A stretch of DNA of 64,000 bases, from NCBI GenBank assembly GCA_041666545.1, contig JBAYGS010000001.1, positions 153,942-217,941 of the forward strand. Direction: 5' to 3'. Below are positions 1 to 64,000 of this stretch, in pieces; position 1 is the first letter of the stretch; each line of letters begins with the position of its first letter. The notes beneath the pieces were generated by a model, which did not search any database, was not told where the DNA came from, and worked only from the letters and a program-made list of their open reading frames with translations. The DNA comes from Minisyncoccota bacterium. Lineage in GTDB: Bacteria; Patescibacteriota; Minisyncoccia; Phycocordibacterales; JBAYGS01. The translations under genes were made by a program, and so were the position numbers.

Positions 1-48
1 AAAGCAGTTTGCTCACTCATCCCGAAAGTCTCCGCTTCGCTCCGCTTG

Positions 49-119
49 TCGGGATGCCGGGATTTGAACCCGGATCGTACGAACCCGAATCGTACATACT
101 ACCGTTATACTACATCCCG
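49..119 (-). tRNA. tRNA-Pro (anticodon CGG)
   Basis: Cloverleaf folded by hand on the minus strand. Acceptor stem is 7 bp, CGGGATG/CATCCCG, with C1:G72 and discriminator A, which is typical of bacterial tRNA-Pro. Anticodon stem is TACGA/TCGTA with loop TTCGGGT (U33, anticodon CGG, G37). T-arm is CCGGG-TTCAAAT-CCCGG. CCA is not encoded. The D-stem is weak, with two G-U pairs. Confidence 0.75.
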
Positions 120-176
120 TTTCTTTCTTCTCCTCCTTATTTTCTTAACTACCAATCCCGACGTCAGAAGTCGGGA

Positions 177-206
177 CCCCGACCTTTGTCAGACAAAGCG
201 TCGGGG
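177..206 (-). terminator. stem-loop immediately after the stop of the 211..618 gene
   Basis: A ~12 bp inverted repeat, ccccgacctttg / caaagcgtcgggg (one bulge), lies 5 nt after the TAA stop. It has no clear U-run. It sits between that gene and the tRNA-Pro. Confidence 0.4.
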
Positions 207-210
207 CTAG

Positions 211-618
211 TTAGAGTCCCTTACAATTTGCCGCCTTACTGTACCCGGCCTCCTCGGCGGCTGCCACCGAGTCAAACCAAATTTTATTGGCCTCACTAAT
301 CTGACTGGCCCCGGCGCACCACGGAAAGTGATATTTAGTGCCAGACTTAGATGCTACCACTTTTCCGGAGCCTTCGGCAACTGAAACGGCCGCCAGATTT
401 GACGCTTTGACCGAAACTTTGCCACTCAAATCAGCCTCTGGAACTGCCTCCGTACCGTCACTTAGCCTGACCTTAACCTCTGGCCGAGTATCGTAGATTT
501 TAGAGAGCCGACCAAGCCCAAAACTGCCAAAAGCCACCAGAATAATAAGAAGCGAGATGAAGATTTCCCGCCTTTCCCCCACCCCCTTGATTTTTAAAGC
601 CATTTCCTTTATACTCAC
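211..618 (-). CDS. membrane-anchored protein with a C-terminal Ada-like Zn-binding domain
   Basis: An N-terminal hydrophobic helix (ISLLIILVAFGSF) is followed by a C-terminal KYHFPWCAGASQISEANKIWFDSVAAAEEAGYSKAANC. This matches the Ada metal-binding-domain pattern kYHrpdC...N..fF.s.eeAeaaGYrpC. The start codon is unclear: GTG at 618 or ATG at 603. Confidence 0.55.
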   Translation of the reverse strand: MSIKEMALKIKGVGERREIFISLLIILVAFGSFGLGRLSKIYDTRPEVKVRLSDGTEAVPEADLSGKVSVKASNLAAVSVAEGSGKVVASKSGTKYHFPWCAGASQISEANKIWFDSVAAAEEAGYSKAANCKGL

Positions 619-702
619 CTGGTTATTATATCAGTAATTTAGTGATTATTTGTAGTCTTTTTCCTTACCACTCACTACAAACTACTCACTACCAACTTCC
701 CC

Positions 703-975
703 ATGGCACATAAAAAAGCCGCCGGTTCAACTAAAAATGGTCGCGATTCAAATCCACGCTTCTTGGGCGTGAAGCTTTATGCTGGCGAAAGAGCTAAAAT
801 CGGCTCGATCATTATTCGACAAAAGGGCCGAGACACTTTGGCCGGTAAAAATGTCGGCGTCGGCAAAGATCACACCCTCTTCGCTCTTAAGGATGGCACA
901 GTTTCTTTTGGTACCAAGCGCCAAACCAAATTTAACTCTGATGTTGTCACTAAGCGAGTAGTAAATGTAAACTAG
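703..975 (+). CDS. rpmA: 50S ribosomal protein L27
   Basis: Translation [24 protein letters not shown]...GDHTLFAL is the canonical L27 sequence. Confidence 0.95.
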
Positions 976-982
976 GTATAAA

Positions 983-1014
983 CAAAAAACTCCCCTAGGG
1001 GAGTTTTTTGTTTT
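983..1014. terminator. bidirectional rho-independent terminator between convergent rpmA and rplI
   Basis: Sequence aaaaaactcccctaggggagttttttg: a GC stem flanked by an A-run and a T-run. Confidence 0.8.
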
Positions 1015-1020
1015 CTGAAC

Positions 1021-1467
1021 TTAATTCTTCGGTGACACTTCAAGACTAAACTCCGCTTTCTTATCACCAACCGCAATTACCAATTTAAATTTTCCGACTT
1101 CCTTAATTGGCTTATCCAGCATCACATTCTCCGGCAAAAAGTCGACCTGCAAGTTATCTTTGAGAATTTTTACAATCTCCACCTTGTGAACCTGAGCAAA
1201 CAAGTGACCTTTCTCGTTGGCCTTCTCCTCAATTTTGATTGTCTGACCTTTAATTGAATTCAAGTCTTTGAGAAGCAAATTCTCCTGAATCTTTTTTTCA
1301 GTCTCACTCTCGGCCTTCATTGTCGCCAGACGCGCAAGTGCCTTGGGAGTAGCGGCCTCTGCCAACTGCTGTGGAATGAGCGAATTAATTGCAAAACCAT
1401 CGGCAACTGTTTTGACCTCAAACTTCTTTCCGACTTTCGGCACATCCTTCATTAAGATGACTTTCAT
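1021..1467 (-). CDS. rplI: 50S ribosomal protein L9
   Basis: MKVILMKDVPKVGKKFEVKTVADGFAINSLIPQQLAEAATPKAL... is the typical L9 N-terminal domain, and the C-terminal domain is also L9-like. Confidence 0.9.
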   Translation of the reverse strand: MKVILMKDVPKVGKKFEVKTVADGFAINSLIPQQLAEAATPKALARLATMKAESETEKKIQENLLLKDLNSIKGQTIKIEEKANEKGHLFAQVHKVEIVKILKDNLQVDFLPENVMLDKPIKEVGKFKLVIAVGDKKAEFSLEVSPKN

Positions 1468-1495
1468 TTTTTTAAATTAACTGCTGATAACTCTA

Positions 1496-2797
1496 TTAAT
1501 TGTTTAATAATTCAATCGCTTTATCCAACTGCACATCCTTGCCGGCCTTCACATCCTTCTCGGTCGGCTTGACCGCCACATCCGGTATCAAGCCATTTTC
1601 GGAAATTGATTTGCCGTTTGGAGTCAGCCACCTGGCAATCGTGACCTTAAACGAGGTGTCTGGAGTCAATTTTATCAATTCCTGAACTGACCCCTTACCA
1701 AAAGTTTGCTCGCCCACCAATTTGGCGACTCCATGCTCTTTTAGCGCCCCCGCCAAAATCTCGGCGGCTGAAGCCGAACCGCCATCAATCAAAATTGTCA
1801 TTTTCAGATTATCATTAAAGACATTGTAGCCTTTACTGCGATAAATTAGCGGTTCCTGCTTTTTGCCGAAATCTTCGCTTACTACCACCTTACCAACCGG
1901 TAAAAACCAGCTCGCCATATCTACCGCCGCCTCCAGGTAGCCGCCGGGATTGCCACGCAAATCAAGAACCAGTTTGTTGGTACCGGAGAGGGCGAACTCA
2001 CGAAGTGATTGGCGGAACAAATCGGCCGAATTAACCGAAAAATTGTAGAGTCGCAGAACAAAAACGCCATTTGCGAGAGTGCCGTTGCCTTGCGCATCAA
2101 CCGAGAGAGTACTTCTGACTTCGGTATCGACAGTTGGGATGTTGATGGTCTCGCGAGTAATTGAGAACTCCTTGGGACCGCCGTCGCCATTTCTCAAAAC
2201 CGTCAACTTTACGACCGTACCTTCTTTACCGCGAATAAGTTTAACTGCCTTCTCAACCGGAAAATCCGATGATAGTTGATTGTCAATTTTAATGATTTTA
2301 TCGCCCGGTTTTAGTCCGGCCCGCTCGGCAGGGCTACCTTTAAGTGGCGAAACTACCACCAGGACTCCCTCGCGAATTCCAACTTCCATACCAACGCCAG
2401 AGAAATTACCGTTAATTTCGCTTTCGAAAATTTTCGCGTCATCCGGCGGGAAAAAAACCGTATAAGGATCGCCCAAAGAGGAGGCCAAGCCCTGAATTGC
2501 ACCCCAAACCCGCTTTTGATTGCTGGTAGTCGTAGCCGCTTTACCCGTCGGCACAAATTTATCATCGATAGTTTTCCAGGCTTCCCAAAAAGGAGCGAAG
2601 TCGACAGCCTCCACCGAAGCTGAAGCCTCTTTGTTAATAACTGAATTAATTTGTGAAATTGCCGGCTGATTTTCCCGTCCAAGGTAAACTCCGGAGGCAA
2701 AGGAAATCCCTAATGCCCCGATTACAACTAAAGCAACAACAATTTTTTGCCAGTTTCGCATGGGCTCCATTATCTCAAAGCTAGTCGCCAGGAGCAA
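1496..2797 (-). CDS. C-terminal processing (tail-specific) peptidase, S41 family, with PDZ domain
   Basis: N-terminal signal-anchor. A PDZ-like region (LKPGDKIIKIDNQ) and the S41 core (LVLDLRGNPGGYLEAAV...ILIDGGSASAAEILAGAL) are present. Confidence 0.85.
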   Translation of the reverse strand: MLLATSFEIMEPMRNWQKIVVALVVIGALGISFASGVYLGRENQPAISQINSVINKEASASVEAVDFAPFWEAWKTIDDKFVPTGKAATTTSNQKRVWGAIQGLASSLGDPYTVFFPPDDAKIFESEINGNFSGVGMEVGIREGVLVVVSPLKGSPAERAGLKPGDKIIKIDNQLSSDFPVEKAVKLIRGKEGTVVKLTVLRNGDGGPKEFSITRETINIPTVDTEVRSTLSVDAQGNGTLANGVFVLRLYNFSVNSADLFRQSLREFALSGTNKLVLDLRGNPGGYLEAAVDMASWFLPVGKVVVSEDFGKKQEPLIYRSKGYNVFNDNLKMTILIDGGSASAAEILAGALKEHGVAKLVGEQTFGKGSVQELIKLTPDTSFKVTIARWLTPNGKSISENGLIPDVAVKPTEKDVKAGKDVQLDKAIELLNN

Positions 2798-2877
2798 GCT
2801 TTACGAACACTTGAAAGCCACATAAAAAAACCGCCACGACTTCAGTCGCAACGGTTTGGCTTTAACAAGAACTATAA

Positions 2878-4572
2878 CTATTCTGAGGACGGCAGACCTT
2901 GAGCCTTGCGAATTTTTAGATCAAGTCGATTCAAGGCACTTAAAATCGCCCTAATCGAAGCGTTTTCGCTGTTGGTATCCGTACCTGCTCCCCAGCAACG
3001 CCAACCTTTGGAATTTTCAATCTGAACATAGGCAATGGCCTCGGCACTCTCGCCGACACCCAGAGAATGTTCGTGGTAAGAGACAACAGTAAAATAATCC
3101 GCCAGGGCTTGAGTTAGCAGAGCTTGAACAAAGGCCGAGATGGGACCGTTGCCAGCACCGGTAACCCACTCCACTTTGTAGTCGTGAAGAATTTCGGCGT
3201 TGCAGACGCATTCGCCGTCACCTGTCGATTTAAACTTAACGAGCGACCAGGGATAATCGAGTGCAATGTATTCCTTATAAAACATCTCTCTCAATTCGGT
3301 CGGCGTCACTTCGCGCCCCAGAGAATCTACTTGGTCATTTGCGATGGGTCCAAACTCCCTCTGCATTTCCTTCGGCAAAAGTATGCCGAATTCTTTTTCC
3401 AAGAGGTAGGCAACCCCGCCTTTGCCGGATTGACTATTAACCCGAATGACTTCCCGATATTGCCGACCGATATCTTGCGGATCAATCGGTAAATACGGAA
3501 CATCCCAAACTATTCGACCATCCGCTTCGCGCTCCGCCAGGGCCTTTTTGATGGCGTCCTGATGAGAGCCACTGAAAGCCGTAAGTACCAGCTCACCCGA
3601 AAATGGCTGACGAGGCGGGACAAGCATGCCCGTACACTGTTCGCAAACCTGGCGAATCGCGCCAAGTTCACTGAAGTCCAAACCAGGGTCGATGCCGTGC
3701 ATCAAGAGGTTTAAGGCCAAGACCACAATGTCCAAATTGCCCGTCCGCTCGCCATTTCCGAAAAGCGTACCCTCGACTCTGTCGGCGCCTGCCAACAATC
3801 CCAACTCGGTAGCGGCAATACCCGTACCCCGATCATTATGTGTGTGCAAACTGATAATCAAAGACTCGCGCCATTTAATATTTGTGCACATCCACTCAAT
3901 CTGGTCGGCGTAAACATTCGGCATCGCAACCTCGACGGTCGACGGTAGGTTTAGAATCATCTTCCGCTCCGGTGTCGGCTGCCAAACATCCATGACCGCC
4001 TCAGCAATTTCTTTTGAGAATTCAACTTCAGTGGCTGAAAAACTTTCAGGAGAATACTGGAGCGTCACCTGGGTCCCAACAAGCAACCCCAACCGATTTT
4101 TTATCAGTTCTGCGCCATAGACAGCAAGCGCCTTGATTTCGGCCTTGGACTTGCAGAAAACAACCCGGCGCTGCGCCGGAGAAGTTGAGTTATACAGATG
4201 AATGATAACCCGCTTGGCCCCAACGAGCGCTTTGAAAGTGGCGTCAATCAAATCTTCGCGGGCCTGAACCAACACCTGAATGGTCACATCATCGGGGATA
4301 TGTCCGCCTTCGATTAGAAGCCGCGTGAAGCGATACTCGGTGTTCGAAGCAGATGGAAAACCGATTTCAATTTCTTTGAAACCAAGCCTAACGAGTAACT
4401 GAAACATCGCCAGTTTCTGGGCGACATTCATCGGCACCGGAAGAGCTTGATTGCCATCGCGCAGATCTACACTCGCCCAGATTGGCGCCCGTGTCAAAAC
4501 TCGGGACGGCCACTTGCGGTCAGGTAAGACAATAACAGGAAAAGACGCGTACTTGCCAGGTTTAATTTTCAT
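2878..4572 (-). CDS. leuA: 2-isopropylmalate synthase, long (LeuA1/actinobacterial-type) form
   Basis: RAPIWASVDLRDGNQAL, FPSASNTEYRF, HTHNDRGTGIAA and GNGERTGN match LeuA motifs and the C-terminal regulatory domain. Start is most likely the ATG at 4572 (MKIKPGKY). The ORF extends to a TTG at 4596. Confidence 0.85.
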   Translation of the reverse strand: MKIKPGKYASFPVIVLPDRKWPSRVLTRAPIWASVDLRDGNQALPVPMNVAQKLAMFQLLVRLGFKEIEIGFPSASNTEYRFTRLLIEGGHIPDDVTIQVLVQAREDLIDATFKALVGAKRVIIHLYNSTSPAQRRVVFCKSKAEIKALAVYGAELIKNRLGLLVGTQVTLQYSPESFSATEVEFSKEIAEAVMDVWQPTPERKMILNLPSTVEVAMPNVYADQIEWMCTNIKWRESLIISLHTHNDRGTGIAATELGLLAGADRVEGTLFGNGERTGNLDIVVLALNLLMHGIDPGLDFSELGAIRQVCEQCTGMLVPPRQPFSGELVLTAFSGSHQDAIKKALAEREADGRIVWDVPYLPIDPQDIGRQYREVIRVNSQSGKGGVAYLLEKEFGILLPKEMQREFGPIANDQVDSLGREVTPTELREMFYKEYIALDYPWSLVKFKSTGDGECVCNAEILHDYKVEWVTGAGNGPISAFVQALLTQALADYFTVVSYHEHSLGVGESAEAIAYVQIENSKGWRCWGAGTDTNSENASIRAILSALNRLDLKIRKAQGLPSSE

Positions 4573-4596
4573 AACAAGGAGTGGTTTCGGATACAA

Positions 4597-4906
4597 TTAT
4601 GTTGTTTTTCAAGGAACAGCCCCCCACTTTTTATCGAGACTCTAGTCTAGACAAAAATCAGCGTCTTCGGGTGAAGAGCTGACTTGTGTTCACAATCTAC
4701 CTTAATTCTCCTTGTCTACATTAACTAGATTTTGAATACGAGCAAACTCTCCACCGTAGGGAGGAGCAAGAGACCCGAGAGCAAACTCTTGTGACTCGTA
4801 TTATTCATAGCGACCATATTACTTCGACACTGAAACAATGTCAAGAAATCTGCAGCCAACTTCAATCGGACATAGCCTAACCTTAACGGGATGATATAAT
4901 ATTCCC
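4597..4906 (-). promoter_or_regulatory. ~310 nt leuA 5' leader with an attenuator-like hairpin plus U-run
   Basis: A long non-coding leader lies upstream of leuA. In mRNA sense there is a stem (cagcucuucacccgaagacgcug) followed by auuuuug about 90 nt before the start. Inverted repeats aatacgag/ctcgtatt and a direct repeat gagcaaactct are also present. Confidence 0.35.
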
Positions 4907-5827
4907 ATGATTAATATCTACACCTACAAAAAACTCAAATGGATTGACTTGGAGTCTCCGACCAAGGATGAAATTCGTTCGATTATGGAAGAGTACCGGA
5001 TTCACCCCCTAATCGCCGATGAATTGATCAATCCCAGCCTCAAGCAAAAGGTTGATCTCTATAAGGATTTCATTTATCTAATTCTCCACTTCCCCGCCCT
5101 GAAGCACAGTCACCAGAAAACTGCCGGCGCCAACCAGGAAATTGATTTCGTCATCGGCAAAGATGTCATTATCACCTCGCACTACGACACAGTCGACCCT
5201 CTCCATGAATTTGCAAAAATTTTCGAGGTCAACAGCATTCTCGACAAAAGTCATATTGGCGACCATGCCGGCTTCATTTTCTATCACATGATGAAAAGCA
5301 TCTATCGCGCCAGCACCAATGAGTTGGAGGCGATTGAAGACTCGCTCAAAGAAATCGAGACCCAGATTTTTGCCGGCGAAGAGCGCGCCATGGTTTTCGC
5401 TCTTTCCAAAATCAGCCGAAATTTGCTGAATTTCAAAACCACGATTTCACTCCATAACGACATTCTTCAATCCTTCGAAGCAGCCGGTAAAATATTTTTC
5501 GCTGGCGAATTTGAGCACTATCTTCAAGCAATCAGCAGTGAATATTTCAAAGTCGACAAGATTATCAAAAGCCACATCGAGGCTTTGGCCGAATTGCGCG
5601 AGACGAACAATTCCCTTCTTTCTACAAAGCAAAATGAAATTATGACAACCCTCACGGTCATGGCCTTCATCATCTTGCCTTTATCGTTCATTTCTTCGCT
5701 CTACAGCATGAACACCTCCTTTTGGCCCTTCGTTGGCGTGAAAAATGACTTCTGGATTATCTCCGGCACGATGGCAATAATCGGCATAATTATTTTCCTG
5801 GCCTTCAAGCGGAAACGCTGGCTGTAG
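4907..5827 (+). CDS. CorA-family divalent cation transporter (SMN in place of GMN)
   Basis: The C-terminus has two TM helices with YSMNTSFWPF between them, giving CorA topology. A TATAAT lies 6 nt upstream of the ATG, suggesting a leaderless-like transcript. Confidence 0.65.
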   Translation: MINIYTYKKLKWIDLESPTKDEIRSIMEEYRIHPLIADELINPSLKQKVDLYKDFIYLILHFPALKHSHQKTAGANQEIDFVIGKDVIITSHYDTVDPLHEFAKIFEVNSILDKSHIGDHAGFIFYHMMKSIYRASTNELEAIEDSLKEIETQIFAGEERAMVFALSKISRNLLNFKTTISLHNDILQSFEAAGKIFFAGEFEHYLQAISSEYFKVDKIIKSHIEALAELRETNNSLLSTKQNEIMTTLTVMAFIILPLSFISSLYSMNTSFWPFVGVKNDFWIISGTMAIIGIIIFLAFKRKRWL

Positions 5828-5901
5828 GCGCGAGGCGCGCCAGAATTAGGAATTGGAAATTATGAATTCAAATTCCTCACTTAATTCATAACCCATAATT
5901 C

Positions 5902-7275
5902 ATGATTCAACTCTACAACACTCTGACCAAGCAAAAGGAAAATTTCGCCCCGATAAAAGCAGGTGAAGTTTCGATGTATCACTGCGGACCGACGGTCTAC
6001 AACTATGCGCACCTGGGCAACTTACGCGCTTATGTTTTTGCCGATTTGCTGAGGCGAGTTTTCGAATATGAAAATTTCAAGGTTAAACAAGTCGTGAACA
6101 TCACCGATGTCGGCCAGCTTGTAAGTGACGCCGACTCCGGCGAGGATAAGATGACTAAAGCCCTGAAACGCGAAGGCAAGCCTCTGACCTTGGAGGCTAT
6201 GGCTGAATTGGCCAATTTTTACACCCAAGCCTTCGTCTCTGACCTCAGAGCTTTGAACATTCTCACTCCCGACTATCTGCCAAAAGCCAGCGAGCACATT
6301 AATGACGATATTGAGGTCATCAAAAAATTGGAGACTAAGGGCTTCACTTATAAAACCTCCGATGGAATTTATTTTGCTGTCGGCAAACTGCCAACTTACG
6401 GAAAGCTGGGTGGCTTAAATCAGGAAAATAAGCAGGCGCGAATTTCCGCCAATCTGGAAAAGCAGGACCAACGCGACTTCACCCTCTGGAAATTCGATGG
6501 CCAAATCGGGTGGGAAAGTCCTTGGGGCAAAGGCTTCCCCGGTTGGCACATCGAGTGCTCCGCCATGTCGGAAAAATATTTGGGGCAACCTTTTGACATT
6601 CACACCGGCGGCATCGACCACATTCCGGTTCACCACAATAACGAAATTGCTCAAAGCGAAGCGGCTAATGACAAACCACTCGCTAACTTTTGGTTGCACA
6701 GCGCTTTTCTCACCTTGGCTGCCGGCGAAAAGATGGCCAAGTCAGAAGATAATTTTTTAACTATCGATTCGCTCCTCAAGCTCAGGACCAGTCCCCTCGC
6801 CTACCGCTATCTGCTGCTTACCACTCACTATCGAAGTCCGCTAAATTTTTCTGTGCCGGTCGTAACAGCCTCCGAAGTTGCTCTCGGCCGTTTACGAAAT
6901 TTTGTCTCCGGGATCAAATCTGCCGGAAAAATTGAACCGAATTACCAAAAACAATTCAACGAATTTATTTCTGACGATTTAGACCTGCCAAAAGCTCTGG
7001 CCCTGGCTTGGGAATTAGTTAAAGATGACAAAATTTCTGCACCGGATAAAAAGGCCACCTTGCTTGATTTTGATCGAGTTTTTGGGCTCACTTTAGATAG
7101 AGTTGAAACTTTTGAGATCCCGACAGCTATAGCGGAGCTTGTCACAGAGAGACAAGCCGCGCGGGAGAAATCCGACTGGAGTTTGGCGGATCAATTGCGC
7201 AAGCAAATCGAGGATCAAGGTTTCGAAGTTTTGGACTCCAAATCCGGCCAGGAAATTAAAAAGGCCAATCGCTAG
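5902..7275 (+). CDS. cysS: cysteinyl-tRNA synthetase
   Basis: HCGPTVYNYAHLGN (HIGH-type motif), KMAKS (KMSKS motif) and the class I catalytic core are present. Confidence 0.95.
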   Translation: MIQLYNTLTKQKENFAPIKAGEVSMYHCGPTVYNYAHLGNLRAYVFADLLRRVFEYENFKVKQVVNITDVGQLVSDADSGEDKMTKALKREGKPLTLEAMAELANFYTQAFVSDLRALNILTPDYLPKASEHINDDIEVIKKLETKGFTYKTSDGIYFAVGKLPTYGKLGGLNQENKQARISANLEKQDQRDFTLWKFDGQIGWESPWGKGFPGWHIECSAMSEKYLGQPFDIHTGGIDHIPVHHNNEIAQSEAANDKPLANFWLHSAFLTLAAGEKMAKSEDNFLTIDSLLKLRTSPLAYRYLLLTTHYRSPLNFSVPVVTASEVALGRLRNFVSGIKSAGKIEPNYQKQFNEFISDDLDLPKALALAWELVKDDKISAPDKKATLLDFDRVFGLTLDRVETFEIPTAIAELVTERQAAREKSDWSLADQLRKQIEDQGFEVLDSKSGQEIKKANR

Positions 7276-7626
7276 ATCGGCCCTTAACTTACTCGCTTCT
7301 AGAGAACCTCCAAAGGATCAGGCTTTCTTGGCAGCTTGTGACCGGCGTGACGAACCTTGCGAAGTTCCAGACTCAACGCCTGCCAATCGGCCTGTTCTCG
7401 TAAGGCCTCGCTCGAGACCGCAAAACCACGTTTAGGTTTGGCTGTCCTACCAGTTAACCGCCTTTTGGGTTGTGAGCTCATTTTGGTCTCTCTTTCGTGG
7501 ACTGTTCTTCGCAAATAGTAGCACCCAGACCGCAGAGGTCAAGACAAAAAGCAATACACAGTTTGACCACAGTTTGTGCGATTTTTTGGATTGCGCAGTT
7601 TAAGGAACGCCCGTAGAATTAATCCA

Positions 7627-9021
7627 ATGCACGAGAATAATAAAAAATCTTTGCGAGTACCGCCACACAACCTCGAATCCGAGCAGGCGCTTTTGGGATC
7701 AGTAATGCTACGCCCGGATGCTCTAAACGAAGTTCTGGATCTCGTAAACGCCGAATCTTTTTACACCGAAAGACATCGTCTGATCTATGAGACCATGATC
7801 GAGCTCTGGGGCAAAGGCCAAGCCATCGACAGCCTAACTCTTTCCGCTCGTCTCAATGACAAGGGAGCTTTGGAGCAAGTCGGCGGTATGAGTTATCTTT
7901 CGGAACTCACCAACGCCGTCCCCTCATCCGTCAATGTCGAGCACTACGCCAAAATTGTTCAGAAAAAATATATGATGCGCCGGCTTATTCACGCCTCCGA
8001 GCAAATCGGCGCTTTAGGCTACAACGAGGAAAATGAGCTCGAAGAGATTATGGACGAAGCGGAAAAACATGTCTATGACATTTCCAACAACTCAAGCGTC
8101 CACAAATATATCACCATGGGGGATGCTCTCGATGAAGCTTGGGAGCGCCTCGACAAGCTTCATAAGTCCGGCAACGAACTGCGTGGCGTGCCAACCGGTT
8201 TTCCGGGTCTAGATGACAAATTAGCTGGCCTCCAAAAATCCGACCTGATTATTTTGGCCGCTCGACCGTCGATGGGTAAAACTTCGCTCGCTCTTGATAT
8301 TGCCCGCCAGGCCGCCATCACCCACAAAATTCCTGTGGCCATCTTTTCTTTGGAAATGAGCTCTCAGCAACTGGTCGACCGTATGCTCGCCGCCGAGTCC
8401 CGAGTCGACGCTTGGAAACTTCGCACCGGTAAGCTCTCCATGGAGCAAGACTTCGGCAAGATTCGAGATTCGCTCGCCAGCCTTTCCAAGGCCCCGATTT
8501 ACATCGATGACCAGGCCGGCAACAACATTTTGAAAATGCGCGCCATTGCGAGAAGACTTAAAAGCGAAAAGGGTCTCGGTCTCATTGTGGTCGACTACTT
8601 ACAACTCATGGTCCCGACCAACTCCCACAAGACCGACAACTTGGTCCAGCAAGTCACGGAAATCTCCCGTTCCCTTAAAAATTTGGCCCGCGAACTTGAT
8701 GTGCCGGTCCTAGCGCTTTCCCAGTTATCCCGTGCCGTCGAAGCTCGTGGCGGTAAACCTCGCCTCTCCGACCTCCGCGATTCCGGCTCCATCGAGCAGG
8801 ACGCCGATGTGGTTCTCTTCATTCATCGTGAACGCGAGGAAGACACTAGTAAGGGTAGCAAATCAAATGTGGCAGAAATTATGATCGAAAAACACCGCAA
8901 CGGGCCAACCGGCACAGTTCAACTTTACTTTGATGACCGCAAGTCCACCTTCCTAAGCGTCGAAAAATCTGACTTCGGCGATTTTGACACTGCCGGCGGA
9001 GAGGGTGCCTCAATTATATGA
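7627..9021 (+). CDS. dnaB: replicative DNA helicase DnaB
   Basis: N-terminal LESEQALLGSVM, Walker A ARPSMGKTSLAL, and DnaB C-terminal RecA-like domain motifs are present. The ORF extends upstream to 7576, but the ATG at 7627 fits better. Confidence 0.9.
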   Translation: MHENNKKSLRVPPHNLESEQALLGSVMLRPDALNEVLDLVNAESFYTERHRLIYETMIELWGKGQAIDSLTLSARLNDKGALEQVGGMSYLSELTNAVPSSVNVEHYAKIVQKKYMMRRLIHASEQIGALGYNEENELEEIMDEAEKHVYDISNNSSVHKYITMGDALDEAWERLDKLHKSGNELRGVPTGFPGLDDKLAGLQKSDLIILAARPSMGKTSLALDIARQAAITHKIPVAIFSLEMSSQQLVDRMLAAESRVDAWKLRTGKLSMEQDFGKIRDSLASLSKAPIYIDDQAGNNILKMRAIARRLKSEKGLGLIVVDYLQLMVPTNSHKTDNLVQQVTEISRSLKNLARELDVPVLALSQLSRAVEARGGKPRLSDLRDSGSIEQDADVVLFIHREREEDTSKGSKSNVAEIMIEKHRNGPTGTVQLYFDDRKSTFLSVEKSDFGDFDTAGGEGASII

Positions 9022-9629
9022 ACGCCATCGACAAATTAGTTGAAAAGTTTCGAAACTTTCCGGGAATTGGGCCCCGCCAGGCGCGTCGTTTCGCCTACTT
9101 CCTTTTAAGCCAACCGCCCACCGCCCTAAAAGAGCTCGCTTCACTAATCGCCGAACTAAGAGGCAACATTATCGCCTGTCAAAAATGTCAGCGTTATTTT
9201 GAAAAGGAGCGCGCAGGCAATCCAATCTGTAATATCTGCCGAGACAAAAATCGCGAAGCCGAAACTTTAATGATAGTCGCCCGAGATATTGATTTGGAAA
9301 GCATCGAGAAAGCCAACAGCTACCACGGCAACTATTTTATTCTTGGCGGCAACCTGCCGATTCTCGAACCGGAGCCCGAAAAGAAAATTCGTTTACAACT
9401 TTTGCTTAATCGAGTCGGATCCGAGCCGGCAATCAAGGAAATCATCTTGGCCATGAATTTAAACCCCGACGGCGAACACACCGGTGATTTTGTTGAGGCT
9501 GAATTGAGGAGAAACTTTGCCGACCGCGACATTAAAATTAGCCACCTAGGCCGTGGCCTCTCGACCGGTGCGGAACTCGAATACGCCGACCGAGAGACAA
9601 TCAAGAGCGCCCTCAAAAATCGCTTCTAG
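9018..9629 (+). CDS. recR: recombination protein RecR
   Basis: HhH N-terminus, C4 zinc finger (CQKCQRYF...CNIC) and Toprim domain. The start overlaps the dnaB stop as ATGA. Confidence 0.9.
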   Translation: MNAIDKLVEKFRNFPGIGPRQARRFAYFLLSQPPTALKELASLIAELRGNIIACQKCQRYFEKERAGNPICNICRDKNREAETLMIVARDIDLESIEKANSYHGNYFILGGNLPILEPEPEKKIRLQLLLNRVGSEPAIKEIILAMNLNPDGEHTGDFVEAELRRNFADRDIKISHLGRGLSTGAELEYADRETIKSALKNRF

Positions 9630-9705
9630 CTTTCGGTAGACAAGTCGATTGATTTTTCCAAGCGGGGTGATACTATTTTAGTAGAAATCTCAACAAAAGG
9701 ATGTT

Positions 9706-9864
9706 ATGCAAGCCCTGCTTAGCCTGCCCATCCTTTTAATCATTGGCTGGGCACTTTCGATTCACGATCCGAACAAGCCTGTAGTAGGCAAACTTCAGGA
9801 ACTGCTTTGGATTGCCGCCTCATGCGCCTTCGGTTTTGGCTTCGCCGCCATAATCTGCCACTAG
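9706..9864 (+). CDS. small hydrophobic protein (52 aa), unannotated
   Basis: Below the ORF-track cutoff. RBS aaaagg sits 5 nt before the ATG. Product MQALLSLPILLIIGWALS...FGFGFAAIICH has two hydrophobic segments. A hairpin plus T-run follows at 9907..9937. Confidence 0.4.
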   Translation: MQALLSLPILLIIGWALSIHDPNKPVVGKLQELLWIAASCAFGFGFAAIICH

Positions 9865-9906
9865 CCAGTACAAAGTGGCCAAGAGAAAAACCTCCGTCCC
9901 AACTGT

Positions 9907-9937
9907 ACCGCAAACCCTACCGGGCTTGCGGTTTTAG
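9907..9937 (+). terminator. hairpin plus T-run after the small ORF
   Basis: ccgcaa...ttgcgg stem followed by ttttag. Confidence 0.4.
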
Positions 9938-9943
9938 CTTAAT

Positions 9944-9977
9944 AAAAAAACCGACCCTAGTGGATCGGTTTTTTTAC
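9944..9977. terminator. bidirectional terminator (rplU 3' end)
   Basis: aaaaaaaccgaccctagtggatcggttttttt. Confidence 0.7.
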
Positions 9978-10327
9978 TTGAGCGCCGTAATCTTAACTTG
10001 GAAGAAATCTTGTCGGTGTCCGGCCTTTTTGTAGTATCGGCTCTTTTGCTTGTAGTGGATGACAGTCACCTTTGGCAATCGGCCAATCTTTTCAATTTCG
10101 GCCTCAACTTTGGCACCGGAAATGTAAGGGGTGCCGATAGTGGTATCTTGGCCATTATCAACCAAAAGCACCTTATCAAAGGAAACTTTGCCACCAACCT
10201 GGTGCTCGCCCTGAAGTTTCTCGATTCGCACTGATTCACCCACGGAAACCTTGTACTGTTTTCCGCCAGTAGCAATAACCGCAAATTCTTCAGTCTTATT
10301 TGGTTTTGCGCCTTTCTTGATTGGCAT
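9974..10327 (-). CDS. rplU: 50S ribosomal protein L21 (with N-terminal extension)
   Basis: FAVIATGGKQYKVSVGESVRIEKL...KVTVIHYKQKSRYYKK is the L21 core. Confidence 0.85.
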   Translation of the reverse strand: MPIKKGAKPNKTEEFAVIATGGKQYKVSVGESVRIEKLQGEHQVGGKVSFDKVLLVDNGQDTTIGTPYISGAKVEAEIEKIGRLPKVTVIHYKQKSRYYKKAGHRQDFFQVKITALK

Positions 10328-10367
10328 AATGGGACTATTTTACACAAAGCCAATTAAAAAGCAAGTG

Positions 10368-10404
10368 CACGAATAGCGAGACCACGAATACGCACACACG
10401 AATA
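10368..10404. promoter_or_regulatory. three direct repeats of CACGAATA spaced 15 and 14 bp, upstream of rplU
   Basis: Copies start at 10368, 10383 and 10397, in the rplU/rmuC intergenic region. Confidence 0.3.
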
Positions 10405-10447
10405 TAAAGATATGGAAAACCCCTAAGGTTGCGACGAACTCGCAAGA

Positions 10448-11545
10448 TTACCCCTCCAGTTCATCACTCTCCGGCTTAGCTAGGAGCGCCGGCTCAATTT
10501 TGGCCGAAACGCCGGTAATTTTTAGGATGTCTTTATCAATTTTTTTAAATTCCTTACCGGAAATATTGTACTGATTTACCGCCGTGGAGAGAGCGTTGCC
10601 AAGCTTATTGTGGTACTCATCATAGCTCTTTAAATGCTTCATTAGGCCATCAACATTCTTCACAATCTCTTTGGCCTGCTCCTCGATTTGCATCGCTTTT
10701 AGGCCCTGTAAAACGGTCTGCAGATAGGCCAAAAACGAGGTCGGCGAAACAATTATCACTTTGTACTTCCCCGCCGCCCGTTGAATTAGGTTTTCCGTAT
10801 CGTCGGCTAAAGCGCCGATTTTATTGATTAACAGATCATAGTAAATCGCCTCGTGCGGAATAAACATAAAAGCAAAGTCCATCGTCCCCTCGCCCGGCCT
10901 GATATATTTCGAAGTCTCAACAATTCGATTTTTTAAATCATTGACGAAAATTTTTTCCAGTTTTTCCTTTTCCGCCGGATTTCTCTCTTCAACTAAACGG
11001 TTGTAGTTTTCCAAGGAAAACTTTGAGTCAACCGGAATAATTTTATCCTTTACCCGCACAATCGCATCGACAATCTCGCCATTTTTAAAAGCATACTGCA
11101 TTTGATAATTCCCCGGAGGCAAAACATTTTTCAAAAGGGTTTCTAGATAGTACTCCCCCAAAATCCCCCGCTGTTTTGGATTTTTCAAAATATCTTGAAG
11201 CGACTGCAGTTGGTCAGCAAAAGTCACCATGTTTTTGCCGGTCTCCTCAACTCTCGCCACCTTGTCGGCGATGTTGGAAAGCTCCTTTAAAAATTGCCCT
11301 GTCACATTTCGGCTTTCACTTAATTGCATCTTTACAGAATCATTCATTTGCCTGGTCCCCTCGCCAATCTTGGCATCGACGGTGCGAGACAATTCGTTGA
11401 CCTGCTGAAGCAAAAGCTTCATACCATTAGTTTCCGCCTCCTCATTCGCACCCGCTCGGCTATTAAATTTCATAATTAAAAAAATAACCGCGCCAATTAG
11501 GATCGCGACCAAAACCGTAAGAATAATCAAAAGTGTGTCTGACAT
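10448..11545 (-). CDS. rmuC: DNA recombination protein RmuC
   Basis: N-terminal TM helix, long coiled-coil and RmuC C-terminal nuclease-like domain (FMFIPHEAIYYDL...IVSPTSFLAYLQTV). Confidence 0.75.
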   Translation of the reverse strand: MSDTLLIILTVLVAILIGAVIFLIMKFNSRAGANEEAETNGMKLLLQQVNELSRTVDAKIGEGTRQMNDSVKMQLSESRNVTGQFLKELSNIADKVARVEETGKNMVTFADQLQSLQDILKNPKQRGILGEYYLETLLKNVLPPGNYQMQYAFKNGEIVDAIVRVKDKIIPVDSKFSLENYNRLVEERNPAEKEKLEKIFVNDLKNRIVETSKYIRPGEGTMDFAFMFIPHEAIYYDLLINKIGALADDTENLIQRAAGKYKVIIVSPTSFLAYLQTVLQGLKAMQIEEQAKEIVKNVDGLMKHLKSYDEYHNKLGNALSTAVNQYNISGKEFKKIDKDILKITGVSAKIEPALLAKPESDELEG

Positions 11546-11569
11546 AAAAACATTATACTCCAGAAGACT

Positions 11570-11607
11570 GGAAAGTATAAGGTATCGGGTATATAGTATA
11601 TGGTATT
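11570..11607 (+). promoter_or_regulatory. conserved promoter-like motif, copy A (aagtataaGGTATCGGGTATATAGTATATGGTATT)
   Basis: Lies ~30 nt upstream of the yqeY ATG. Near-identical copies are at 59524..59559 and, inverted, at 43071..43106. It contains TATAGT and TATATG -10-like hexamers. Confidence 0.45.
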
Positions 11608-11633
11608 AAGACCAAATTTTTACTCACCTTACC

Positions 11634-12086
11634 ATGTCTCTACAAAACGATATTCGAAGCCAAGTCAAAGACGCTATGCTCAAACGCGAGGCGGTGCGTT
11701 TAGGAGTCTTGCGTGGCCTCCTGGCCGCTTTCACCAACGAATTGGTCGCCAAAGGCAAAAAGCCGGACCAAGAGTTAGCCGATGAAGATGTCCTCACGGT
11801 AATCAAACGCTCGGTCAAGCAACGAAAGGATTCAATCGAGCAATTCAAAGCCGGCAACCGTGACGATTTGGCTGAAAGTGAAGCTGCCGAATTGAAAATT
11901 CTAGAAACCTTTCTCCCTCAAATGATGAGCGAAGCCGACATCACAAAAGTCGCCGAGGCCAAAAAAAAGGAACTAGGAGTGACCGATAATAGCAAACTCG
12001 GTGTCTTAGTCGGAGCCGTGATGAAAGAGCTTAAAGGCCAAGCTGACGGCGCCACCGTTAAAAAAGTAGTGGAATCCTTGTTTTAA
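11634..12086 (+). CDS. yqeY: GatB/YqeY domain protein
   Basis: Full-length match to the YqeY/GatB C-terminal-like domain family (AMLKREAVRLGVLRGLLAAF...KVVESLF). Confidence 0.85.
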   Translation: MSLQNDIRSQVKDAMLKREAVRLGVLRGLLAAFTNELVAKGKKPDQELADEDVLTVIKRSVKQRKDSIEQFKAGNRDDLAESEAAELKILETFLPQMMSEADITKVAEAKKKELGVTDNSKLGVLVGAVMKELKGQADGATVKKVVESLF

Positions 12087-12089
12087 ATC

Positions 12090-12722
12090 ATGAGCCCACA
12101 AAGCAAAACCCGCGCTCTGATTATTTTATTCCGAACGATTTTACTAATCGCCATTATTACGGTGATTGTTTTTGCCGGGCGCAATAGCTCAAAAATCCTA
12201 GCCCGAAACGGTAGCTTGATCGGCCCCCAAACTGCCGGGCTTTTTGGCGGTTTTAAGTACAAAGCTTACGGTAATAGCGCCCTAAGTTATCAGCTGAGTT
12301 GCGAGGAATTTGCGGCCGCCGACATGCCTGTCGGAGATACCGTTATTAGCAAGAGTGTTCCCAAAAATCAGATTTTTGCTGACTCCCAAGAGTTGGCCGA
12401 TGAGATGGCCCTCGCTTTTCTTAAAAGCCAGGTCACTGACGAGCTAACCTGCTACAATTCGGACCAAGAATACATCGCCACCTGTGAACCTCCAACAGTT
12501 GGGGAATATACTGTCGTGGTTCCAGCATACAGCTTCAGCGGTAAACTTTATGACGCAGGTTATGCCACCTTACTGAACCCTGCAGGCACCATGGTTAATA
12601 GCATTTGTGTAAGCCCAAACTGTCGAGCTAGGGCTGCCGCCAAAATTGCCGCCTTAAAAGAGCTGAAGTGCGAACTGCCCGACACATCAGGCTATGTGCC
12701 CGCAGCCGATGGATCCATATAA
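12090..12722 (+). CDS. hypothetical secreted or membrane-anchored Cys-containing protein
   Basis: N-terminal TM helix followed by a soluble domain with 8 Cys. No recognisable family. Confidence 0.5.
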   Translation: MSPQSKTRALIILFRTILLIAIITVIVFAGRNSSKILARNGSLIGPQTAGLFGGFKYKAYGNSALSYQLSCEEFAAADMPVGDTVISKSVPKNQIFADSQELADEMALAFLKSQVTDELTCYNSDQEYIATCEPPTVGEYTVVVPAYSFSGKLYDAGYATLLNPAGTMVNSICVSPNCRARAAAKIAALKELKCELPDTSGYVPAADGSI

Positions 12723-12799
12723 GAAAACCGGGCTTTTCTTCTACTATTGACTTCTCCATATAAAGTATGGTAGTATGGCGGTAGATTGGAGAATAATTT

Positions 12800-13030
12800 A
12801 TGAAGACTGTTTCCGCTTCGAGGTGCCACGCGCTCCTCAACTTCGCTCGAACGATTGCTGACCGGCCCGAGTTGGCAGAAGTAATCGGCAATCGACCGGT
12901 ATCGCCTTTAAGCAAGGCTCAACAGGATCGCCTGAAACGGACCGAAAGCCCTTCTTTGAAAAGGCTCGCCCAAAGGGCCGCGTTAAGTCAGGACGCTGTG
13001 GCCGGACAAGGCCGACTCCCCTTGCCATAA
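12800..13030 (+). CDS. hypothetical small protein (76 aa)
   Basis: RBS ggaga sits 8 nt upstream. A hairpin plus T-run terminator follows directly. No recognisable family. Confidence 0.3.
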   Translation: MKTVSASRCHALLNFARTIADRPELAEVIGNRPVSPLSKAQQDRLKRTESPSLKRLAQRAALSQDAVAGQGRLPLP

Positions 13031-13041
13031 GGCTCGATCCT

Positions 13042-13068
13042 AAAACGGCGAACCCCTCGCCGTTTTTA
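13042..13068 (+). terminator. rho-independent terminator
   Basis: aacggcgaacccctcgccgtttttatatttt. Confidence 0.65.
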
Positions 13069-13126
13069 TATTTTCGTGTAGAATTAAAGCTGGATAGTCT
13101 TGTACCAACCTCAACCAAAGGCAGTT

Positions 13127-13360
13127 ATGGCAGTGATGATGTTCCGAGTCTCAGGCAGTTCTGGTATCGGCAGTGGTAGTCGCGGTCTCATTCCTTCAGG
13201 ATTGCGTTCGGGTTCCTTGTTTGGTGGTAGCATAGGCAGCCACGGCAAAACCCCCACAGCGTCCGAAGAAGCCCCGCCGCGAAAATCCTTCAAGCCCAAC
13301 CGGCACACCGAACGAGTGAAGCCCGAAACCAGAAAATGCCCGCCCCCTTGGCACCATTGA
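13127..13360 (+). CDS. possible Gly/Ser-rich small protein (77 aa)
   Basis: A TAGAAT -10-like hexamer lies at 13081, an aaagg RBS precedes the ATG, and a strong terminator follows at 13384. The composition is low-complexity (GSSGIGSGSRGLIPSGLRSGSLFGGSIGSHG). It could instead be non-coding. Confidence 0.2.
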   Translation: MAVMMFRVSGSSGIGSGSRGLIPSGLRSGSLFGGSIGSHGKTPTASEEAPPRKSFKPNRHTERVKPETRKCPPPWHH

Positions 13361-13383
13361 ACATCAGCAACTTTCACTATTAA

Positions 13384-13415
13384 GGCGCGGACTCTGTCCG
13401 CGCCTTTTCTTTTTG
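13384..13415 (+). terminator. rho-independent terminator
   Basis: ggcgcggactctgtccgcgccttttctttttg. Confidence 0.7.
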
Positions 13416-13426
13416 ATAAATTTAAA

Positions 13427-13458
13427 GGCGCGCGGTGAATTTTAATCACCCGCGCGCC
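13427..13458 (-). terminator. terminator of the minus-strand gene 13464..13736
   Basis: ggcgcgcggtga...tcacccgcgcgcc hairpin with an AT-rich run after it in minus sense. Confidence 0.55.
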
Positions 13459-13463
13459 ACTCT

Positions 13464-13736
13464 TCAAAATTCCAAAACCTCTTCGGGAGGAATGTCGATT
13501 TTATCTTGAAGGCAACAGCCGACATTTTGCCAAACCCCTTTGGTATACCGGACTCGAACCGGAGTCATCGGCACCGTGTCGTAATCGTCCACAATCCAAT
13601 AGGCCCAGGTGCCTTCTTGTTGCCAATCGGCAATCATGGTCCTAGTTCGGTCCACAATCATTCCGGTCATATTATTCATCATAAATTCCCTTTCTCGTTT
13701 CTGTCTTAAGACTACACATTTATGACAAGCTGTCAA
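13464..13736 (-). CDS. hypothetical protein
   Basis: 90-aa ORF with no recognisable motif. Terminators flank it on both sides. Confidence 0.4.
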   Translation of the reverse strand: MTACHKCVVLRQKREREFMMNNMTGMIVDRTRTMIADWQQEGTWAYWIVDDYDTVPMTPVRVRYTKGVWQNVGCCLQDKIDIPPEEVLEF

Positions 13737-13747
13737 ACCCGCACAAA

Positions 13748-13787
13748 CAAAAACCCCGCGAATCGCTTCGCGGGGTTTTTGTTTTTA
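13748..13787. terminator. bidirectional terminator (3' of uvrB)
   Basis: aaaaaccccgcgaatcgcttcgcggggtttttgttttt. Confidence 0.75.
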
Positions 13788-13797
13788 GCTTTAGCGA

Positions 13798-13864
13798 CAC
13801 CAGTCTGCGCTCTTTAGTTATTAGTTTTTAAATTAATTTTATAATGTAAGAGCGCAGGCTGGTG
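13798..13864. repeat. 17 bp inverted repeat (one mismatch) enclosing a 33 nt AT-rich loop
   Basis: caccagtctgcgctctt ... aagagcgcaggctggtg. The loop contains ttataat. The element lies between the uvrB 3' end and the upstream region of the 13464..13736 gene. Confidence 0.5.
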
Positions 13865-13927
13865 TGGCCCGAATTCAATGTTCATCTGTTAGAGTATAGC
13901 ATACGCCACCTTTTTTGTCAAGTATTT

Positions 13928-15994
13928 TCATTCTTTCTTCCTCCTGACCTTACTTTTTGACTTATTAGAGCCACTTTTGACTTTGATCGCCTCAATTTCA
14001 TCTCTCATTAAAGCGGCTGTCTCAAAGTCCAGCACCTTTACGGCTTCATTCATCTGCTTTTCTTTTTCTTTAATTAGTTTGCGGATATTCTTGCCGAACA
14101 ATTGGGTATCAATTTCAACGAGCGAGGCCACAGCTTTGTCATGCTCACTTCTCATCTCCTCGGTGATATCGTGAATCTTTTTAATAATCGTCTGCGGAGT
14201 TATACCGTGCTTTGTATTGTAAGCAACCTGGATCTCTCGTCGGCGATTAGTCTCGTCGAGCGCCCGCTTGATTGAACCGGTCACCACATCAGCATAAAGA
14301 ATCACCCGCCCGTGCACATTTCGCGCCGCTCGGCCGATAGTTTGAATGAGTGAAGTATCCGAACGCAAAAAGCCTTCCTTGTCGGCATCAAGAATTCCAA
14401 TAAGCTCGACTTCCGGCAAGTCCAAACCTTCACGCAAAAGGTTCACGCCGACAATACAATCGAATTTGCCGCGTCGGAATTCAGTTAGAATATCGATTCG
14501 ATCAATCGTCTTGATATCACTGTGTAAGTATTCAGCTTTGATGCCACGTTCTTTGAGAAATTCACTTAAATCCTCGGCCATCTTCTTGGTCAAAGTCGTG
14601 GCAATTACCCGACCGCCGTGTTTAATGGTTTTCTCGGCTTCTTCAATAAAATCCTTCACCTGACCCAAATATTCTTTACTCGAAACAACCGGCTTAATAT
14701 CCACAACCGGGTCAATAAGTCCGGTCGGACGAATCACCTGTTCAACAATCTGTTGACTCTTTTCCCTTTCGAAATTGCTCGGCGTGGCCGAAGTATAAAT
14801 TACCTGGCCGACTCGTTTTTCAAATTCATCAAACTTCAAAGGCCGGTTATCCTTCGCTGACGGCAAGCGAAAACCGAAATCAACCAAGGTTTTTTTCCGC
14901 GAGGCGTCGCCGGCATACATACCATTAAGTTGTGGCACGGTCACGTGCGATTCGTCGATGATAGTGAGAAAATCCGGTGAGCCGTCAGCCTTGTGCGGGA
15001 AATATGAAAGTAAGGTATCAGGCGCTTCGCCAGGCTTTTTACCGGAAAAATGGCGCGAGTAATTTTCGATACCATTGCAATAGCCAACTTCTCGAATAAG
15101 CGCTAGGTCATAATTGGTCCGACGCTTCAGACGCTCTACTTCGAGCACCTTGCCTTCCTTCTTCAAAACCTTCAACTGCTCTTCAAGCTCGAGTTTAATG
15201 TCGGCAATCGCGCGAGCCCGCTCTGCCTCCGGTGTCACGAAATGTTTGGCCGGAAAGATAAAAATCGAATCCAGCCCACCGATTTCGGAACGCGAAATCG
15301 CATCGATCTGCCGAATTTTCTCAATTATCTCCTCGCTAAATTCAAATCGGTAAATTACCTTCTCGTTGACAGGCATCACTTCGACCGTATTCCCCACTGC
15401 CCGAAATTTACCCGGCTCAAGATCGGCATTGGTGCGCTCGAAATAAATCCCAATCAATTTTCTAATCATTTCGGCACGAGAAATCTTGTCACCAATTTTT
15501 AACTTTAAATTCACTTTTTCGTATTCTTCCGGACTGCCCAAGCCATAAATACAGGAGACCGAGGCTACAATAATCACATCCTTGCGGGTGAGTAAGGCTT
15601 GAGTCGAAGCGTGACGCAGGCGCTCAATCTCCTCGTTAATCATCGCCTCCTTCTCAATATAAGTGTCGGAAACCGGCATATAGGCTTCCGGTTGATAGTA
15701 GTCGTAATAAGAGACAAAATAGTGAACGGCGTTCTCTGGAAAGAATTCCCGATACTCCTGGGCCAGTTGGGCCGCGAGAGTTTTGTTGTGAGCAATTACC
15801 AAAGTCGGCTTTTGGATTTGCTCAATCACATTAGCAACGGTAAAAGTCTTGCCCGAACCGGTCACGCCCAAAAGAGTCTGTTTGGTAAGGCCCTTTCTAA
15901 CCCCTGAAACCAGGGCCTTGATTGCCGTAGGTTGGTCTCCTGCTGGTTCATAACCAGTTCTTAGCTTAAATTCCATCGCAACACTATACAACAA
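13928..15994 (-). CDS. uvrB: excinuclease ABC subunit B
   Basis: GVTGSGKTFT Walker A, helicase motifs, UvrB beta-hairpin region and a C-terminal UVR-like coiled coil with a lysine-rich tail. Confidence 0.95.
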   Translation of the reverse strand: MLYSVAMEFKLRTGYEPAGDQPTAIKALVSGVRKGLTKQTLLGVTGSGKTFTVANVIEQIQKPTLVIAHNKTLAAQLAQEYREFFPENAVHYFVSYYDYYQPEAYMPVSDTYIEKEAMINEEIERLRHASTQALLTRKDVIIVASVSCIYGLGSPEEYEKVNLKLKIGDKISRAEMIRKLIGIYFERTNADLEPGKFRAVGNTVEVMPVNEKVIYRFEFSEEIIEKIRQIDAISRSEIGGLDSIFIFPAKHFVTPEAERARAIADIKLELEEQLKVLKKEGKVLEVERLKRRTNYDLALIREVGYCNGIENYSRHFSGKKPGEAPDTLLSYFPHKADGSPDFLTIIDESHVTVPQLNGMYAGDASRKKTLVDFGFRLPSAKDNRPLKFDEFEKRVGQVIYTSATPSNFEREKSQQIVEQVIRPTGLIDPVVDIKPVVSSKEYLGQVKDFIEEAEKTIKHGGRVIATTLTKKMAEDLSEFLKERGIKAEYLHSDIKTIDRIDILTEFRRGKFDCIVGVNLLREGLDLPEVELIGILDADKEGFLRSDTSLIQTIGRAARNVHGRVILYADVVTGSIKRALDETNRRREIQVAYNTKHGITPQTIIKKIHDITEEMRSEHDKAVASLVEIDTQLFGKNIRKLIKEKEKQMNEAVKVLDFETAALMRDEIEAIKVKSGSNKSKSKVRRKKE

Positions 15995-16097
15995 AATCCT
16001 TAACTTTAATACCTTTGTTTGTTGTAGGTTGTGGGCTATTAGTTGTCAGTTCCCAACTCTCGTTTTATTCGCATGCCCTATTTGTAAGGGTTCCCAA

Positions 16098-16128
16098 CAA
16101 AAAAGCCCCGGCATTATGCCGAGGCATT
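16098..16128 (-). terminator. rho-independent terminator of the 16158..16526 gene
   Basis: Minus sense reads gcctcggcataatgccggggcttttttg. Confidence 0.65.
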
Positions 16129-16157
16129 TGCAAACCCACCCAAAGATTGCTCAAGAA

Positions 16158-16526
16158 TTATCCCGGAGCATAACCCGCAAATGGAGACTGATTCTCCAGG
16201 CCTAGGCAATCTCGCTTCCGCTGTCTGGCCTGACATTCGGCTGTGGCCCGACTAACGAGCCAATCGTTCCTGCGCGCCAGCCGAATTTCCTCGCGCTTCG
16301 TCATGGTAATCCAGCTGTTATAGCCGTCTCGGTTCCAGAAGACAACTTTTTGAGTTGCTGGGACATTCGCGTCACCAACAACCCGATAACCCTCCTGACC
16401 GTGTCTGGGCATAGCGATTTTCCCGCAGGCCGGAGTTGTGTAAACTTCATCTCGCTTGAATTTGAATTGCGACAGTTCAGCGTAAACCGGTTCGTGCGAG
16501 GTCTTCATAACCATCTCGGGTGTCAT
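16158..16526 (-). CDS. hypothetical protein (122 aa), GC-richer
   Basis: The ATG at 16526 has an aaagg RBS 8 nt upstream. The ORF-track N-terminal extension to 16664 would run through a strong hairpin, so the shorter start is preferred. No recognised domain. Confidence 0.45.
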   Translation of the reverse strand: MTPEMVMKTSHEPVYAELSQFKFKRDEVYTTPACGKIAMPRHGQEGYRVVGDANVPATQKVVFWNRDGYNSWITMTKREEIRLARRNDWLVSRATAECQARQRKRDCLGLENQSPFAGYAPG

Positions 16527-16600
16527 TTTATACCTTTCTCTTTGTTGTGCTTTATTGAGTTTTACCGAAGGAACAATCCGCCTAGCATAAGCCAAACGAA

Positions 16601-16635
16601 GAGCCCTCAAGCTTTTGACTTGAGGGCTCGTTTTT
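16601..16635 (+). terminator. orphan intrinsic terminator-like hairpin (11 bp stem plus TTTTT), plus-strand oriented
   Basis: gagccctcaagcttttgacttgagggctcgttttt. No plus-strand gene lies upstream. It sits in the 5' region of the minus-strand gene. Confidence 0.5.
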
Positions 16636-16822
16636 AATGTTGAGATAAATTTTCTTAACACCAAGAACCAACCCTCAAATCTTCTGTGAGGACAGGCAAA
16701 TTCTTAATGGAAATGTAGGAATGAATTTTCATTGGTGTCGGTAAATCCTAGCAAAACCTGTGCATTTTGTCACCTCTTTTTAGCTTCTCCTGTGGATATC
16801 CGGCATTCTCTACACAGTTTCT

Positions 16823-16863
16823 CTACATAGGGCAGTCCTATGTCATAGGACTGCCCTATGTAG
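16823..16863. promoter_or_regulatory. perfect 41 bp palindrome (operator-like) overlapping a TAGAAT -10 hexamer
   Basis: ctacatagggcagtcctatg t cataggactgccctatgtag. It lies in the divergent intergenic region between 16158..16526 (-) and 16933..17535 (+). It is preceded by the direct repeat tctctaca. Confidence 0.6.
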
Positions 16864-16932
16864 AATCACTTGCAAAATAGTCAGGAACGAGTAGGATGAT
16901 TTGAGGAAAACTTGTTTAAAAGAAAGGACTAT

Positions 16933-17535
16933 ATGGCGACCAACCTAAAATCACTTAGGAAGGATCAATTAATGGTTCTCCTGGTCGAAGCAGTAGTGGA
17001 GAAAAGAACCGATGACATCACGGCATTCAGCAATGAACTGCTTGATCGGATACCTCCGGAGGCTGAGCCCGGATTGGTGCTTGATGTCGAACTCCAGGAG
17101 CTTGGCGCGGCAGATACTCTGGAGCTTCAAGCACCTGAACCGCCGGTAGAGCATCCGATATGCCCGACCTGCAAGACTGTGAGGACTTGGGTCCGAGACC
17201 ACTTCACCTGCACATATTGCAATCAACAACTGTGTCCCGACGGCGGAAGCAACCCGATACCCGGCAAATTTGTTGAAGCGGACGGAGGCGGAGTAGCGTT
17301 TCAACACGGTGTTGTGCCGGACGGTGGTGATCAAAGGAGAATTACCGGTGGCAATCCTCCGGAATGCCCGAAATGTGGTGGCGGAATGATGCCGGATGAA
17401 TCAGTTTACCGATGCATTACTTGCGGTCACGCGGTTGGCAATCCGCCAACGTGTTCAGATTGCGGCACATTGACCACACCTGACGGTGCAGTTTACAAAT
17501 GTTTAAACTGCGGACATGTCATGGGCGACCACTAG
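16933..17535 (+). CDS. hypothetical protein with an acidic N-terminal region and three C-terminal zinc-ribbon (CxxC...CxxC) repeats
   Basis: An aaagaaagga RBS precedes the ATG at 16933. Cys pairs are CPTC/CTYC, CPKC/CITCGH and CSDC/CLNCGH. The gene is GC-richer than its neighbours. A terminator follows. Confidence 0.55.
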   Translation: MATNLKSLRKDQLMVLLVEAVVEKRTDDITAFSNELLDRIPPEAEPGLVLDVELQELGAADTLELQAPEPPVEHPICPTCKTVRTWVRDHFTCTYCNQQLCPDGGSNPIPGKFVEADGGGVAFQHGVVPDGGDQRRITGGNPPECPKCGGGMMPDESVYRCITCGHAVGNPPTCSDCGTLTTPDGAVYKCLNCGHVMGDH

Positions 17536-17549
17536 CCTGCCGGAAAAAT

Positions 17550-17578
17550 CAAAGCGAGACCTGAGTCTCGCTTTTTTA
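17550..17578. terminator. bidirectional terminator
   Basis: aaagcgagacctgagtctcgctttttt. Confidence 0.7.
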
Positions 17579-18823
17579 CTTGTAGGTTTTTAGAAAGCTA
17601 TTCTTAAATTCTTCGAAATTACCGTCGAGAATTGACTGACGGATTTTATCTACCAAATTAACCAAAAAATACAGGTTATGAATTGAAGCCAGTGGATGAA
17701 AAGTTAATTCGTGGGCACGGTGAAGAAAGGAGAGATACGCGACTGAATAATTTTTACAGGTATAACAGCCACAGCCTTTTTCAATCGGGCCCAGATCTTC
17801 CCGATACTGATTATTTTCAATGTGAATTCTCCCCTCTTTGGTATAAAGCGTGCCATTTCTTGCAGTGCGAGTTGGAGCCACGCAGTCAAAAGTGTCACAA
17901 CCATTTTCAATCGCCAAAAACATATCTTCCGGTTCGCCGATACCCAAAAGGTGTCGCGGTTTTTCTTCAGGCAAAATTTTGTTGACCAAACCAACTGAAA
18001 GACCGATATCGGTCTTATCAAATGAGCCACCGATGCCGAAACCGTCAAAATCCATCTTCCCTATTACTTCGGCGCTTTCTTTTCTTAAATCTTGAAATCT
18101 ACCACCTTGCACGATACCAAATAGGGCTTGTTTTCTGTTTCCCTCTCCAACTTTCAACTTTTCACTTTCAGCTTGCAACTCGCGATGCCTTTCCAGGCTT
18201 CGCGCTGCCCATCTATGCGTTCGTTCCATCGCCTCCTTTTGATATTTTTTGTCGGCTGTCGGCGAGGTGCATTCGTCAAAGGCAAAAATAATATCGGCGC
18301 CAAGATTGCGTTGGATCTCCATCGATTTTTCCGGCGTAAAAAAATGCTTACTGCCATCGCGGTAGGATTTAAACTCCACACCGTCCTCGGTAATTTTTGC
18401 GAGTGGCTCCTGGTCGGTACTACGAGCAAAATTTTTGGTCGAATCGGCCGCTTCAGTCTCGCCTTTTGAAAGTTTGGTGATTGTCGTACCGAAAGCCACA
18501 CCAAGCGAAAAAGCCTGGAATCCGCCGGAGTCGGTGAAGGTTGGGCCTTGCCAATTCATCATTTTAGGAAAACCCCCGGCCTTTTTCACCAACTCATCGC
18601 CCGGTTCCAAATATAAGTGGTAGGTATTCGCCAAAACCGCTTGCGCGCCCAAACCTTTGACCTGCTCAACCGTCAGTGATTTCACATTGGCTTTAGTGGC
18701 AACCACAATAAAAGCCGGCGTTTTGATTTCGCCGTGGGGAGTTTGGATTACACCCGCTCGTCCCAAACCATTCGCAAGTTTTTTCTCAATTTTAAAACCA
18801 AATTCCTTAGTCATGTCAATCAA
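17576..18823 (-). CDS. tgt: queuine tRNA-ribosyltransferase
   Basis: TIM-barrel Tgt motifs (FTDSGGFQ, DECT) and Zn site CGCYTCKNYSVAYLSFLHRAHE. Confidence 0.9.
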   Translation of the reverse strand: MIDMTKEFGFKIEKKLANGLGRAGVIQTPHGEIKTPAFIVVATKANVKSLTVEQVKGLGAQAVLANTYHLYLEPGDELVKKAGGFPKMMNWQGPTFTDSGGFQAFSLGVAFGTTITKLSKGETEAADSTKNFARSTDQEPLAKITEDGVEFKSYRDGSKHFFTPEKSMEIQRNLGADIIFAFDECTSPTADKKYQKEAMERTHRWAARSLERHRELQAESEKLKVGEGNRKQALFGIVQGGRFQDLRKESAEVIGKMDFDGFGIGGSFDKTDIGLSVGLVNKILPEEKPRHLLGIGEPEDMFLAIENGCDTFDCVAPTRTARNGTLYTKEGRIHIENNQYREDLGPIEKGCGCYTCKNYSVAYLSFLHRAHELTFHPLASIHNLYFLVNLVDKIRQSILDGNFEEFKNSFLKTYK

Positions 18824-18853
18824 AATTAACAGAGAAATTCAAGATAAGCAAAC

Positions 18854-18891
18854 GGCCCGCCGAATTTTGCGGAGCAAAAATTCGGCGGGCC
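18854..18891 (-). terminator. terminator after the FKBP gene
   Basis: ggcccgccgaatttt...aaaattcggcgggcc: a 15 bp stem. Confidence 0.6.
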
Positions 18892-18914
18892 CAATCTGCT
18901 TTCATCAAATTAGA

Positions 18915-19385
18915 TTACTTTACATCGAGCATTTCAACCTCGAAGACCAGAGTGGAATTGGCCGGAATTGGGCCAACTTGCTGGCTACCATAAGCCTCAC
19001 TCGGTGGCACGGTAATCACCCGCTTACCGCCAACTTTCATTCCAGCTAGACCCTTATCAAAACCCGGAATAACTTGTCCGGAGCCCAGTACGAAGCCGAA
19101 AGGCGCTTTTCCAAGATTCGTGTCAAAAACTTGGCCATCGGTAAATTTGCCGGTGTAGTTTACACTCACCGTCTTGCCGGCCACAGCTTCTACACCTGTG
19201 CCGATTAGCACATCGTCGACGACGATCGCCTCCGAGCCGGAGTCCTGAACGACCGGCGCGGCCGTTTGTGCTTTGTTGGTGAAATTGATTCCTGAGCCAA
19301 TAGGATTTTCGAATAAAACCAGTGCGAGGAGGATTACGATTGCAACAGCGACTGCAATCGCCTCTTTAGTCGAAAGTGATTTCAT
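18915..19385 (-). CDS. FKBP-type peptidyl-prolyl cis-trans isomerase, membrane-anchored
   Basis: N-terminal TM helix. FKBP core is VSVNYTGKFTDGQVFDTN...GFVLGSGQVIPGFDKGLAGMKVGGKRVITVPP. Confidence 0.85.
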   Translation of the reverse strand: MKSLSTKEAIAVAVAIVILLALVLFENPIGSGINFTNKAQTAAPVVQDSGSEAIVVDDVLIGTGVEAVAGKTVSVNYTGKFTDGQVFDTNLGKAPFGFVLGSGQVIPGFDKGLAGMKVGGKRVITVPPSEAYGSQQVGPIPANSTLVFEVEMLDVK

Positions 19386-19530
19386 AATAATTTAAACTAA
19401 ATTAAAACCGCGTTAATAGTTCCTCTATTATAGTACGAAAGCCAAGCTCAACAAAGCACTCTTCCACAGATTAATAGCTTGCCCCGACTCTTGCCCTAGC
19501 GTACAATTGCCCTAATTAAACTTAAAAAAT

Positions 19531-20256
19531 ATGCAAGACGATAAAGAGCGCAAGAATATTAATATCCCGGACTTCCAATTAAACCGAATCCCTCACACAA
19601 TCGATGACATTGTGGCCAGTCTCGGCCCCAAAGAACAGCACCGCCTATCAGTAATCCTACAGGAATTTGTCGATGGATTTTCTTTTATTCGTAAATACCC
19701 CAAGTCGGTCACCTTCTTCGGTTCAGCCCGCTTCCCGGAAGGCAATGTCCACTACGAAAAAGCTAAAAAGGTTGCTTCGGAAATTGTTAAGAAACTCGAC
19801 TATGCCATTATCACCGGCGGCGGTCCGGGAATCATGGAGGGCGCCAATCGTGGCGCCAAAGACGCCAACGGCAAATCGGTGGGGCTTTTGATCCAACTAC
19901 CCGAGGAGCAGGTTGCTAATCCTTATGTCAATGAATCCTTATCTTTTTATTATTTTTTCGTCCGAAAAGTCGTCCTGTCATTTTCCGCCGAAGCTTTTTT
20001 ATTTTTCCCAGGCGGATTCGGAACCTTTGACGAATTGTTTGAAATTTTAACCTTAATTCAAACACATAAAATCCCTTGGGCGCCGGTTATTCTCGTAGGC
20101 CAAGACTACTGGGCACCTATCGATAAAATGATCAAATCAGTCATGCTACATGAACATAAAACTATCGACGAACCGGATACCAGACTTTACACGATTACCG
20201 ACAGTGTGGATGAAATTTTGGAAATTATAAAGAGAGCTCCGTTAAGCCGAGTCTAG
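19531..20256 (+). CDS. LOG-family (TIGR00730-type) nucleotide-binding Rossmann protein
   Basis: Motifs GGGPGIMEGANRGA and PGGFGTFDELFE. Confidence 0.85.
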   Translation: MQDDKERKNINIPDFQLNRIPHTIDDIVASLGPKEQHRLSVILQEFVDGFSFIRKYPKSVTFFGSARFPEGNVHYEKAKKVASEIVKKLDYAIITGGGPGIMEGANRGAKDANGKSVGLLIQLPEEQVANPYVNESLSFYYFFVRKVVLSFSAEAFLFFPGGFGTFDELFEILTLIQTHKIPWAPVILVGQDYWAPIDKMIKSVMLHEHKTIDEPDTRLYTITDSVDEILEIIKRAPLSRV

Positions 20257-20265
20257 AACGCGGAA

Positions 20266-20307
20266 AACAAAACAGCCCCGCCTTGTCGCAAGGCGGGGCT
20301 GTTTTTC
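20266..20307. terminator. bidirectional terminator between the LOG and DoxX genes
   Basis: aaacagccccgccttgtcgcaaggcggggctgtttttc. Confidence 0.75.
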
Positions 20308-20308
20308 T

Positions 20309-20704
20309 TTAACGCCCAATAATTTTCTTAACCGTATAAATCCCCGGACCAACCGTGGCAATCGATAAAGCGCAGAGCAGAAGCACAAAGTCATACTCCC
20401 AACCGCCGACAAAGCCCTTGCCAAGCTTAAAGAGTATAATGGCAAAAAGCATATTGATGGCCAGAAGCACACCGGTCCAATAAGTCCAGACTCCCAGAAG
20501 CATCGTGATTCCTCCAACAAACTCGACCAGCGCCACTACATAAGCCCAAAAACCCGCGACACCAACCATCGATTCGAAAAAGCTAACAGTCCCGGACATG
20601 TCGGTAAGCTTGAGCCAACCATGAATTATGAAGACAACCGCCAAAGCCAACCGCACCAAGAATAAGCCGAGATCTTGATTTTTGTATTGATTTAATTTCC
20701 GCAT
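20309..20704 (-). CDS. DoxX-family membrane protein
   Basis: Four TM helices and a DoxX-like N-terminus (GLFLVRLALAVVFIIHGWLKL). Confidence 0.7.
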   Translation of the reverse strand: MRKLNQYKNQDLGLFLVRLALAVVFIIHGWLKLTDMSGTVSFFESMVGVAGFWAYVVALVEFVGGITMLLGVWTYWTGVLLAINMLFAIILFKLGKGFVGGWEYDFVLLLCALSIATVGPGIYTVKKIIGR

Positions 20705-20805
20705 TTAAAATTAAAATTAATGATAACCAACAAATTATACTAACTCCAACACTTTGCCACAACTGGCAAGCTGGAGCAGGCGGAGTTATAATTGAACCTC
20801 ATTAA

Positions 20806-22101
<1,296 letters not shown>

Positions 22102-22110
22102 AAGAAGAAT

Positions 22111-22139
22111 GCCCCGCGATCGGAATCGCGGGGCGTTTT
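22111..22139 (+). terminator. eno terminator
   Basis: gccccgcgatcggaatcgcggggcgtttt. Confidence 0.75.
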
Positions 22140-22145
22140 GTAAAT

Positions 22146-22178
22146 TAAAACCCCCCTCAACTTCCGTCGAGGGGGGTG
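22146..22178 (-). terminator. terminator of the minus gene 22196..22789
   Basis: aaaacccccctcaacttccgtcgaggggggtg. A T-run follows in minus sense. Confidence 0.7.
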
Positions 22179-22195
22179 AATCGGCGTCGTCAGCT

Positions 22196-22789
22196 TTAGC
22201 GAGTGGTGGCTGAACAGCGTTCTTTGCGTTCGTCCCACCAGTTCATTATGCAGCTGGCTAAACCGCAGAAAATGGCGACCGAAATGACGGTACCGATAAA
22301 AATTGCCACATCCACAAGTACCCCCACCAGTAAACCTCCGACCACAGCAACAGCCGTACTGCGTTTGTCGAAACTGACATCCCAGCTAACCTTGCCACCA
22401 CCGAGGTACTTGAAATTGCTGGTGGAGACCACAAGTGCTTCAGGAGCATAACTGCGACTAGCTTGCAGCATAACCGCCCCTTGGCAGTTCCTGTATACAG
22501 CCTCATACTCCGAGATATAGACCAGGTACTGCCCGTCAAGTTCCTTGAACTTTCCGAACTCGATCGTGTCTCTGCCAAAGCGGAACAGGCAACCGTTGGT
22601 AGAGGCTTTGTCCCATTCAGAATAATTCGTAAAGACCTTTGAATTTTCCGGAAGCCAGAAGTGGCCCTCAACTTTTCCTTTCTCCGCCAGGTGCTGACTT
22701 TTACTGATCAGCTTCCAGATGCAATAGGCCGGGCAAGCAATCGCAACGATCAAAGCAATAGTCAAACCGATATTTTTCAGAGTCTTCAC
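22196..22789 (-). CDS. hypothetical membrane protein (N- and C-terminal TM segments)
   Basis: No recognisable family. Adjacent to the IS30 element. Confidence 0.45.
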   Translation of the reverse strand: MKTLKNIGLTIALIVAIACPAYCIWKLISKSQHLAEKGKVEGHFWLPENSKVFTNYSEWDKASTNGCLFRFGRDTIEFGKFKELDGQYLVYISEYEAVYRNCQGAVMLQASRSYAPEALVVSTSNFKYLGGGKVSWDVSFDKRSTAVAVVGGLLVGVLVDVAIFIGTVISVAIFCGLASCIMNWWDERKERCSATTR

Positions 22790-22849
22790 TTGAGTTCCTT
22801 TCTTTTTTTGTTGTTTTTCCCCCAGATACCTTTGAAGTAGGACAGTTAG

Positions 22850-23880
22850 AATTAATGGACTAGCAATTAATCAACTGTCATATGAAATATCATCATTTGT
22901 CTTTTGAGGAGAGGTTTGCGATTGAGAAAATGTATCGCGCCGGTTCGGCTGTTCGTCAAATTGCCGAGTTTCTCGGTCGGAGCGCGAATACAATCAGCCG
23001 AGAAATACAGAAACACAGTGTTAATGGCATATATGATGCGACCAAAGCCAAACAGCGGGTTTCAATGAAAAGGTGACGAGCCAAGCGACAATGTTTGAAG
23101 GTGGCACTCTCAAGTTTCCTGTGTCTGTTTGTCGAAGAAAGACTGGAGAAGAAATGGTCACCCAAGCAAATCAGCGGGTACTTGAAAAGAGAGCTCGGAA
23201 TCAGTTGTTCTGCCAAGGCCATCTACAAATTTGCCGAGTCGAGAGGCCTGGAACACCTGCTCTTTTGGGGCTGGAACAATCACAAGGGCGGACGGAAACG
23301 GGGGCGGTGGAAAACCTTGAAAGACGGCCGGAAATATATCGATTCCCGCCCTGTCCGGAACGGACCGGGACACCTCGAGCTCGACTTCATTGTGTCAAAA
23401 GAAAGCTCGTGGGTACTTTTGGTCGCGGTGGACTTCGTGGCCAAGAAAACTTGGGTCAGGAAATTGCCCAACAGAAAACGCGACACGATTCGTGCCGCGC
23501 TTTCCGGTCTGTTCCACGGTGTTGCCTTGAGAAGTATCACCACGGACAATGACCTGGCTTTCACCTGCTGGAGAGAATTGGAAGCCCTCCTGCAGGTACC
23601 AATATATTTTACACACCCTTACCATTCTTGGGAAAAGGGCTTGGTTGAGAATACCAACCGTTGGATCAGATGTTTTGTGCCCAAAAGAAGAGACATCGGG
23701 TCAGTGACTGAGGAAGAGTTGCAGGAAATACAGTCCTTCCTAAACGACCGACCGAGAGAAATCATTGGTTTCCAGACACCTTCGGAGTATTATTACAAAC
23801 TTAACGAGTGTCCTACTTGAGGGGTAGCGGGAGGTTACTTGTTCTCCACTTATTATATCATACTTCGTAGCTAAATGTCA
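22850..23880 (+). mobile_element. IS30-family insertion sequence (boundaries approximate)
   Basis: Contains the IS30-type transposase gene. No clean terminal inverted repeats could be defined by eye. GC is locally higher. Confidence 0.5.
22882..23820 (+). pseudogene. IS30-family DDE transposase interrupted by an in-frame TGA at 23074..23076
   Basis: The N-terminal HTH (ORF 22882..23076) and the DDE catalytic core (ORF 23095..23820; LELDFIV, ITTDND, ENTNRWIR) are in the same frame, separated only by one TGA. TGA is a genuine stop elsewhere in this window. Confidence 0.7.
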
Positions 23881-23895
23881 AGCGGTCGCGGTAAA

Positions 23896-23931
23896 TTAAA
23901 AAACCGCCGAAGCTTACGCCTAGGCGGTTTG
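23896..23931 (-). terminator. terminator after the 23955..24398 gene
   Basis: aaaaaaccgccgaagcttacgcctaggcggttt. Confidence 0.5.
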
Positions 23932-23954
23932 AGAGAACAAATCCACAACCCCTT

Positions 23955-24398
23955 TTAATGAAGACCCTCACCCAGTTCCTGCACAAAATAGTCCGTGATC
24001 TTTACGCAAGGAGATTCAAACATCCCCGAACCTGGACCGTCCCACAACCAATGGGTCCAGTACGTAAACTGCGTATCCCGGGGCCGAACCGCGGTCGAAC
24101 ACGCCACAATCTCAACCCAGGTTCTCGGAGAAGGCGCATCCTCATCTCCGACATGTGGTCCAACGGAAACTGTGCGACCATGCCGACAAATCGCGGCTTC
24201 CAACTCAAACTCCTTCTGCCGCTCGGCCTCAATCTCTCTGTCATCACCCCAAATGCTGGACACTGTCCAAACGAGATCCATTTCCCGAGGGTCAAAAGCC
24301 TGACCGAGCCTGGGGATAATCGCACCCTCAAGACTGAGAAGCATCTTCAGCAACTCCGGCAAGATTGACCCGTGTCGGACTCTTAGAACAAGGTTCAT
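23955..24398 (-). CDS. hypothetical protein, GC-rich, next to the IS30 element
   Basis: 147-aa ORF with no recognised motif. Many overlapping antisense ORFs indicate locally elevated GC. Confidence 0.4.
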   Translation of the reverse strand: MNLVLRVRHGSILPELLKMLLSLEGAIIPRLGQAFDPREMDLVWTVSSIWGDDREIEAERQKEFELEAAICRHGRTVSVGPHVGDEDAPSPRTWVEIVACSTAVRPRDTQFTYWTHWLWDGPGSGMFESPCVKITDYFVQELGEGLH

Positions 24399-24529
24399 TT
24401 TTTTCTCCTACTTGTATGGGCTGTATTTGTTGAATACGGTCCAGGTTTTCTTTTATCCTTATATCACATATCCATACAAAATATCAAGCCCTAGAAACCG
24501 GCCTCAAAATAGGCTAAAATATAGGCTCT

Positions 24530-26038
24530 ATGAACAAATCTAAACAAGTTGCTTTAATCGTCCTCGACGGCTGGGGTTATCGAGAGGACCCAAAAGATAA
24601 TGCCATCGCGGCCTCTAAAAAGCCGTTCTTCGACTCCCTTTGGCGAGATTACCCACACTCCCTACTTAAGGCTTCTGGCAACGCCGTGGGCCTCCCGGAA
24701 GGTCAGATGGGCAACAGCGAAGTCGGACATACCACGATCGGCGCCGGAAAAATTTGCGATACCGAACTTGTACGAATCGGCAAGTCAATTGAATCTGGCG
24801 AGTTTGATAAAAATCCAGCCTTCACTTCCCTATTCGAGCATGTCAAAAAACATGACTCGGTCCTGCATGCTCAAGGTCTGGTTTCTTCCGGCGGGGTCCA
24901 CAGCCACCAAGAGCATCTTTATGCTTTCCTGCGTCTAGCCAAAAAAGTTGGAATTAAAAAAGTTGCTATTCATGTTTTCACTGACGGCCGAGATACTGCC
25001 CCGCAAAGTGGCGCCGGTTATTTGAAAGACCTGGAAAAAGTTGTTGCCGAAGTTGGCAACGCTTTTATCGCCTCAATCTCCGGACGATTTTATGCCATGG
25101 ACCGAGATCAAAACTGGGACCGTCTGAAAAAAGCCGAAGAGGCAATTTTTGAATGCAAGGGTAATGTTTGCAGCATCAAGCCCTCCGCTTACCTTGAATC
25201 ACTTTATAAACAAAATCTTAAAGACGAACTCTTAGAACCAATTGTCTGCTTGGACGAAAAAGGTCAGGGTTGCGCTATCAGCAAAAATGACGGCGTGCTT
25301 TTCTTCAACTTCCGAGCTGACCGTGCCCGAATGCTCACCGAGAAAATTTTGGAGCGCCAAAAAGCCGACAATTTGGCGGTGGTCACTTTTTGCGAATACG
25401 ACCCGGATTACAAATGCCTGGTCGCCTTCCCGCCAATCAAAATCGAAACGACCTTGGCCGCTGAAATTTCCAAAGCCGGACTCACTCAAGCCCACATCGC
25501 CGAGACAGAAAAATTCCCTCACGCCACTTACTTTTTAAATGGCGGACGAGAAGAACCCTACAAAAACGAAAAGCACATTATGCTGCCGAGTCGCAAGGAT
25601 ATTAAGACTCACGACCAGGCTCCGAAAATGCGGGCCGAAGGAATTGCCGATAAGGCCGTTGAGGAAATCAAGGCCGGCGATGATTTTATTTTCATCAACT
25701 TTGCCAACCCAGACATGGTCGGCCACACCGCGAATGTCCCGGCAATTGTCGAGGCTATCGAGGAGACTGATCGGCAACTCAAGCGAGTTATCGAAGCCCT
25801 CACGGCTGCAGGCGGAGTCGCTTTTATCACAGCTGACCACGGTAATGCCGAAATCAATGTTGACCAGCAGACTGGAATCCCTCACACCTCGCACACCACG
25901 AACCCGGTCCCGGCCATTTTGACTTCTCACGATTACAAATTGAAAGATGGCGGACTCGCCGATATTGCCCCAACAATTTTGCAACTTTTAAATCTCGGGG
26001 CGCCGAAGAGTATGCTTGGCCAGAGTCTGATTAGCTAG
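24530..26038 (+). CDS. gpmI: 2,3-bisphosphoglycerate-independent phosphoglycerate mutase
   Basis: Full-length iPGM (LIVLDGWG, metal-binding Ser/His/Asp motifs). Confidence 0.9.
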   Translation: MNKSKQVALIVLDGWGYREDPKDNAIAASKKPFFDSLWRDYPHSLLKASGNAVGLPEGQMGNSEVGHTTIGAGKICDTELVRIGKSIESGEFDKNPAFTSLFEHVKKHDSVLHAQGLVSSGGVHSHQEHLYAFLRLAKKVGIKKVAIHVFTDGRDTAPQSGAGYLKDLEKVVAEVGNAFIASISGRFYAMDRDQNWDRLKKAEEAIFECKGNVCSIKPSAYLESLYKQNLKDELLEPIVCLDEKGQGCAISKNDGVLFFNFRADRARMLTEKILERQKADNLAVVTFCEYDPDYKCLVAFPPIKIETTLAAEISKAGLTQAHIAETEKFPHATYFLNGGREEPYKNEKHIMLPSRKDIKTHDQAPKMRAEGIADKAVEEIKAGDDFIFINFANPDMVGHTANVPAIVEAIEETDRQLKRVIEALTAAGGVAFITADHGNAEINVDQQTGIPHTSHTTNPVPAILTSHDYKLKDGGLADIAPTILQLLNLGAPKSMLGQSLIS

Positions 26039-26044
26039 CTACTC

Positions 26045-26524
26045 CTAAAAAGCAAAAACCAGAAAAAGCGTTATAAAGGTGACAACAATCACCAGGTTTA
26101 TGATTATGCCCGCCAAAGTCCCGATAAGACTGCCCGTGGCCGCTTTTAGGGCCGATTTTGGCCCCCTACGACCATAAATCTCCCCTATTAGCACTCCCAG
26201 AAATAGGCCGGCCAAAGGCCCGAAAGGTAGCAAAAATGAGCCCACTAGGGCACCTATCAGGCCCCAAAGCATAGCCTGGCGGGAAGCTCCGCCATATCGC
26301 GCTCCTAAAAGTCCGGAAAATGAATCAACCAGAATTGAGATGAGCCAAAGCAAACCAAGAACACCCAACTCTTTGAAAGTTAAGGCCTTGAAGGAGCCGA
26401 GCGCGCTGAAAATTAAAGACACCAAAACCAGATAAGGCAGAGTCGGGGCAAAGGGAATAAAAACCAAACCCAAGGCTGGTAGCATCAAAACTGCAAAACC
26501 AATAATTAAAATTGTTTCAGTCAT
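26045..26524 (-). CDS. small multi-pass membrane protein (DUF456-like)
   Basis: Four or five hydrophobic helices. Gly-rich GLIGALVGSF / GLFLGVLIGE pattern. Confidence 0.5.
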   Translation of the reverse strand: MTETILIIGFAVLMLPALGLVFIPFAPTLPYLVLVSLIFSALGSFKALTFKELGVLGLLWLISILVDSFSGLLGARYGGASRQAMLWGLIGALVGSFLLPFGPLAGLFLGVLIGEIYGRRGPKSALKAATGSLIGTLAGIIINLVIVVTFITLFLVFAF

Positions 26525-27158
26525 TGTATTCTTCGGGAGTATTCTCGTCTAACCAACGATCGATTTTGTTATGAACAAAAATATAACTGGCCACACCCAA
26601 GATAAACATTACAAAAACGAAAATTCCATGTCGAACATTTTCAAATTTTGAAACCAGGACCAAAAATTGGCTATGGAAAATATAGCCGATGCCGGCATAA
26701 AGCAGAGTGTAAAGAACAATTGCGAAAAGATTGTAAATTTGAAATAGGTACGGTTTCATTTTCAGAGTACCGGCCATAATCGGGCCAACGAAACGGAAGA
26801 GAGGCAAAAACTTGGCCACGAAAACAAATTTCTTGAGGTGGGCGCGGACAAACTCCAGATTGCGGGTAATTTTTACCTTACCGGCATAGTAGCGAAGGGT
26901 CTTGATATGCTTATTGTTGCGCCTAGCCAAGCCGAACAAAATCGTATCGCTCAAAATCATTGCCACGACACAGACCAAGACTGCCGCGTAAAGGTTGAGT
27001 GAGCCGGTACTACTCACATAGCCCGCCGTAATTAGAACAATCTCCTCCGGGAAGAAAGTAATACCGCCCGAAAAAATCGCACTCAAAAAGATACCTAAGT
27101 AAGAAAGGTGTCCGGCGAAGGTTCCAATATCCGATAACTGTTCCGGCCCAAAACTCAT
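26517..27158 (-). CDS. DedA/VTT (SNARE-associated) family membrane protein
   Basis: DedA-type topology and motif (GGITFFPEE...AGYV; FLPLFRFVGPIMAG). Confidence 0.7.
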   Translation of the reverse strand: MSFGPEQLSDIGTFAGHLSYLGIFLSAIFSGGITFFPEEIVLITAGYVSSTGSLNLYAAVLVCVVAMILSDTILFGLARRNNKHIKTLRYYAGKVKITRNLEFVRAHLKKFVFVAKFLPLFRFVGPIMAGTLKMKPYLFQIYNLFAIVLYTLLYAGIGYIFHSQFLVLVSKFENVRHGIFVFVMFILGVASYIFVHNKIDRWLDENTPEEYND

Positions 27159-27164
27159 AGGCTA

Positions 27165-27285
27165 TTATGATAGCATCCCGTTAGAGATAGGTCATCCCGG
27201 ATGACCGTCACGTGGGGATAACCACTTTATTTTGAGAGAGTATGTAAAATTTGGAGCCGCAATAATGTACAGAACAAAAATATCT
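27165..27285 (+). repeat. MITE-like element, copy 1
   Basis: Perfect 15 bp terminal inverted repeats ATCCCGTTAGAGATA / TATCTCTAACGGGAT. Subterminal palindrome GGTCATCCcGGATGACC. Confidence 0.7.
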
Positions 27286-27323
27286 CTAACGGGATAGCAC
27301 ATTCGAACCCTACCCTGTCCGCA

Positions 27324-28508
27324 TCAGCTTAAATGCTCAATTCGCAGACCGACTAGACGAATCGGCTGACCGTATTTATTTTCTCTTTTGTCCAAAAACA
27401 TCAAAAGAGTCTTAACTGCCCACTTTTCGAGCGCCTCTTCAGAATCAGTTGGAACAGTGAAAGTTTTTGATCTGGTCTTAGTTGTAAAATCCGAAAAACG
27501 CACCGTAAGCACCGCGGTTTTAAAACTCTGAAAACCGCCGGTTTTTAATCTGACACAAATCTTCCTGGCCATTTCTTCGATTCTCGGCAATAACTGACCA
27601 AGCTCATTCGAATCCTCCGGCAAGGTCTCGTGCTGGCCGATCGATTTGGCCGCCTCGACAACTTCAATCGGCCGGAGGTCAATCCCCCTCAATCTTCCGA
27701 ACAGCTCGTGGCCAAATTTGCCGAAAATATCAATCATTTCCGCTAAAGATAGCTCTCTGGCCTTGGCAACACTTGAAATCCGTCTTTTTTTGAAGGCCAA
27801 ATCAGCTTTCGGCCCGATTCCTGGAATCGAACGCAGGGGCACTTGTTCGATAAACTTTCCCGCCTCGCCAGTTTCGACTACCGTCAAACCATCAGGTTTT
27901 TTAAAATCGGAGGCAATTTTGGCAATCAATTTGTTGGGGCCAAGGCCAATCGAGCAAGTCAGTTTTTCCTGTTTTTTAATTTCCAACTTAATCGCAGTGG
28001 CAATTTTTCGAGCTTTGGCGAAACTGCCGGCAAAACTTAAATCAAGATACATCTCGTCAATTCCGGCACTCTCAAGAATTGGCTCTCGACTATCAGCCCC
28101 ATTTTTAAGTAGGGTGGCCAAGGCTAAGGCACCAATCCTCTCCGAAGTAGTTTCGTAAGCGTGAAAGTTGGTCGAAAGAAAAATCACCTCCGGCTCACCG
28201 CGCTTTTTGGCCTCCTTGGCCAACTGCCAAGCGCGAGAAATTGGAATGGCCGAGCGAATCCCATATTTTCGGGCCAAATAATTGGCGGTTGAAACCACTC
28301 CCCGACCTCGACCACCGTTTGGATCCGAGCCAACCACAATTGGTCGACCAGAAAGATACGGTCGGTCTCTTTCTTCAACCGAAGCGAAAAAAGCATCCAT
28401 ATCAAGATGGGCGATGATTCTTTTCGGATTATTTTTTAGTTCCGGCAGGATTGGCTCGAAAAGAGTTTTCTGCTGGCGATTTTTTCTGACTCCTCGGCTT
28501 TTGACCAT
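27324..28508 (-). CDS. dinB: DNA polymerase IV (Y-family)
   Basis: IAHLDMDAFFASVEERDRPYLSGRPIVVG and the Y-family palm/fingers motifs. Confidence 0.9.
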   Translation of the reverse strand: MVKSRGVRKNRQQKTLFEPILPELKNNPKRIIAHLDMDAFFASVEERDRPYLSGRPIVVGSDPNGGRGRGVVSTANYLARKYGIRSAIPISRAWQLAKEAKKRGEPEVIFLSTNFHAYETTSERIGALALATLLKNGADSREPILESAGIDEMYLDLSFAGSFAKARKIATAIKLEIKKQEKLTCSIGLGPNKLIAKIASDFKKPDGLTVVETGEAGKFIEQVPLRSIPGIGPKADLAFKKRRISSVAKARELSLAEMIDIFGKFGHELFGRLRGIDLRPIEVVEAAKSIGQHETLPEDSNELGQLLPRIEEMARKICVRLKTGGFQSFKTAVLTVRFSDFTTKTRSKTFTVPTDSEEALEKWAVKTLLMFLDKRENKYGQPIRLVGLRIEHLS

Positions 28509-28577
28509 ACTGTCATTTTACACCAATCAGATTATCGCAGTGAATACAAAAAACCGGCGCCCGCCGGTTTTTGGTGA

Positions 28578-29864
28578 CTAATTTTTTGGCTCAACAATTT
28601 CGATGTTGATTCGATTTTCCTCGTCCGGCAAATTACTCTTCCAGAAAGGTCGGACTGAGACCGAAGCATCTTTAATGCCAGGATAGTTGGCAAAGACTCG
28701 GCTAGTGTCAGACTTTACCAAGCCGACCAAATCGGTTTTCAAGGCCTTAGTATCAACACTCCACACGATTATCGGCTGACCCTTCAAAGTAAAGGTTAGG
28801 GCCTGATCACTCCCGGTCTTGCCGGCACCTTGGCTAACCAGGGCGAATTTCAGGTCGGCTAGATTGGCGATTTCGACGGGTTTCTTATCGAATGTAGCCA
28901 GAGTCGATTCCGCCACAGCCCGAGCCAAGCGACCAGACTCGATAATCACAGCTTTAAGTTCACCGGTTTCGCCGACTGACGCCGTATTTTTATCAACCGT
29001 AGCAATCGGGGTTGGCGTAAAACCAATCTTGATGGTCTCATTGAAAATTGTGAAGCCTTGAGGAATAGATTTTTTTACCTCGGCGCGCAAAGCCTCATTA
29101 AGGCGAGCCTCAACTTTGGCAAGGGCGGCAATTCGATCGGCCTCCTCAACTTTTTTCACCGTGCCAACAAAACCGCCGATCATAGTAGTCTTGGAACGGG
29201 CATAAAAACCCTGATACCTTGGATCACCCTTGAAGCCCGGGATTGTAAAATCAACCAGGCCGAGATTGTATTTCTCTCCGGCTTCATCAGCATAAACAGT
29301 TGTCTCCACACTGCCCGGCACATAAACTCCGCCACTCTTGGTTCGACCCGGCACAGTCACCGAATCATGGATGCGATAGACTAGACCTTCGGCAGTCTGG
29401 AAGCGGGTATTTTTAATTAGCCTCTGTGTTGCCCCACTGTAGTTGTTGTAAATGATGATCTGACCGGAGGCACTTTGCGAAACCGCTTCCTCGCCGTTGG
29501 CCTTGACTTCCTCGCTATCGCTTTTTTTCAGTGACAACTCTTGGTAGATTAAATTACTATCGCTCACTGATTCCGGATAGGCCACAAAAGAAGCGTCTAG
29601 ATTTGCCGTCGCTGATTTTGGATTGATACTAATTTTCGCGCTTGAGAATAAGGACATGAAAGCGGCCGCGGCAAAAATCACGGCCAAGCCGGCCAAACCC
29701 CAAAGCACTTTACGAGCTAGTCCAGAATGTCGGTCGTCATCGGGCATCTGCAGGCGGTCACTGCGCTTCATTACCGGTCGAACTTTCCGGCCGTTAGGCA
29801 GAGGAATCTTGCGAATACTTCGCTCATTTGGTGGCAAAACATCTTGTAAAATATTTTTAGGCAT
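28578..29864 (-). CDS. hypothetical bitopic membrane protein (short cytoplasmic N-terminus, one TM, large extracytoplasmic domain)
   Basis: TM at residues ~55-75. Co-directional and immediately downstream of the actin-like ATPase gene, so a PilN/PilO-like role is possible but unproven. Confidence 0.45.
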   Translation of the reverse strand: MPKNILQDVLPPNERSIRKIPLPNGRKVRPVMKRSDRLQMPDDDRHSGLARKVLWGLAGLAVIFAAAAFMSLFSSAKISINPKSATANLDASFVAYPESVSDSNLIYQELSLKKSDSEEVKANGEEAVSQSASGQIIIYNNYSGATQRLIKNTRFQTAEGLVYRIHDSVTVPGRTKSGGVYVPGSVETTVYADEAGEKYNLGLVDFTIPGFKGDPRYQGFYARSKTTMIGGFVGTVKKVEEADRIAALAKVEARLNEALRAEVKKSIPQGFTIFNETIKIGFTPTPIATVDKNTASVGETGELKAVIIESGRLARAVAESTLATFDKKPVEIANLADLKFALVSQGAGKTGSDQALTFTLKGQPIIVWSVDTKALKTDLVGLVKSDTSRVFANYPGIKDASVSVRPFWKSNLPDEENRINIEIVEPKN

Positions 29865-29943
29865 AATTAAAATGGCAAAAGAGGTTATTTCCTAAATTTT
29901 AACACAGGTCTAGATAATTCTCGCCTGTGCATAAGTCGCACCC

Positions 29944-31167
29944 CTAAAGACTATTTAGAAAAATGGTATGTAGGATTGAAAACGGGTCGATTTGGGCCTT
30001 TTTGCCGAGTCGACAAAATTGCCGAAGATCGGCAACCGAGACAACCTTGACCGAGAAAGTCTGCTCGAGTGCGGCAAACTGAGTAAACTTGGCACTCTTA
30101 ACCCATAGAACTAAAGTTTCCATAAATTCCTCGTGGGTAATCAAAAAAAGTTTTTCCGGCAAAACTTCGTTGGCACCGAGCCGTTTCAGGGCCGAATCAA
30201 ACTGCCTGAGCCATGCCAATTTAGTTTCTTCGTTGGCTTCTTTAAGGGCAAGCGGTGTTTTGACTTCTTCAGTCGGCGAATTGACCAAGCGTTCTTGGTG
30301 CATTTTGATTGACGAAATTGCCACCGAGTTCGGCGCTCCGGCCGCCTTGGCCACCGCCCGAACTAGAGAGTTACCGCCAAGCGGATATGAGACCGCCTCA
30401 TGCAAAATTCCATCCCGAACCAACCAGATTTCAGTGACTTCACCACCAATCTCAACCAAAAGAAAATCGGTTTCGGAATGAAAAATATTTCGGAGGGCCG
30501 AAAAGCTAGACAAAGTGAAGGTGTGAAATTTAGGTAAGACACCGAGAAACTCTCGCGCCACCATCTCCTGAATTTTTTGGAGTAAATCAGCCGGAGCCAC
30601 ACTCAAGAAAAGTGTTAGAGCCAATTCATCCGCTTCTTTCCCGTATGGCTTGGCGGTTTCGTAGCCGTTGAGCTTCAATTGGATGACGTGTTTTTCCAGC
30701 TTCACCATTTGCCGACCACCGTGCTCGCCAAAATCACTCGCCTCCTCCACGGTCAAAAACCGGCTCTCCTCACCCTCTATCAATTTGGCGACCAGATTTG
30801 GCGTAACTTCAAAAGGTTTGTCTTGTCGCATCACTAGTCTTTTCGTTTCTGAAGCAAACCACGGTGAGGATAAAATGCAGTGAGCTTGCCTAATCTTCCC
30901 AGCACCAAAACGAGTAAAATGCAGGTGCTCCAGGCCCTCTCTAGAAATTCTTTTTAAAACACGATTCAAGGTCTCGAGCGTCAATATCGCAAAACGCTTT
31001 GGGTCCCGATTTGGCTCGATTGGAATCGGCTCTCGATAAGTGTAGACAACCTCCGGCCGGTCAATTTTAGAAATTTTTGAAATGGTGGCCGCGATACTTG
31101 AACTGCCAATTTCCAAAATCAAATTAACTTCTTCCTTTGGCTGTCTTCTGAAAGGGAAAAAATTCAT
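29944..31167 (-). CDS. actin-like (ASKHA) ATPase, PilM/FtsA-like
   Basis: Phosphate-1 motif LILEIGSSSIAATI. Phosphate-2 motif LLVEIGGEVTEIWLV followed by GGNSLVRAVA. Ppx/GppA cannot be fully excluded. Confidence 0.5.
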   Translation of the reverse strand: MNFFPFRRQPKEEVNLILEIGSSSIAATISKISKIDRPEVVYTYREPIPIEPNRDPKRFAILTLETLNRVLKRISREGLEHLHFTRFGAGKIRQAHCILSSPWFASETKRLVMRQDKPFEVTPNLVAKLIEGEESRFLTVEEASDFGEHGGRQMVKLEKHVIQLKLNGYETAKPYGKEADELALTLFLSVAPADLLQKIQEMVAREFLGVLPKFHTFTLSSFSALRNIFHSETDFLLVEIGGEVTEIWLVRDGILHEAVSYPLGGNSLVRAVAKAAGAPNSVAISSIKMHQERLVNSPTEEVKTPLALKEANEETKLAWLRQFDSALKRLGANEVLPEKLFLITHEEFMETLVLWVKSAKFTQFAALEQTFSVKVVSVADLRQFCRLGKKAQIDPFSILHTIFLNSL

Positions 31168-31240
31168 TTATAAATTATAACATGAAGACTGGCGGTTGAA
31201 CTGTGAATACTTGTCGCCACCTACGACTAACTTGTGATGT

Positions 31241-31268
31241 TTGACAAATTTCCTTAATTATGTATTAT
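31241..31268 (+). promoter_or_regulatory. sigma70-like promoter (TTGACA-16-TATTAT)
   Basis: Consensus-like hexamers upstream of the 31315 gene, which has a gagga RBS. Confidence 0.5.
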
Positions 31269-31314
31269 TTAGAGAGCAGCTCCTTGAGAAAAACAATCAA
31301 AAAATGAGGAAATT

Positions 31315-32151
31315 ATGACAAGCATTCAAAAGCGGTTTCTGTTTTGTGCGTGCGGTGGAGCGATTGGCGCCACTCTGGCGTTTGAGTTTCAAGCCTGGTG
31401 GTGGCTCATTTCGGCCATCTCCGCCTTGACCGGCTGGATTTCGGCGGATTATGCTGGCTTCCTCGTCGGCTGTCGGCAGACCTACGGCAAGGCCAAGTCG
31501 GAAATCTCGGCCAAATTTAAGAATTGTTTCGGCCACACCATGCCGAACAGCAACGCAGAAATGCGGTCTCTGAAAATCCGCGATTACACTCTTGGGGCCG
31601 CATTCATCACCATTCTCGTGCCGCAGGTATTCCTAGCAACTTTTCTTGTGTGCACAACAATCGACTTAACAGTCTTCCATCGCGCTGGCCAGGTGTTCCT
31701 TCTGTCGCCACTCCAAGCTCTTGCTAATGCAACTATCACCGGCCTACAATTCGGTTTTGGGTTGGGGATTACCGTTGCGGTACTCTCCGCCCATGGGCTC
31801 CGCAACGAATCTAAGGAGTACTTTGAGAAAGACATCGCCCAGATTAGTTCCGGGTTCAAATACCTGAACCCCTTATTCTGGGTCCCCTTCATTCCTCTGA
31901 CTGTCGTGAAATTCACAGCTCGCCACCTGAAAAACCTGATTCGTCTTGTCCACAGTGATGAGCGGGCCGTTTATGCGATCTGCTTTACCGCCGGCACCAT
32001 CGCCGGATTTATCGCCGGCCGTTCGCTTGAATTGCCTCACCTTGGCCGGCTGACGGCCACCTTGGTTGGCGCCCTCACCGGCTTTGGTTTGGCCTGGCTC
32101 GATTGGAAAATTCTTTCCCTCAGGCTCGGCTGGCGAACCATCAAATCTTGA
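31315..32151 (+). CDS. hypothetical polytopic membrane protein
   Basis: Multiple hydrophobic helices. No recognised family. Confidence 0.5.
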   Translation: MTSIQKRFLFCACGGAIGATLAFEFQAWWWLISAISALTGWISADYAGFLVGCRQTYGKAKSEISAKFKNCFGHTMPNSNAEMRSLKIRDYTLGAAFITILVPQVFLATFLVCTTIDLTVFHRAGQVFLLSPLQALANATITGLQFGFGLGITVAVLSAHGLRNESKEYFEKDIAQISSGFKYLNPLFWVPFIPLTVVKFTARHLKNLIRLVHSDERAVYAICFTAGTIAGFIAGRSLELPHLGRLTATLVGALTGFGLAWLDWKILSLRLGWRTIKS

Positions 32152-32168
32152 GCTGACTTAATTCGCTC

Positions 32169-32200
32169 ACACCTCACTCTTCCCAGGGTGAGGTTTTTTC
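32169..32200 (+). terminator. rho-independent terminator
   Basis: cctcactcttcccagggtgaggttttttc. Confidence 0.7.
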
Positions 32201-32476
32201 AATCCCAGGAAACCCCGTCCGACTCTTCCCTCTCTAGGGCGGGGCTGAGTGGGCAACGGCTTAGCGCATTCTGATGTGCTAAGCCGTAATCATTCTGATG
32301 CCTTGAAAGGAAACCTCGGTCGTAGCGGAGCGGAGGCCGGGGAGGAGGTCATTAATTTATCTAAAAATTCGAACCGCAGTCCAATACCCGACCAACACCT
32401 TGCAACAAGCCTTCCCCCTATCCCCTCATCATTATCCCCATACAAATTACTCGCGGTCGTGTATAATTTGTATGTT

Positions 32477-33049
32477 ATGGGAAAGGCTGAAGAACAATCA
32501 GGAAAACGGGAGCAGAGGGAGAAAATCAAGGAGACACTTCTGCTGGCTGTAAAAGCGGCCGGGGTGTTGTCCGTTGCCCTGCTCGCACCCAACGCTCTAA
32601 AAATGTTTCGATCTCTAAATTCAAAAAGCCCAAACCTAACATCACGGGTAAATCGGTCACGAAATCGACTTATTAAGCAGGGTCTTCTTAAGTGGCAAGC
32701 CGGTGGTTATCTACGACTAACCGACAAAGGCGAACAGTTTTTGAGAATATCAGAGGCTAAAAGCTATGCGCTTAAGCGGCCTAACCGATGGGACAAAAAA
32801 TGGCGAATCTTGGTTTTTGATATTCCGGAGTATCGGCACAGTTTGCGGGATAAAATCAGAAATATTTTAGGCAGTATCGGCTTCATTCGACTCCAGAATA
32901 GTGTCTGGGTTTATCCCTACGATTGTGAAGATTTCATCACCTTATTAAAGGCCGACCTAAAGGTCGGTAAAGATTTGCTATATGTGATTGCTGACTCCAT
33001 TGAAAACGATCGCCAAATTCGCACCAAATTTGGCTTGACCAATGACTAG
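32477..33049 (+). CDS. winged-helix plus Cas2/VapD-like fold protein (PaaX-like architecture)
   Basis: The C-terminal WRILVFDIPEYRHSLRDKIRNILGSIGFIRLQNSVWVYP resembles the Cas2/PaaX-C pattern (vYDi...R..l...L...G.r.Q.SVf). A TATAAT lies 9 nt upstream of the ATG at 32477. The ORF-track start at 32249 is considered untranslated leader. Confidence 0.5.
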   Translation: MGKAEEQSGKREQREKIKETLLLAVKAAGVLSVALLAPNALKMFRSLNSKSPNLTSRVNRSRNRLIKQGLLKWQAGGYLRLTDKGEQFLRISEAKSYALKRPNRWDKKWRILVFDIPEYRHSLRDKIRNILGSIGFIRLQNSVWVYPYDCEDFITLLKADLKVGKDLLYVIADSIENDRQIRTKFGLTND

Positions 33050-33338
33050 CAACCATTGACCCTTTTGCCTTCAAAATTTTATCAGTCCCAAATTCTAAGG
33101 TGGCGACAGACCTGAAAATATTGTCACCATTTAGTTCCGGAAAATCATTCCAATCCCACGGCAGATCCTCGCCAGCCCACCTTGCCTCCTCATACATTTT
33201 TTCCACGACCGCGATAAAAATGTATGAGGAACAGCTAAAGAAAACCTGTAGGAAAAGCTACAGAGCACACACATGTGGCGGTTTATCTTAGATTGGAAAA
33301 AGAGTGCCTGCGTGGCGAAAAATTCTAGGCTGACACAA

Positions 33339-35156
33339 TTATAACTCGAGTACAGCTTTAATACGCCGCACGCCAGCTGAAACCGCTTCTTCTTTTTGGA
33401 TTCTAAAGTGACCGAGCTCGGAAGTATTTTTCACATGAGGCCCGCCACAAAATTCTTTTGAGTAGGCTGAGCTTAAATCATTGCCGATATAGTGAACTGA
33501 AACCGTCTCGCCGTATTTGTCACCAAAGAAATGCAGGGCGCCAGACTTTTCCGCTTCAGCTTTTGGCAATTCGACTCGATGAACATCGAGTTCGGCCTGA
33601 ATTTTCTCATTTACAATCGCTTCGACTTTTTTCTTCTCTTCATCGGTCATTTTTTGCGGATGAGTAAAATCAAAACGCAATCTCTCCGGCGTGATATTAC
33701 TGCCTTTTTGAGAAACGTGGTTACCTAGAACATCTCGAAGCGTCTGGTGAAGCAGGTGGGTTGCCGTGTGGTACTTAACCGACATTTCTGATGTGTCCCC
33801 TAGCCCGCCTTTAAATTTCTTCTCGGCACCGGCGCGAGAAATCTCTTTATGCTTTTCGATCTCATCTCGGAATCCAGCAACATCGACCGAAAGGCCACGC
33901 TTTTTAGCAAAATCTACTATCATATCTATAGGTAGACCGTAGGACGAGAACAGCAAGAAAGCATCTGCACCTGAGATGTCTGAATTTGCGTTTTTTTCCA
34001 ATTTACTCAAACCGTGCTGCAAAGCCTTACCAAACTGGACGACTTCATGAAAAATCACCGAGATAATCTCCTCTTTCCGATTATCAATTTCTTTGTAAGT
34101 ATCGCTGTAGACAAAAGCAACCATTTCAACAATCGATTTTATTTCTAATTCCGAAATCGTCTTGTTTGGGATAACAGAGACTGCCCTACGAATCAAACGG
34201 CGCAAAAAATATCCACGATCAACATTTGACGGAAGCACGCCGTCGACAATCAAGAATATCGCTGAACGCAAGTGATCTGCAATTATTCTGAGCGATCTCA
34301 GGTCATCGCCAAGAACAGAAGTTATTGCTCTGACTACCGAAAGGCCATCCTGTTCAAACACACTCCCGGTCAAAATGTCTGGGTCGTAATTCGTCGCTGC
34401 AGTTATTCGCTCAAGCCCTCCACCAAAGTCTACATTTCTCTGGGCTAATTTTTTAAAGCTTCCATCGGCCTGTTTTTGATATTCCATGAAGACCGAATTA
34501 CCGATTTCCATAAAACGTCCGCAGTCACAATTCTGATGACATTTATCAGCTTTCCATTGTGAACCAGCATGAGTTCCCTTTTCATCATCAGGATCAAAAT
34601 CAAAGAACACTTCAGAGTCCGGACCTCCTGGTTCTCCCGCTGGCATATTTTCCGGCACCCCAGAACGTGACCACCAGTTTTTCGTGGCACCGTAAAATCT
34701 AATGTGACTATCTTCGATCCCTAATTTTCGCCAAATTTCCGCCGATTCAGTATCCTTGGGAAGTCCGAGCTTTTTGTCACCTTCAAAACAGCTCACCCAA
34801 AGTCTTCTAGAATCAAGTTTGATCTCCTTAACTAAAAACTCGTACAAATAGCTGAGTTGCTCTTCCTTCCAGTAATCCCCCAGCGACCAATTACCCAACA
34901 TCTCAAAGAAAGTCGTATGACGATTGTCACCAACTTCTTCAATATCTTCGCTCCGGAAACACTTCTGTGAATCGGCCAAGCGCGTGCCTGCCGAATGCTT
35001 TTGGCCCAAAAGATACGGCACCAGGGGTTGCATACCTGAACCGGTAAAAAGTGTCGTCGAATCGTTTTCTGGAATCAAAGAGGCCGAAGGGATTATCTTG
35101 TGTCCCTTGCTTTTGAAAAATTTTAGGTATTTTGTCCTAACATCATTTAGCTTCAT
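33339..35156 (-). CDS. alaS: alanyl-tRNA synthetase, short form lacking the C-terminal C-Ala domain
   Basis: Class II catalytic core (FTGSGMQP..., FEMLGNWSLGDY), tRNA-recognition domain and editing domain (HTATHLLH...CGGPHV). It ends after the editing domain. Start is likely the ATG at 35156 (MKLNDV) with a ggag RBS. Confidence 0.85.
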   Translation of the reverse strand: MKLNDVRTKYLKFFKSKGHKIIPSASLIPENDSTTLFTGSGMQPLVPYLLGQKHSAGTRLADSQKCFRSEDIEEVGDNRHTTFFEMLGNWSLGDYWKEEQLSYLYEFLVKEIKLDSRRLWVSCFEGDKKLGLPKDTESAEIWRKLGIEDSHIRFYGATKNWWSRSGVPENMPAGEPGGPDSEVFFDFDPDDEKGTHAGSQWKADKCHQNCDCGRFMEIGNSVFMEYQKQADGSFKKLAQRNVDFGGGLERITAATNYDPDILTGSVFEQDGLSVVRAITSVLGDDLRSLRIIADHLRSAIFLIVDGVLPSNVDRGYFLRRLIRRAVSVIPNKTISELEIKSIVEMVAFVYSDTYKEIDNRKEEIISVIFHEVVQFGKALQHGLSKLEKNANSDISGADAFLLFSSYGLPIDMIVDFAKKRGLSVDVAGFRDEIEKHKEISRAGAEKKFKGGLGDTSEMSVKYHTATHLLHQTLRDVLGNHVSQKGSNITPERLRFDFTHPQKMTDEEKKKVEAIVNEKIQAELDVHRVELPKAEAEKSGALHFFGDKYGETVSVHYIGNDLSSAYSKEFCGGPHVKNTSELGHFRIQKEEAVSAGVRRIKAVLEL

Positions 35157-35166
35157 AGGCTCCACT

Positions 35167-36927
35167 TTACCGCTTTTTGAGGAGCGACTCAAGCCGGTCG
35201 ATGTTTTTCGAGACCGATCTCAAGCCCTCAACAAAGAAAGCCGGATCAGATACATCAATACCAATTGACCGGAAAATGTCTTCAGGACTTTGACTGCCAC
35301 CGGCGCTTAGGAACTGTTTAATCTTGGCCAGGTAGCCTTTATCGGCCCGGTATCTTTCGTAGAGCGCTTTGCTGACCAACTGGCCGAAAGCGTAGGAGTA
35401 AACATAGAAAAAGCGTCTGATATGGGACCAATAGACGAAGAAGTAGCCGTCGTCCTCGGTAAGCTCGACCGCCGAACCCAAATATTTTTTCATTTCTGAA
35501 TTCATTAGAGCCGCAATCTCTTCTTTAGTTAAAGCGCCCTTCGCCCTAATCTGATTATGAAGCGCCAATTCAAAATTGAAACAGGCAATCTGACGCCAAA
35601 TAGTTTGAATGTCATCGTTGATCCGATCATGTAAGGCGATAACCTTCTCAGCCTCGGTCAAACGGCTGAAGATTTCCTCAAAAGCCAGATTTTCAAAAAA
35701 GGTGCTGGCAACTTCAGCCGAGGCAATCGTGTAATCGCGATAAAGTGGTGGTTGGTTTTTACGGCTGTATTCACCGTGAATTGCATGACCCATCTCGTGT
35801 GCCAAGGTCATCACCGAGTCGGCCGTGTCCACATGATTAAGGAGCACGAAAGTCGGACCGATTTGGTTGCTCGAGCAATAGGCTCCGCCAGTTTTGCCGA
35901 CTTTAGGAAAAACATCAATTTGCCCGGCTTCAAGATAATCCGAAAAAATTCTGGCAAACTCCGGATCCGCCGCGCCAAAAGATTTCTTAATCAAGTCCAC
36001 CCCATCGGCAAATGCAAATTTATGGTTAATGTGGCCGATTGAAACATTGCGGTCGGCATAAGTCAGTTTTTTAGCCTTCAATAGTTTGGCCTTTAAGCGA
36101 TAAAAGCGATGACTAATTGAAGCGTGGTCATTTACGGCCGCCACTAAGGATTCTACGGTTTTCTCCTCATTTTCATAGGAGAGAAGCGTACCTGAATAAG
36201 GTTTTTTAAAGTGGCGCAATTCATCGTTAATTTTCTTATCGATGACAATCGCGTTGAGTTCGGCCTCGGCAAAGCTACTCAAATCTTTCAGTCTGGCCAT
36301 AATCTCGCGGTGCAGGAGCACTCTTTCACCTCCTGGCAAATCGGCCACCAAATTTATGGCCTGGCCGATCGACAATTTCTTTTTGCCGAAGGTGATTGAA
36401 TTCCTGCCCAAAATTTTCTCATTGCCGGCTACCCACAGACTCTGACTCGGCTGGGCTTTTAGACTGAGAATTTTTTCCTCCGGCTCGGAGAGATGATGCT
36501 TGGACCATCGGAAAACTGTTTTGAGATAATACTTGAATGGGGCGAGCTGTTTTGATTTCAAAAACTGCTTTTGTAGGGTCGGAGAAATATTCTCCAGTGC
36601 CAACCGGAAAAATAAAAGCGAGTTGTCAGCTTTGGTCAGGCGGTCCAGCAAAAGATTGGACTTGGCCTCTGCCTCATGGTCGTGAGCATTTAGATCCTGG
36701 CGATAACCCAAATAGTTTAAAGCCCAAGAAGATCGCAAACTGTCAAAAAGATACCCGTAATCGGTCAGTGCTTTAAAGAGCTCACCTTCGTCAGTTGTAT
36801 ATGATTTGCTATTTCTATATTTCTTAGCAAAAAGGCCGTAGGCCCTTTCCAGAGCTTTAATATCTTGTTCAATTTTCGGGTCCAAGATGGATTTGTATAG
36901 CAAATCAAGATTCCAAGTGGTTTTCAT
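35167..36927 (-). CDS. pepF: oligoendopeptidase F (M3 family)
   Basis: HEMGHAIH zinc motif and M3B family-wide similarity. Confidence 0.85.
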   Translation of the reverse strand: MKTTWNLDLLYKSILDPKIEQDIKALERAYGLFAKKYRNSKSYTTDEGELFKALTDYGYLFDSLRSSWALNYLGYRQDLNAHDHEAEAKSNLLLDRLTKADNSLLFFRLALENISPTLQKQFLKSKQLAPFKYYLKTVFRWSKHHLSEPEEKILSLKAQPSQSLWVAGNEKILGRNSITFGKKKLSIGQAINLVADLPGGERVLLHREIMARLKDLSSFAEAELNAIVIDKKINDELRHFKKPYSGTLLSYENEEKTVESLVAAVNDHASISHRFYRLKAKLLKAKKLTYADRNVSIGHINHKFAFADGVDLIKKSFGAADPEFARIFSDYLEAGQIDVFPKVGKTGGAYCSSNQIGPTFVLLNHVDTADSVMTLAHEMGHAIHGEYSRKNQPPLYRDYTIASAEVASTFFENLAFEEIFSRLTEAEKVIALHDRINDDIQTIWRQIACFNFELALHNQIRAKGALTKEEIAALMNSEMKKYLGSAVELTEDDGYFFVYWSHIRRFFYVYSYAFGQLVSKALYERYRADKGYLAKIKQFLSAGGSQSPEDIFRSIGIDVSDPAFFVEGLRSVSKNIDRLESLLKKR

Positions 36928-37042
36928 CCCGTTAGAAATTTTTAGTTAATAACTTAGTGTTACTTAGTCTAGCAGATTCACTCGCAAAGGCCACCATAAT
37001 TTAAAGTATTACGGTCATTCTCTATGACCTATTTCTAACGGA
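36925..37042 (-). repeat. MITE-like element, copy 2 (inverted orientation, slightly diverged termini)
   Basis: Termini CATCCCGTTAGAAAT / ATTTCTAACGGAA. Palindrome GGTCATTCtCTATGACC next to the right end. The element abuts or overlaps the pepF start codon. Confidence 0.6.
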
Positions 37043-37091
37043 ATTCATCCTCTAAATATAACAGCTATTAATATTTTTAAAAGCCAATCTT

Positions 37092-37131
37092 GCAAACAAA
37101 AATATCGCCAGACCTATTCAGGCCTGGCGAT
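37092..37131 (-). terminator. terminator of the 37137..37508 gene
   Basis: tatcgccagacctattcaggcctggcgata preceded by an A-run (T-run in minus sense). Confidence 0.6.
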
Positions 37132-37136
37132 AACCT

Positions 37137-37508
37137 CTAGCCCCGCATAATCGACATTAATCCAGTTCGATTCCTTGTGTTGTACCTAACAATGTAACTG
37201 CCAAAGGAATCTTGGAAGTTCAATCTCACAAACCGACCCCGAAGGATAAAATCCTCTCCAGAATCACCCACCCAGGTAAAACTGTTCACGCAACCAAACA
37301 GTGCTACGGTAGTTCGCTCAGCAAGCCACTTCGGATCATTGTTTGCGACAAAACGAAACCTAGGAAGATGTCGATTTGGTACATCAAGAGCAAACTCTAC
37401 TCCAGGACGATGCCCGGGCAGTCCGCCAACAGCGTCTCTCAAAAGCTCCCTTGATGGGCCGTCTGTGACTTTAAAGGTCCCGACTCTAACTCTGGTTTGT
37501 TGTGCCAT
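37137..37508 (-). CDS. hypothetical protein (123 aa), GC-richer
   Basis: Perfect RBS aaaggag 7 nt upstream of the ATG. No recognised family. Confidence 0.5.
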   Translation of the reverse strand: MAQQTRVRVGTFKVTDGPSRELLRDAVGGLPGHRPGVEFALDVPNRHLPRFRFVANNDPKWLAERTTVALFGCVNSFTWVGDSGEDFILRGRFVRLNFQDSFGSYIVRYNTRNRTGLMSIMRG

Positions 37509-37650
37509 ACAGCACTCCTTTCTTAGTGAACAATCCGTTTAGGGCACGGATATAGCCCCTTATTCCCCACCTTGTGGTGCAGAGAACGACTTAGCCATAC
37601 AGCTAAGTATCTTTTTTCAGATTAACATTTTTTGTATTTCTTGTCAATAC

Positions 37651-38244
37651 CTACTTAACTTTGCTTAGAATTTTAAAATCCTCCTTCAATTCAGGCAATT
37701 TAGTCCGGTTGTAAATCGCCACACACGGATGATAGAGGGCTACGATATGGATATCGCCGTAGCTCGCTTTGGCTGGATATTTTTTACCATGAGCCTTGCC
37801 TATCGGCTCCATTTCAAAATCCAAATCGAATTTTTTCATAATGTAGCCGTAGGAATACCGGCCAAGTGCCGCAATAATTTTTGGTTGAATAATTTCAATC
37901 TGACGATCCAAAAAAGGCCCATAAATTTCTATTTCCTCGGGTGAAGGGTCGCGATTTTCCTGCGGACGATCTTTGACGATATTGGTTATATAAACTTCGG
38001 TGCGAGGAATTTTTACTGAATCCAAAAGCTCATCCAAAATTTTTCCCGCCGCGCCACAAAATGGCCGGCCAGTTTTGGCTTCATTTCGGCCTGGCGCTTC
38101 ACCAACGAACATTATCCTCGAGTCATGGCTTCCCTCCCCGATTACCGGGAAATAATTGTTTGAAATCCGATATTCGTAAAGCGGAGAACTTTTTAACGCC
38201 AAAACCTCCTCCTTAATTATTCGCATTAAATCTGTCTTGACCAT
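37651..38244 (-). CDS. uracil-DNA glycosylase, family 4
   Basis: GEAPGRNEAKTGRPFCGAAGKILDELL motif and a Cys cluster. Confidence 0.85.
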   Translation of the reverse strand: MVKTDLMRIIKEEVLALKSSPLYEYRISNNYFPVIGEGSHDSRIMFVGEAPGRNEAKTGRPFCGAAGKILDELLDSVKIPRTEVYITNIVKDRPQENRDPSPEEIEIYGPFLDRQIEIIQPKIIAALGRYSYGYIMKKFDLDFEMEPIGKAHGKKYPAKASYGDIHIVALYHPCVAIYNRTKLPELKEDFKILSKVK

Positions 38245-38245
38245 C

Positions 38246-38821
38246 TTATTTGTTACGATTCACCCACCAAGAACTATTCTTGTCGCCGAACCACCAATCG
38301 GTCGATTCCGACTTCATAATCTCCGCCGCCACATCCTCCGCCACTTTGGTCTTAAGCCGTTGCAGAGCAGAATTAATCCAATCCTTGGCCCTGGTATTAC
38401 CGATATCAACTTGCTCCTTCAAGGAAATAATCCATTCCAAATTGTCGGCATCTTTGGCCAAAATCGATTCCGGAGTTTTGCGCTCTTCATATTCATGAAT
38501 GGTCTCTAAAATATCTTTTCCGAAAGGCAAGGTATGAGTCAAATCATCCACTGCCTTAGCCTCTTTTCGTTCAACATACTTTTGGTGGACATAATTCAAA
38601 TCTGAAACTCTGGCCTCGGCCAAGTCATGAAATAGACACATTTTAATCACTTTCGAGGCGTCAACTTTGCCGTCGAGTTTCGCCAAGGTGTAGCCGATGT
38701 AAACCGCCCGATTGACATGCTCGGCCACGCTCTGATCGCCGGTACCCAAGAAATGAAAACCGCTTCTCGGTGTCTTGGACAGGATTCCTATTTCAAAGAG
38801 AAAGTTGGCGATGTTTTTCAT
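38246..38821 (-). CDS. HD-domain phosphohydrolase (YfbR-like)
   Basis: Motifs H...HD...D (AEHVNRAVYIGY...LFHDLAEARVSD). Confidence 0.7.
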   Translation of the reverse strand: MKNIANFLFEIGILSKTPRSGFHFLGTGDQSVAEHVNRAVYIGYTLAKLDGKVDASKVIKMCLFHDLAEARVSDLNYVHQKYVERKEAKAVDDLTHTLPFGKDILETIHEYEERKTPESILAKDADNLEWIISLKEQVDIGNTRAKDWINSALQRLKTKVAEDVAAEIMKSESTDWWFGDKNSSWWVNRNK

Positions 38822-38850
38822 AAGCTTAGGAAAGATGGCTAAATAGATTT

Positions 38851-39468
38851 CTAGTATATCAGAGGCACAAAACTAAATCCCGGAAACTCCTCGGTCTCGA
38901 TTTCGGTCTCGGAAGTCTTTCTGATTTGCACGAGTTCATGGTTGACCGGCATTACCATTATCCCGCCAATCTTAAGCTGATTTAGCAGTTCCTCGGAGAT
39001 TAACTCAGCCTCGGCCGAAACCAGAATCCGATTATAAGGTGCCTCTTCCGGGAAACCAATCTCAAGATCCTTGCCGCTTATGATTTTAGCCTGAGGCAAT
39101 TTATACTTGGCCAAATTGGTTTGGCCGAATTTTACCAATTCCGGCACAATTTCCACACCGATTACCTTTCCGGATTTGCCAACGACGTGAGAGAGCAACG
39201 CCGTAGAGAAGCCGGAGCCCGAACCAACATCCAAGACCCAATCACCATTTTTAGGCTCCAGAAGCTCCAACATAAAAGCGACCGTCGACGGTTGAGACAT
39301 AGTCTGTCCAAAACCCAGTGGCAAGGCGTAATCCTCGTAGGCTTCGATCTGATAATCTGCCGGCACAAAATCGGCTCGGTCAATCGCCCGAAAAGCTTTC
39401 TCAATGGCTTCATTCTGAAATACCTTAGTCCCCTCTTTTAGATGAGTCAGAAACTGTTCTTTATCCAT
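38851..39468 (-). CDS. pcm: protein-L-isoaspartate O-methyltransferase
   Basis: SAM motif VLDVGSGSGFSTALLS and Pcm N-terminal region. Confidence 0.85.
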   Translation of the reverse strand: MDKEQFLTHLKEGTKVFQNEAIEKAFRAIDRADFVPADYQIEAYEDYALPLGFGQTMSQPSTVAFMLELLEPKNGDWVLDVGSGSGFSTALLSHVVGKSGKVIGVEIVPELVKFGQTNLAKYKLPQAKIISGKDLEIGFPEEAPYNRILVSAEAELISEELLNQLKIGGIMVMPVNHELVQIRKTSETEIETEEFPGFSFVPLIY

Positions 39469-39477
39469 TTTAATTAT

Positions 39478-39777
39478 TCAAACAAATTTAAATTTTTCCG
39501 CTTTTAAAATTCGCCTTTTACGAGCCGGGCCGCGGTTGTAACCCCCGAGCGTGCCGTCGCTCTTTATCACTCGATGACAAGGGATGTGTGGATCGAAATT
39601 GGTTTTTAAAATCGATCCCACAGCACGACACCAGAGCGGATGCCCAGACAACTTGGCGACCTGCTGGTAGGTCATAACTTGGCCAGCCGGAATTTTGGCG
39701 ACCACCCTTAGAACTTGAGATCTAAAAGAGGGTTTTCCCTTCACCGACTTCTTTGACTTTGGCTTTTTTCGCTTCAT
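39478..39777 (-). CDS. ogt: methylated-DNA--protein-cysteine methyltransferase, DNA-binding/catalytic domain only
   Basis: PCHRVI active-site motif. Start at MKRKKPKSKK (39777) overlaps the upstream nuclease 3' end by ~55 nt. Confidence 0.75.
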   Translation of the reverse strand: MKRKKPKSKKSVKGKPSFRSQVLRVVAKIPAGQVMTYQQVAKLSGHPLWCRAVGSILKTNFDPHIPCHRVIKSDGTLGGYNRGPARKRRILKAEKFKFV

Positions 39778-40533
39778 TAGCTTTATATAATTCTCTAATT
39801 GAAAGTCCGACCGCCTCGCGATAAGGACAAAACTCACAGTCAGCGCCGGCCTTCGGAAGTTCGGCCGAGTCCAAACACTCCTTAATTTTGAGCAAGATGC
39901 CGTCTACCCAATCGGTTTTGCCGAGGTGAGGGATCAAAGTGATATCGAAATCCAATCGACCATCAAACGCCTCCCGATCCTTTTTGCCGTTTACATAAAC
40001 AAAATAACCGGTATCAGAAACCTTAAAACCCATGTTCCTCAAGAGCCACTGATAAATTTCCATTTGCCTCTTGTATTGAGCCTCCCACTTAGTATCCGAC
40101 AAAGCGTCCATTTTGCCGTCTTTGGCGGTCGCTTTGTAATCAACCACAATGAGCTCCTTAGCCGGATTAACCCAGAGATCGTCAATCGCACCAGAGACGG
40201 TAAAACCGGTCGGCTGGTGATAAAAAGACAGGCCTTGGAAATTATCGCGCCACAGATCAATATCTTTATGCTGAAACGGTACCGCCTCAACCCCATAGCG
40301 CTTCAAGAGTGGATGCTGGGTCGCTTTCGCACGGTGAATGTCAAACTCTTTTTTCAGAAGTGCATCGACGGCAAGATTCAGAGTGAAAGACGGCCCCCTT
40401 GGACGAGAAACGCCGATTTTGTTATCTAAATAAAAGCACCTCTCACACTCGGTAAAGAGGTCAATTTTTGACCGCGATAAACGCCACCTTTCCCCGCCAT
40501 AATTCCAATTGGCGCTCCTTTTGGTCTTTTTTT
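39722..40533 (-). CDS. PD-(D/E)XK nuclease with a Cas4/AddB-like Fe-S cysteine cluster
   Basis: One N-terminal Cys (FTECERCFYLD) and three C-terminal Cys (C...CEFCPY). Motif IVVDYKA is present. The true start is the ATG at 40533 (MAYEKK); the longer ORF-track start overlaps the upstream gene. Confidence 0.6.
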
Positions 40534-40631
40534 CGTAGGCCATGCAATCAGTATAAGGTATAAAGTTGAAAGTATAAAGTATGGGACTTTGGGCATTTAA
40601 AAACCGCCAGCGAACCGGCGGTTTGGAATAT

Positions 40632-41417
40632 TTAGAATCTTTTTCTCTTGGCCAGCCAGGAAATCCGTTTGCGATTGTTTTTGGCCCACTCCAAAAGATC
40701 TGAGGTTTCACCAATCTGACTGGACTCACCACGAATTTCACTAAGCTCCGGGTGCGTCTTGAGCTTTCGTTCGACGCGCCGAAGGATTGCGCCAACATTG
40801 CTGCCGGTCACCCCGAACTTTTGTCCAATTTCCGCCATGGTCACATCGCCGAAATAGTACAACTGGAACATTTGAGCACTCCGCCAGTCAAAATGCTTTT
40901 TGATAAAAGCTGAGACGATTTCCCACTTTTCATTGTTAGTGGCCTCTTCGGCCGGAGACGGGGGCGCCTCGAGTTGATGCGCAAAATGACCTTGCGCGAG
41001 TTCAAGCAACTGGCTTGGTGATACCTTTCGATCAATCACTATCAATCGAGCCCGACCAAGAAACAACTCACTACGAACTTCTTCAGGGAAAAGCTCGTCA
41101 ATCGTTTGGCCAGTGAGCTTCATCAGCTTCTCCTCCAAAATTCCAGCCTTCCTGGCAACAGCCTTACGACTAGCCCGATGTTTGGAAAAAACTAGTGGTG
41201 GCAGGCGCTTCATTGCCAAAACCTCATAGAGCACTCCTTTTTGAAGTCCAAGAAATTCCGCCGCTTGCCCTACAGTCCAGCCCCGCTTTCTAATCGCGTT
41301 ATAGAGAGCGCCGTGCTTCATCCTGGCGACAATGGTGATATCAAAACCGGACTTTTCGAGATCACCCACAGCCCCTCCTTGAGACGGGTCATAGACTGGG
41401 TCAAACAAAGTTGTCAT
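40632..41417 (-). CDS. sigma-70 region-4-like HTH protein with an additional N-terminal HTH
   Basis: C-terminal MFQLYYFGDVTMAEIGQKFGVTGSNVGAILRRVERKL matches sigma region 4.2. No region 2 was recognised. Confidence 0.5.
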   Translation of the reverse strand: MTTLFDPVYDPSQGGAVGDLEKSGFDITIVARMKHGALYNAIRKRGWTVGQAAEFLGLQKGVLYEVLAMKRLPPLVFSKHRASRKAVARKAGILEEKLMKLTGQTIDELFPEEVRSELFLGRARLIVIDRKVSPSQLLELAQGHFAHQLEAPPSPAEEATNNEKWEIVSAFIKKHFDWRSAQMFQLYYFGDVTMAEIGQKFGVTGSNVGAILRRVERKLKTHPELSEIRGESSQIGETSDLLEWAKNNRKRISWLAKRKRF

Positions 41418-41483
41418 TTAGTTCCTTTTTGATGATTCTGTTCTTTCCTGACACTAACACAGATATACAACAAAAGCAACAGA

Positions 41484-41524
41484 AAACCGCCCTTCACCTG
41501 CGACAGGTGAAGGGCGGTTTTAAA
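41484..41524. terminator. bidirectional terminator
   Basis: aaaaccgcccttcacctgcgacaggtgaagggcggtttta. Confidence 0.75.
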
Positions 41525-41528
41525 TCTT

Positions 41529-42017
41529 TTATTCAGCTAGAGTATTGAAGATGGCCCAAACCGGCTGGCCAACATCATCGATTAATGGCAAATCTTTTTT
41601 AGGATCAAAGGCTCGATCTCCGTCTTCGGTATGGATCATGGCATAATAAGTTTTGGCCGGCAACATACCGCGCAAAAGCTCTACTGAACCGGAGTGCTCA
41701 CCGGCTTCGAAAAGCTGCGCCCCCAAAATGTTTCCTGGTGCGCCGTTATTGTCTTCATGAATCGCCACCCAAGAAGTCTTCTCGACTTTCACCGAATCAA
41801 TGCTCGCAGAAATCCCTGCAACCTGGTCGCCGACCACAATTGAATTGCCGGTAATTTCTAGACCGGTTTTATTTTCAACCTTGCCGGAAGTTTTGTCACC
41901 AACGATTGCGACTCCGGCTGGAGATTTAGTGAGCCACAACCAGGCACTGCCAAAGCCGACCAAGAAGGCGACTACTGCGATGACCACATACTTACCGTTT
42001 GATTTCTTCTCGTCCAT
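41529..42017 (-). CDS. hypothetical secreted or membrane-anchored protein
   Basis: N-terminal TM helix. No recognised family. Confidence 0.45.
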   Translation of the reverse strand: MDEKKSNGKYVVIAVVAFLVGFGSAWLWLTKSPAGVAIVGDKTSGKVENKTGLEITGNSIVVGDQVAGISASIDSVKVEKTSWVAIHEDNNGAPGNILGAQLFEAGEHSGSVELLRGMLPAKTYYAMIHTEDGDRAFDPKKDLPLIDDVGQPVWAIFNTLAE

Positions 42018-42162
42018 ATTTCTTAATAAGTTAAATTATATAGCTACAGTCTAGCTAAAATTACCCCAATGTAAACCCACAGAGTTTATTGGAAACCAAA
42101 AAAGCCAGCCGTCAATCCTTGAGAGCTTTCAAACACCAAACTGCCCCCAAAAACCCTTGATT

Positions 42163-43017
42163 TTAGGCCAGATGTGTCGGCAGAGCCGGTCGCTCGGAAC
42201 GACACAACATCTCGGCCTCGGCTAAAACCTTTTCGACCTCGAGATCAGAAAACCCAAGCGATGACAATACTTCAGGTTTACCGGCAACATCTCGGCAAAG
42301 CACTAAACCGTTGCCCAACAAAATATCTTTTTCACTTTTCGTGAGATGAGTCATACAAGTAATCGGGTGCAAACCGGAAGCTTCAACCATGTCTTGCAAA
42401 TTACCTTTGGACGGATAGTTCCAACCGACAACTTTCAAACCAATACACTTGGCATACTGAATCGCACTACTTGAGAATTTGGTATTAGTAATCAACCAAA
42501 AATCATCCATCTTTCGCTTGTGACCATAATTAAATTCCGCATTACTCAAATCATCTTTTCGGGATTTGATGTAGAGAGCCACTTTGGCATCAGTCTTCGT
42601 ACCGGGTTCATTATGAAATTTAGCTTCAATCATTATCAGCTTCTCATTGTTATAGGCCACCACATCAAGCTCATGAGTGATGCAGTGCCCGCTTACAATT
42701 TGGTCAGTAAGCGCGGTATAGCCGTGCTCAATCATCAAATCGGCCAAGAATTTTTCAAAAGGAAATCCGGACGGCCCGAAACTCAAAAGGGCCCGTCTTA
42801 AAGAATAGCGGGAAGCAATCGGTCGTTCATATTTTTTTAGCAAATCAAAAGCCAGCCGGTAAAGCTCGCTGGTTGTCATGCCATGCTTCAGCCTGGGCTT
42901 AATTTGGACAACAATCTTGTCGATAAGAGCATCCGGCGCGCCGGCGCGTGTCAAAGAATTGCGAAACTTGCCTTCATCAAACACTTCCCTTTCACCGTCC
43001 GCTTTGATTAAATCCAT
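42163..43017 (-). CDS. ATP-cone domain fused to an Mrr-like restriction endonuclease domain
   Basis: N-terminus MDLIKADGEREVFDEGKFRNSL...SELYRLAFDLL fits the ATP-cone. C-terminus ELDVVAYNNEKLIMIEAKFH fits the Mrr_cat PD-(D/E)XK core. Confidence 0.6.
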   Translation of the reverse strand: MDLIKADGEREVFDEGKFRNSLTRAGAPDALIDKIVVQIKPRLKHGMTTSELYRLAFDLLKKYERPIASRYSLRRALLSFGPSGFPFEKFLADLMIEHGYTALTDQIVSGHCITHELDVVAYNNEKLIMIEAKFHNEPGTKTDAKVALYIKSRKDDLSNAEFNYGHKRKMDDFWLITNTKFSSSAIQYAKCIGLKVVGWNYPSKGNLQDMVEASGLHPITCMTHLTKSEKDILLGNGLVLCRDVAGKPEVLSSLGFSDLEVEKVLAEAEMLCRSERPALPTHLA

Positions 43018-43070
43018 GATATTAAATTAAAATGTAAATCTCAAAAATTAAAAATCGGGAGATTATTTTT

Positions 43071-43106
43071 ATAATACCATATACCTAATACCATATACTA
43101 TCTACC
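43071..43106 (-). promoter_or_regulatory. conserved promoter-like motif, copy B (inverted; contains ATAGTATATGGTATT twice, partially)
   Basis: The reverse complement is ggtagatagtatatggtattaggtatatggtattat. It lies ~55 nt upstream of the ATP-cone/Mrr gene start. Confidence 0.45.
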
Positions 43107-44293
43107 TAGTTTACAACTCCGCCACCGAGGCATTCATTATTTTTGTAAAATACCACCGATTGGCCCGAGGCCACAAGCTGCGGCAGCGAAAAATGAATAA
43201 CGGCTTTCGTACCACTAAGTTTGGAAATCTCTGCGCCTATCATTTCACCGTGATACCTGATTTGCACTTCGCACTTAACAGAATCTTTCGGTGGTTTTGA
43301 GATCCAGTTTACTTTCGATAGTCGGTACTCTTGTTTGGGTCCAACTTCAGTATCTTTTGGATTGTTGGAGACCGTAATGGTGTTATTTCTCAAATTTTTG
43401 GTGACGACATACAACCTCTCGCTCTCGGGAGTTTTCTTAGAAATCTGGAAACCGTGTCTTTCTCCAAGAGTGTAAAAAACGACACCATCATGAGAACCGA
43501 TTACTTCACCTTTGACATTCAAGGCTTTTCCGGGTTTCTCTTTGATAAATCTTTTGAGAAAATCCTTCATATCCACCCTCCCAATAAAACAAAGTCCTTG
43601 ACTGTCTTTCTTGGTTGCCGTGATTAAGTCAAACTTTTCTGCCAATTTTCTAACTTCACTTTTCTGTAAATGACCGATTGGGAAAAGTGTTTTAGCCAAT
43701 TGCTTCTGCGTCAATGTCCACAAAAAATAGCTTTGCTCCTTAGCTGTATCCTCGGCAGTGAGTAGTGAGTGGTGGGTAGCGAGTAGTTTAGAATTTTTCT
43801 TTCCAGTTTTGTTTGGAGCTTGGATATTGGAATTTGGAATTTCCCGAGTCACGCTCGGAGCGACTCGAGCGTAGTGTCCCGTCGCCACATAATCTGCACC
43901 CTGCTTCATCGCCCAGTTGAAAAAGGCACCAAATTTTATTTGCTGGTTGCACATCACATCAGGATTCGGGGTTCGACCAGCTTTGTATTCTCGAATCATA
44001 CAATCAACCACTTCCCTTTTATATTCCTTTTCCAAATCCAAGGTTTTGAAAGGAATTCTTAATTTAGCGCAAACCCGCATCGCATCAAGTCGATCTTCTT
44101 TCCAGGTACACCTTATGAAATCCGGCGACCAGACTTTGATGAAAACTCCGGTCACGTCAAAACCGGCCTTTTTGAGTAAGGCGGCCGAAACGGACGAGTC
44201 AACCCCGCCGGAAAGGCCGACACAGACAGACGATCGAGAACATTTGACATTTGACCTTGGACCTTTGACTTTCATAGATACGCATGGTATCAC
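43106..44293 (-). CDS. mnmA: tRNA-specific 2-thiouridylase
   Basis: PP-loop SGGVDSSV, catalytic cysteines and the MnmA C-terminal domain. A ~45 aa low-complexity insertion sits mid-protein. Confidence 0.85.
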   Translation of the reverse strand: MIPCVSMKVKGPRSNVKCSRSSVCVGLSGGVDSSVSAALLKKAGFDVTGVFIKVWSPDFIRCTWKEDRLDAMRVCAKLRIPFKTLDLEKEYKREVVDCMIREYKAGRTPNPDVMCNQQIKFGAFFNWAMKQGADYVATGHYARVAPSVTREIPNSNIQAPNKTGKKNSKLLATHHSLLTAEDTAKEQSYFLWTLTQKQLAKTLFPIGHLQKSEVRKLAEKFDLITATKKDSQGLCFIGRVDMKDFLKRFIKEKPGKALNVKGEVIGSHDGVVFYTLGERHGFQISKKTPESERLYVVTKNLRNNTITVSNNPKDTEVGPKQEYRLSKVNWISKPPKDSVKCEVQIRYHGEMIGAEISKLSGTKAVIHFSLPQLVASGQSVVFYKNNECLGGGVVN

Positions 44294-44327
44294 TTTAGAT
44301 AGAAAACCTCAACTGAAGAGGCTCTTT

Positions 44328-44501
44328 ATGAAACTGAGAAAAGCAGTTCGAGCAGTTATTATCTCCGGAAGTGCAATGGTTATTGCCATTATTTTCGCAA
44401 GACAAGGTGGAATATCAATAGAAGGGGCAGTCGGCTTTTCCGCCCTGACGGTCGCCATCTGTTATGAAGTCAGTTTTGAAATCGACCCGTCCAAACCGTA
44501 G
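44328..44501 (+). CDS. possible small membrane protein (57 aa)
   Basis: The ATG has a gaagagg RBS. Product MKLRKAVRAVIISGSAMVIAIIFARQGG... contains a hydrophobic helix. Confidence 0.25.
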   Translation: MKLRKAVRAVIISGSAMVIAIIFARQGGISIEGAVGFSALTVAICYEVSFEIDPSKP

Positions 44502-44524
44502 AGACCGCAACCCCAATAGAGACA

Positions 44525-44752
44525 ATGAGAAAAAGACCCCAAGCACTTGCGAACCTCAAGTGGCTAATCCGCGACAGTATCCTGAATTTTGACACACTGC
44601 AGAGATTCGATTGCGCTGATGCCCTGAAGAGGGATCGTGGCCGGAGACTAATCCTCAGCCTTCTCAGCGACGCTAAAATCAAGATAACCCAGGGCCAGCT
44701 TAACCGCTTAGCCAAATCTCTTCAGAAATATTACCGGAAAAAGTATCCCTGA
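44525..44752 (+). CDS. possible small basic protein (75 aa)
   Basis: The ORF is followed by a strong terminator at 44770. No recognised family. Confidence 0.3.
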   Translation: MRKRPQALANLKWLIRDSILNFDTLQRFDCADALKRDRGRRLILSLLSDAKIKITQGQLNRLAKSLQKYYRKKYP

Positions 44753-44769
44753 ATAGCCCCCACCCACCC

Positions 44770-44797
44770 ACCGAGCGCGCCCCGCGCTCGGTTTTTA
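44770..44797 (+). terminator. rho-independent terminator
   Basis: ccgagcgcgccccgcgctcggttttt. Confidence 0.75.
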
Positions 44798-44817
44798 ATT
44801 TTCCCCACCCATTCCCC

Positions 44818-44857
44818 ACATACACTACAATTTCCGTACGGAAATTGTAGTGTATGT
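44818..44857. repeat. perfect 40 bp palindrome
   Basis: acatacactacaatttccgt|acggaaattgtagtgtatgt. It lies between the terminator and the mltG 3' end. Confidence 0.7.
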
Positions 44858-44907
44858 TGGATTTTCAATTCTTGATTCCTAAATCCTAATTCATGATTCC
44901 AAAACCT

Positions 44908-45909
44908 CTACTTCAGGTAGAGGTTTTTGTTGGCTACATGCTCATCGTGCGTCACGGCATAATGCATCACGCCGTCTTTGTCAGTAAGATAATAGTAATA
45001 CTTGGTGGCAACTGGATTGATAGTCGCCTTAATCGCATCAAGGCCGGGGTTTGCGATTGGACCTGGTGGCAGACCTTTATATAAATAGGTATTGTAGGGT
45101 GAATCAATTTTTAAATCGTCCAAATAAACTTTTGGCAAAGCCTGACCATTGATATAAGAGAAGGGCGCGTCAACTTGGAGCAACATCCCCTCTTTTAAGC
45201 GCTTCCATAAAATTCCGGCAATAGTTTGCCTAGTTTCCATAATCCTCGCCTCTTCTTCAATGATTGAGGCCATTATTATCACATCATTAAGTGGTTTGCC
45301 GAATTTTTGGATTTGATCAGTAATTGAAATAATTTGCTTATCGAAATTGTCCGACATTGCTGAAATAATTTCCGCACCTGAAACATTTGGTAAAAACCAG
45401 TAAGTGTCCGGAAAAAGATAGCCCTCCTTGCTTTTAGCTAAATTCAGAAATTCCTTAGAATTAAAACGCGGCAGGTTCACGGAAAATATTTTTGCCACTT
45501 CAAGATTGGACAGGCCTTCGGGAATCGTGACTTTAATCTGCTTCAAGTTGTAAACTCCGCGCGCAATTCGGTCAGCCACCACAAAAATATTTTGCGGTAT
45601 ATCAAAATTGTAATCCCCCGCTTGTGCACCGCGACTTCCGCCAGAAATCACCACCAATCCTTTAAACCAAAACTCTGAACGAATAATATGTGCGGCTTTC
45701 AAAGTTTTAGCAATCGAAGATAGACCTTGCCCCTTAGAAACCGCAATCAAAGTACTTTTGGGGAAATTGGCCGGTGCCTGCCACCAGGTAGCCGCTACAA
45801 AGCCGATTATAAGCGCCACACCAAAAGCCATAATCCGCCTCCGTGATTTCGTACCACGCAGACCGGACCGCGCATAATCCGGCAATTTTTTTTCGACAAA
45901 CAAATCCAT
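44908..45909 (-). CDS. mltG: endolytic murein transglycosylase MltG (YceG family)
   Basis: N-terminal TM helix and YceG-like domain (NIFVVADRIARG..., PYNTYLYKGLPPGPIANPG). Confidence 0.85.
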   Translation of the reverse strand: MDLFVEKKLPDYARSGLRGTKSRRRIMAFGVALIIGFVAATWWQAPANFPKSTLIAVSKGQGLSSIAKTLKAAHIIRSEFWFKGLVVISGGSRGAQAGDYNFDIPQNIFVVADRIARGVYNLKQIKVTIPEGLSNLEVAKIFSVNLPRFNSKEFLNLAKSKEGYLFPDTYWFLPNVSGAEIISAMSDNFDKQIISITDQIQKFGKPLNDVIIMASIIEEEARIMETRQTIAGILWKRLKEGMLLQVDAPFSYINGQALPKVYLDDLKIDSPYNTYLYKGLPPGPIANPGLDAIKATINPVATKYYYYLTDKDGVMHYAVTHDEHVANKNLYLK

Positions 45910-45921
45910 AGGAACCGTAGA

Positions 45922-47268
45922 CTAGGTTGGCAAATTAGATGGCGGTTCAGACTTTTTGGACATAATTCGGGCAAAGGTTGGGGTCGCCGCCACACCACCT
46001 GGGAAGTGGTAGATGGTCGCAATCTCCTCGGTTGTCAGGATAAACGGTTTATTACGATAATTTTTGTACGGTGGCTGGAAGAAAGCCCGGCGGCGGTAAG
46101 CGTCGAGGTAATGCCTCTCCAGACGCGTACGGCGCACTCGCCCCGGGTCGAGCCACCAATAGTCATAGTCGGTAAATTTACCGAGTTTGAATCCGTTGAA
46201 AAAGTTTGAGCTATATTGGCGAACACTGCCGATCAGGCCAGAAATGCCACCCGCATCAAATTCACTTGGGTCCCAGAAAAACATGCCTCGCATCATCGTG
46301 TCGAATGGGAACTTACCCAAACTTCTTTCAATCGAACCGATTTGTTCAATTTGACCCTTGGTCGGATTAGGAAAAGCTGTCACATCAGGGCCACGATCCG
46401 GAGTCGCCTCTTTTCTAATCTCCTCAATTTTGGATTTCGCTTCCTTCACCCAATCTCGCCCAAAACTAAAAGTGGCGTCGTCAGTAAAGGTGCTCTTGCG
46501 GTGAGCTTGAATCAGAATTTGAATCCAGGCCATTTGACCCTTTTTTAAGGAACCTAAATATTCCAAAACTGAAGTAATCGGGTCAATTTTAAATTCTTCC
46601 TTCGGGTCTTTATCCAAACCGTAGTCAACATAAGTCTTGATCGGAAAAACATCATCCTTGGTCAACTTGTAATGAGTCGCCCAAAATGGATATCGTGAAA
46701 TGTCATAAGGTATGCCAGCGGCATAATCTGGCACTTCATAAATCTCAACATTTGGATATTGAGCATAAATCTGCGCCTCAATAATGTTTCGCCACTTAAG
46801 TTGAGTCCAAATGAAAAAATGGACTTCGCCATCGAAAGAGGCCAACTCGAGCGAAAACCAGGGGCGCACCTTACCCTTCCAAAAAGTGTCAACATAACTC
46901 GAAGAGCCGGTCTGAAAAAGCGCAGTCAAAAAAATCTCCATCGCGAGTGGTGACTTGTTAGTCTCTTTAGGAATTTTTAGCTCCAAAAGCACCGAACCTT
47001 GCTTCCGAATAAAGTCAGAGCGGATATAGTCAAACCAGACTTTCCAAAAAATACGCAAAAGGATAAGGGGCACATAAACCGGAGCTAACGCCAAAATTAG
47101 CTGCCAACTTGGAGCAAAATACTCCGGATGAAATTGGAAAGCTTTTTGCCACCACCAAATAAGCCCAACCACGCTTAAAGCAAAAAAGAAACTGCGGAAG
47201 TACCTCTCTCGCTCCAAGGTTGCGAGCGCATAAAAGAGATCGAGGAATTTGATCAAAAGATCCTTCAT
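45922..47268 (-). CDS. hypothetical membrane-anchored protein (448 aa)
   Basis: Two N-terminal TM helices and a large Trp/Tyr-rich soluble domain. No recognised family. Confidence 0.5.
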   Translation of the reverse strand: MKDLLIKFLDLFYALATLERERYFRSFFFALSVVGLIWWWQKAFQFHPEYFAPSWQLILALAPVYVPLILLRIFWKVWFDYIRSDFIRKQGSVLLELKIPKETNKSPLAMEIFLTALFQTGSSSYVDTFWKGKVRPWFSLELASFDGEVHFFIWTQLKWRNIIEAQIYAQYPNVEIYEVPDYAAGIPYDISRYPFWATHYKLTKDDVFPIKTYVDYGLDKDPKEEFKIDPITSVLEYLGSLKKGQMAWIQILIQAHRKSTFTDDATFSFGRDWVKEAKSKIEEIRKEATPDRGPDVTAFPNPTKGQIEQIGSIERSLGKFPFDTMMRGMFFWDPSEFDAGGISGLIGSVRQYSSNFFNGFKLGKFTDYDYWWLDPGRVRRTRLERHYLDAYRRRAFFQPPYKNYRNKPFILTTEEIATIYHFPGGVAATPTFARIMSKKSEPPSNLPT

Positions 47269-47352
47269 TCCCTATATCATACCCCACTCTTTGGTTTGTT
47301 TCTAGCCATCTTTGGGGAAAGATTTATCTAGGATAGCTAAACGAATGCCCTT

Positions 47353-47386
47353 AAAAGCCAAAACCCCTTCCGGGGTTTTGGCTTTT
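47353..47386. terminator. bidirectional terminator
   Basis: aaaagccaaaaccccttccggggttttggctttt. Confidence 0.8.
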
Positions 47387-47404
47387 CAAATCTTTGATTT
47401 AGAT

Positions 47405-48433
47405 TTACGCAACTGCGTACCTGCCCTCCTTATCTTTCTTAAAATACTTAGGGTTTTGCAGATTGACTACAATCGTATTCTCTTTAACATAGCGTTCCTT
47501 CAAAACCTTATCAATAACATCCTTTTTAACCATCGGGCCGTTCTTTTCGATAACCGCTCGAATCACATCTCGGACAACTCCCGGAGCATAACCCCACTCC
47601 TTGAGAGCATACAGACCTCGTCCAACCAAAACAAATCGTGGGTCCTTAATTAGTTCGTTGTGAGTAGTTGCCACATGAGCCTTCTTGCTGAAAATATTGC
47701 CAATCTGCTTGGCGACCTCACGGAAATGGATTGGGGAACCGTGCCTACGCAAAACTAGGTAGGCATAGTCTCGAATACCCTTAGCTTTGATGTTTGAGGA
47801 GGAAGCCTTACCCCATTCACCTAAAGGATTTCGGCCAATATTTTTTGATAGGGCCAACCAGCGCTTAATCACCTCCTCATCTTTGTACTTATCAGAAACA
47901 TCCTTCAAGTGCTCAAGAAAAGTCTCGACAAAATCCGACTCCGGAACAATGTCTTCATCGGAAAGAGATTTGTAAAGTTTTCGCAGAGATTCATGAATTT
48001 TCTTGGAAAGTTCATGATCGACATGCCAACGATGCTGAAATTCCTCGTCTTCCTTCTCCTTAAAGAAAGCATCGCCCAAGACCAACATAAAGTGAATTTG
48101 GTTTTGAATGCTCTTGTCCTTGGCGACATGATTCAAAAGGTCTTTTTCGGAAATAATCCCACCGAGCGAGTGGACCAAATCTGACAGCTGAGCAAAAGAG
48201 TCGGCCTCGTCTTTGTAATTCTTAGACTTCTTAATCTGCGCCAAAGCGTAGTTTTCGATCTGTCGAACCCGCTCGCGAGTGATGCCGTATTTCTTACCAA
48301 TGGCCTCAAGGGTCATTTTTTCGAAATCCTTGCCCAAGCCAAAACGACTGGTAATAATATCCCGGCCCCGTTCAGGAAGAGCGGTGATTAGATGCTTGAC
48401 GACCTGTTTTGATTTGAAATTAATGCTTGACAT
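47405..48433 (-). CDS. DNA-binding protein with an N-terminal sigma-70 region-4-type HTH and a C-terminal HARE-HTH-like winged helix
   Basis: N-terminus LPERGRDIITSRFGL...LEAIGKKYGITRERVRQIENYAL matches region 4.2. The C-terminus (HFREVAKQIGN...FVLVGRGLYALKEWGY) is HARE-HTH-like. Confidence 0.55.
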   Translation of the reverse strand: MSSINFKSKQVVKHLITALPERGRDIITSRFGLGKDFEKMTLEAIGKKYGITRERVRQIENYALAQIKKSKNYKDEADSFAQLSDLVHSLGGIISEKDLLNHVAKDKSIQNQIHFMLVLGDAFFKEKEDEEFQHRWHVDHELSKKIHESLRKLYKSLSDEDIVPESDFVETFLEHLKDVSDKYKDEEVIKRWLALSKNIGRNPLGEWGKASSSNIKAKGIRDYAYLVLRRHGSPIHFREVAKQIGNIFSKKAHVATTHNELIKDPRFVLVGRGLYALKEWGYAPGVVRDVIRAVIEKNGPMVKKDVIDKVLKERYVKENTIVVNLQNPKYFKKDKEGRYAVA

Positions 48434-48543
48434 GTTTGTCGATACGCTTTGACGCGATTAATAAATTAATAAATAAATACTTGGTAAATGACACTATATG
48501 TTAATAGTGTTTTATTGTCAAATTTCGGCCTTATTACTATGCA

Positions 48544-51500
48544 CTATACAATATCACTAACTACAAAATTAAGCAAGCGACCCTTTACATAAATGGTTTT
48601 AATCAGTTTCTTACCATTTAACCACTTAGAAACCTCGCTCATTTGCCTGGCCTTTTGCTCAATCTCAGCCTGGTTTGCCCCTATATCGATTTCCAAAATC
48701 GCCCGAGTTTTCCCGCTGATTTGGATGGCAATTTTGGCGGTTGAGTCCTGAATTTTCGCCGGATCAAAAGTCGGCCACGCTTCAAGGTGGATGGATTTCT
48801 TACTTGCCCGACTGCGTCCTCGCGGATTAGGGCTTACCAAATTAGACCACAGCTCTTCCGTGATGTGTGGCGCAAACGGAGCCAAAAGTTTTAATAAGAT
48901 CTTGAAATAATCTTCACCCAACTTCCCTACTGCTTCAATTTCATTAAGCAAAATCATCAGTGAGCTAATAGCAGTGTTGAATTTCATTTCGGAAATGTCT
49001 TCTGAAACCTTTTTGATTGTTTGATTAAATAGAATTTCCAGTTTCCCCTGTTGTTGGTTGTCAGTTGTAAGTTTGTACTGTAACCGCCAGACTCGCTCCA
49101 AAAATCGGCGTGAGCCGGCAATTCCTTCGGTACTCCAAGCAATCGCTTGATCAAAAGGCCCCAGAAACATCTCGTACAGACGCAAAGTGTCGGCGCCGAC
49201 TTTTTCAGAGATATCATCAGGGTTAACCACATTACCCCAACGCTTGCTCATCTTCCGTCCGTCCTCGCCCATAATCAAGCCGACTGTTTGAAGTCTAGTG
49301 AAAGGTTCAACTGTCGAAACGGCGCCAATATCAAGCAGGAACTTATGCCAAAAACGAGCATAGATTAAATGTCGGGTCGCATGCTCAGCCCCGCCAACAT
49401 AGAAATCTACCGGAAGCCAGTATTTAATTTTATTTTGAATATTGTTGCTTGAAATTTGTTTGGTTATTGTTTCTTGCGATTTGAGATTTTCGCTTATGCA
49501 ATAAGCGATATAGTACCAACTTGAGCCGGCCCATTGTGGCATCGTATTCGTCTCGCGCTTTGCCGGACCCTTGCACTTCGGACATTTCACATTCACCCAC
49601 TTAGAAATCGCGGCAAGCGGTGACTCACCTGTGCCAGTCGGCTCGTAAGATTTAACCTTGGGCAATTTGACCGGTAGATCTTTTTCCGGCACCGGTACGG
49701 CCACGGTGACCGGTTCAATCTCCCAGGCTACCAAACCATTCTGCTTAATCTTTTCGACATAATTAGCTCCAAAAGCACTGTAGGCAATCTCCAATTCTTT
49801 CGCCGATCGAAAATTCTTTTTGCTTAATTGCGACAAAATAGATTTATCTTTAAAAACCTCGTCAAAATTCTTATAGACTCTAGATGATTTGACTCGATAA
49901 ACCAGTTCCTCCCTAACTTTCCTAGTTTTTTGGTCCTTGCGGCTGAAAAGCAACAAATCACCAACCTTGAAATCGCCAAAATATCTCCCTTTTTCTTCAG
50001 GGTTAAGGGCACGAGTTTCTACAGTTTTGACTCCTGACTTCAAATCTCGCCAAACCGGCTCATAATAAAAGTTAAGAGTAGTTTTCGCCTTTGCCCGATC
50101 AGTCTCAAGGGCACATTGGGCACAGTGCACAAGTGGAATCGGTTCGCCCCAATACCTTTGACGCGAGAAGACCCAATCTCGGAGTTTGTACTTGGTAATC
50201 ATTTTCCCGCCGGCAAATTCAGTAATTTCTTTTTTGGCCAATGCCGACTCAGTGTCATTAAATTTACTTGAATTAATTAAAACACCGTGTCCAACAAAAG
50301 CCTGCTCTTTATCAAAGAGGCCCCAGGCGTATTGATTATTAGGCAGGTTAAGGAATTCTGGCATCTTGGCGCGCTCAATCCAGACCGGAGAATGTTTGGC
50401 CTTTTCAGATTCAGAGACTTCATCTTGCTCGCCATCCACTAGCTCAAAATAAAGTGTGTGGCCCAGGGAATATCTATTTACATCTTTATGACCGGCAAAG
50501 TAGTGGCTGTGAACTTCTCCTCCGACCCGACGAATAAACTTGGCATTCTTAAAGCCGGTCTCCTCATGGATTTCACGCTTGGCGGTTTCCGTGACATCTT
50601 CGCCGTCTTCAACCCCGCCGATAATAAAGGAGTGCCAATTAAATTTTTGCCAGTCCAAACACAAAAACTTATCTTCTTGCCAATGCTTCAGGATCACGTA
50701 AACCGTTTTCCGCTTTTCTGTCTTTTTGTCGGCACGAACAGCATCCGGTCCGGAAACAGTTTTAAAGTATGGAGCAATAACTTCCTTAATCGGCAAATTA
50801 TATTTCTTAGCAAAAGCAAAATCGCGCTCATCGTGGGCCGGCACGGCCATTACTGCGCCGGTGCCGTAGTCAGCCAAAACATAATCGGCCACCCAGATTG
50901 ACACTTCCTCGTTATTGGCCGGATTAATCGCCTTAATACCTTTCAGCTCGACTCCGGTTTTCTCTTTATTTTCGGCTGTGCGCTCGATTTCGGTTTTATT
51001 CTTCGATAGTACGATATATCGTACTATCTCGTCCCAGTTTTGAATTTTTGGTTTTAAGTCTTGGAGTAATTTTGATTCCGGCGCCAACACCACATAAGTG
51101 ACGCCGAAAAGCGTATCGGCTCTGGTCGTAAACACTCTAATCTCCTCCTCAACTTGAAACTTTAAACTTGAAACTTTAAAACTAATCTCCGATCCTTCCG
51201 ACTTCCCAATCCAATTTTTCTGAAGCTCGATAATCGAATTCGGCCAGTTTAAAATCGGCCCGCCAGTTTTATCCTTCGCGTCCAAATCGGCAAGCAGTCT
51301 TTCGGCATAATCAGTAATTCTCAAAACCCACTGACGCATCGGCTTTTTCTCAACCACACTGCTACAGCGTTCGCAAAGGCCATCTTCCACATCCTCATTC
51401 GCCAAACCGGTCTTGCAAGACGGGCACCAGTTGATCGGTTCAAAGGATTCATAAGCCAAACCTTTTTCAAAAAGTTTTAAGAAAATCCACTGCGTCCACT

Positions 51501-51918
51501 TGTAATAGGCCGGGTCGGTCGTGTTTACTTCCCGACTCCAATCATAATCAAAACCAAAAATCTCCAACTGCTTTTTATAGCGTTTAACATTCTTGGCGAC
51601 CGCAATCGCCGGATTAGTCTTGGTTTTGATGGCATAGTTCTCAGCCGGTAAACCGAACGCATCAAAGCCCATCGGGTGAAGCACCGAGTGGCCCTGCATT
51701 CTTTTCATTCGCGAAATTATATCGGTTGCGATATAGCCCTTGGGATGCCCAACATGAAGCCCTTCACCGGATGGATACGGGAACATGTCCAAAATATAAA
51801 ACTTTTTTTTATTTGAATCTTCCTTAGTGGCATAAATTTTCTGCTTTGCCCAAATCTTCTGCCACTTCGATTCAATTTTGCGATGATTATAGTCTTTGCT
51901 GTGCATAGGCAAAATCAT
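48544..51918 (-). CDS. leuS: leucyl-tRNA synthetase with two inserted extra domains (Nudix-like and ASCH/PUA-like)
   Basis: HIGH-type motif GLHVGHPKGY, CP1 editing motif YGTGAVMAVPAHDERDFAFA, KMSKR. The protein is 1124 aa, against a typical ~800-860 aa. Details are in the findings. Confidence 0.9.
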   Translation of the reverse strand: MILPMHSKDYNHRKIESKWQKIWAKQKIYATKEDSNKKKFYILDMFPYPSGEGLHVGHPKGYIATDIISRMKRMQGHSVLHPMGFDAFGLPAENYAIKTKTNPAIAVAKNVKRYKKQLEIFGFDYDWSREVNTTDPAYYKWTQWIFLKLFEKGLAYESFEPINWCPSCKTGLANEDVEDGLCERCSSVVEKKPMRQWVLRITDYAERLLADLDAKDKTGGPILNWPNSIIELQKNWIGKSEGSEISFKVSSLKFQVEEEIRVFTTRADTLFGVTYVVLAPESKLLQDLKPKIQNWDEIVRYIVLSKNKTEIERTAENKEKTGVELKGIKAINPANNEEVSIWVADYVLADYGTGAVMAVPAHDERDFAFAKKYNLPIKEVIAPYFKTVSGPDAVRADKKTEKRKTVYVILKHWQEDKFLCLDWQKFNWHSFIIGGVEDGEDVTETAKREIHEETGFKNAKFIRRVGGEVHSHYFAGHKDVNRYSLGHTLYFELVDGEQDEVSESEKAKHSPVWIERAKMPEFLNLPNNQYAWGLFDKEQAFVGHGVLINSSKFNDTESALAKKEITEFAGGKMITKYKLRDWVFSRQRYWGEPIPLVHCAQCALETDRAKAKTTLNFYYEPVWRDLKSGVKTVETRALNPEEKGRYFGDFKVGDLLLFSRKDQKTRKVREELVYRVKSSRVYKNFDEVFKDKSILSQLSKKNFRSAKELEIAYSAFGANYVEKIKQNGLVAWEIEPVTVAVPVPEKDLPVKLPKVKSYEPTGTGESPLAAISKWVNVKCPKCKGPAKRETNTMPQWAGSSWYYIAYCISENLKSQETITKQISSNNIQNKIKYWLPVDFYVGGAEHATRHLIYARFWHKFLLDIGAVSTVEPFTRLQTVGLIMGEDGRKMSKRWGNVVNPDDISEKVGADTLRLYEMFLGPFDQAIAWSTEGIAGSRRFLERVWRLQYKLTTDNQQQGKLEILFNQTIKKVSEDISEMKFNTAISSLMILLNEIEAVGKLGEDYFKILLKLLAPFAPHITEELWSNLVSPNPRGRSRASKKSIHLEAWPTFDPAKIQDSTAKIAIQISGKTRAILEIDIGANQAEIEQKARQMSEVSKWLNGKKLIKTIYVKGRLLNFVVSDIV

Positions 51919-51943
51919 ACAACCATTAGTGTTTTTTTCAAAG

Positions 51944-51980
51944 AGAAAAGCCGGCTCGTCTGACGAGCCGGCTTTTTAAA
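51944..51980. terminator. bidirectional terminator
   Basis: aaagccggctcgtctgacgagccggcttttt. Confidence 0.8.
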
Positions 51981-51983
51981 TTT

Positions 51984-52949
51984 TTAGTAACCCATCGGCA
52001 CAGTCCTCACATTTACCGGATAGCGGTCCTTGTCAATCGTTCTGGCAAAACAGAAATCTCCAGCCGAGTGTTGCCAATTCTCATTGGTTCCATAGCTGTA
52101 ATCATTGGCCCTGCGGGTGTCTTTGGAATTATCCAGGGCAAACTTGCCGCACAACTTGAAATTCAGACTCTCCGAACCGTTAACGCCAAAACTATAGTCA
52201 ACCTTGGTCTCTGGATCCTTTGGCGCTTTCCAGCCGGAAATTGAATCCTCAAGATCAGTTAGAGCCGTCGGCAACCGCCCCTTGCTCTGCCAATAGCTAA
52301 TCACTTGCCACTGAATATTTTGTAGGTCACTTACCCTTTGATCATCGAATCGGGCCTGGCGAGCCGTCATTGGCGAACCGACCGCAAGGAAGGCAACGAC
52401 AATGGAAACCAGCACAATTGCCGCCGTGCCCCACTTGTAAGCATTGCGGACCAGCCTGTCACCAGCACTACCTTTTCGTAAATCGTAGAGATAGTAGGAG
52501 AAAATCAGAGCGCCAACAATCAAAATCACCAGAGCTTTTAGGATAAATCTGGTGGCGATTTCACCGGAAAGAAAAACATTAATCACGGCAATCAGATCTC
52601 CGATGATAAGTCCGCCCGCCAAAAACAATGTCAGATACACAATCACTTTGTGAATTCCGACTTCACGCTTCTCTGGATGCAGGTCGGCATCCTTACGAAT
52701 CAAGGTCATGAGCCAAAGATAAACCGGGAAAAGCACAATGAGCGAAGAAATCGCAAAACGCATCCCACCAGTAAAACCGTAGCTGTAATAATTGACAGTA
52801 TCAATCAGCCAATAATCGATAGTTGAAAACAAAAGAGCGATTAAACTGCCCGCGGAGACATACATCACGATTGCCGCCGCCACATTTAGAAAGAAATCCT
52901 TTGGCCCCATTTTTGGCTTAGCAATCGAAACAACTGAATTTGGATCCAT
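51984..52949 (-). CDS. hypothetical polytopic membrane protein with a C-terminal soluble domain
   Basis: About 5 TM helices. No recognised family. Confidence 0.5.
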   Translation of the reverse strand: MDPNSVVSIAKPKMGPKDFFLNVAAAIVMYVSAGSLIALLFSTIDYWLIDTVNYYSYGFTGGMRFAISSLIVLFPVYLWLMTLIRKDADLHPEKREVGIHKVIVYLTLFLAGGLIIGDLIAVINVFLSGEIATRFILKALVILIVGALIFSYYLYDLRKGSAGDRLVRNAYKWGTAAIVLVSIVVAFLAVGSPMTARQARFDDQRVSDLQNIQWQVISYWQSKGRLPTALTDLEDSISGWKAPKDPETKVDYSFGVNGSESLNFKLCGKFALDNSKDTRRANDYSYGTNENWQHSAGDFCFARTIDKDRYPVNVRTVPMGY

Positions 52950-53057
52950 GTTAATAATTAGATTATTTTTAATACCGTTAATTTTACATTATAAAACCCG
53001 CTCTGACGAGAGCGGTTTAAGAAAGCGAGAACCCCATAAAACAGAATCTCGGCCTCC

Positions 53058-53085
53058 TTGACATCAGAAATATTTTATGTAAAAT
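53058..53085 (+). promoter_or_regulatory. consensus sigma70-like promoter (TTGACA-16-TAAAAT)
   Basis: Lies upstream of the pilin-like gene. RBS aaaagga sits 5 nt before the ATG at 53106. Confidence 0.6.
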
Positions 53086-53105
53086 GCAAAGCAGAAAAGG
53101 ACCGT

Positions 53106-53513
53106 ATGAAAATTAAAACCAGAAACAAGAGAGCATTCGTCTTCGTTGAGTTATTGGTGATACTGGCAATTATTGGGATAATGGCAGCCATGCTCCTACC
53201 TGCCATCGTCAAGGCCAAGAAAAGGGCCGCGGAAAACCAACTTAAGGAGGAAGTGGCCAAGACTTCGATTATCGAACTTCCCGCCGGCATCACCGGCAAG
53301 GTTTTCAAAGTCCACTGTGTTTACACCAACAATCTTGCGAAGGTCATGCTCGTCGGTGAAACTGCAGGTGGCCCCAAGAGCATGAGCTTTATCACCTCCG
53401 TGCCACCGAAATCACCTATCCCGATGGCCGGCAAATTTTACACAGCAACCGATAGTGGTTTGGCTGAGGTCGTCGGGTCGGCAACCGATCCCTCGCCCAC
53501 CGGTCAACACTAG
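53106..53513 (+). CDS. type IV pilin-like protein (prepilin-type N-terminal domain, non-canonical cleavage site)
   Basis: The N-terminus MKIKTRNKRAFVFVELLVILAIIGIMAAMLLPAI resembles the pilin N-terminal helix with Glu at +5, but has Ala instead of Gly at -1. Confidence 0.6.
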   Translation: MKIKTRNKRAFVFVELLVILAIIGIMAAMLLPAIVKAKKRAAENQLKEEVAKTSIIELPAGITGKVFKVHCVYTNNLAKVMLVGETAGGPKSMSFITSVPPKSPIPMAGKFYTATDSGLAEVVGSATDPSPTGQH

Positions 53514-53529
53514 GGCAACATCACCCTTA

Positions 53530-53557
53530 CGCCGAAGCGCTCCGCGCTTCGGCTTTT
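53530..53557 (+). terminator. terminator of the pilin-like gene
   Basis: gccgaagcgctccgcgcttcggcttttt. Confidence 0.8.
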
Positions 53558-53562
53558 TCAAT

Positions 53563-53612
53563 TAAAAACCCGCCATCTCGTGACAGAGGGTTCTGTTTTG
53601 AGATGGCGGGTT
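53563..53612 (-). terminator. terminator of the 53618..53914 gene
   Basis: 12 bp stem acccgccatctc/gagatggcgggt, with a T-run in minus sense. Confidence 0.65.
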
Positions 53613-53617
53613 GTAAA

Positions 53618-53914
53618 TTACTTTTTCTTCTTCCGACTCGCGTTAACCGCCGCGATAATTAAATCGGCAGTAGCTCGACTGGGAGCTTCTACCACCAAAT
53701 CACCAAAACGGTCTAGAATGGCAAAGTTGTTTCTCCCGATGCCTCGATCCTGAATACCAAGCTTCCATGGCCCAGGGGCAGGTTCGAAGTAGCCCTTCCT
53801 TTCCAAGGAAGCCATAGCTTCCATAAAGGTACCCCCCTCAAGCGCCGCCGCTTCATGGAAGGTCGGACGCCGTGAATTGAGATAAGATTTCGGCGGTTTC
53901 TTCATATCCTTCAT
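53618..53914 (-). CDS. hypothetical protein (98 aa)
   Basis: RBS gaaagg upstream. Lys-rich C-terminus. Confidence 0.45.
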   Translation of the reverse strand: MKDMKKPPKSYLNSRRPTFHEAAALEGGTFMEAMASLERKGYFEPAPGPWKLGIQDRGIGRNNFAILDRFGDLVVEAPSRATADLIIAAVNASRKKKK

Positions 53915-54016
53915 ATTCTCAGCCTTTCTTTTTTGAAGTACGAAAATGGCTCTAATCCGAAACTATCATATAAACCGCCTCTTGTCAACACTAGTAGACC
54001 CGCCATTGTGCCTCGC

Positions 54017-54044
54017 TTGACAATTTATACAGCTATGATATAAT
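54017..54044 (+). promoter_or_regulatory. perfect consensus sigma70 promoter (TTGACA-16-TATAAT)
   Basis: Located 34 nt upstream of the ATG at 54078, which has an aaagga RBS. Confidence 0.65.
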
Positions 54045-54077
54045 AGCCTCAGATTCGTTTTCAACAGAAAGGAAAAT

Positions 54078-54368
54078 ATGCGAGCGACGATTAAGTTAAT
54101 TTTGGAGGAGGTAACAGCCGAGCTTTGTGAACAGCAGGACTTCGAGGCCGCCGCGACAGTCCGCAATTTGAAGCGACTGGTAGACCCTGAAGGAATATGG
54201 CGGCTTAGCCGGCTTGAAGAGGAAGCTGCCAGGAAATTTCTTAAGGTCTTGATTGGCGCACGAGTTACAACCGTCAAAAACAGTGCGTTCAGGAGCGAGC
54301 GCCATAAGAAATTGGCGGCATTAAGTGCCACGAAACCGAAAAGTCGGCACCAAAACAAGCGCCGGTAG
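54078..54368 (+). CDS. hypothetical small protein (96 aa) with consensus promoter, RBS and terminator
   Basis: Product MRATIKLILEEVTAELCEQQDFEAAATVRNLKRLVDPEG... with a basic C-terminus. No recognised family. Confidence 0.55.
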   Translation: MRATIKLILEEVTAELCEQQDFEAAATVRNLKRLVDPEGIWRLSRLEEEAARKFLKVLIGARVTTVKNSAFRSERHKKLAALSATKPKSRHQNKRR

Positions 54369-54431
54369 CACAGAATCTGAAGGTAAGGCGAGCGGAACAA
54401 TCCTTTGCGAAAGCCTCGACCCCAACTTCAG

Positions 54432-54468
54432 CCCGCCAAGGCGTCAGTCTTGGTGGGTTTTTATTTTT
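54432..54468 (+). terminator. rho-independent terminator
   Basis: cccgccaaggcgtcagtcttggtgggtttttattttt. Confidence 0.7.
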
Positions 54469-54564
54469 CAACAACTGCTGACACGGGGGCCTATTCATCC
54501 TCTTTTAGCCCCTTGTTCATTAGACAATCTTATGTGATAATTCCGAGTGAAAGGGTTCTTATCT

Positions 54565-54771
54565 ATGAAAGCCAAAGAAATCACTCCCACTGAAGCTCGG
54601 TGCGGTGTCGGCCCCTGTCCAGCCGTCTTCAAGACCGACCGCAACACACTCATCATCATCGGGTCAGTCCCTGCCGGTAGCGAACTCCCCCGCAACATCC
54701 GAAGAAAAATGGGCAAGGGCGAAACCGCCATCGAGGTCCCCGCGAATGTTCTGCCCCCAAGCCCCAAGTAA
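54565..54771 (+). CDS. hypothetical small protein (68 aa)
   Basis: An extended -10-like tgtgataat lies upstream. A terminator follows at 54795. Product MKAKEITPTEARCGVGPCPAVFK... Confidence 0.4.
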   Translation: MKAKEITPTEARCGVGPCPAVFKTDRNTLIIIGSVPAGSELPRNIRRKMGKGETAIEVPANVLPPSPK

Positions 54772-54794
54772 GTTCCGACCGGCGACCAGTCTCG

Positions 54795-54822
54795 GCCATC
54801 ATTTCGGTGATGGCCTTTTATC
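54795..54822 (+). terminator. rho-independent terminator
   Basis: ggccatcatttcggtgatggcctttta. Confidence 0.7.
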
Positions 54823-54946
54823 TATATTCTAAACTCTATCGCACTACCATCTTTCATTTTTTTAGAAGTTTGATAATATTAATATATTCGTAGCGAGAAC
54901 ACTGACCAATCTCCTACTTCTCCGAAAGGGGCGACGCGAATTGGTT

Positions 54947-55019
54947 ATCACAGAAATTTGGGAGCGTTGCTAGTCAACCAGGCGATTCCCTGAGACTCCT
55001 AAATTTCTGTGATTTTTTC
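54947..55019 (+). terminator. long hairpin (18 bp stem, ~31 nt loop) plus T-run, next to the ychF stop
   Basis: atcacagaaatttgggag ... ctcctaaatttctgtgat tttttct. It is plus-oriented with no plus-strand gene upstream, so it may be a small RNA 3' end or a bidirectional terminator. Confidence 0.45.
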
Positions 55020-55023
55020 TTGC

Positions 55024-56121
55024 CTAAATCTTAAACTCAATCACATCCCCACCTTTGACGATATACTCCTTCCCTTCCGTCCTCAACATACCTTTTTCGC
55101 GGGCGTTGCTGTAAGAGCCTGCAGAGAGCAGTTTGTCCCACTCAATCACCTCGGCCTTAACAAATTTTTCTTTGAAATCACCATGAATCGCCGTGCCGGC
55201 CTCCGGCGCGGTCCAACCTTTTTTGATGGTCCAACCACGAGTTTCATCCTCGCCGGTTGTGAAATAAGTAATCAAATCCAAAGTCTCATAACCTTTTTTA
55301 ATTAAGTCGTTGATACCATCGTCTTTCACGCCAAGGCCTTCACGCATTTCTTTCTTATCCGTATCCCCCATATCTTTGAGCTCTTGTTCAAACCCAGCAT
55401 CCACCGCCACCCACTTGGCATTATTTTGTTTGAAAAATTCCAAAAGCTTCTGATACCTTTCGTCATTAAGATCATCCAAATTCTTGCCGCCGGCCTTTTT
55501 ATTCAAAACATAAATAATCGGTTTGGCTGAAATCAGACAGAGCTGTTTCAACATTGGTTTCTCAAAATCATCGGCCGGAACGGTCGAAGCCAACTTCCCT
55601 GCCTCAAGCGCGATTTTCAATTTGGCCAAAAGTCCTTCTTCAATTTTTGCCTCTTTTTTGCCGGCCTTCACATCTCTCCCGATATTCGTAATTCTTTTTG
55701 AGACCGTCTGCAAGTCGGCCAAAATCAATTCCAGATTAATTACCTCAATATCGCTAAGGGGATTAATTTTGCCGTCAACATGAATAATATTGTCATCTTC
55801 AAAAATTCGCACCACTTCGGCAATGGCGTCCGTCTCACGAATATTGGTCAGGAATTGATTGCCCAAACCTTCACCAACCGAAGCCCCTTTCACTAGTCCC
55901 GCAATGTCAACAAATTCAACCGCCGCTGGCACGGTTTTGGCCGATTTGGAAAAGTCAGAAAGCTTTTGCAAGCGCTCATCCGGAACCGCCACCACCCCCA
56001 CCGACGGATCAATCGTGGCAAAAGGATAATTCGCCACCAAGACACTCTTGCGAGTCAGAGCGTTAAAAAGAGTGGACTTCCCAACATTAGGCAGACCGAC
56101 GATACCAATACTTAGAGACAT
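55024..56121 (-). CDS. ychF: ribosome-binding ATPase YchF (Obg-family GTPase)
   Basis: GIVGLPNVGKSTLFNALT P-loop, TGS domain and YchF C-terminus. Confidence 0.95.
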   Translation of the reverse strand: MSLSIGIVGLPNVGKSTLFNALTRKSVLVANYPFATIDPSVGVVAVPDERLQKLSDFSKSAKTVPAAVEFVDIAGLVKGASVGEGLGNQFLTNIRETDAIAEVVRIFEDDNIIHVDGKINPLSDIEVINLELILADLQTVSKRITNIGRDVKAGKKEAKIEEGLLAKLKIALEAGKLASTVPADDFEKPMLKQLCLISAKPIIYVLNKKAGGKNLDDLNDERYQKLLEFFKQNNAKWVAVDAGFEQELKDMGDTDKKEMREGLGVKDDGINDLIKKGYETLDLITYFTTGEDETRGWTIKKGWTAPEAGTAIHGDFKEKFVKAEVIEWDKLLSAGSYSNAREKGMLRTEGKEYIVKGGDVIEFKI

Positions 56122-56173
56122 GCTCCAAAAGATATCACAAATCGTCCGAAATACGAAAACTGATTATTTCACT

Positions 56174-56261
56174 GACTCACTAAAGCATTTTCACCAACTG
56201 CACTAAATTCTGCGATAGCAGAATTTAGTGCAGTTTGAAAAACTTTAAAAATTAGTGAGTC
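56174..56261. promoter_or_regulatory. nested inverted repeats in the ychF upstream region
   Basis: Outer pair gactcactaa/ttagtgagtc. Inner 18 bp stem aactgcactaaattctgc GATA gcagaatttagtgcagtt. Confidence 0.5.
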
Positions 56262-56280
56262 TGGAACAGATAATTTAGAT

Positions 56281-56541
56281 TTACAGAATTCCGCTAAGCT
56301 CCTTTTGGTATTTAGAAACCACCTCCTTAACCGCTTCCATTTTATCCTTGCCCGAGTCGGTCAAAACTTTAGCCTCCTCGGCAATTTTTTTAAATAAATC
56401 CGGATTTTTTTCAATCATGGCAATCAAGCGGTCTTGCTCCGCCTCCGGCACACCCTTTAACTGGGTCGACAGCATTTTTTTAAGTAAAAATTTTTGAAAC
56501 ATCTGAATATGATACCAGAATAACCAGGAACCAAGAAACAA
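56281..56541 (-). CDS. hypothetical small protein
   Basis: 86-aa ORF. No recognised family. Confidence 0.35.
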   Translation of the reverse strand: MFLGSWLFWYHIQMFQKFLLKKMLSTQLKGVPEAEQDRLIAMIEKNPDLFKKIAEEAKVLTDSGKDKMEAVKEVVSKYQKELSGIL

Positions 56542-56551
56542 TAACCAAACG

Positions 56552-57391
56552 CTATTTCACGGCCGGTAATTTAATAGCGAATGTTGCCCCTTTCCCAACT
56601 CCTTCCGAAAAAACTTCGATTTGGCCGCCGTTTTTTTCAACAATTTTTTTAGCCATAAACAGGCCGATACCAACGCCACCACTGTCGATTTGTTTGGCCT
56701 TGGCGCCACGGAAGAATTTGGAAAACATCGCTGACAGTTCTTCCCTGGAAATGCCGACTCCAGAATCCTTGACCGCAATCGAGACCAGCTTGTCACTTTG
56801 GGAAACCGTAATGCCGATCGAGCCGCCGGCCGGCGTATACATGACGGCGTTTTCCACGACAATCCCAAGAGCAAAAGTGAGGCGACGAAAATCGCCAACA
56901 ATTCGAGAGGTGACGAGTTCACGAATATGCAAATCGATTTTTTTCTTTTTAATTTGGTAATCCAGTGTCCCCAAAACACTATCGATTAACTTTCGTGGCT
57001 CAATTTTTTCTGATTTATAAAAATAGGAAGCGCCATTCGCCATCGATAAATCTGAAAGTGCATTCGTGAGTTCCACCAAGCGAGCATTGGCGGTCAAAAT
57101 CTCATCAACCGCCCTTTTGCGTTCGGCCGGGTCATTGGAAAGAGCCAAATTTTCGGCCGACCATTTGATATATGTGAGCGGAGTTCGAAATTTGTGAGCC
57201 ACCACAGTGATAAACTCATATTTCAAGAGATCAGCTTTTTTCTGGCGATGCCAAATCAGCAAACTGATGACGGTCGTTAAAACTAGCGCCAGTGGCAATG
57301 CCAACCAGCTTGAAAAATCTCTCCAGTAATCGGCAGAGGCGACTGTGGCCAATAGCTCATTCCCGTTTTTGATTAAAAAATCTAGTCCCAT
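56552..57391 (-). CDS. sensor histidine kinase (orphan; no adjacent response regulator)
   Basis: N-terminal TM region, HisKA H-box FITVVAHKFRTPLTYIKW, and HATPase_c N/G boxes (NAVMYTPAGG, GVGIGL). Confidence 0.8.
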   Translation of the reverse strand: MGLDFLIKNGNELLATVASADYWRDFSSWLALPLALVLTTVISLLIWHRQKKADLLKYEFITVVAHKFRTPLTYIKWSAENLALSNDPAERKRAVDEILTANARLVELTNALSDLSMANGASYFYKSEKIEPRKLIDSVLGTLDYQIKKKKIDLHIRELVTSRIVGDFRRLTFALGIVVENAVMYTPAGGSIGITVSQSDKLVSIAVKDSGVGISREELSAMFSKFFRGAKAKQIDSGGVGIGLFMAKKIVEKNGGQIEVFSEGVGKGATFAIKLPAVK

Positions 57392-57411
57392 GAAGTTTTT
57401 AAAAGAACCGC

Positions 57412-57606
57412 TTAGTTGTCACCTTTACCGGCCGGAGAATCGTCGGATATCCCTCGACTGGCCAAACGACCGATTGATTCGTGCTTACCGTCAGCACACT
57501 TACATTCCATTAATGGCTTGCCGGTTTTTTCGCAACTAGAAGAATCGCAGATACCGGGCAAAACCGACTCGCTTCCACAGAGACCCTTACACACATAATG
57601 AGTCAT
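57412..57606 (-). CDS. possible Cys-rich small protein (64 aa)
   Basis: 8 Cys (YVCKGLCGSE...CDSSSCEKTGKPLMECKCADGKHE). No clear RBS. Lies immediately upstream of the histidine kinase. Confidence 0.2.
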   Translation of the reverse strand: MTHYVCKGLCGSESVLPGICDSSSCEKTGKPLMECKCADGKHESIGRLASRGISDDSPAGKGDN

Positions 57607-57642
57607 AAACTAAAACTAAGTTTGTAATGAAAATATTATATC

Positions 57643-57761
57643 ATCCCGTTAGAGATTGGTCATTCAGAATGACCAGGAATGTCCAACCGCAATGACACGA
57701 TAAAAATAGTGCGCAGGCGAAGAATATTGACGAGTGACAAAACAACAGATCTCTAACGGGA
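57643..57761 (+). repeat. MITE-like element, copy 3
   Basis: Termini TCCCGTTAGAGAT / ATCTCTAACGGGA. Palindrome GGTCATTCaGAATGACC. Confidence 0.7.
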
Positions 57762-57772
57762 CAGGCTTCAGG

Positions 57773-58492
57773 TTATTGTTTTGGTTGATTCGTTATTTGG
57801 TTATTGGTACTCATGGCTACCCAATCGAGAAGCATTTTGATGGACGGCGCCCGATCGCTCAGATAATTCTTGGCTTGTAAAATCGCCGATAAAGTTTTTT
57901 GGTTTTTGACTACCGACTCCCCCGCCAAATTCTCTTCCAGCAAATTCAAAAATCTGATCGCCAACTGGGCATCTTTTTGCTCAGCCATTTTTTTACTAAT
58001 CTCAAATTTCTGAGCCAAATTGGCTTTCAGAAATTTTTGGACTTCGGGCGACAAATCTTCATCCTTCGTGCCCACGAAAGGCACAATCATCAATCTGGAC
58101 TTAAAGGTTGGCAGCAATCTTTCGACTGAAGGCAAAATCAGAAAAAAATGGGTTTCCCGTGTCGGCTCCTCGAAAACCTTTAGAAGCGCGCTCTGCCCCT
58201 CCCAAGTAATCGACGGGGTTTTCACAATAATTATTTTCTTACCGCCGCCGGCCGATTTTAACAGTTGCCGATTGATGAGCTCCCGACTTTCCTCCACACC
58301 AAAACTCTCGAAATCGGCCTGCCAAAAATCCGGGTTGCCAACTGTCTCGATTTTTAATTCTCCCTCCAAAAATAGTTTGAGATTCTCAAAAATTTCCGGA
58401 GCCGGACCATAAAGGCAGTAGGCGTGGTGAAGCGGTAGGTCCAAAACCAGCCGGGACTTAACCGATTTGTTCGATTGGTTTCGGTTTGTCAT
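57773..58492 (-). CDS. holB: DNA polymerase III delta-prime-like subunit (short; Walker A degenerate)
   Basis: HHAYCLYGPA, LLKVFEEPTRETHFFLIL and SRLMIV motifs. Start chosen at the ATG at 58492 (MTNRNQ). The longer ORF-track start overlaps mreB. Confidence 0.65.
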   Translation of the reverse strand: MTNRNQSNKSVKSRLVLDLPLHHAYCLYGPAPEIFENLKLFLEGELKIETVGNPDFWQADFESFGVEESRELINRQLLKSAGGGKKIIIVKTPSITWEGQSALLKVFEEPTRETHFFLILPSVERLLPTFKSRLMIVPFVGTKDEDLSPEVQKFLKANLAQKFEISKKMAEQKDAQLAIRFLNLLEENLAGESVVKNQKTLSAILQAKNYLSDRAPSIKMLLDWVAMSTNNQITNQPKQ

Positions 58493-58502
58493 TTTCAAAG
58501 AA

Positions 58503-59516
58503 TTAGCGCTTGGCGATAATCGATTTCTTGTAGGTATCCAGGTGTTCGAGCGCAATACCGGTGCCTTTGGCAACGCAGTAGAGTGCGTCGTCGGCCAAAA
58601 TGGCCTTCACGCCAGTTCGGCGAAAAACCAGCTCCGGCAAATTGCGTAATTGCGAAGACCCGCCGGTCATAATAATGCCCCGGTCGATAATGTCAGCAGC
58701 AAGTTCCGGCGGAGTCTCCTGCAACACATCCTTGATAGCCTTAATCATGTCGCGCAGTTCCTTGGCAATCGCTTTCACGATTTCATTCGTCTTAATTTCC
58801 GTCGAACGAGGCAGGCCCGAAAGAAAATCTCGGCCTTTGATGACAAGGGCGAGCTCCTCCTCAACCAAAACTGCCGAGCCAATTTTAATTTTAATATCTT
58901 CAGCCGTCTGATCACCGATGGCCAAATTGAAAGTTTTTTTAATGTAGTCGGTGATGGCGTAGTCGATTCGGTTGCCGGCACACTTGACCGAAGTTGAGGA
59001 CACGATGCCACCAAGAGAGATCACCGCCACATCAGTGGTGCCTCCACCAATATCAACAATCATGTGGCCGATTGGTTCGTAAATTGGAATTCCCGCCCCG
59101 ATTGCCGCCAAAATCGGCTCCTTCACAACATAAGCATTTTTGGCGCCAGCTTTAATTGCCGCTTCAATAACCGCGCGCCTTTCAGTCGAGGTGACACCAG
59201 CCGGCACAGAGACCATTACTTCCGGTCGGAAAAAGTTGAAGGGGCCGAGAGCTTTGTCGATAAAATAACGGAGCATCGCTTCTGTCACGCGATAATCGGC
59301 AATCACACCATCTTTCATTGGTCGGTAAGCAATAATCGACTCCGGAGTTTTGCCGATCATATTTTTGGCCTCAACTCCGACCGCCAAAATTTTATTATCT
59401 TGCTCCGAAACCGCCACTACCGACGGCTCCATTAGCACAATCCCTTTGCCCGGCACAAAAACCAAGGTGTTGGCTGTACCCAAGTCAATTCCAAGTTTTT
59501 TGGAGAAAAATGACAC
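58503..59516 (-). CDS. mreB: rod shape-determining protein MreB
   Basis: LGIDLGTANTLVF, DIGGGTTDVAVISLGG and the actin-fold MreB family. Confidence 0.95.
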   Translation of the reverse strand: MSFFSKKLGIDLGTANTLVFVPGKGIVLMEPSVVAVSEQDNKILAVGVEAKNMIGKTPESIIAYRPMKDGVIADYRVTEAMLRYFIDKALGPFNFFRPEVMVSVPAGVTSTERRAVIEAAIKAGAKNAYVVKEPILAAIGAGIPIYEPIGHMIVDIGGGTTDVAVISLGGIVSSTSVKCAGNRIDYAITDYIKKTFNLAIGDQTAEDIKIKIGSAVLVEEELALVIKGRDFLSGLPRSTEIKTNEIVKAIAKELRDMIKAIKDVLQETPPELAADIIDRGIIMTGGSSQLRNLPELVFRRTGVKAILADDALYCVAKGTGIALEHLDTYKKSIIAKR

Positions 59517-59523
59517 GAGAAAA

Positions 59524-59559
59524 AAGTATTAGGTATACGGTATATAGTATATGGTATAC
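59524..59559 (+). promoter_or_regulatory. conserved promoter-like motif, copy C (aagtattaGGTATACGGTATATAGTATATGGTATA)
   Basis: Matches the copy at 11570..11607 at about 34 of 38 positions. Plus-oriented toward MITE copy 4 and ORF 59758..60237. Confidence 0.45.
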
Positions 59560-59577
59560 AGAGAATTTTAATACTTG

Positions 59578-59699
59578 ACCCCGTTAGAGATAGGTCGTCT
59601 TCTAAAGACGACCGTGGCTACTCTCAGCATCTATCAAACTGTGTAAAGACTTTAATTACCCAGCCACGGCCATTCCTAACAACAAATCTCTAACGGGGT
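59578..59699 (+). repeat. MITE-like element, copy 4
   Basis: 14 bp termini ACCCCGTTAGAGAT / ATCTCTAACGGGGT. Palindrome GGTCGTCTTctaAAGACGACC. An internal second inverted repeat ccgtggct/agccacgg is also present. Confidence 0.7.
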
Positions 59700-59757
59700 T
59701 GACAACGGCCCGCAAATATCGATAATCGCTTTAGACAACCTGAACCAAAGGAAGCTT

Positions 59758-60237
59758 ATGACAGAAATAGCGCCGCGATCCCGACTGTTCGGTATACCAA
59801 TCTGGCACCACCTCCATAGTGGTAAATGCCAAGTCAAAACTCTTGACTTGGCAAACAAACAGCTGGTCATTGAGGCCAGCGTCGCCAACTTAACAATTCG
59901 ACTTCGCCCTGATGCCACCCCAGCTTACCGTTGGCTGGTCACTTGGCTGGTCAGGCACAGTCGGGAGGAATTTGACACTGGCACCCGAATTTTCAGTGAC
60001 AAAGACATGAAGGGGGCATTTTTGACGGACGGTCAGATAGAATTCGGCGAAATGCTCATCACCGAGCACGGAGGCAGTTCCGCCCACCAAGGGCATTACC
60101 TGCGTTTCAGAAAGTACCTCAATATTCCGGGTCCCGGCACCGGATATGACGGGGACCCGAACATTTCGATCGAAGTGGATGAAGCCATCAAGTCTGCTGT
60201 CCAACAGCTACTCGAAAGTGCCCGCCCAAAACAGTAA
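59758..60237 (+). CDS. hypothetical protein (159 aa), GC-richer
   Basis: Followed by a terminator. No recognised family. Confidence 0.45.
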   Translation: MTEIAPRSRLFGIPIWHHLHSGKCQVKTLDLANKQLVIEASVANLTIRLRPDATPAYRWLVTWLVRHSREEFDTGTRIFSDKDMKGAFLTDGQIEFGEMLITEHGGSSAHQGHYLRFRKYLNIPGPGTGYDGDPNISIEVDEAIKSAVQQLLESARPKQ

Positions 60238-60243
60238 GCCCCC

Positions 60244-60272
60244 AGCCGCGCTCGCAACGAGCGCGGCTTTTA
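60244..60272 (+). terminator. rho-independent terminator
   Basis: agccgcgctcgcaacgagcgcggctttt. Confidence 0.7.
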
Positions 60273-60343
60273 AATTGCTTGACATAAAATTTTAATCTGG
60301 TAAATTGTATTCGGACAGCCGTAAACCCTAACCAAGGCAAATT

Positions 60344-60550
60344 ATGATGAATAAAATCATCTTTTGGCCGATTATATTCCTGGCAATACTCATGATGGGT
60401 GGGGCGTTCTGGTTCTTCGAGGTCCCGACCTATGTGGTCGTGATCATGGTAGGCGCCACCCTGGCAATCCTCATCGCCGCTTTCCTGAAAGGGCGACGCG
60501 AAGGTCAGGACTCCCCAACTCCATGGGAAGTGCCCATCAAAAAATTGTAG
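60344..60550 (+). CDS. small membrane protein (68 aa)
   Basis: Two hydrophobic helices (IIFWPIIFLAILMMGGAFWFF / VVVIMVGATLAILIAAF). A terminator follows. The antisense ORF 60188..60838 is judged spurious. Confidence 0.45.
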   Translation: MMNKIIFWPIIFLAILMMGGAFWFFEVPTYVVVIMVGATLAILIAAFLKGRREGQDSPTPWEVPIKKL

Positions 60551-60560
60551 CAAGTCCCCA

Positions 60561-60591
60561 AGCCCTCCCCACCCGGAGGGCTTTTCTTTTT
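60561..60591 (+). terminator. rho-independent terminator
   Basis: agccctccccacccggagggcttttctttttc. Confidence 0.7.
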
Positions 60592-60663
60592 CCCCAATTT
60601 TTACCCCTATAATTAATATAGCGTCTATGCTATATTGTATGTATAAAACATTAGACATAAAAC

Positions 60664-62190
60664 ATGAAACATCAGAAAAAAGATAAAACCCTGGCCTCCT
60701 TAGGAAAATTGATTCAAAACCTGCGAGAAGAGCGGGGCATTTCCCAGGAAGAGCTGGCTCAGAAAATTGGCACCACCCAGAGTGCCATCGCCAGACTCGA
60801 ATCCGGCTCGCAAAACATTTCGGCCGGAACACTTTCAAAAATTAGTGCCGCTTTGGAACGAAATTTAATTGAGCTATCGAAGGGGCGACTTGATGTCCAA
60901 ATTCAAGGCGCTTCTCCCCTTTCCGGCACCATCCAAACTAAAACCTCTAAAAATGCGGCCGTCGGTTTGCTCTGCGCTTCCCTCTTAAACCGCGGCAAGA
61001 CAACCTTGAGAAATGTCCCAAAAATTGAGGAGGTCAACCGCATTATCGAAGTACTCACCAGCCTTGATATTAAAGTTCGTTGGCAAAACAGTGATTTGGA
61101 AATTGAGCCGCCACAGAATTTCAATATCAAAAATTTTGATATCGAGGCCGGCACCAAGACCCGGAGCATTATTATGCTCATCGGCCCACTCATCCACTTT
61201 TTGAAGAAATTCTCCTTGCCTCACGTTGGCGGTTGCCGTTTGGGCGCCCGCACCATCGCGCCTCATGTTTTCGCCCTGGAAAAACTTGGTGTGAAAATCG
61301 AGACAAAATCAAAAGAGTACCGAATCAGTCAGAAAAAGTTGAAGCCCAATTATATCGTTCTCTACGAGACCGGCGATACGGTGACTGAAAATGTTTTAAT
61401 GGCGGCCGCGCTCATTCCCAGCAAAACCACGATTCGGTTCGCCTCGGCCAACTATCAAGTCCAGGATGTTTGCTTTTTCCTGCAGGCCCTCGGGGTCAAA
61501 GTCGAAGGTATCGGCACCTCGACTCTGATTGTGCACGGTCTCAAGGAAATCAAAAAGGATGTCGAGTATTCGATTAGTGAGGACCCGATTGACTCAATGT
61601 TCTTTATCGCGGCCGCCGCTACCACCAAATCGAATATCACAATTACCCGCGCCCCGATCGACTTTTTGGAAATTGAGCTTCTGAAACTCGAAAAAATGGG
61701 TTTTCGCTTTAAAATCTCCAAACGCTACAAGGCCCGAAATGGTGAGACTGATTTAGTTGATATCACCACCTATCCATCAAAATTGACCGCCCCGCCCGAC
61801 AAAATTGAGGCCCGACCTTATCCTGGGCTCAACATCGACAACTTGCCATTTTTCGCCGTCATCGCGACCCAAGCGAGGGGTCAGACCTTGATTCACGACT
61901 GGGTCTACGAGGAGCGCGCCATCTATTACAAGGAGCTCGACAAATTGCGTGCTGATACAATTTTGGCCGACCCGCATCGACTTTTTGTGAATGGACCGAC
62001 CAAATTGAAAGCAGCTGAAGTAGTCTGTCCGCCGGCGCTTCGTCCGGCCGCCATTATCCTAATCGGCATGCTCGCCGCCGAAGGTACTTCGATTTTACGA
62101 AACATTTACAGCATCAATCGTGGCTATGAAGACATCGTCAAGCGACTGCAAAGCCTCGGCGCAAAAATAAAAATTTTGAGAGAGATCTAA
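60664..62190 (+). CDS. murA: UDP-N-acetylglucosamine 1-carboxyvinyltransferase with an N-terminal XRE-family HTH domain fused
   Basis: Residues ~10-75 are LASLGKLIQNLREERGISQEELAQKIGTTQSAIARLESGSQNISAGTLSKISAAL, a Cro/C1-type HTH. The remainder is a full MurA (KNAAVGLLCASLL..., catalytic-loop GGCRLGARTI). Confidence 0.85.
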   Translation: MKHQKKDKTLASLGKLIQNLREERGISQEELAQKIGTTQSAIARLESGSQNISAGTLSKISAALERNLIELSKGRLDVQIQGASPLSGTIQTKTSKNAAVGLLCASLLNRGKTTLRNVPKIEEVNRIIEVLTSLDIKVRWQNSDLEIEPPQNFNIKNFDIEAGTKTRSIIMLIGPLIHFLKKFSLPHVGGCRLGARTIAPHVFALEKLGVKIETKSKEYRISQKKLKPNYIVLYETGDTVTENVLMAAALIPSKTTIRFASANYQVQDVCFFLQALGVKVEGIGTSTLIVHGLKEIKKDVEYSISEDPIDSMFFIAAAATTKSNITITRAPIDFLEIELLKLEKMGFRFKISKRYKARNGETDLVDITTYPSKLTAPPDKIEARPYPGLNIDNLPFFAVIATQARGQTLIHDWVYEERAIYYKELDKLRADTILADPHRLFVNGPTKLKAAEVVCPPALRPAAIILIGMLAAEGTSILRNIYSINRGYEDIVKRLQSLGAKIKILREI

Positions 62191-62191
62191 T

Positions 62192-62260
62192 ATCAAGGCT
62201 CAACCTCGCTTAGCGAGGTTGAGCCTTGATAAAAAAGCCCGGCCACAAGAGTGGCCGGGC
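62192..62260. terminator. two tandem stable hairpins after murA
   Basis: The first is a 17 bp perfect stem, atcaaggctcaacctcg ctta gcgaggttgagccttgat. Then aaaaaa, then gcccggccacaagagtggccgggc. Confidence 0.6.
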
Positions 62261-62525
62261 AAACAAATCCTAGAACGCGGTTCACGAACTTCCTCCACAC
62301 TTTCCCTAAGCTCAAAGCTGGCAACTTGCCCGTCGCAATGTTCACAGCAGAGGCAAAATTCATCATGGTAGGCCCTAAGTTGCATCACCAGAACCAGTTT
62401 TCCTAAAACCGGGCAATCGTGGAGAGGCCGATGGTAAACTTTAATCATAGTCATAAGCAAGTCCTTCTGTTATTAGAATATCCCAAGAAGTTGAAATCAG
62501 TCAATATTTCTGCGACTATAGTGCC

Positions 62526-64000
62526 ATGGACCAAACAGAATCAGTCGGGCTCAAATTGATCAAGGTCATACCCATCTCCAAAACGACCGGCCTTGAGGCG
62601 CTCTCCTATTTCACCTCCAAGGACTTGACTGTCGGCACAATCGTTTCTGTCCCTCTTCGCAAAAAGCTAATACCAGCCATCGTTGCCGAGGTTGAGAACG
62701 CGAGTGACGCGAGAGCTGAACTGCGCTCGGCTGGATTTGAAATTAAAAAACTGGCAAAAATCGGAGCCAAAGGTGGTCTGCCGGAAGCTTTTATCAAGGC
62801 CAGCAAAGCCGTGGCGACCGATCTTTCCGCGACAACCGGTTCGGTTTTAAACACCGCCGTCGCGCCAATTATTTTGGAAAAGCTAGTTAAAGATAAGGCC
62901 AAAGGAAAAATCGGCGCTTCGACCAACAAGTCTCGTCCACACACAGAACAGCTCGTCATTCAAGCGGATGATGAAGAAAGACTTTCGCACTATAAAAGTT
63001 TGATTCGCGAGGAATTCGCCAAAAAATCTTCAGTTTTTCTTTGCTTACCCACCAGCTTCGAGGCCCAGGCTCTTTATGACATTCTCGAAAGGGGCATTAA
63101 GAATTTTGTCTTTTTGCTGCACTCCGGATTACCCAAAAAAGACTTACTGGAGACTTGGAACAAACTTGAGGCCGAAGCCCATTCAGTTTTAATTATCGGC
63201 ACCGCCAACTTTCTAGCCGTACCCAGAGACGATATCGGCACTATCATTTTTGAAAAGGAAAGCTCCAAATCATATATGTCGCAGGCCCGACCCTACTTGG
63301 ATTTTCGCTTGTTAGCCGAAGCTTTCGCCAAGGAAAATAAGACTCGCTTGATTCTCGGCGACTCGCTGCTCCGAATCGAAACTATTTGGCGCACCAAGGG
63401 CGGCGAACTCGTTGAGTATACACCGCTCAAATTTCGCTCACTTTCCACTGCCAGCACGAAATTAGTCAACCTTAAGCGCCAGGGCGATGGCACGGAAAAG
63501 ACTTTTTCTGTTCTTGGTGATGAGCTAATTGATCTCGTCAACCGGAGTCGCAACAATAACGACCGGCTTTTTATTTTTTCTGCTCGGCGAGGCTTGGCGC
63601 CACAAACGGTTTGTAGCGACTGTGGCACAACCGTGATGTGCGAGCACTGCCAAGCTCCGGTAATCCTTTATTCATCGGCCAGAAGCAATTTCTTCCTTTG
63701 TCATCGTTGCGGAACAAAGCGCAGTGCTGAAGAAACATGCAAAAATTGCAGCAGCTGGCGTCTCAAACCACTTGGCATCGGAGTCGACCGGGTCGAAGCC
63801 GAAATCACCGCCCACTTCCCAGATGCCAATATTTTCAAGATTAGCAAAGACAAGACCAAGACCCAGAAGCAGGCCGCCGAAGTGGCCAAAAAATTTTACG
63901 CTTCGCCCGGCAGTATTCTTTTGGGCACAGAGATGGCACTGACCTATCTCGACCAGAAAATCGAAAACTGTGCGGTAGCTTCGCTTGACGCCTTATTTGC
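62526..64000 (+). CDS. priA: primosomal protein N' (PriA)-like, partial at the window end, with degenerate ATPase motifs
   Basis: N-terminal 3'-DNA-binding-like region. The helicase-core layout is present but Walker A and DExH are not conserved (IIFEKESSKSYMSQ where IVDEEHDxSYKQ is expected). A Cys-rich Zn-binding insert is present (CSDCGTTVMCEHC...CHRCG...CKNC). The ORF runs off the window. Confidence 0.6.
   Translation, partial: MDQTESVGLKLIKVIPISKTTGLEALSYFTSKDLTVGTIVSVPLRKKLIPAIVAEVENASDARAELRSAGFEIKKLAKIGAKGGLPEAFIKASKAVATDLSATTGSVLNTAVAPIILEKLVKDKAKGKIGASTNKSRPHTEQLVIQADDEERLSHYKSLIREEFAKKSSVFLCLPTSFEAQALYDILERGIKNFVFLLHSGLPKKDLLETWNKLEAEAHSVLIIGTANFLAVPRDDIGTIIFEKESSKSYMSQARPYLDFRLLAEAFAKENKTRLILGDSLLRIETIWRTKGGELVEYTPLKFRSLSTASTKLVNLKRQGDGTEKTFSVLGDELIDLVNRSRNNNDRLFIFSARRGLAPQTVCSDCGTTVMCEHCQAPVILYSSARSNFFLCHRCGTKRSAEETCKNCSSWRLKPLGIGVDRVEAEITAHFPDANIFKISKDKTKTQKQAAEVAKKFYASPGSILLGTEMALTYLDQKIENCAVASLDALF

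Follow-up and report, generated by a model that had tools for sequence, protein, structure and literature searches.

Peptidoglycan synthesis has its first committed step at MurA, the UDP-GlcNAc enolpyruvyl transferase, which fosfomycin inhibits as its target. The means by which cells adjust MurA levels are under active study: MurA is coupled to LpxC in Pseudomonas, and its level in Firmicutes is controlled through proteolysis by ClpCP together with ReoM, ReoY, and PrkA. Trigger enzymes, a concept said to come from Commichau and Stuelke, include PutA (a proline dehydrogenase that carries an RHH domain), BirA (a biotin ligase joined to a wHTH domain), and NadR, which repress their own gene or pathway and so couple metabolism to transcription without a separate regulator. 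We analyzed a 64-kb stretch of Patescibacteria DNA (the window, meaning this whole stretch) in which a MurA carries a helix-turn-helix (HTH) domain of the XRE family at its N-terminus. Our main reading, to which we assign a probability of roughly 0.7 from sequence evidence, is that this protein is a trigger enzyme, an active MurA whose tethered HTH would repress its own promoter through a palindrome. No description of an HTH-MurA fusion was found in full-text searches of the openly accessible literature, and the fusion is apparently undescribed.

The HTH and the MurA are joined in frame, as the original prediction held, in a single uninterrupted 508-aa ORF (Table 1), whose translation contains the peptide that the prediction quoted. 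An identical protein (P0001), encoded on a 341-kb Paceibacterota contig, is present in NCBI, JGI, and ENA, with MurA as its sole annotation there, and the full-length AlphaFold2 (AF2) model of the fusion has a mean pLDDT of 90.6. Between the terminator-like hairpin upstream and the hairpin and convergent terminator downstream, the HTH-murA gene looks monocistronic. Several small ORFs within 10 kb on either side of it have no Pfam match.

Table 1. Features of the HTH-murA locus, in window coordinates
Feature	Position	Strand	Remarks
mreB	58503..59516	-	Pfam MreB_Mbl; 1.1 kb upstream of HTH-murA; context only
Terminator-like hairpin and T-run	60560..60583	+	Closes off the small ORF upstream and sets the HTH-murA promoter apart from it
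Candidate operator	60615..60636		Perfect inverted repeat AATATAGC-GTCTAT-GCTATATT (8+8, N6); ends 28 nt before the ATG
Operator core	60618-60633		ATAGC-N6-GCTAT
Extended -10 element	60628..60636	+	TG-C-TATATT, inside the right arm of the palindrome; read from the sequence
HTH-murA gene	60664..62190	+	508 codons and stop; uninterrupted ORF of XRE HTH, tether, and MurA
Cro/C1 (XRE, HTH_3) DNA-binding domain	60712..60876	+	aa 17-71; basis Pfam HTH_3
Recognition helix QSAIARLES	60778..60804	+	aa 39-47; basis AF2 boundaries and invariant columns
Tether	60856..60891	+	ERNLIELSKGRL; flexible, HTH to MurA; aa 65-76, 12 residues
MurA (UDP-GlcNAc enolpyruvyl transferase) domain	60895..62178	+	aa 78-505
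Catalytic Cys loop V-G-G-C191-R-L-G-A-R196	61225..61251	+	E. coli C115 and R120; basis alignments
GC-rich hairpin	62195..62227	+	AAGGCTCAACCTCGC-TTAG-CGAGGTTGAGCCTT; 5 nt past the stop codon
Convergent terminator	62237-62260	-	

The fusion is real and conserved. We searched for it in related genomes, as the original prediction had proposed, and identified it across several Patescibacteria classes, with the best 120 matches to the window protein all carrying the HTH plus PF00275 and the best 120 matches of a second search, in Saccharimonadia, likewise all fused. Among the best 80 species-representative loci, drawn from Paceibacteria, Saccharimonadia, Doudnabacteria, and others, 79 carried the HTH, so the possibility that the fusion is absent from all relatives is not borne out; further fused proteins were among matches named Liptonbacteria, Colwellbacteria, and Doudnabacteria. 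The best 120 Saccharimonadia matches were all environmental, and no cultivated Saccharibacteria with the fusion were identified among them. Identity to relatives ranges from 55% to 88% across classes, which indicates strong purifying selection on the entire MurA body. The architecture was predicted to be unusual for MurA, which holds across bacteria generally but not within the window's own lineage, where the fusion is the prevalent form, and hundreds of database entries labelled plain "MurA" are two-domain proteins. A missed stop, a frameshift, or a chimeric assembly could in principle have fused murA to the gene of a small XRE regulator, and the only point in favor of this is the prior that odd fusions sometimes arise through errors of metagenome assembly. 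We reject such an artefact, to which we attach a negligible chance, because an identical in-frame junction, its tether constant in length, recurs in hundreds of independent assemblies (NCBI, JGI, ENA, Logan); this conservation effectively refutes it. In addition, the identical protein was found on 3 contigs, no split pair of HTH and murA genes was seen, and the HTH-less variants L046, L087, and L089 are without a separate HTH-family ORF directly upstream.

The N-terminal domain was described from the outset as a textbook Cro/C1-type HTH, and the Pfam searches agree, with HTH_3 reaching 57 to 60.8 bits (cutoff 23; E=2e-15, and 1.3e-16 for the N-terminus alone) and HTH_31, HTH_19, and HTH_26 also exceeding their cutoffs. 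Sequence matches to the HTH among solved structures were C.BclI, HigA, 434 repressor, C.AhdI, and HipB. The AF2 model places helices at aa 8-23, 28-35, 39-47, and 54-64 with a pLDDT of 86 to 90 for the HTH, and falls below 50 at aa 70-73, depicting the HTH as an independent unit on a disordered linker. The length of this tether is almost fixed, with 43 residues between the HTH motif and the K-N motif in 340 of 353 proteins. HTH residues of the DNA-contact type do not vary: an alignment of 49 family members, catalytically dead proteins included, is constant in the columns R21, Q28, Q39, S40, R44, E46, G48, Q50, and N51, of which Q39, S40, and R44 belong to the recognition helix. Positions equivalent to base-contacting residues of 434 repressor are among those that stay constant. 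A type II antitoxin of the XRE group (HipB, HigA, MqsA) was considered and rejected, with matches that are weak and confined to the HTH, which is here fused to MurA instead; no toxin-family Pfam match was identified among the annotated genes within 10 kb on either side of HTH-murA.

A palindromic operator was to be looked for upstream of the gene, and we identified a candidate that is conserved and gene specific. Its core is the sole exact copy in the window, and a search of related loci totaling 646 kb placed every exact copy of ATAGC-N6-GCTAT 14 to 76 nt upstream of HTH-murA. The strict operator was present upstream of HTH-murA in 48 of 78 loci but upstream of none of 448 other genes (p about 1e-47), and shuffled sequences yielded it in 11 of 15,600. 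Approximately one-third of HTH-bearing loci are without a match to the strict motif, several of them through start-codon choice or as one-mismatch variants. No further exact operators were found in the window, in an extra 10 kb of locus L084, or in the flanks of the 80 loci. A generic operator match at 51719 was discarded, being no better than expected by chance and falling within the coding sequence of a tRNA synthetase. The Rfam scan of the window gave a tRNA alone, with no known RNA element in the HTH-murA leader. These tests relied on the strict motif, upstream regions of other genes, shuffles, and in-register scoring of the arms; a permissive score (ATAxy-N6-y'x'TAT) was set aside, being not composition matched against the random windows, which are mostly coding, and reaching 7 to 8 by matching out of register where the DNA upstream of HTH-less loci is AT-rich.

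The palindrome might instead be a promoter feature, for example a pair of extended -10 boxes set back to back in a promoter shared by mreB and murA, or a promoter shape common in the lineage, with the HTH acting on unrelated targets elsewhere or being a conserved appendage of minor function. The right arm coincides with TGnTATAAT, and a perfect palindrome would repeat this box on the other strand. Across loci the extended -10 element has TG in 53 of 62 cases, followed by TATACT (26), TATAAT (16), or TATATT (8). Further, mreB lies divergently upstream of HTH-murA in 46 of 80 loci, 29 of them within 32 to 154 nt. As the right arm would be conserved as a promoter anyway, the information lies in the symmetry and the left arm. 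Against a promoter feature, upstream regions of Saccharimonadia keep the symmetry but not the TG, and the left arm is gone from HTH-less loci in which mreB is divergent. The palindrome is present in 18/20 loci with a co-directional upstream gene vs 45/51 with a divergent one (by crude ORF calls), and in the window itself the ORF directly upstream is co-directional and closes with a terminator. Since none of the 448 upstream regions of other genes has a strict copy, the palindrome is not a generic promoter shape. We therefore rejected a generic or bidirectional promoter motif as the main reading on gene specificity and neighbor orientation, and consider a promoter feature quite unlikely.

The operator also changes along with the domain that would read it. 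A recognition helix with T27/A32 (434-repressor numbering) pairs with GC..GC arms in 41 of 48 loci, whereas S27/N32 has CC..GG, TC..GA, or TC..GG arms and in no case GC..GC, so that complementarity between the arms is retained while their sequence shifts between classes. One exception, P0144, has a TSQSAIAR helix but ATAAC..GCTAT arms, and the covariation rests essentially on 2 or 3 clades, which makes it phylogenetically non-independent. Loss of the HTH leaves a matching trace in the close relatives L046 and L087, the only 2 informative HTH-less loci for decay of the left arm: the -10 box and the right arm are kept, and the left arm scores 3/5 and 2/5, compared with at least 4/5 in 57 of 69 HTH-bearing loci. 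Loci L088 and L089 and the degenerate-HTH locus L090 are without any such palindromic element. Of the 2 functions originally suggested, auto-regulation and localization to DNA, a conserved and gene-specific palindrome on the gene's own promoter thus favors auto-regulation.

The HTH of RodZ binds MreB, and HTH domains can be reused for protein contacts; a RodZ-like HTH might therefore tether MurA to MreB filaments or another partner, and the palindrome would then be the site of a different regulator or part of the promoter. The cytoplasmic HTH of RodZ is among the subjects treated in PMC9804626. Because of the synteny with mreB, a conserved divergent neighbor in more than half of the loci (46/80), we keep this protein-interaction module as a minor rival, although several findings make it unlikely. 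With 17.2 bits, the RodZ-type model HTH_25 falls short of its cutoff (24.6), compared with 60.8 for HTH_3, and the base-contact positions of the 434 type are invariant. Palindrome and recognition helix change together, and where the HTH is lost the left arm has decayed. In Saccharimonadia, where mreB adjacency is rare (3/24), both HTH and palindrome are still kept, whereas the HTH-less MurAs of L046 and L087 still adjoin mreB.

The active site of the MurA domain is largely intact. The Pfam EPSP_synthase model matches aa 81-495 (E=2e-47), and the NCBIfam MurA subfamily NF006873 scores 333.7, exceeding its cutoff of 297, with the equivalog model TIGR01072 at 323.6, under its cutoff of 392.7. Among solved structures the best match is 5ujs, the MurA of C. 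jejuni (E=4e-59), in which GGCAIGQR aligns to GGCRLGAR of the fusion, and Foldseek comparison with the solved MurAs 1uae, 3kqj, and 1a2n gave a TM of 0.92 to 0.94 and an rmsd of 2.2 to 2.6 A. The pLDDT of the AF2 model is about 95 in the MurA body, with means of 86 in the block with C191 and R196 and 64 in the following block (aa 191-200); the Cys loop is mobile in solved MurA structures. E. coli K22, N23, R91, C115, and R120 correspond to K96, N97, R167, C191, and R196, and D305, R331, R371, and R397 to D392, R418, R460, and R486, and D231 is also retained. The first claim, that the MurA is complete and its Cys loop intact, agrees with the presence of 10 of the 11 active-site residues checked, including Cys191. 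The position of D369 is Ala458 or a gap across the whole Patescibacteria-type clade, HTH present or absent. The 10 retained residues are invariant in 227 HTH-bearing proteins, and 228 retrieved proteins have the HTH plus 8/8 catalytic residues. Textbook MurA activity is not guaranteed, because TIGR01072 stays under its cutoff and D369 is replaced, and we infer from the conserved residues that the fusion is a catalytically competent MurA.

Among the proteins retrieved, 12 distant relatives keep the HTH and are without C115, R91, and R120, while retaining D305 (10/12), R331 (10/12), D231 (12/12), and N23 (8/12). These roughly dozen retrieved proteins, including P0271 (NCBI, unnamed), are probably not enzymes. 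The palindrome was identified upstream in all 3 dead-enzyme relatives whose upstream DNA was read, and 2 of these 3 lie divergently beside a separate murA-murB and have ddl and/or a Mur ligase after them. As these dead relatives keep both HTH and palindrome, the function of the HTH probably outlives catalysis and would be wired to Mur genes. Such proteins, 2 of the 3 examined lying beside a separate canonical MurA, lend some weight to the idea that the window protein is mainly a transcription factor as well, with its MurA domain a ligand sensor of little or no catalysis and a working MurA encoded elsewhere; the sub-cutoff TIGR01072 score and the replaced D369 point the same way. However, 10 of 11 active-site positions are kept without variation, the replacement of D369 is common to HTH-less members of the same clade, identity across classes is high (55-88%), and no second PF00275 gene occurs within 10 kb on either side, in about 74 kb of genome covered. 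We regard a mainly regulatory protein in the window as very improbable.

Under the trigger-enzyme reading, the tethered N-terminal HTH would bind ATAGC-N6-GCTAT as a dimer, and the bound palindrome, overlapping the extended -10 box, would let the MurA protein repress murA transcription, with negative autoregulation of the first committed peptidoglycan step as the predicted outcome. Sequence-specific binding of HTH-MurA as a dimer is predicted from comparative evidence (the conserved gene-specific palindrome, its covariation with the helix, and the decay of the left arm), and repression is the expected sign of regulation because the operator sits over the -10 box. MurA is usually described as a monomer; since a palindromic site needs a dimer, this counts against the autorepressor reading. 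The open/closed transition of MurA is ligand driven, and MurA binds UDP-MurNAc tightly; structures with UDP-MurNAc bound are available in the PDB (3su9, 3swd, and 8d84). Occupancy by UDP-GlcNAc, PEP, or UDP-MurNAc, setting the open or closed state, might speculatively modulate DNA binding, and a ligand-modulated HTH-MurA could then be a sensor of cell-wall precursor supply. A wider proposal, possible but doubtful, is that HTH-MurA is a ligand-gated master switch for precursor synthesis in Patescibacteria, pseudoenzyme-regulator lineages included. The open/closed state of MurA would then set transcription of murA and, in many Paceibacteria, also of the divergent mreB. Some lineages would have lost catalysis to become UDP-sugar-sensing regulators of murA-murB and of ddl/Mur-ligase operons, a path from enzyme through trigger enzyme to pseudoenzyme regulator in organisms with few transcription factors.

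If the trigger-enzyme reading is true, the ultra-small Patescibacteria, a very large and little understood radiation, control the level of MurA by a repressor domain inside the enzyme itself, and MurA becomes one of a small number of trigger enzymes. For this group, in which few regulators have been predicted together with an operator of known motif, the pair would be an addition, and in many genomes it may link precursor synthesis to mreB. Active fusions, HTH-loss variants, and dead regulators would together form a natural series from enzyme to transcription factor.

Compared with canonical MurA from E. coli and E. cloacae (1uae, 3kqj, 3swd), HTH-MurA has the same two-lobed enolpyruvyl transferase fold at 25% to 31% identity, with D369 replaced, and has 77 extra N-terminal residues that no solved MurA chain possesses. 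ClpCP with ReoM, ReoY, and PrkA in Firmicutes addresses the same problem, the amount of MurA, by means of separate proteins and proteolysis, whereas the control proposed for HTH-MurA is transcriptional and built into the enzyme. RodZ resembles it in having an XRE-type HTH attached to a cell-wall-synthesis protein and mreB in the neighborhood, but HTH-MurA is without a transmembrane or C-terminal RodZ domain (no RodZ_C match), and the findings favor DNA over MreB as its partner. C.BclI, C.AhdI, and 434 repressor/Cro are small XRE dimers on palindromes overlapping their own promoters, and helices 2-3 of 434 repressor are close in sequence to ISQEELAQKIGTTQSAIARLESG of HTH-MurA. These regulators are stand-alone proteins of 70 to 100 aa with their own dimer interface, whereas HTH-MurA has 4 predicted helices on a 47-kDa enzyme, which must supply or permit dimerization. 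As in trigger enzymes, a metabolic enzyme, its catalysis here predicted, carries its own DNA-binding domain, with both in one polypeptide. Ligand control, shown for PutA and BirA, is proposed here by inference, and HTH-MurA differs from them in pairing MurA with an XRE HTH. The putative targets identified so far are its own promoter and, for the dead relatives, murA-murB and ddl/Mur-ligase operons.

We identified a single unbroken ORF, here called HTH-murA, in which Pfam recognized both a Cro/C1-type (XRE) HTH and the EPSP-synthase/MurA fold. The protein scored above the cutoff of the NCBIfam MurA subfamily NF006873 (333.7 vs. 297) and below that of the stricter equivalog TIGR01072 (323.6 vs. 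392.7). Its closest solved structures were MurA enzymes (5ujs, E = 4e-59), with the Cys loop GGCRLGAR aligned to GGCAIGQR of a solved MurA, and the HTH part alone matched the restriction-modification controllers C.BclI and C.AhdI, HigA, HipB, and the phage 434 repressor. Script-based mapping placed the E. coli MurA residues K22, N23, R91, C115, R120, D305, R331, R371, and R397 at K96, N97, R167, C191, R196, D392, R418, R460, and R486, respectively. The sole mapped catalytic position not kept was D369 (Ala458): 79 of the 90 retrieved canonical MurAs had Asp there, but the whole Patescibacteria-type MurA clade, HTH-bearing or HTH-less, had a replacement (motif PPALRP). An AlphaFold2 model built from a 49-sequence alignment was confident (mean pLDDT 90.6, pTM 0.82), predicting four HTH helices (residues 8-23, 28-35, 39-47, and 54-64), a disordered tether at residues 65-76 (pLDDT <50 for residues 70-73), and an entire MurA body that superposed on solved MurA structures with TM of 0.92-0.94; the N-terminal extension was absent from every solved MurA chain compared by structure. 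The ORF, Pfam matches, residue mapping, and model confirmed the original prediction of a textbook HTH joined in frame to a complete MurA with its Cys loop intact. The opposite-strand ORF at this locus is almost certainly spurious because the plus-strand coding sequence is conserved. Elsewhere in the window, a class-I aminoacyl-tRNA synthetase carried a NUDIX domain match between its synthetase segments, an unusual insertion or fusion.

Features of the window and of related loci (L081, L085, L086, and L090), with positions in the respective sequence
Feature	Location	Strand	Detail
Aminoacyl-tRNA synthetase	window 48544-51918	-	1124 aa; tRNA-synt_1, 1g, 1_2, and Anticodon_1
mreB	window 58503-59516	-	
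Small ORF	window 59758-60237		between mreB and HTH-murA
Opposite-strand ORF	window 60188-60838	-	216 aa; overlaps intergenic region and HTH-coding part
Hairpin	window 60244-60268		between mreB and HTH-murA
Small ORF	window 60344-60550		between mreB and HTH-murA
Terminator-like hairpin	window 60560-60583		between mreB and HTH-murA; insulates HTH-murA
Candidate operator	window 60615-60636		AATATAGC-GTCTAT-GCTATATT; precedes HTH-murA
Region of predicted leader	window 60631-60664		leader ~20 nt, no obvious Shine-Dalgarno sequence
HTH-murA	window 60664-62190	+	508 residues
HTH_3, Cro/C1-type	residues 17-71		Pfam, E = 2e-15
EPSP-synthase/MurA fold	residues 81-495		Pfam, E = 2e-47
Ala458 codon	window 62035-62037		position of E. 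coli D369
Palindrome of P0130	L081, 60-bp intergenic region		TTGACA, then ATATC-ATATAT-GATAT
Palindrome of P0144	L086, before start codon		ATAAC-ATATAT-GCTAT, then ACT
Palindrome of P0201	L085, before start codon		ATATC-AGATAT-GATAT, then AAT
Stand-alone MurA beside P0130	L081 4624-5940	-	Cys loop intact
Stand-alone MurA beside P0144	L086 3768-5126	-	Cys loop intact
Palindrome near VTT/DedA gene	L090 4281-4296		perfect; ATACCCC-TA-GGGGTAT, then AAT
VTT/DedA-domain gene	L090 4310-5017		29 nt downstream of the palindrome

An identical protein has been deposited from a 341-kb Paceibacterota contig, annotated just as MurA. The same fusion, looked for in related genomes, was present with both domains in all 120 best database matches (64-88% identity, 494-535 aa), and the HTH was found in 79 of the 80 best loci among one-genome-per-species representatives, including Paceibacterota, Parcubacteria, Taylorbacteria, Campbellbacteria, and, at 55-59% identity, Saccharimonadia. 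Fusions also made up 120/120 best matches of a Saccharimonadia-seeded search, and matches bearing the names Liptonbacteria, Colwellbacteria, and Doudnabacteria were found as well. Conservation across assemblies excludes a sequencing or assembly join of an HTH and murA. Among 338 retrieved proteins of sufficient length for classification, 228 combined the HTH with the full set of eight core catalytic residues. In 340 of 353 proteins, the HTH and the MurA K-N motif were 43 residues apart, indicating that tether length is constrained. The bifunctional architecture is conserved: the active site is largely intact, and the XRE HTH, itself canonical, is attached through a flexible tether whose length is fixed. 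Judged from 74 kb of this genome, the protein could act chiefly in regulation, with catalysis left to a MurA encoded elsewhere, but this fits poorly with catalytic residues invariant across 227 proteins. A separate, different MurA fusion was identified in P0257 (1204 aa), in which the MurA domain is confined to residues 755-1197.

Upstream of the gene, where a palindromic operator was looked for, we found a perfect inverted repeat, the core of which (ATAGC-N6-GCTAT) has exactly one copy within the 64-kb window. Its typical form in relatives, TATAGC(A/G)TATATGCTATA(C/A)T, precedes the orthologue in most Paceibacteria-type loci, mostly at -25 to -29; the window copy, at about -46, represents a second class. 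All exact copies in ~646 kb of flanking sequence lay 14-76 nt before an HTH-murA start. The strict motif (ATAGC-N6-GCTAT, ATACC-N6-GGTAT, or ATATC-N6-GATAT) was present upstream of 48/78 HTH-murA genes, 0/448 other genes in the same loci (p about 1e-47), and in 11 of 15,600 shuffled murA upstream regions. A generic promoter feature is disfavoured by its absence before those 448 genes, and a bidirectional one by the palindrome's presence in 18 of 20 loci whose upstream gene is co-directional. Across loci, the right arm sits within an extended -10 element (TG in 53/62 cases, then TATACT, TATAAT, or TATATT). Occupancy over the -10 element blocks sigma-70 promoters, and a protein bound at the palindrome would thus occlude this one. 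In the majority class of related loci (e.g., L004, L009, L014, and L087), the -10 hexamer ends ~7 nt before the ATG, implying that HTH-murA mRNAs may be leaderless in many Patescibacteria. The perfect palindrome of L090, from the genome of a MurA with a degenerate HTH (P0127), may be a chance occurrence or the site of another regulator.

The palindrome is gene-specific and tied to both the presence and the type of the HTH. GC..GC arms accompanied the recognition helix TTQS(A/V)(I/V)AR in 41 of 48 loci. The arms found with the Saccharimonadia helix TSQSAVNR were CC..GG, TC..GG, or TC..GA, and GC..GC was never among them. This contrast lies mostly between clades and is uncorrected for phylogeny. 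Arm sequence varied between classes while the arms remained mutually complementary, as would be expected of a dimeric DNA-binding protein, unlike a promoter box. Complementarity was at least 4/5 in 57 of 69 HTH-bearing loci. HTH-less P0121, P0123, and P0124 and degenerate-HTH P0127 fell inside the fusion clade in a rough neighbour-joining tree. In the two closest HTH-less genes, the right arm persists with its -10 box (TATGCTATAGT, TATGCTATACT) and the left arm is scrambled (complementarity 3/5 and 2/5), a small sample of only two informative loci; the other three HTH-less or degenerate-HTH genes were without any such element. Putative contact positions were also conserved: recognition-helix Q39, S40, and R44, together with R21, Q28, E46, G48, Q50, and N51, were invariant in 49 aligned family members, and the same positions were invariant even in members that had lost catalysis.

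An exhaustive search of 50%-identity representatives and a follow-up search yielded about a dozen full-length HTH-bearing MurA-like proteins without catalytic residues (P0130, P0131, P0144, P0148, P0163, P0201, P0255, and P0271-P0275). They retain the HTH (e.g., TSQSAVARIEKGEQNLT); in E. coli numbering, C115, R91, and R120 were kept in 0/12, R371 in 1/12, N23 in 8/12, D305 and R331 in 10/12 each, and D231 in 12/12. The palindrome lay directly before the start codon in all 3 such loci examined, with P0144 departing from the simple helix/arm rule. The genes for P0130 and P0144 are each divergent to a separate murA-murB pair; ddl and a Mur ligase come after P0130, and a Mur ligase comes after P0144. 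The adjacent stand-alone MurAs share ~29% identity with the fusion family and 35-38% with canonical MurAs, and a rough neighbour-joining tree places them in a different, canonical lineage, which suggests displacement of the enzyme instead of a simple duplication. On the simplest reading, once another MurA had taken over catalysis, HTH-MurA would have been kept purely as a Mur-gene regulator, which argues for a functional HTH in the active fusions as well.

DNA binding by HTH-MurA, the central claim, is a prediction from sequence. We infer that two molecules would bind the 5-N6-5 palindrome, whose half-sites are spaced 11 bp apart, about one helical turn, and repress murA transcription; the outcome would be negative autoregulation of the enzyme that catalyses the first committed step in peptidoglycan synthesis. 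Of the two functions suggested originally, auto-regulation and DNA localisation, the evidence favours auto-regulation. More speculatively, the ligand state of the MurA domain might modulate DNA binding. MurA closes on UDP-GlcNAc. It also binds UDP-MurNAc and PEP in tight complexes, of which the PDB contains examples (3su9, 3swd, and 8d84). Divergent mreB was identified upstream of HTH-murA in 46 of 80 loci (L001-L080), 32-154 nt away in 29 of those. In many Paceibacteria, the operator lies inside this short divergent region, so mreB could be co-regulated. The HTH acting as a RodZ-like tether of MurA to MreB is disfavoured, with HTH_25 scoring 17.2 bits, below its cutoff, vs. 60.8 for HTH_3, and with Saccharimonadia retaining HTH and palindrome mostly without mreB adjacency.

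The fusion, its operator, and the dead-enzyme derivatives were not described in the full-text literature searched, outside which much subscription literature lies; the domain pair is visible as precomputed Pfam matches, so the architecture is catalogued in databases, apparently uninterpreted. The fusion would be surprising to cell-wall specialists and useful to Patescibacteria biology. Canonical MurA is the closest sequence relative of the enzyme half, and autoregulatory XRE repressors and controller proteins are the closest to the HTH half. The closest functional concept is that of the trigger enzymes PutA, BirA, and NadR.
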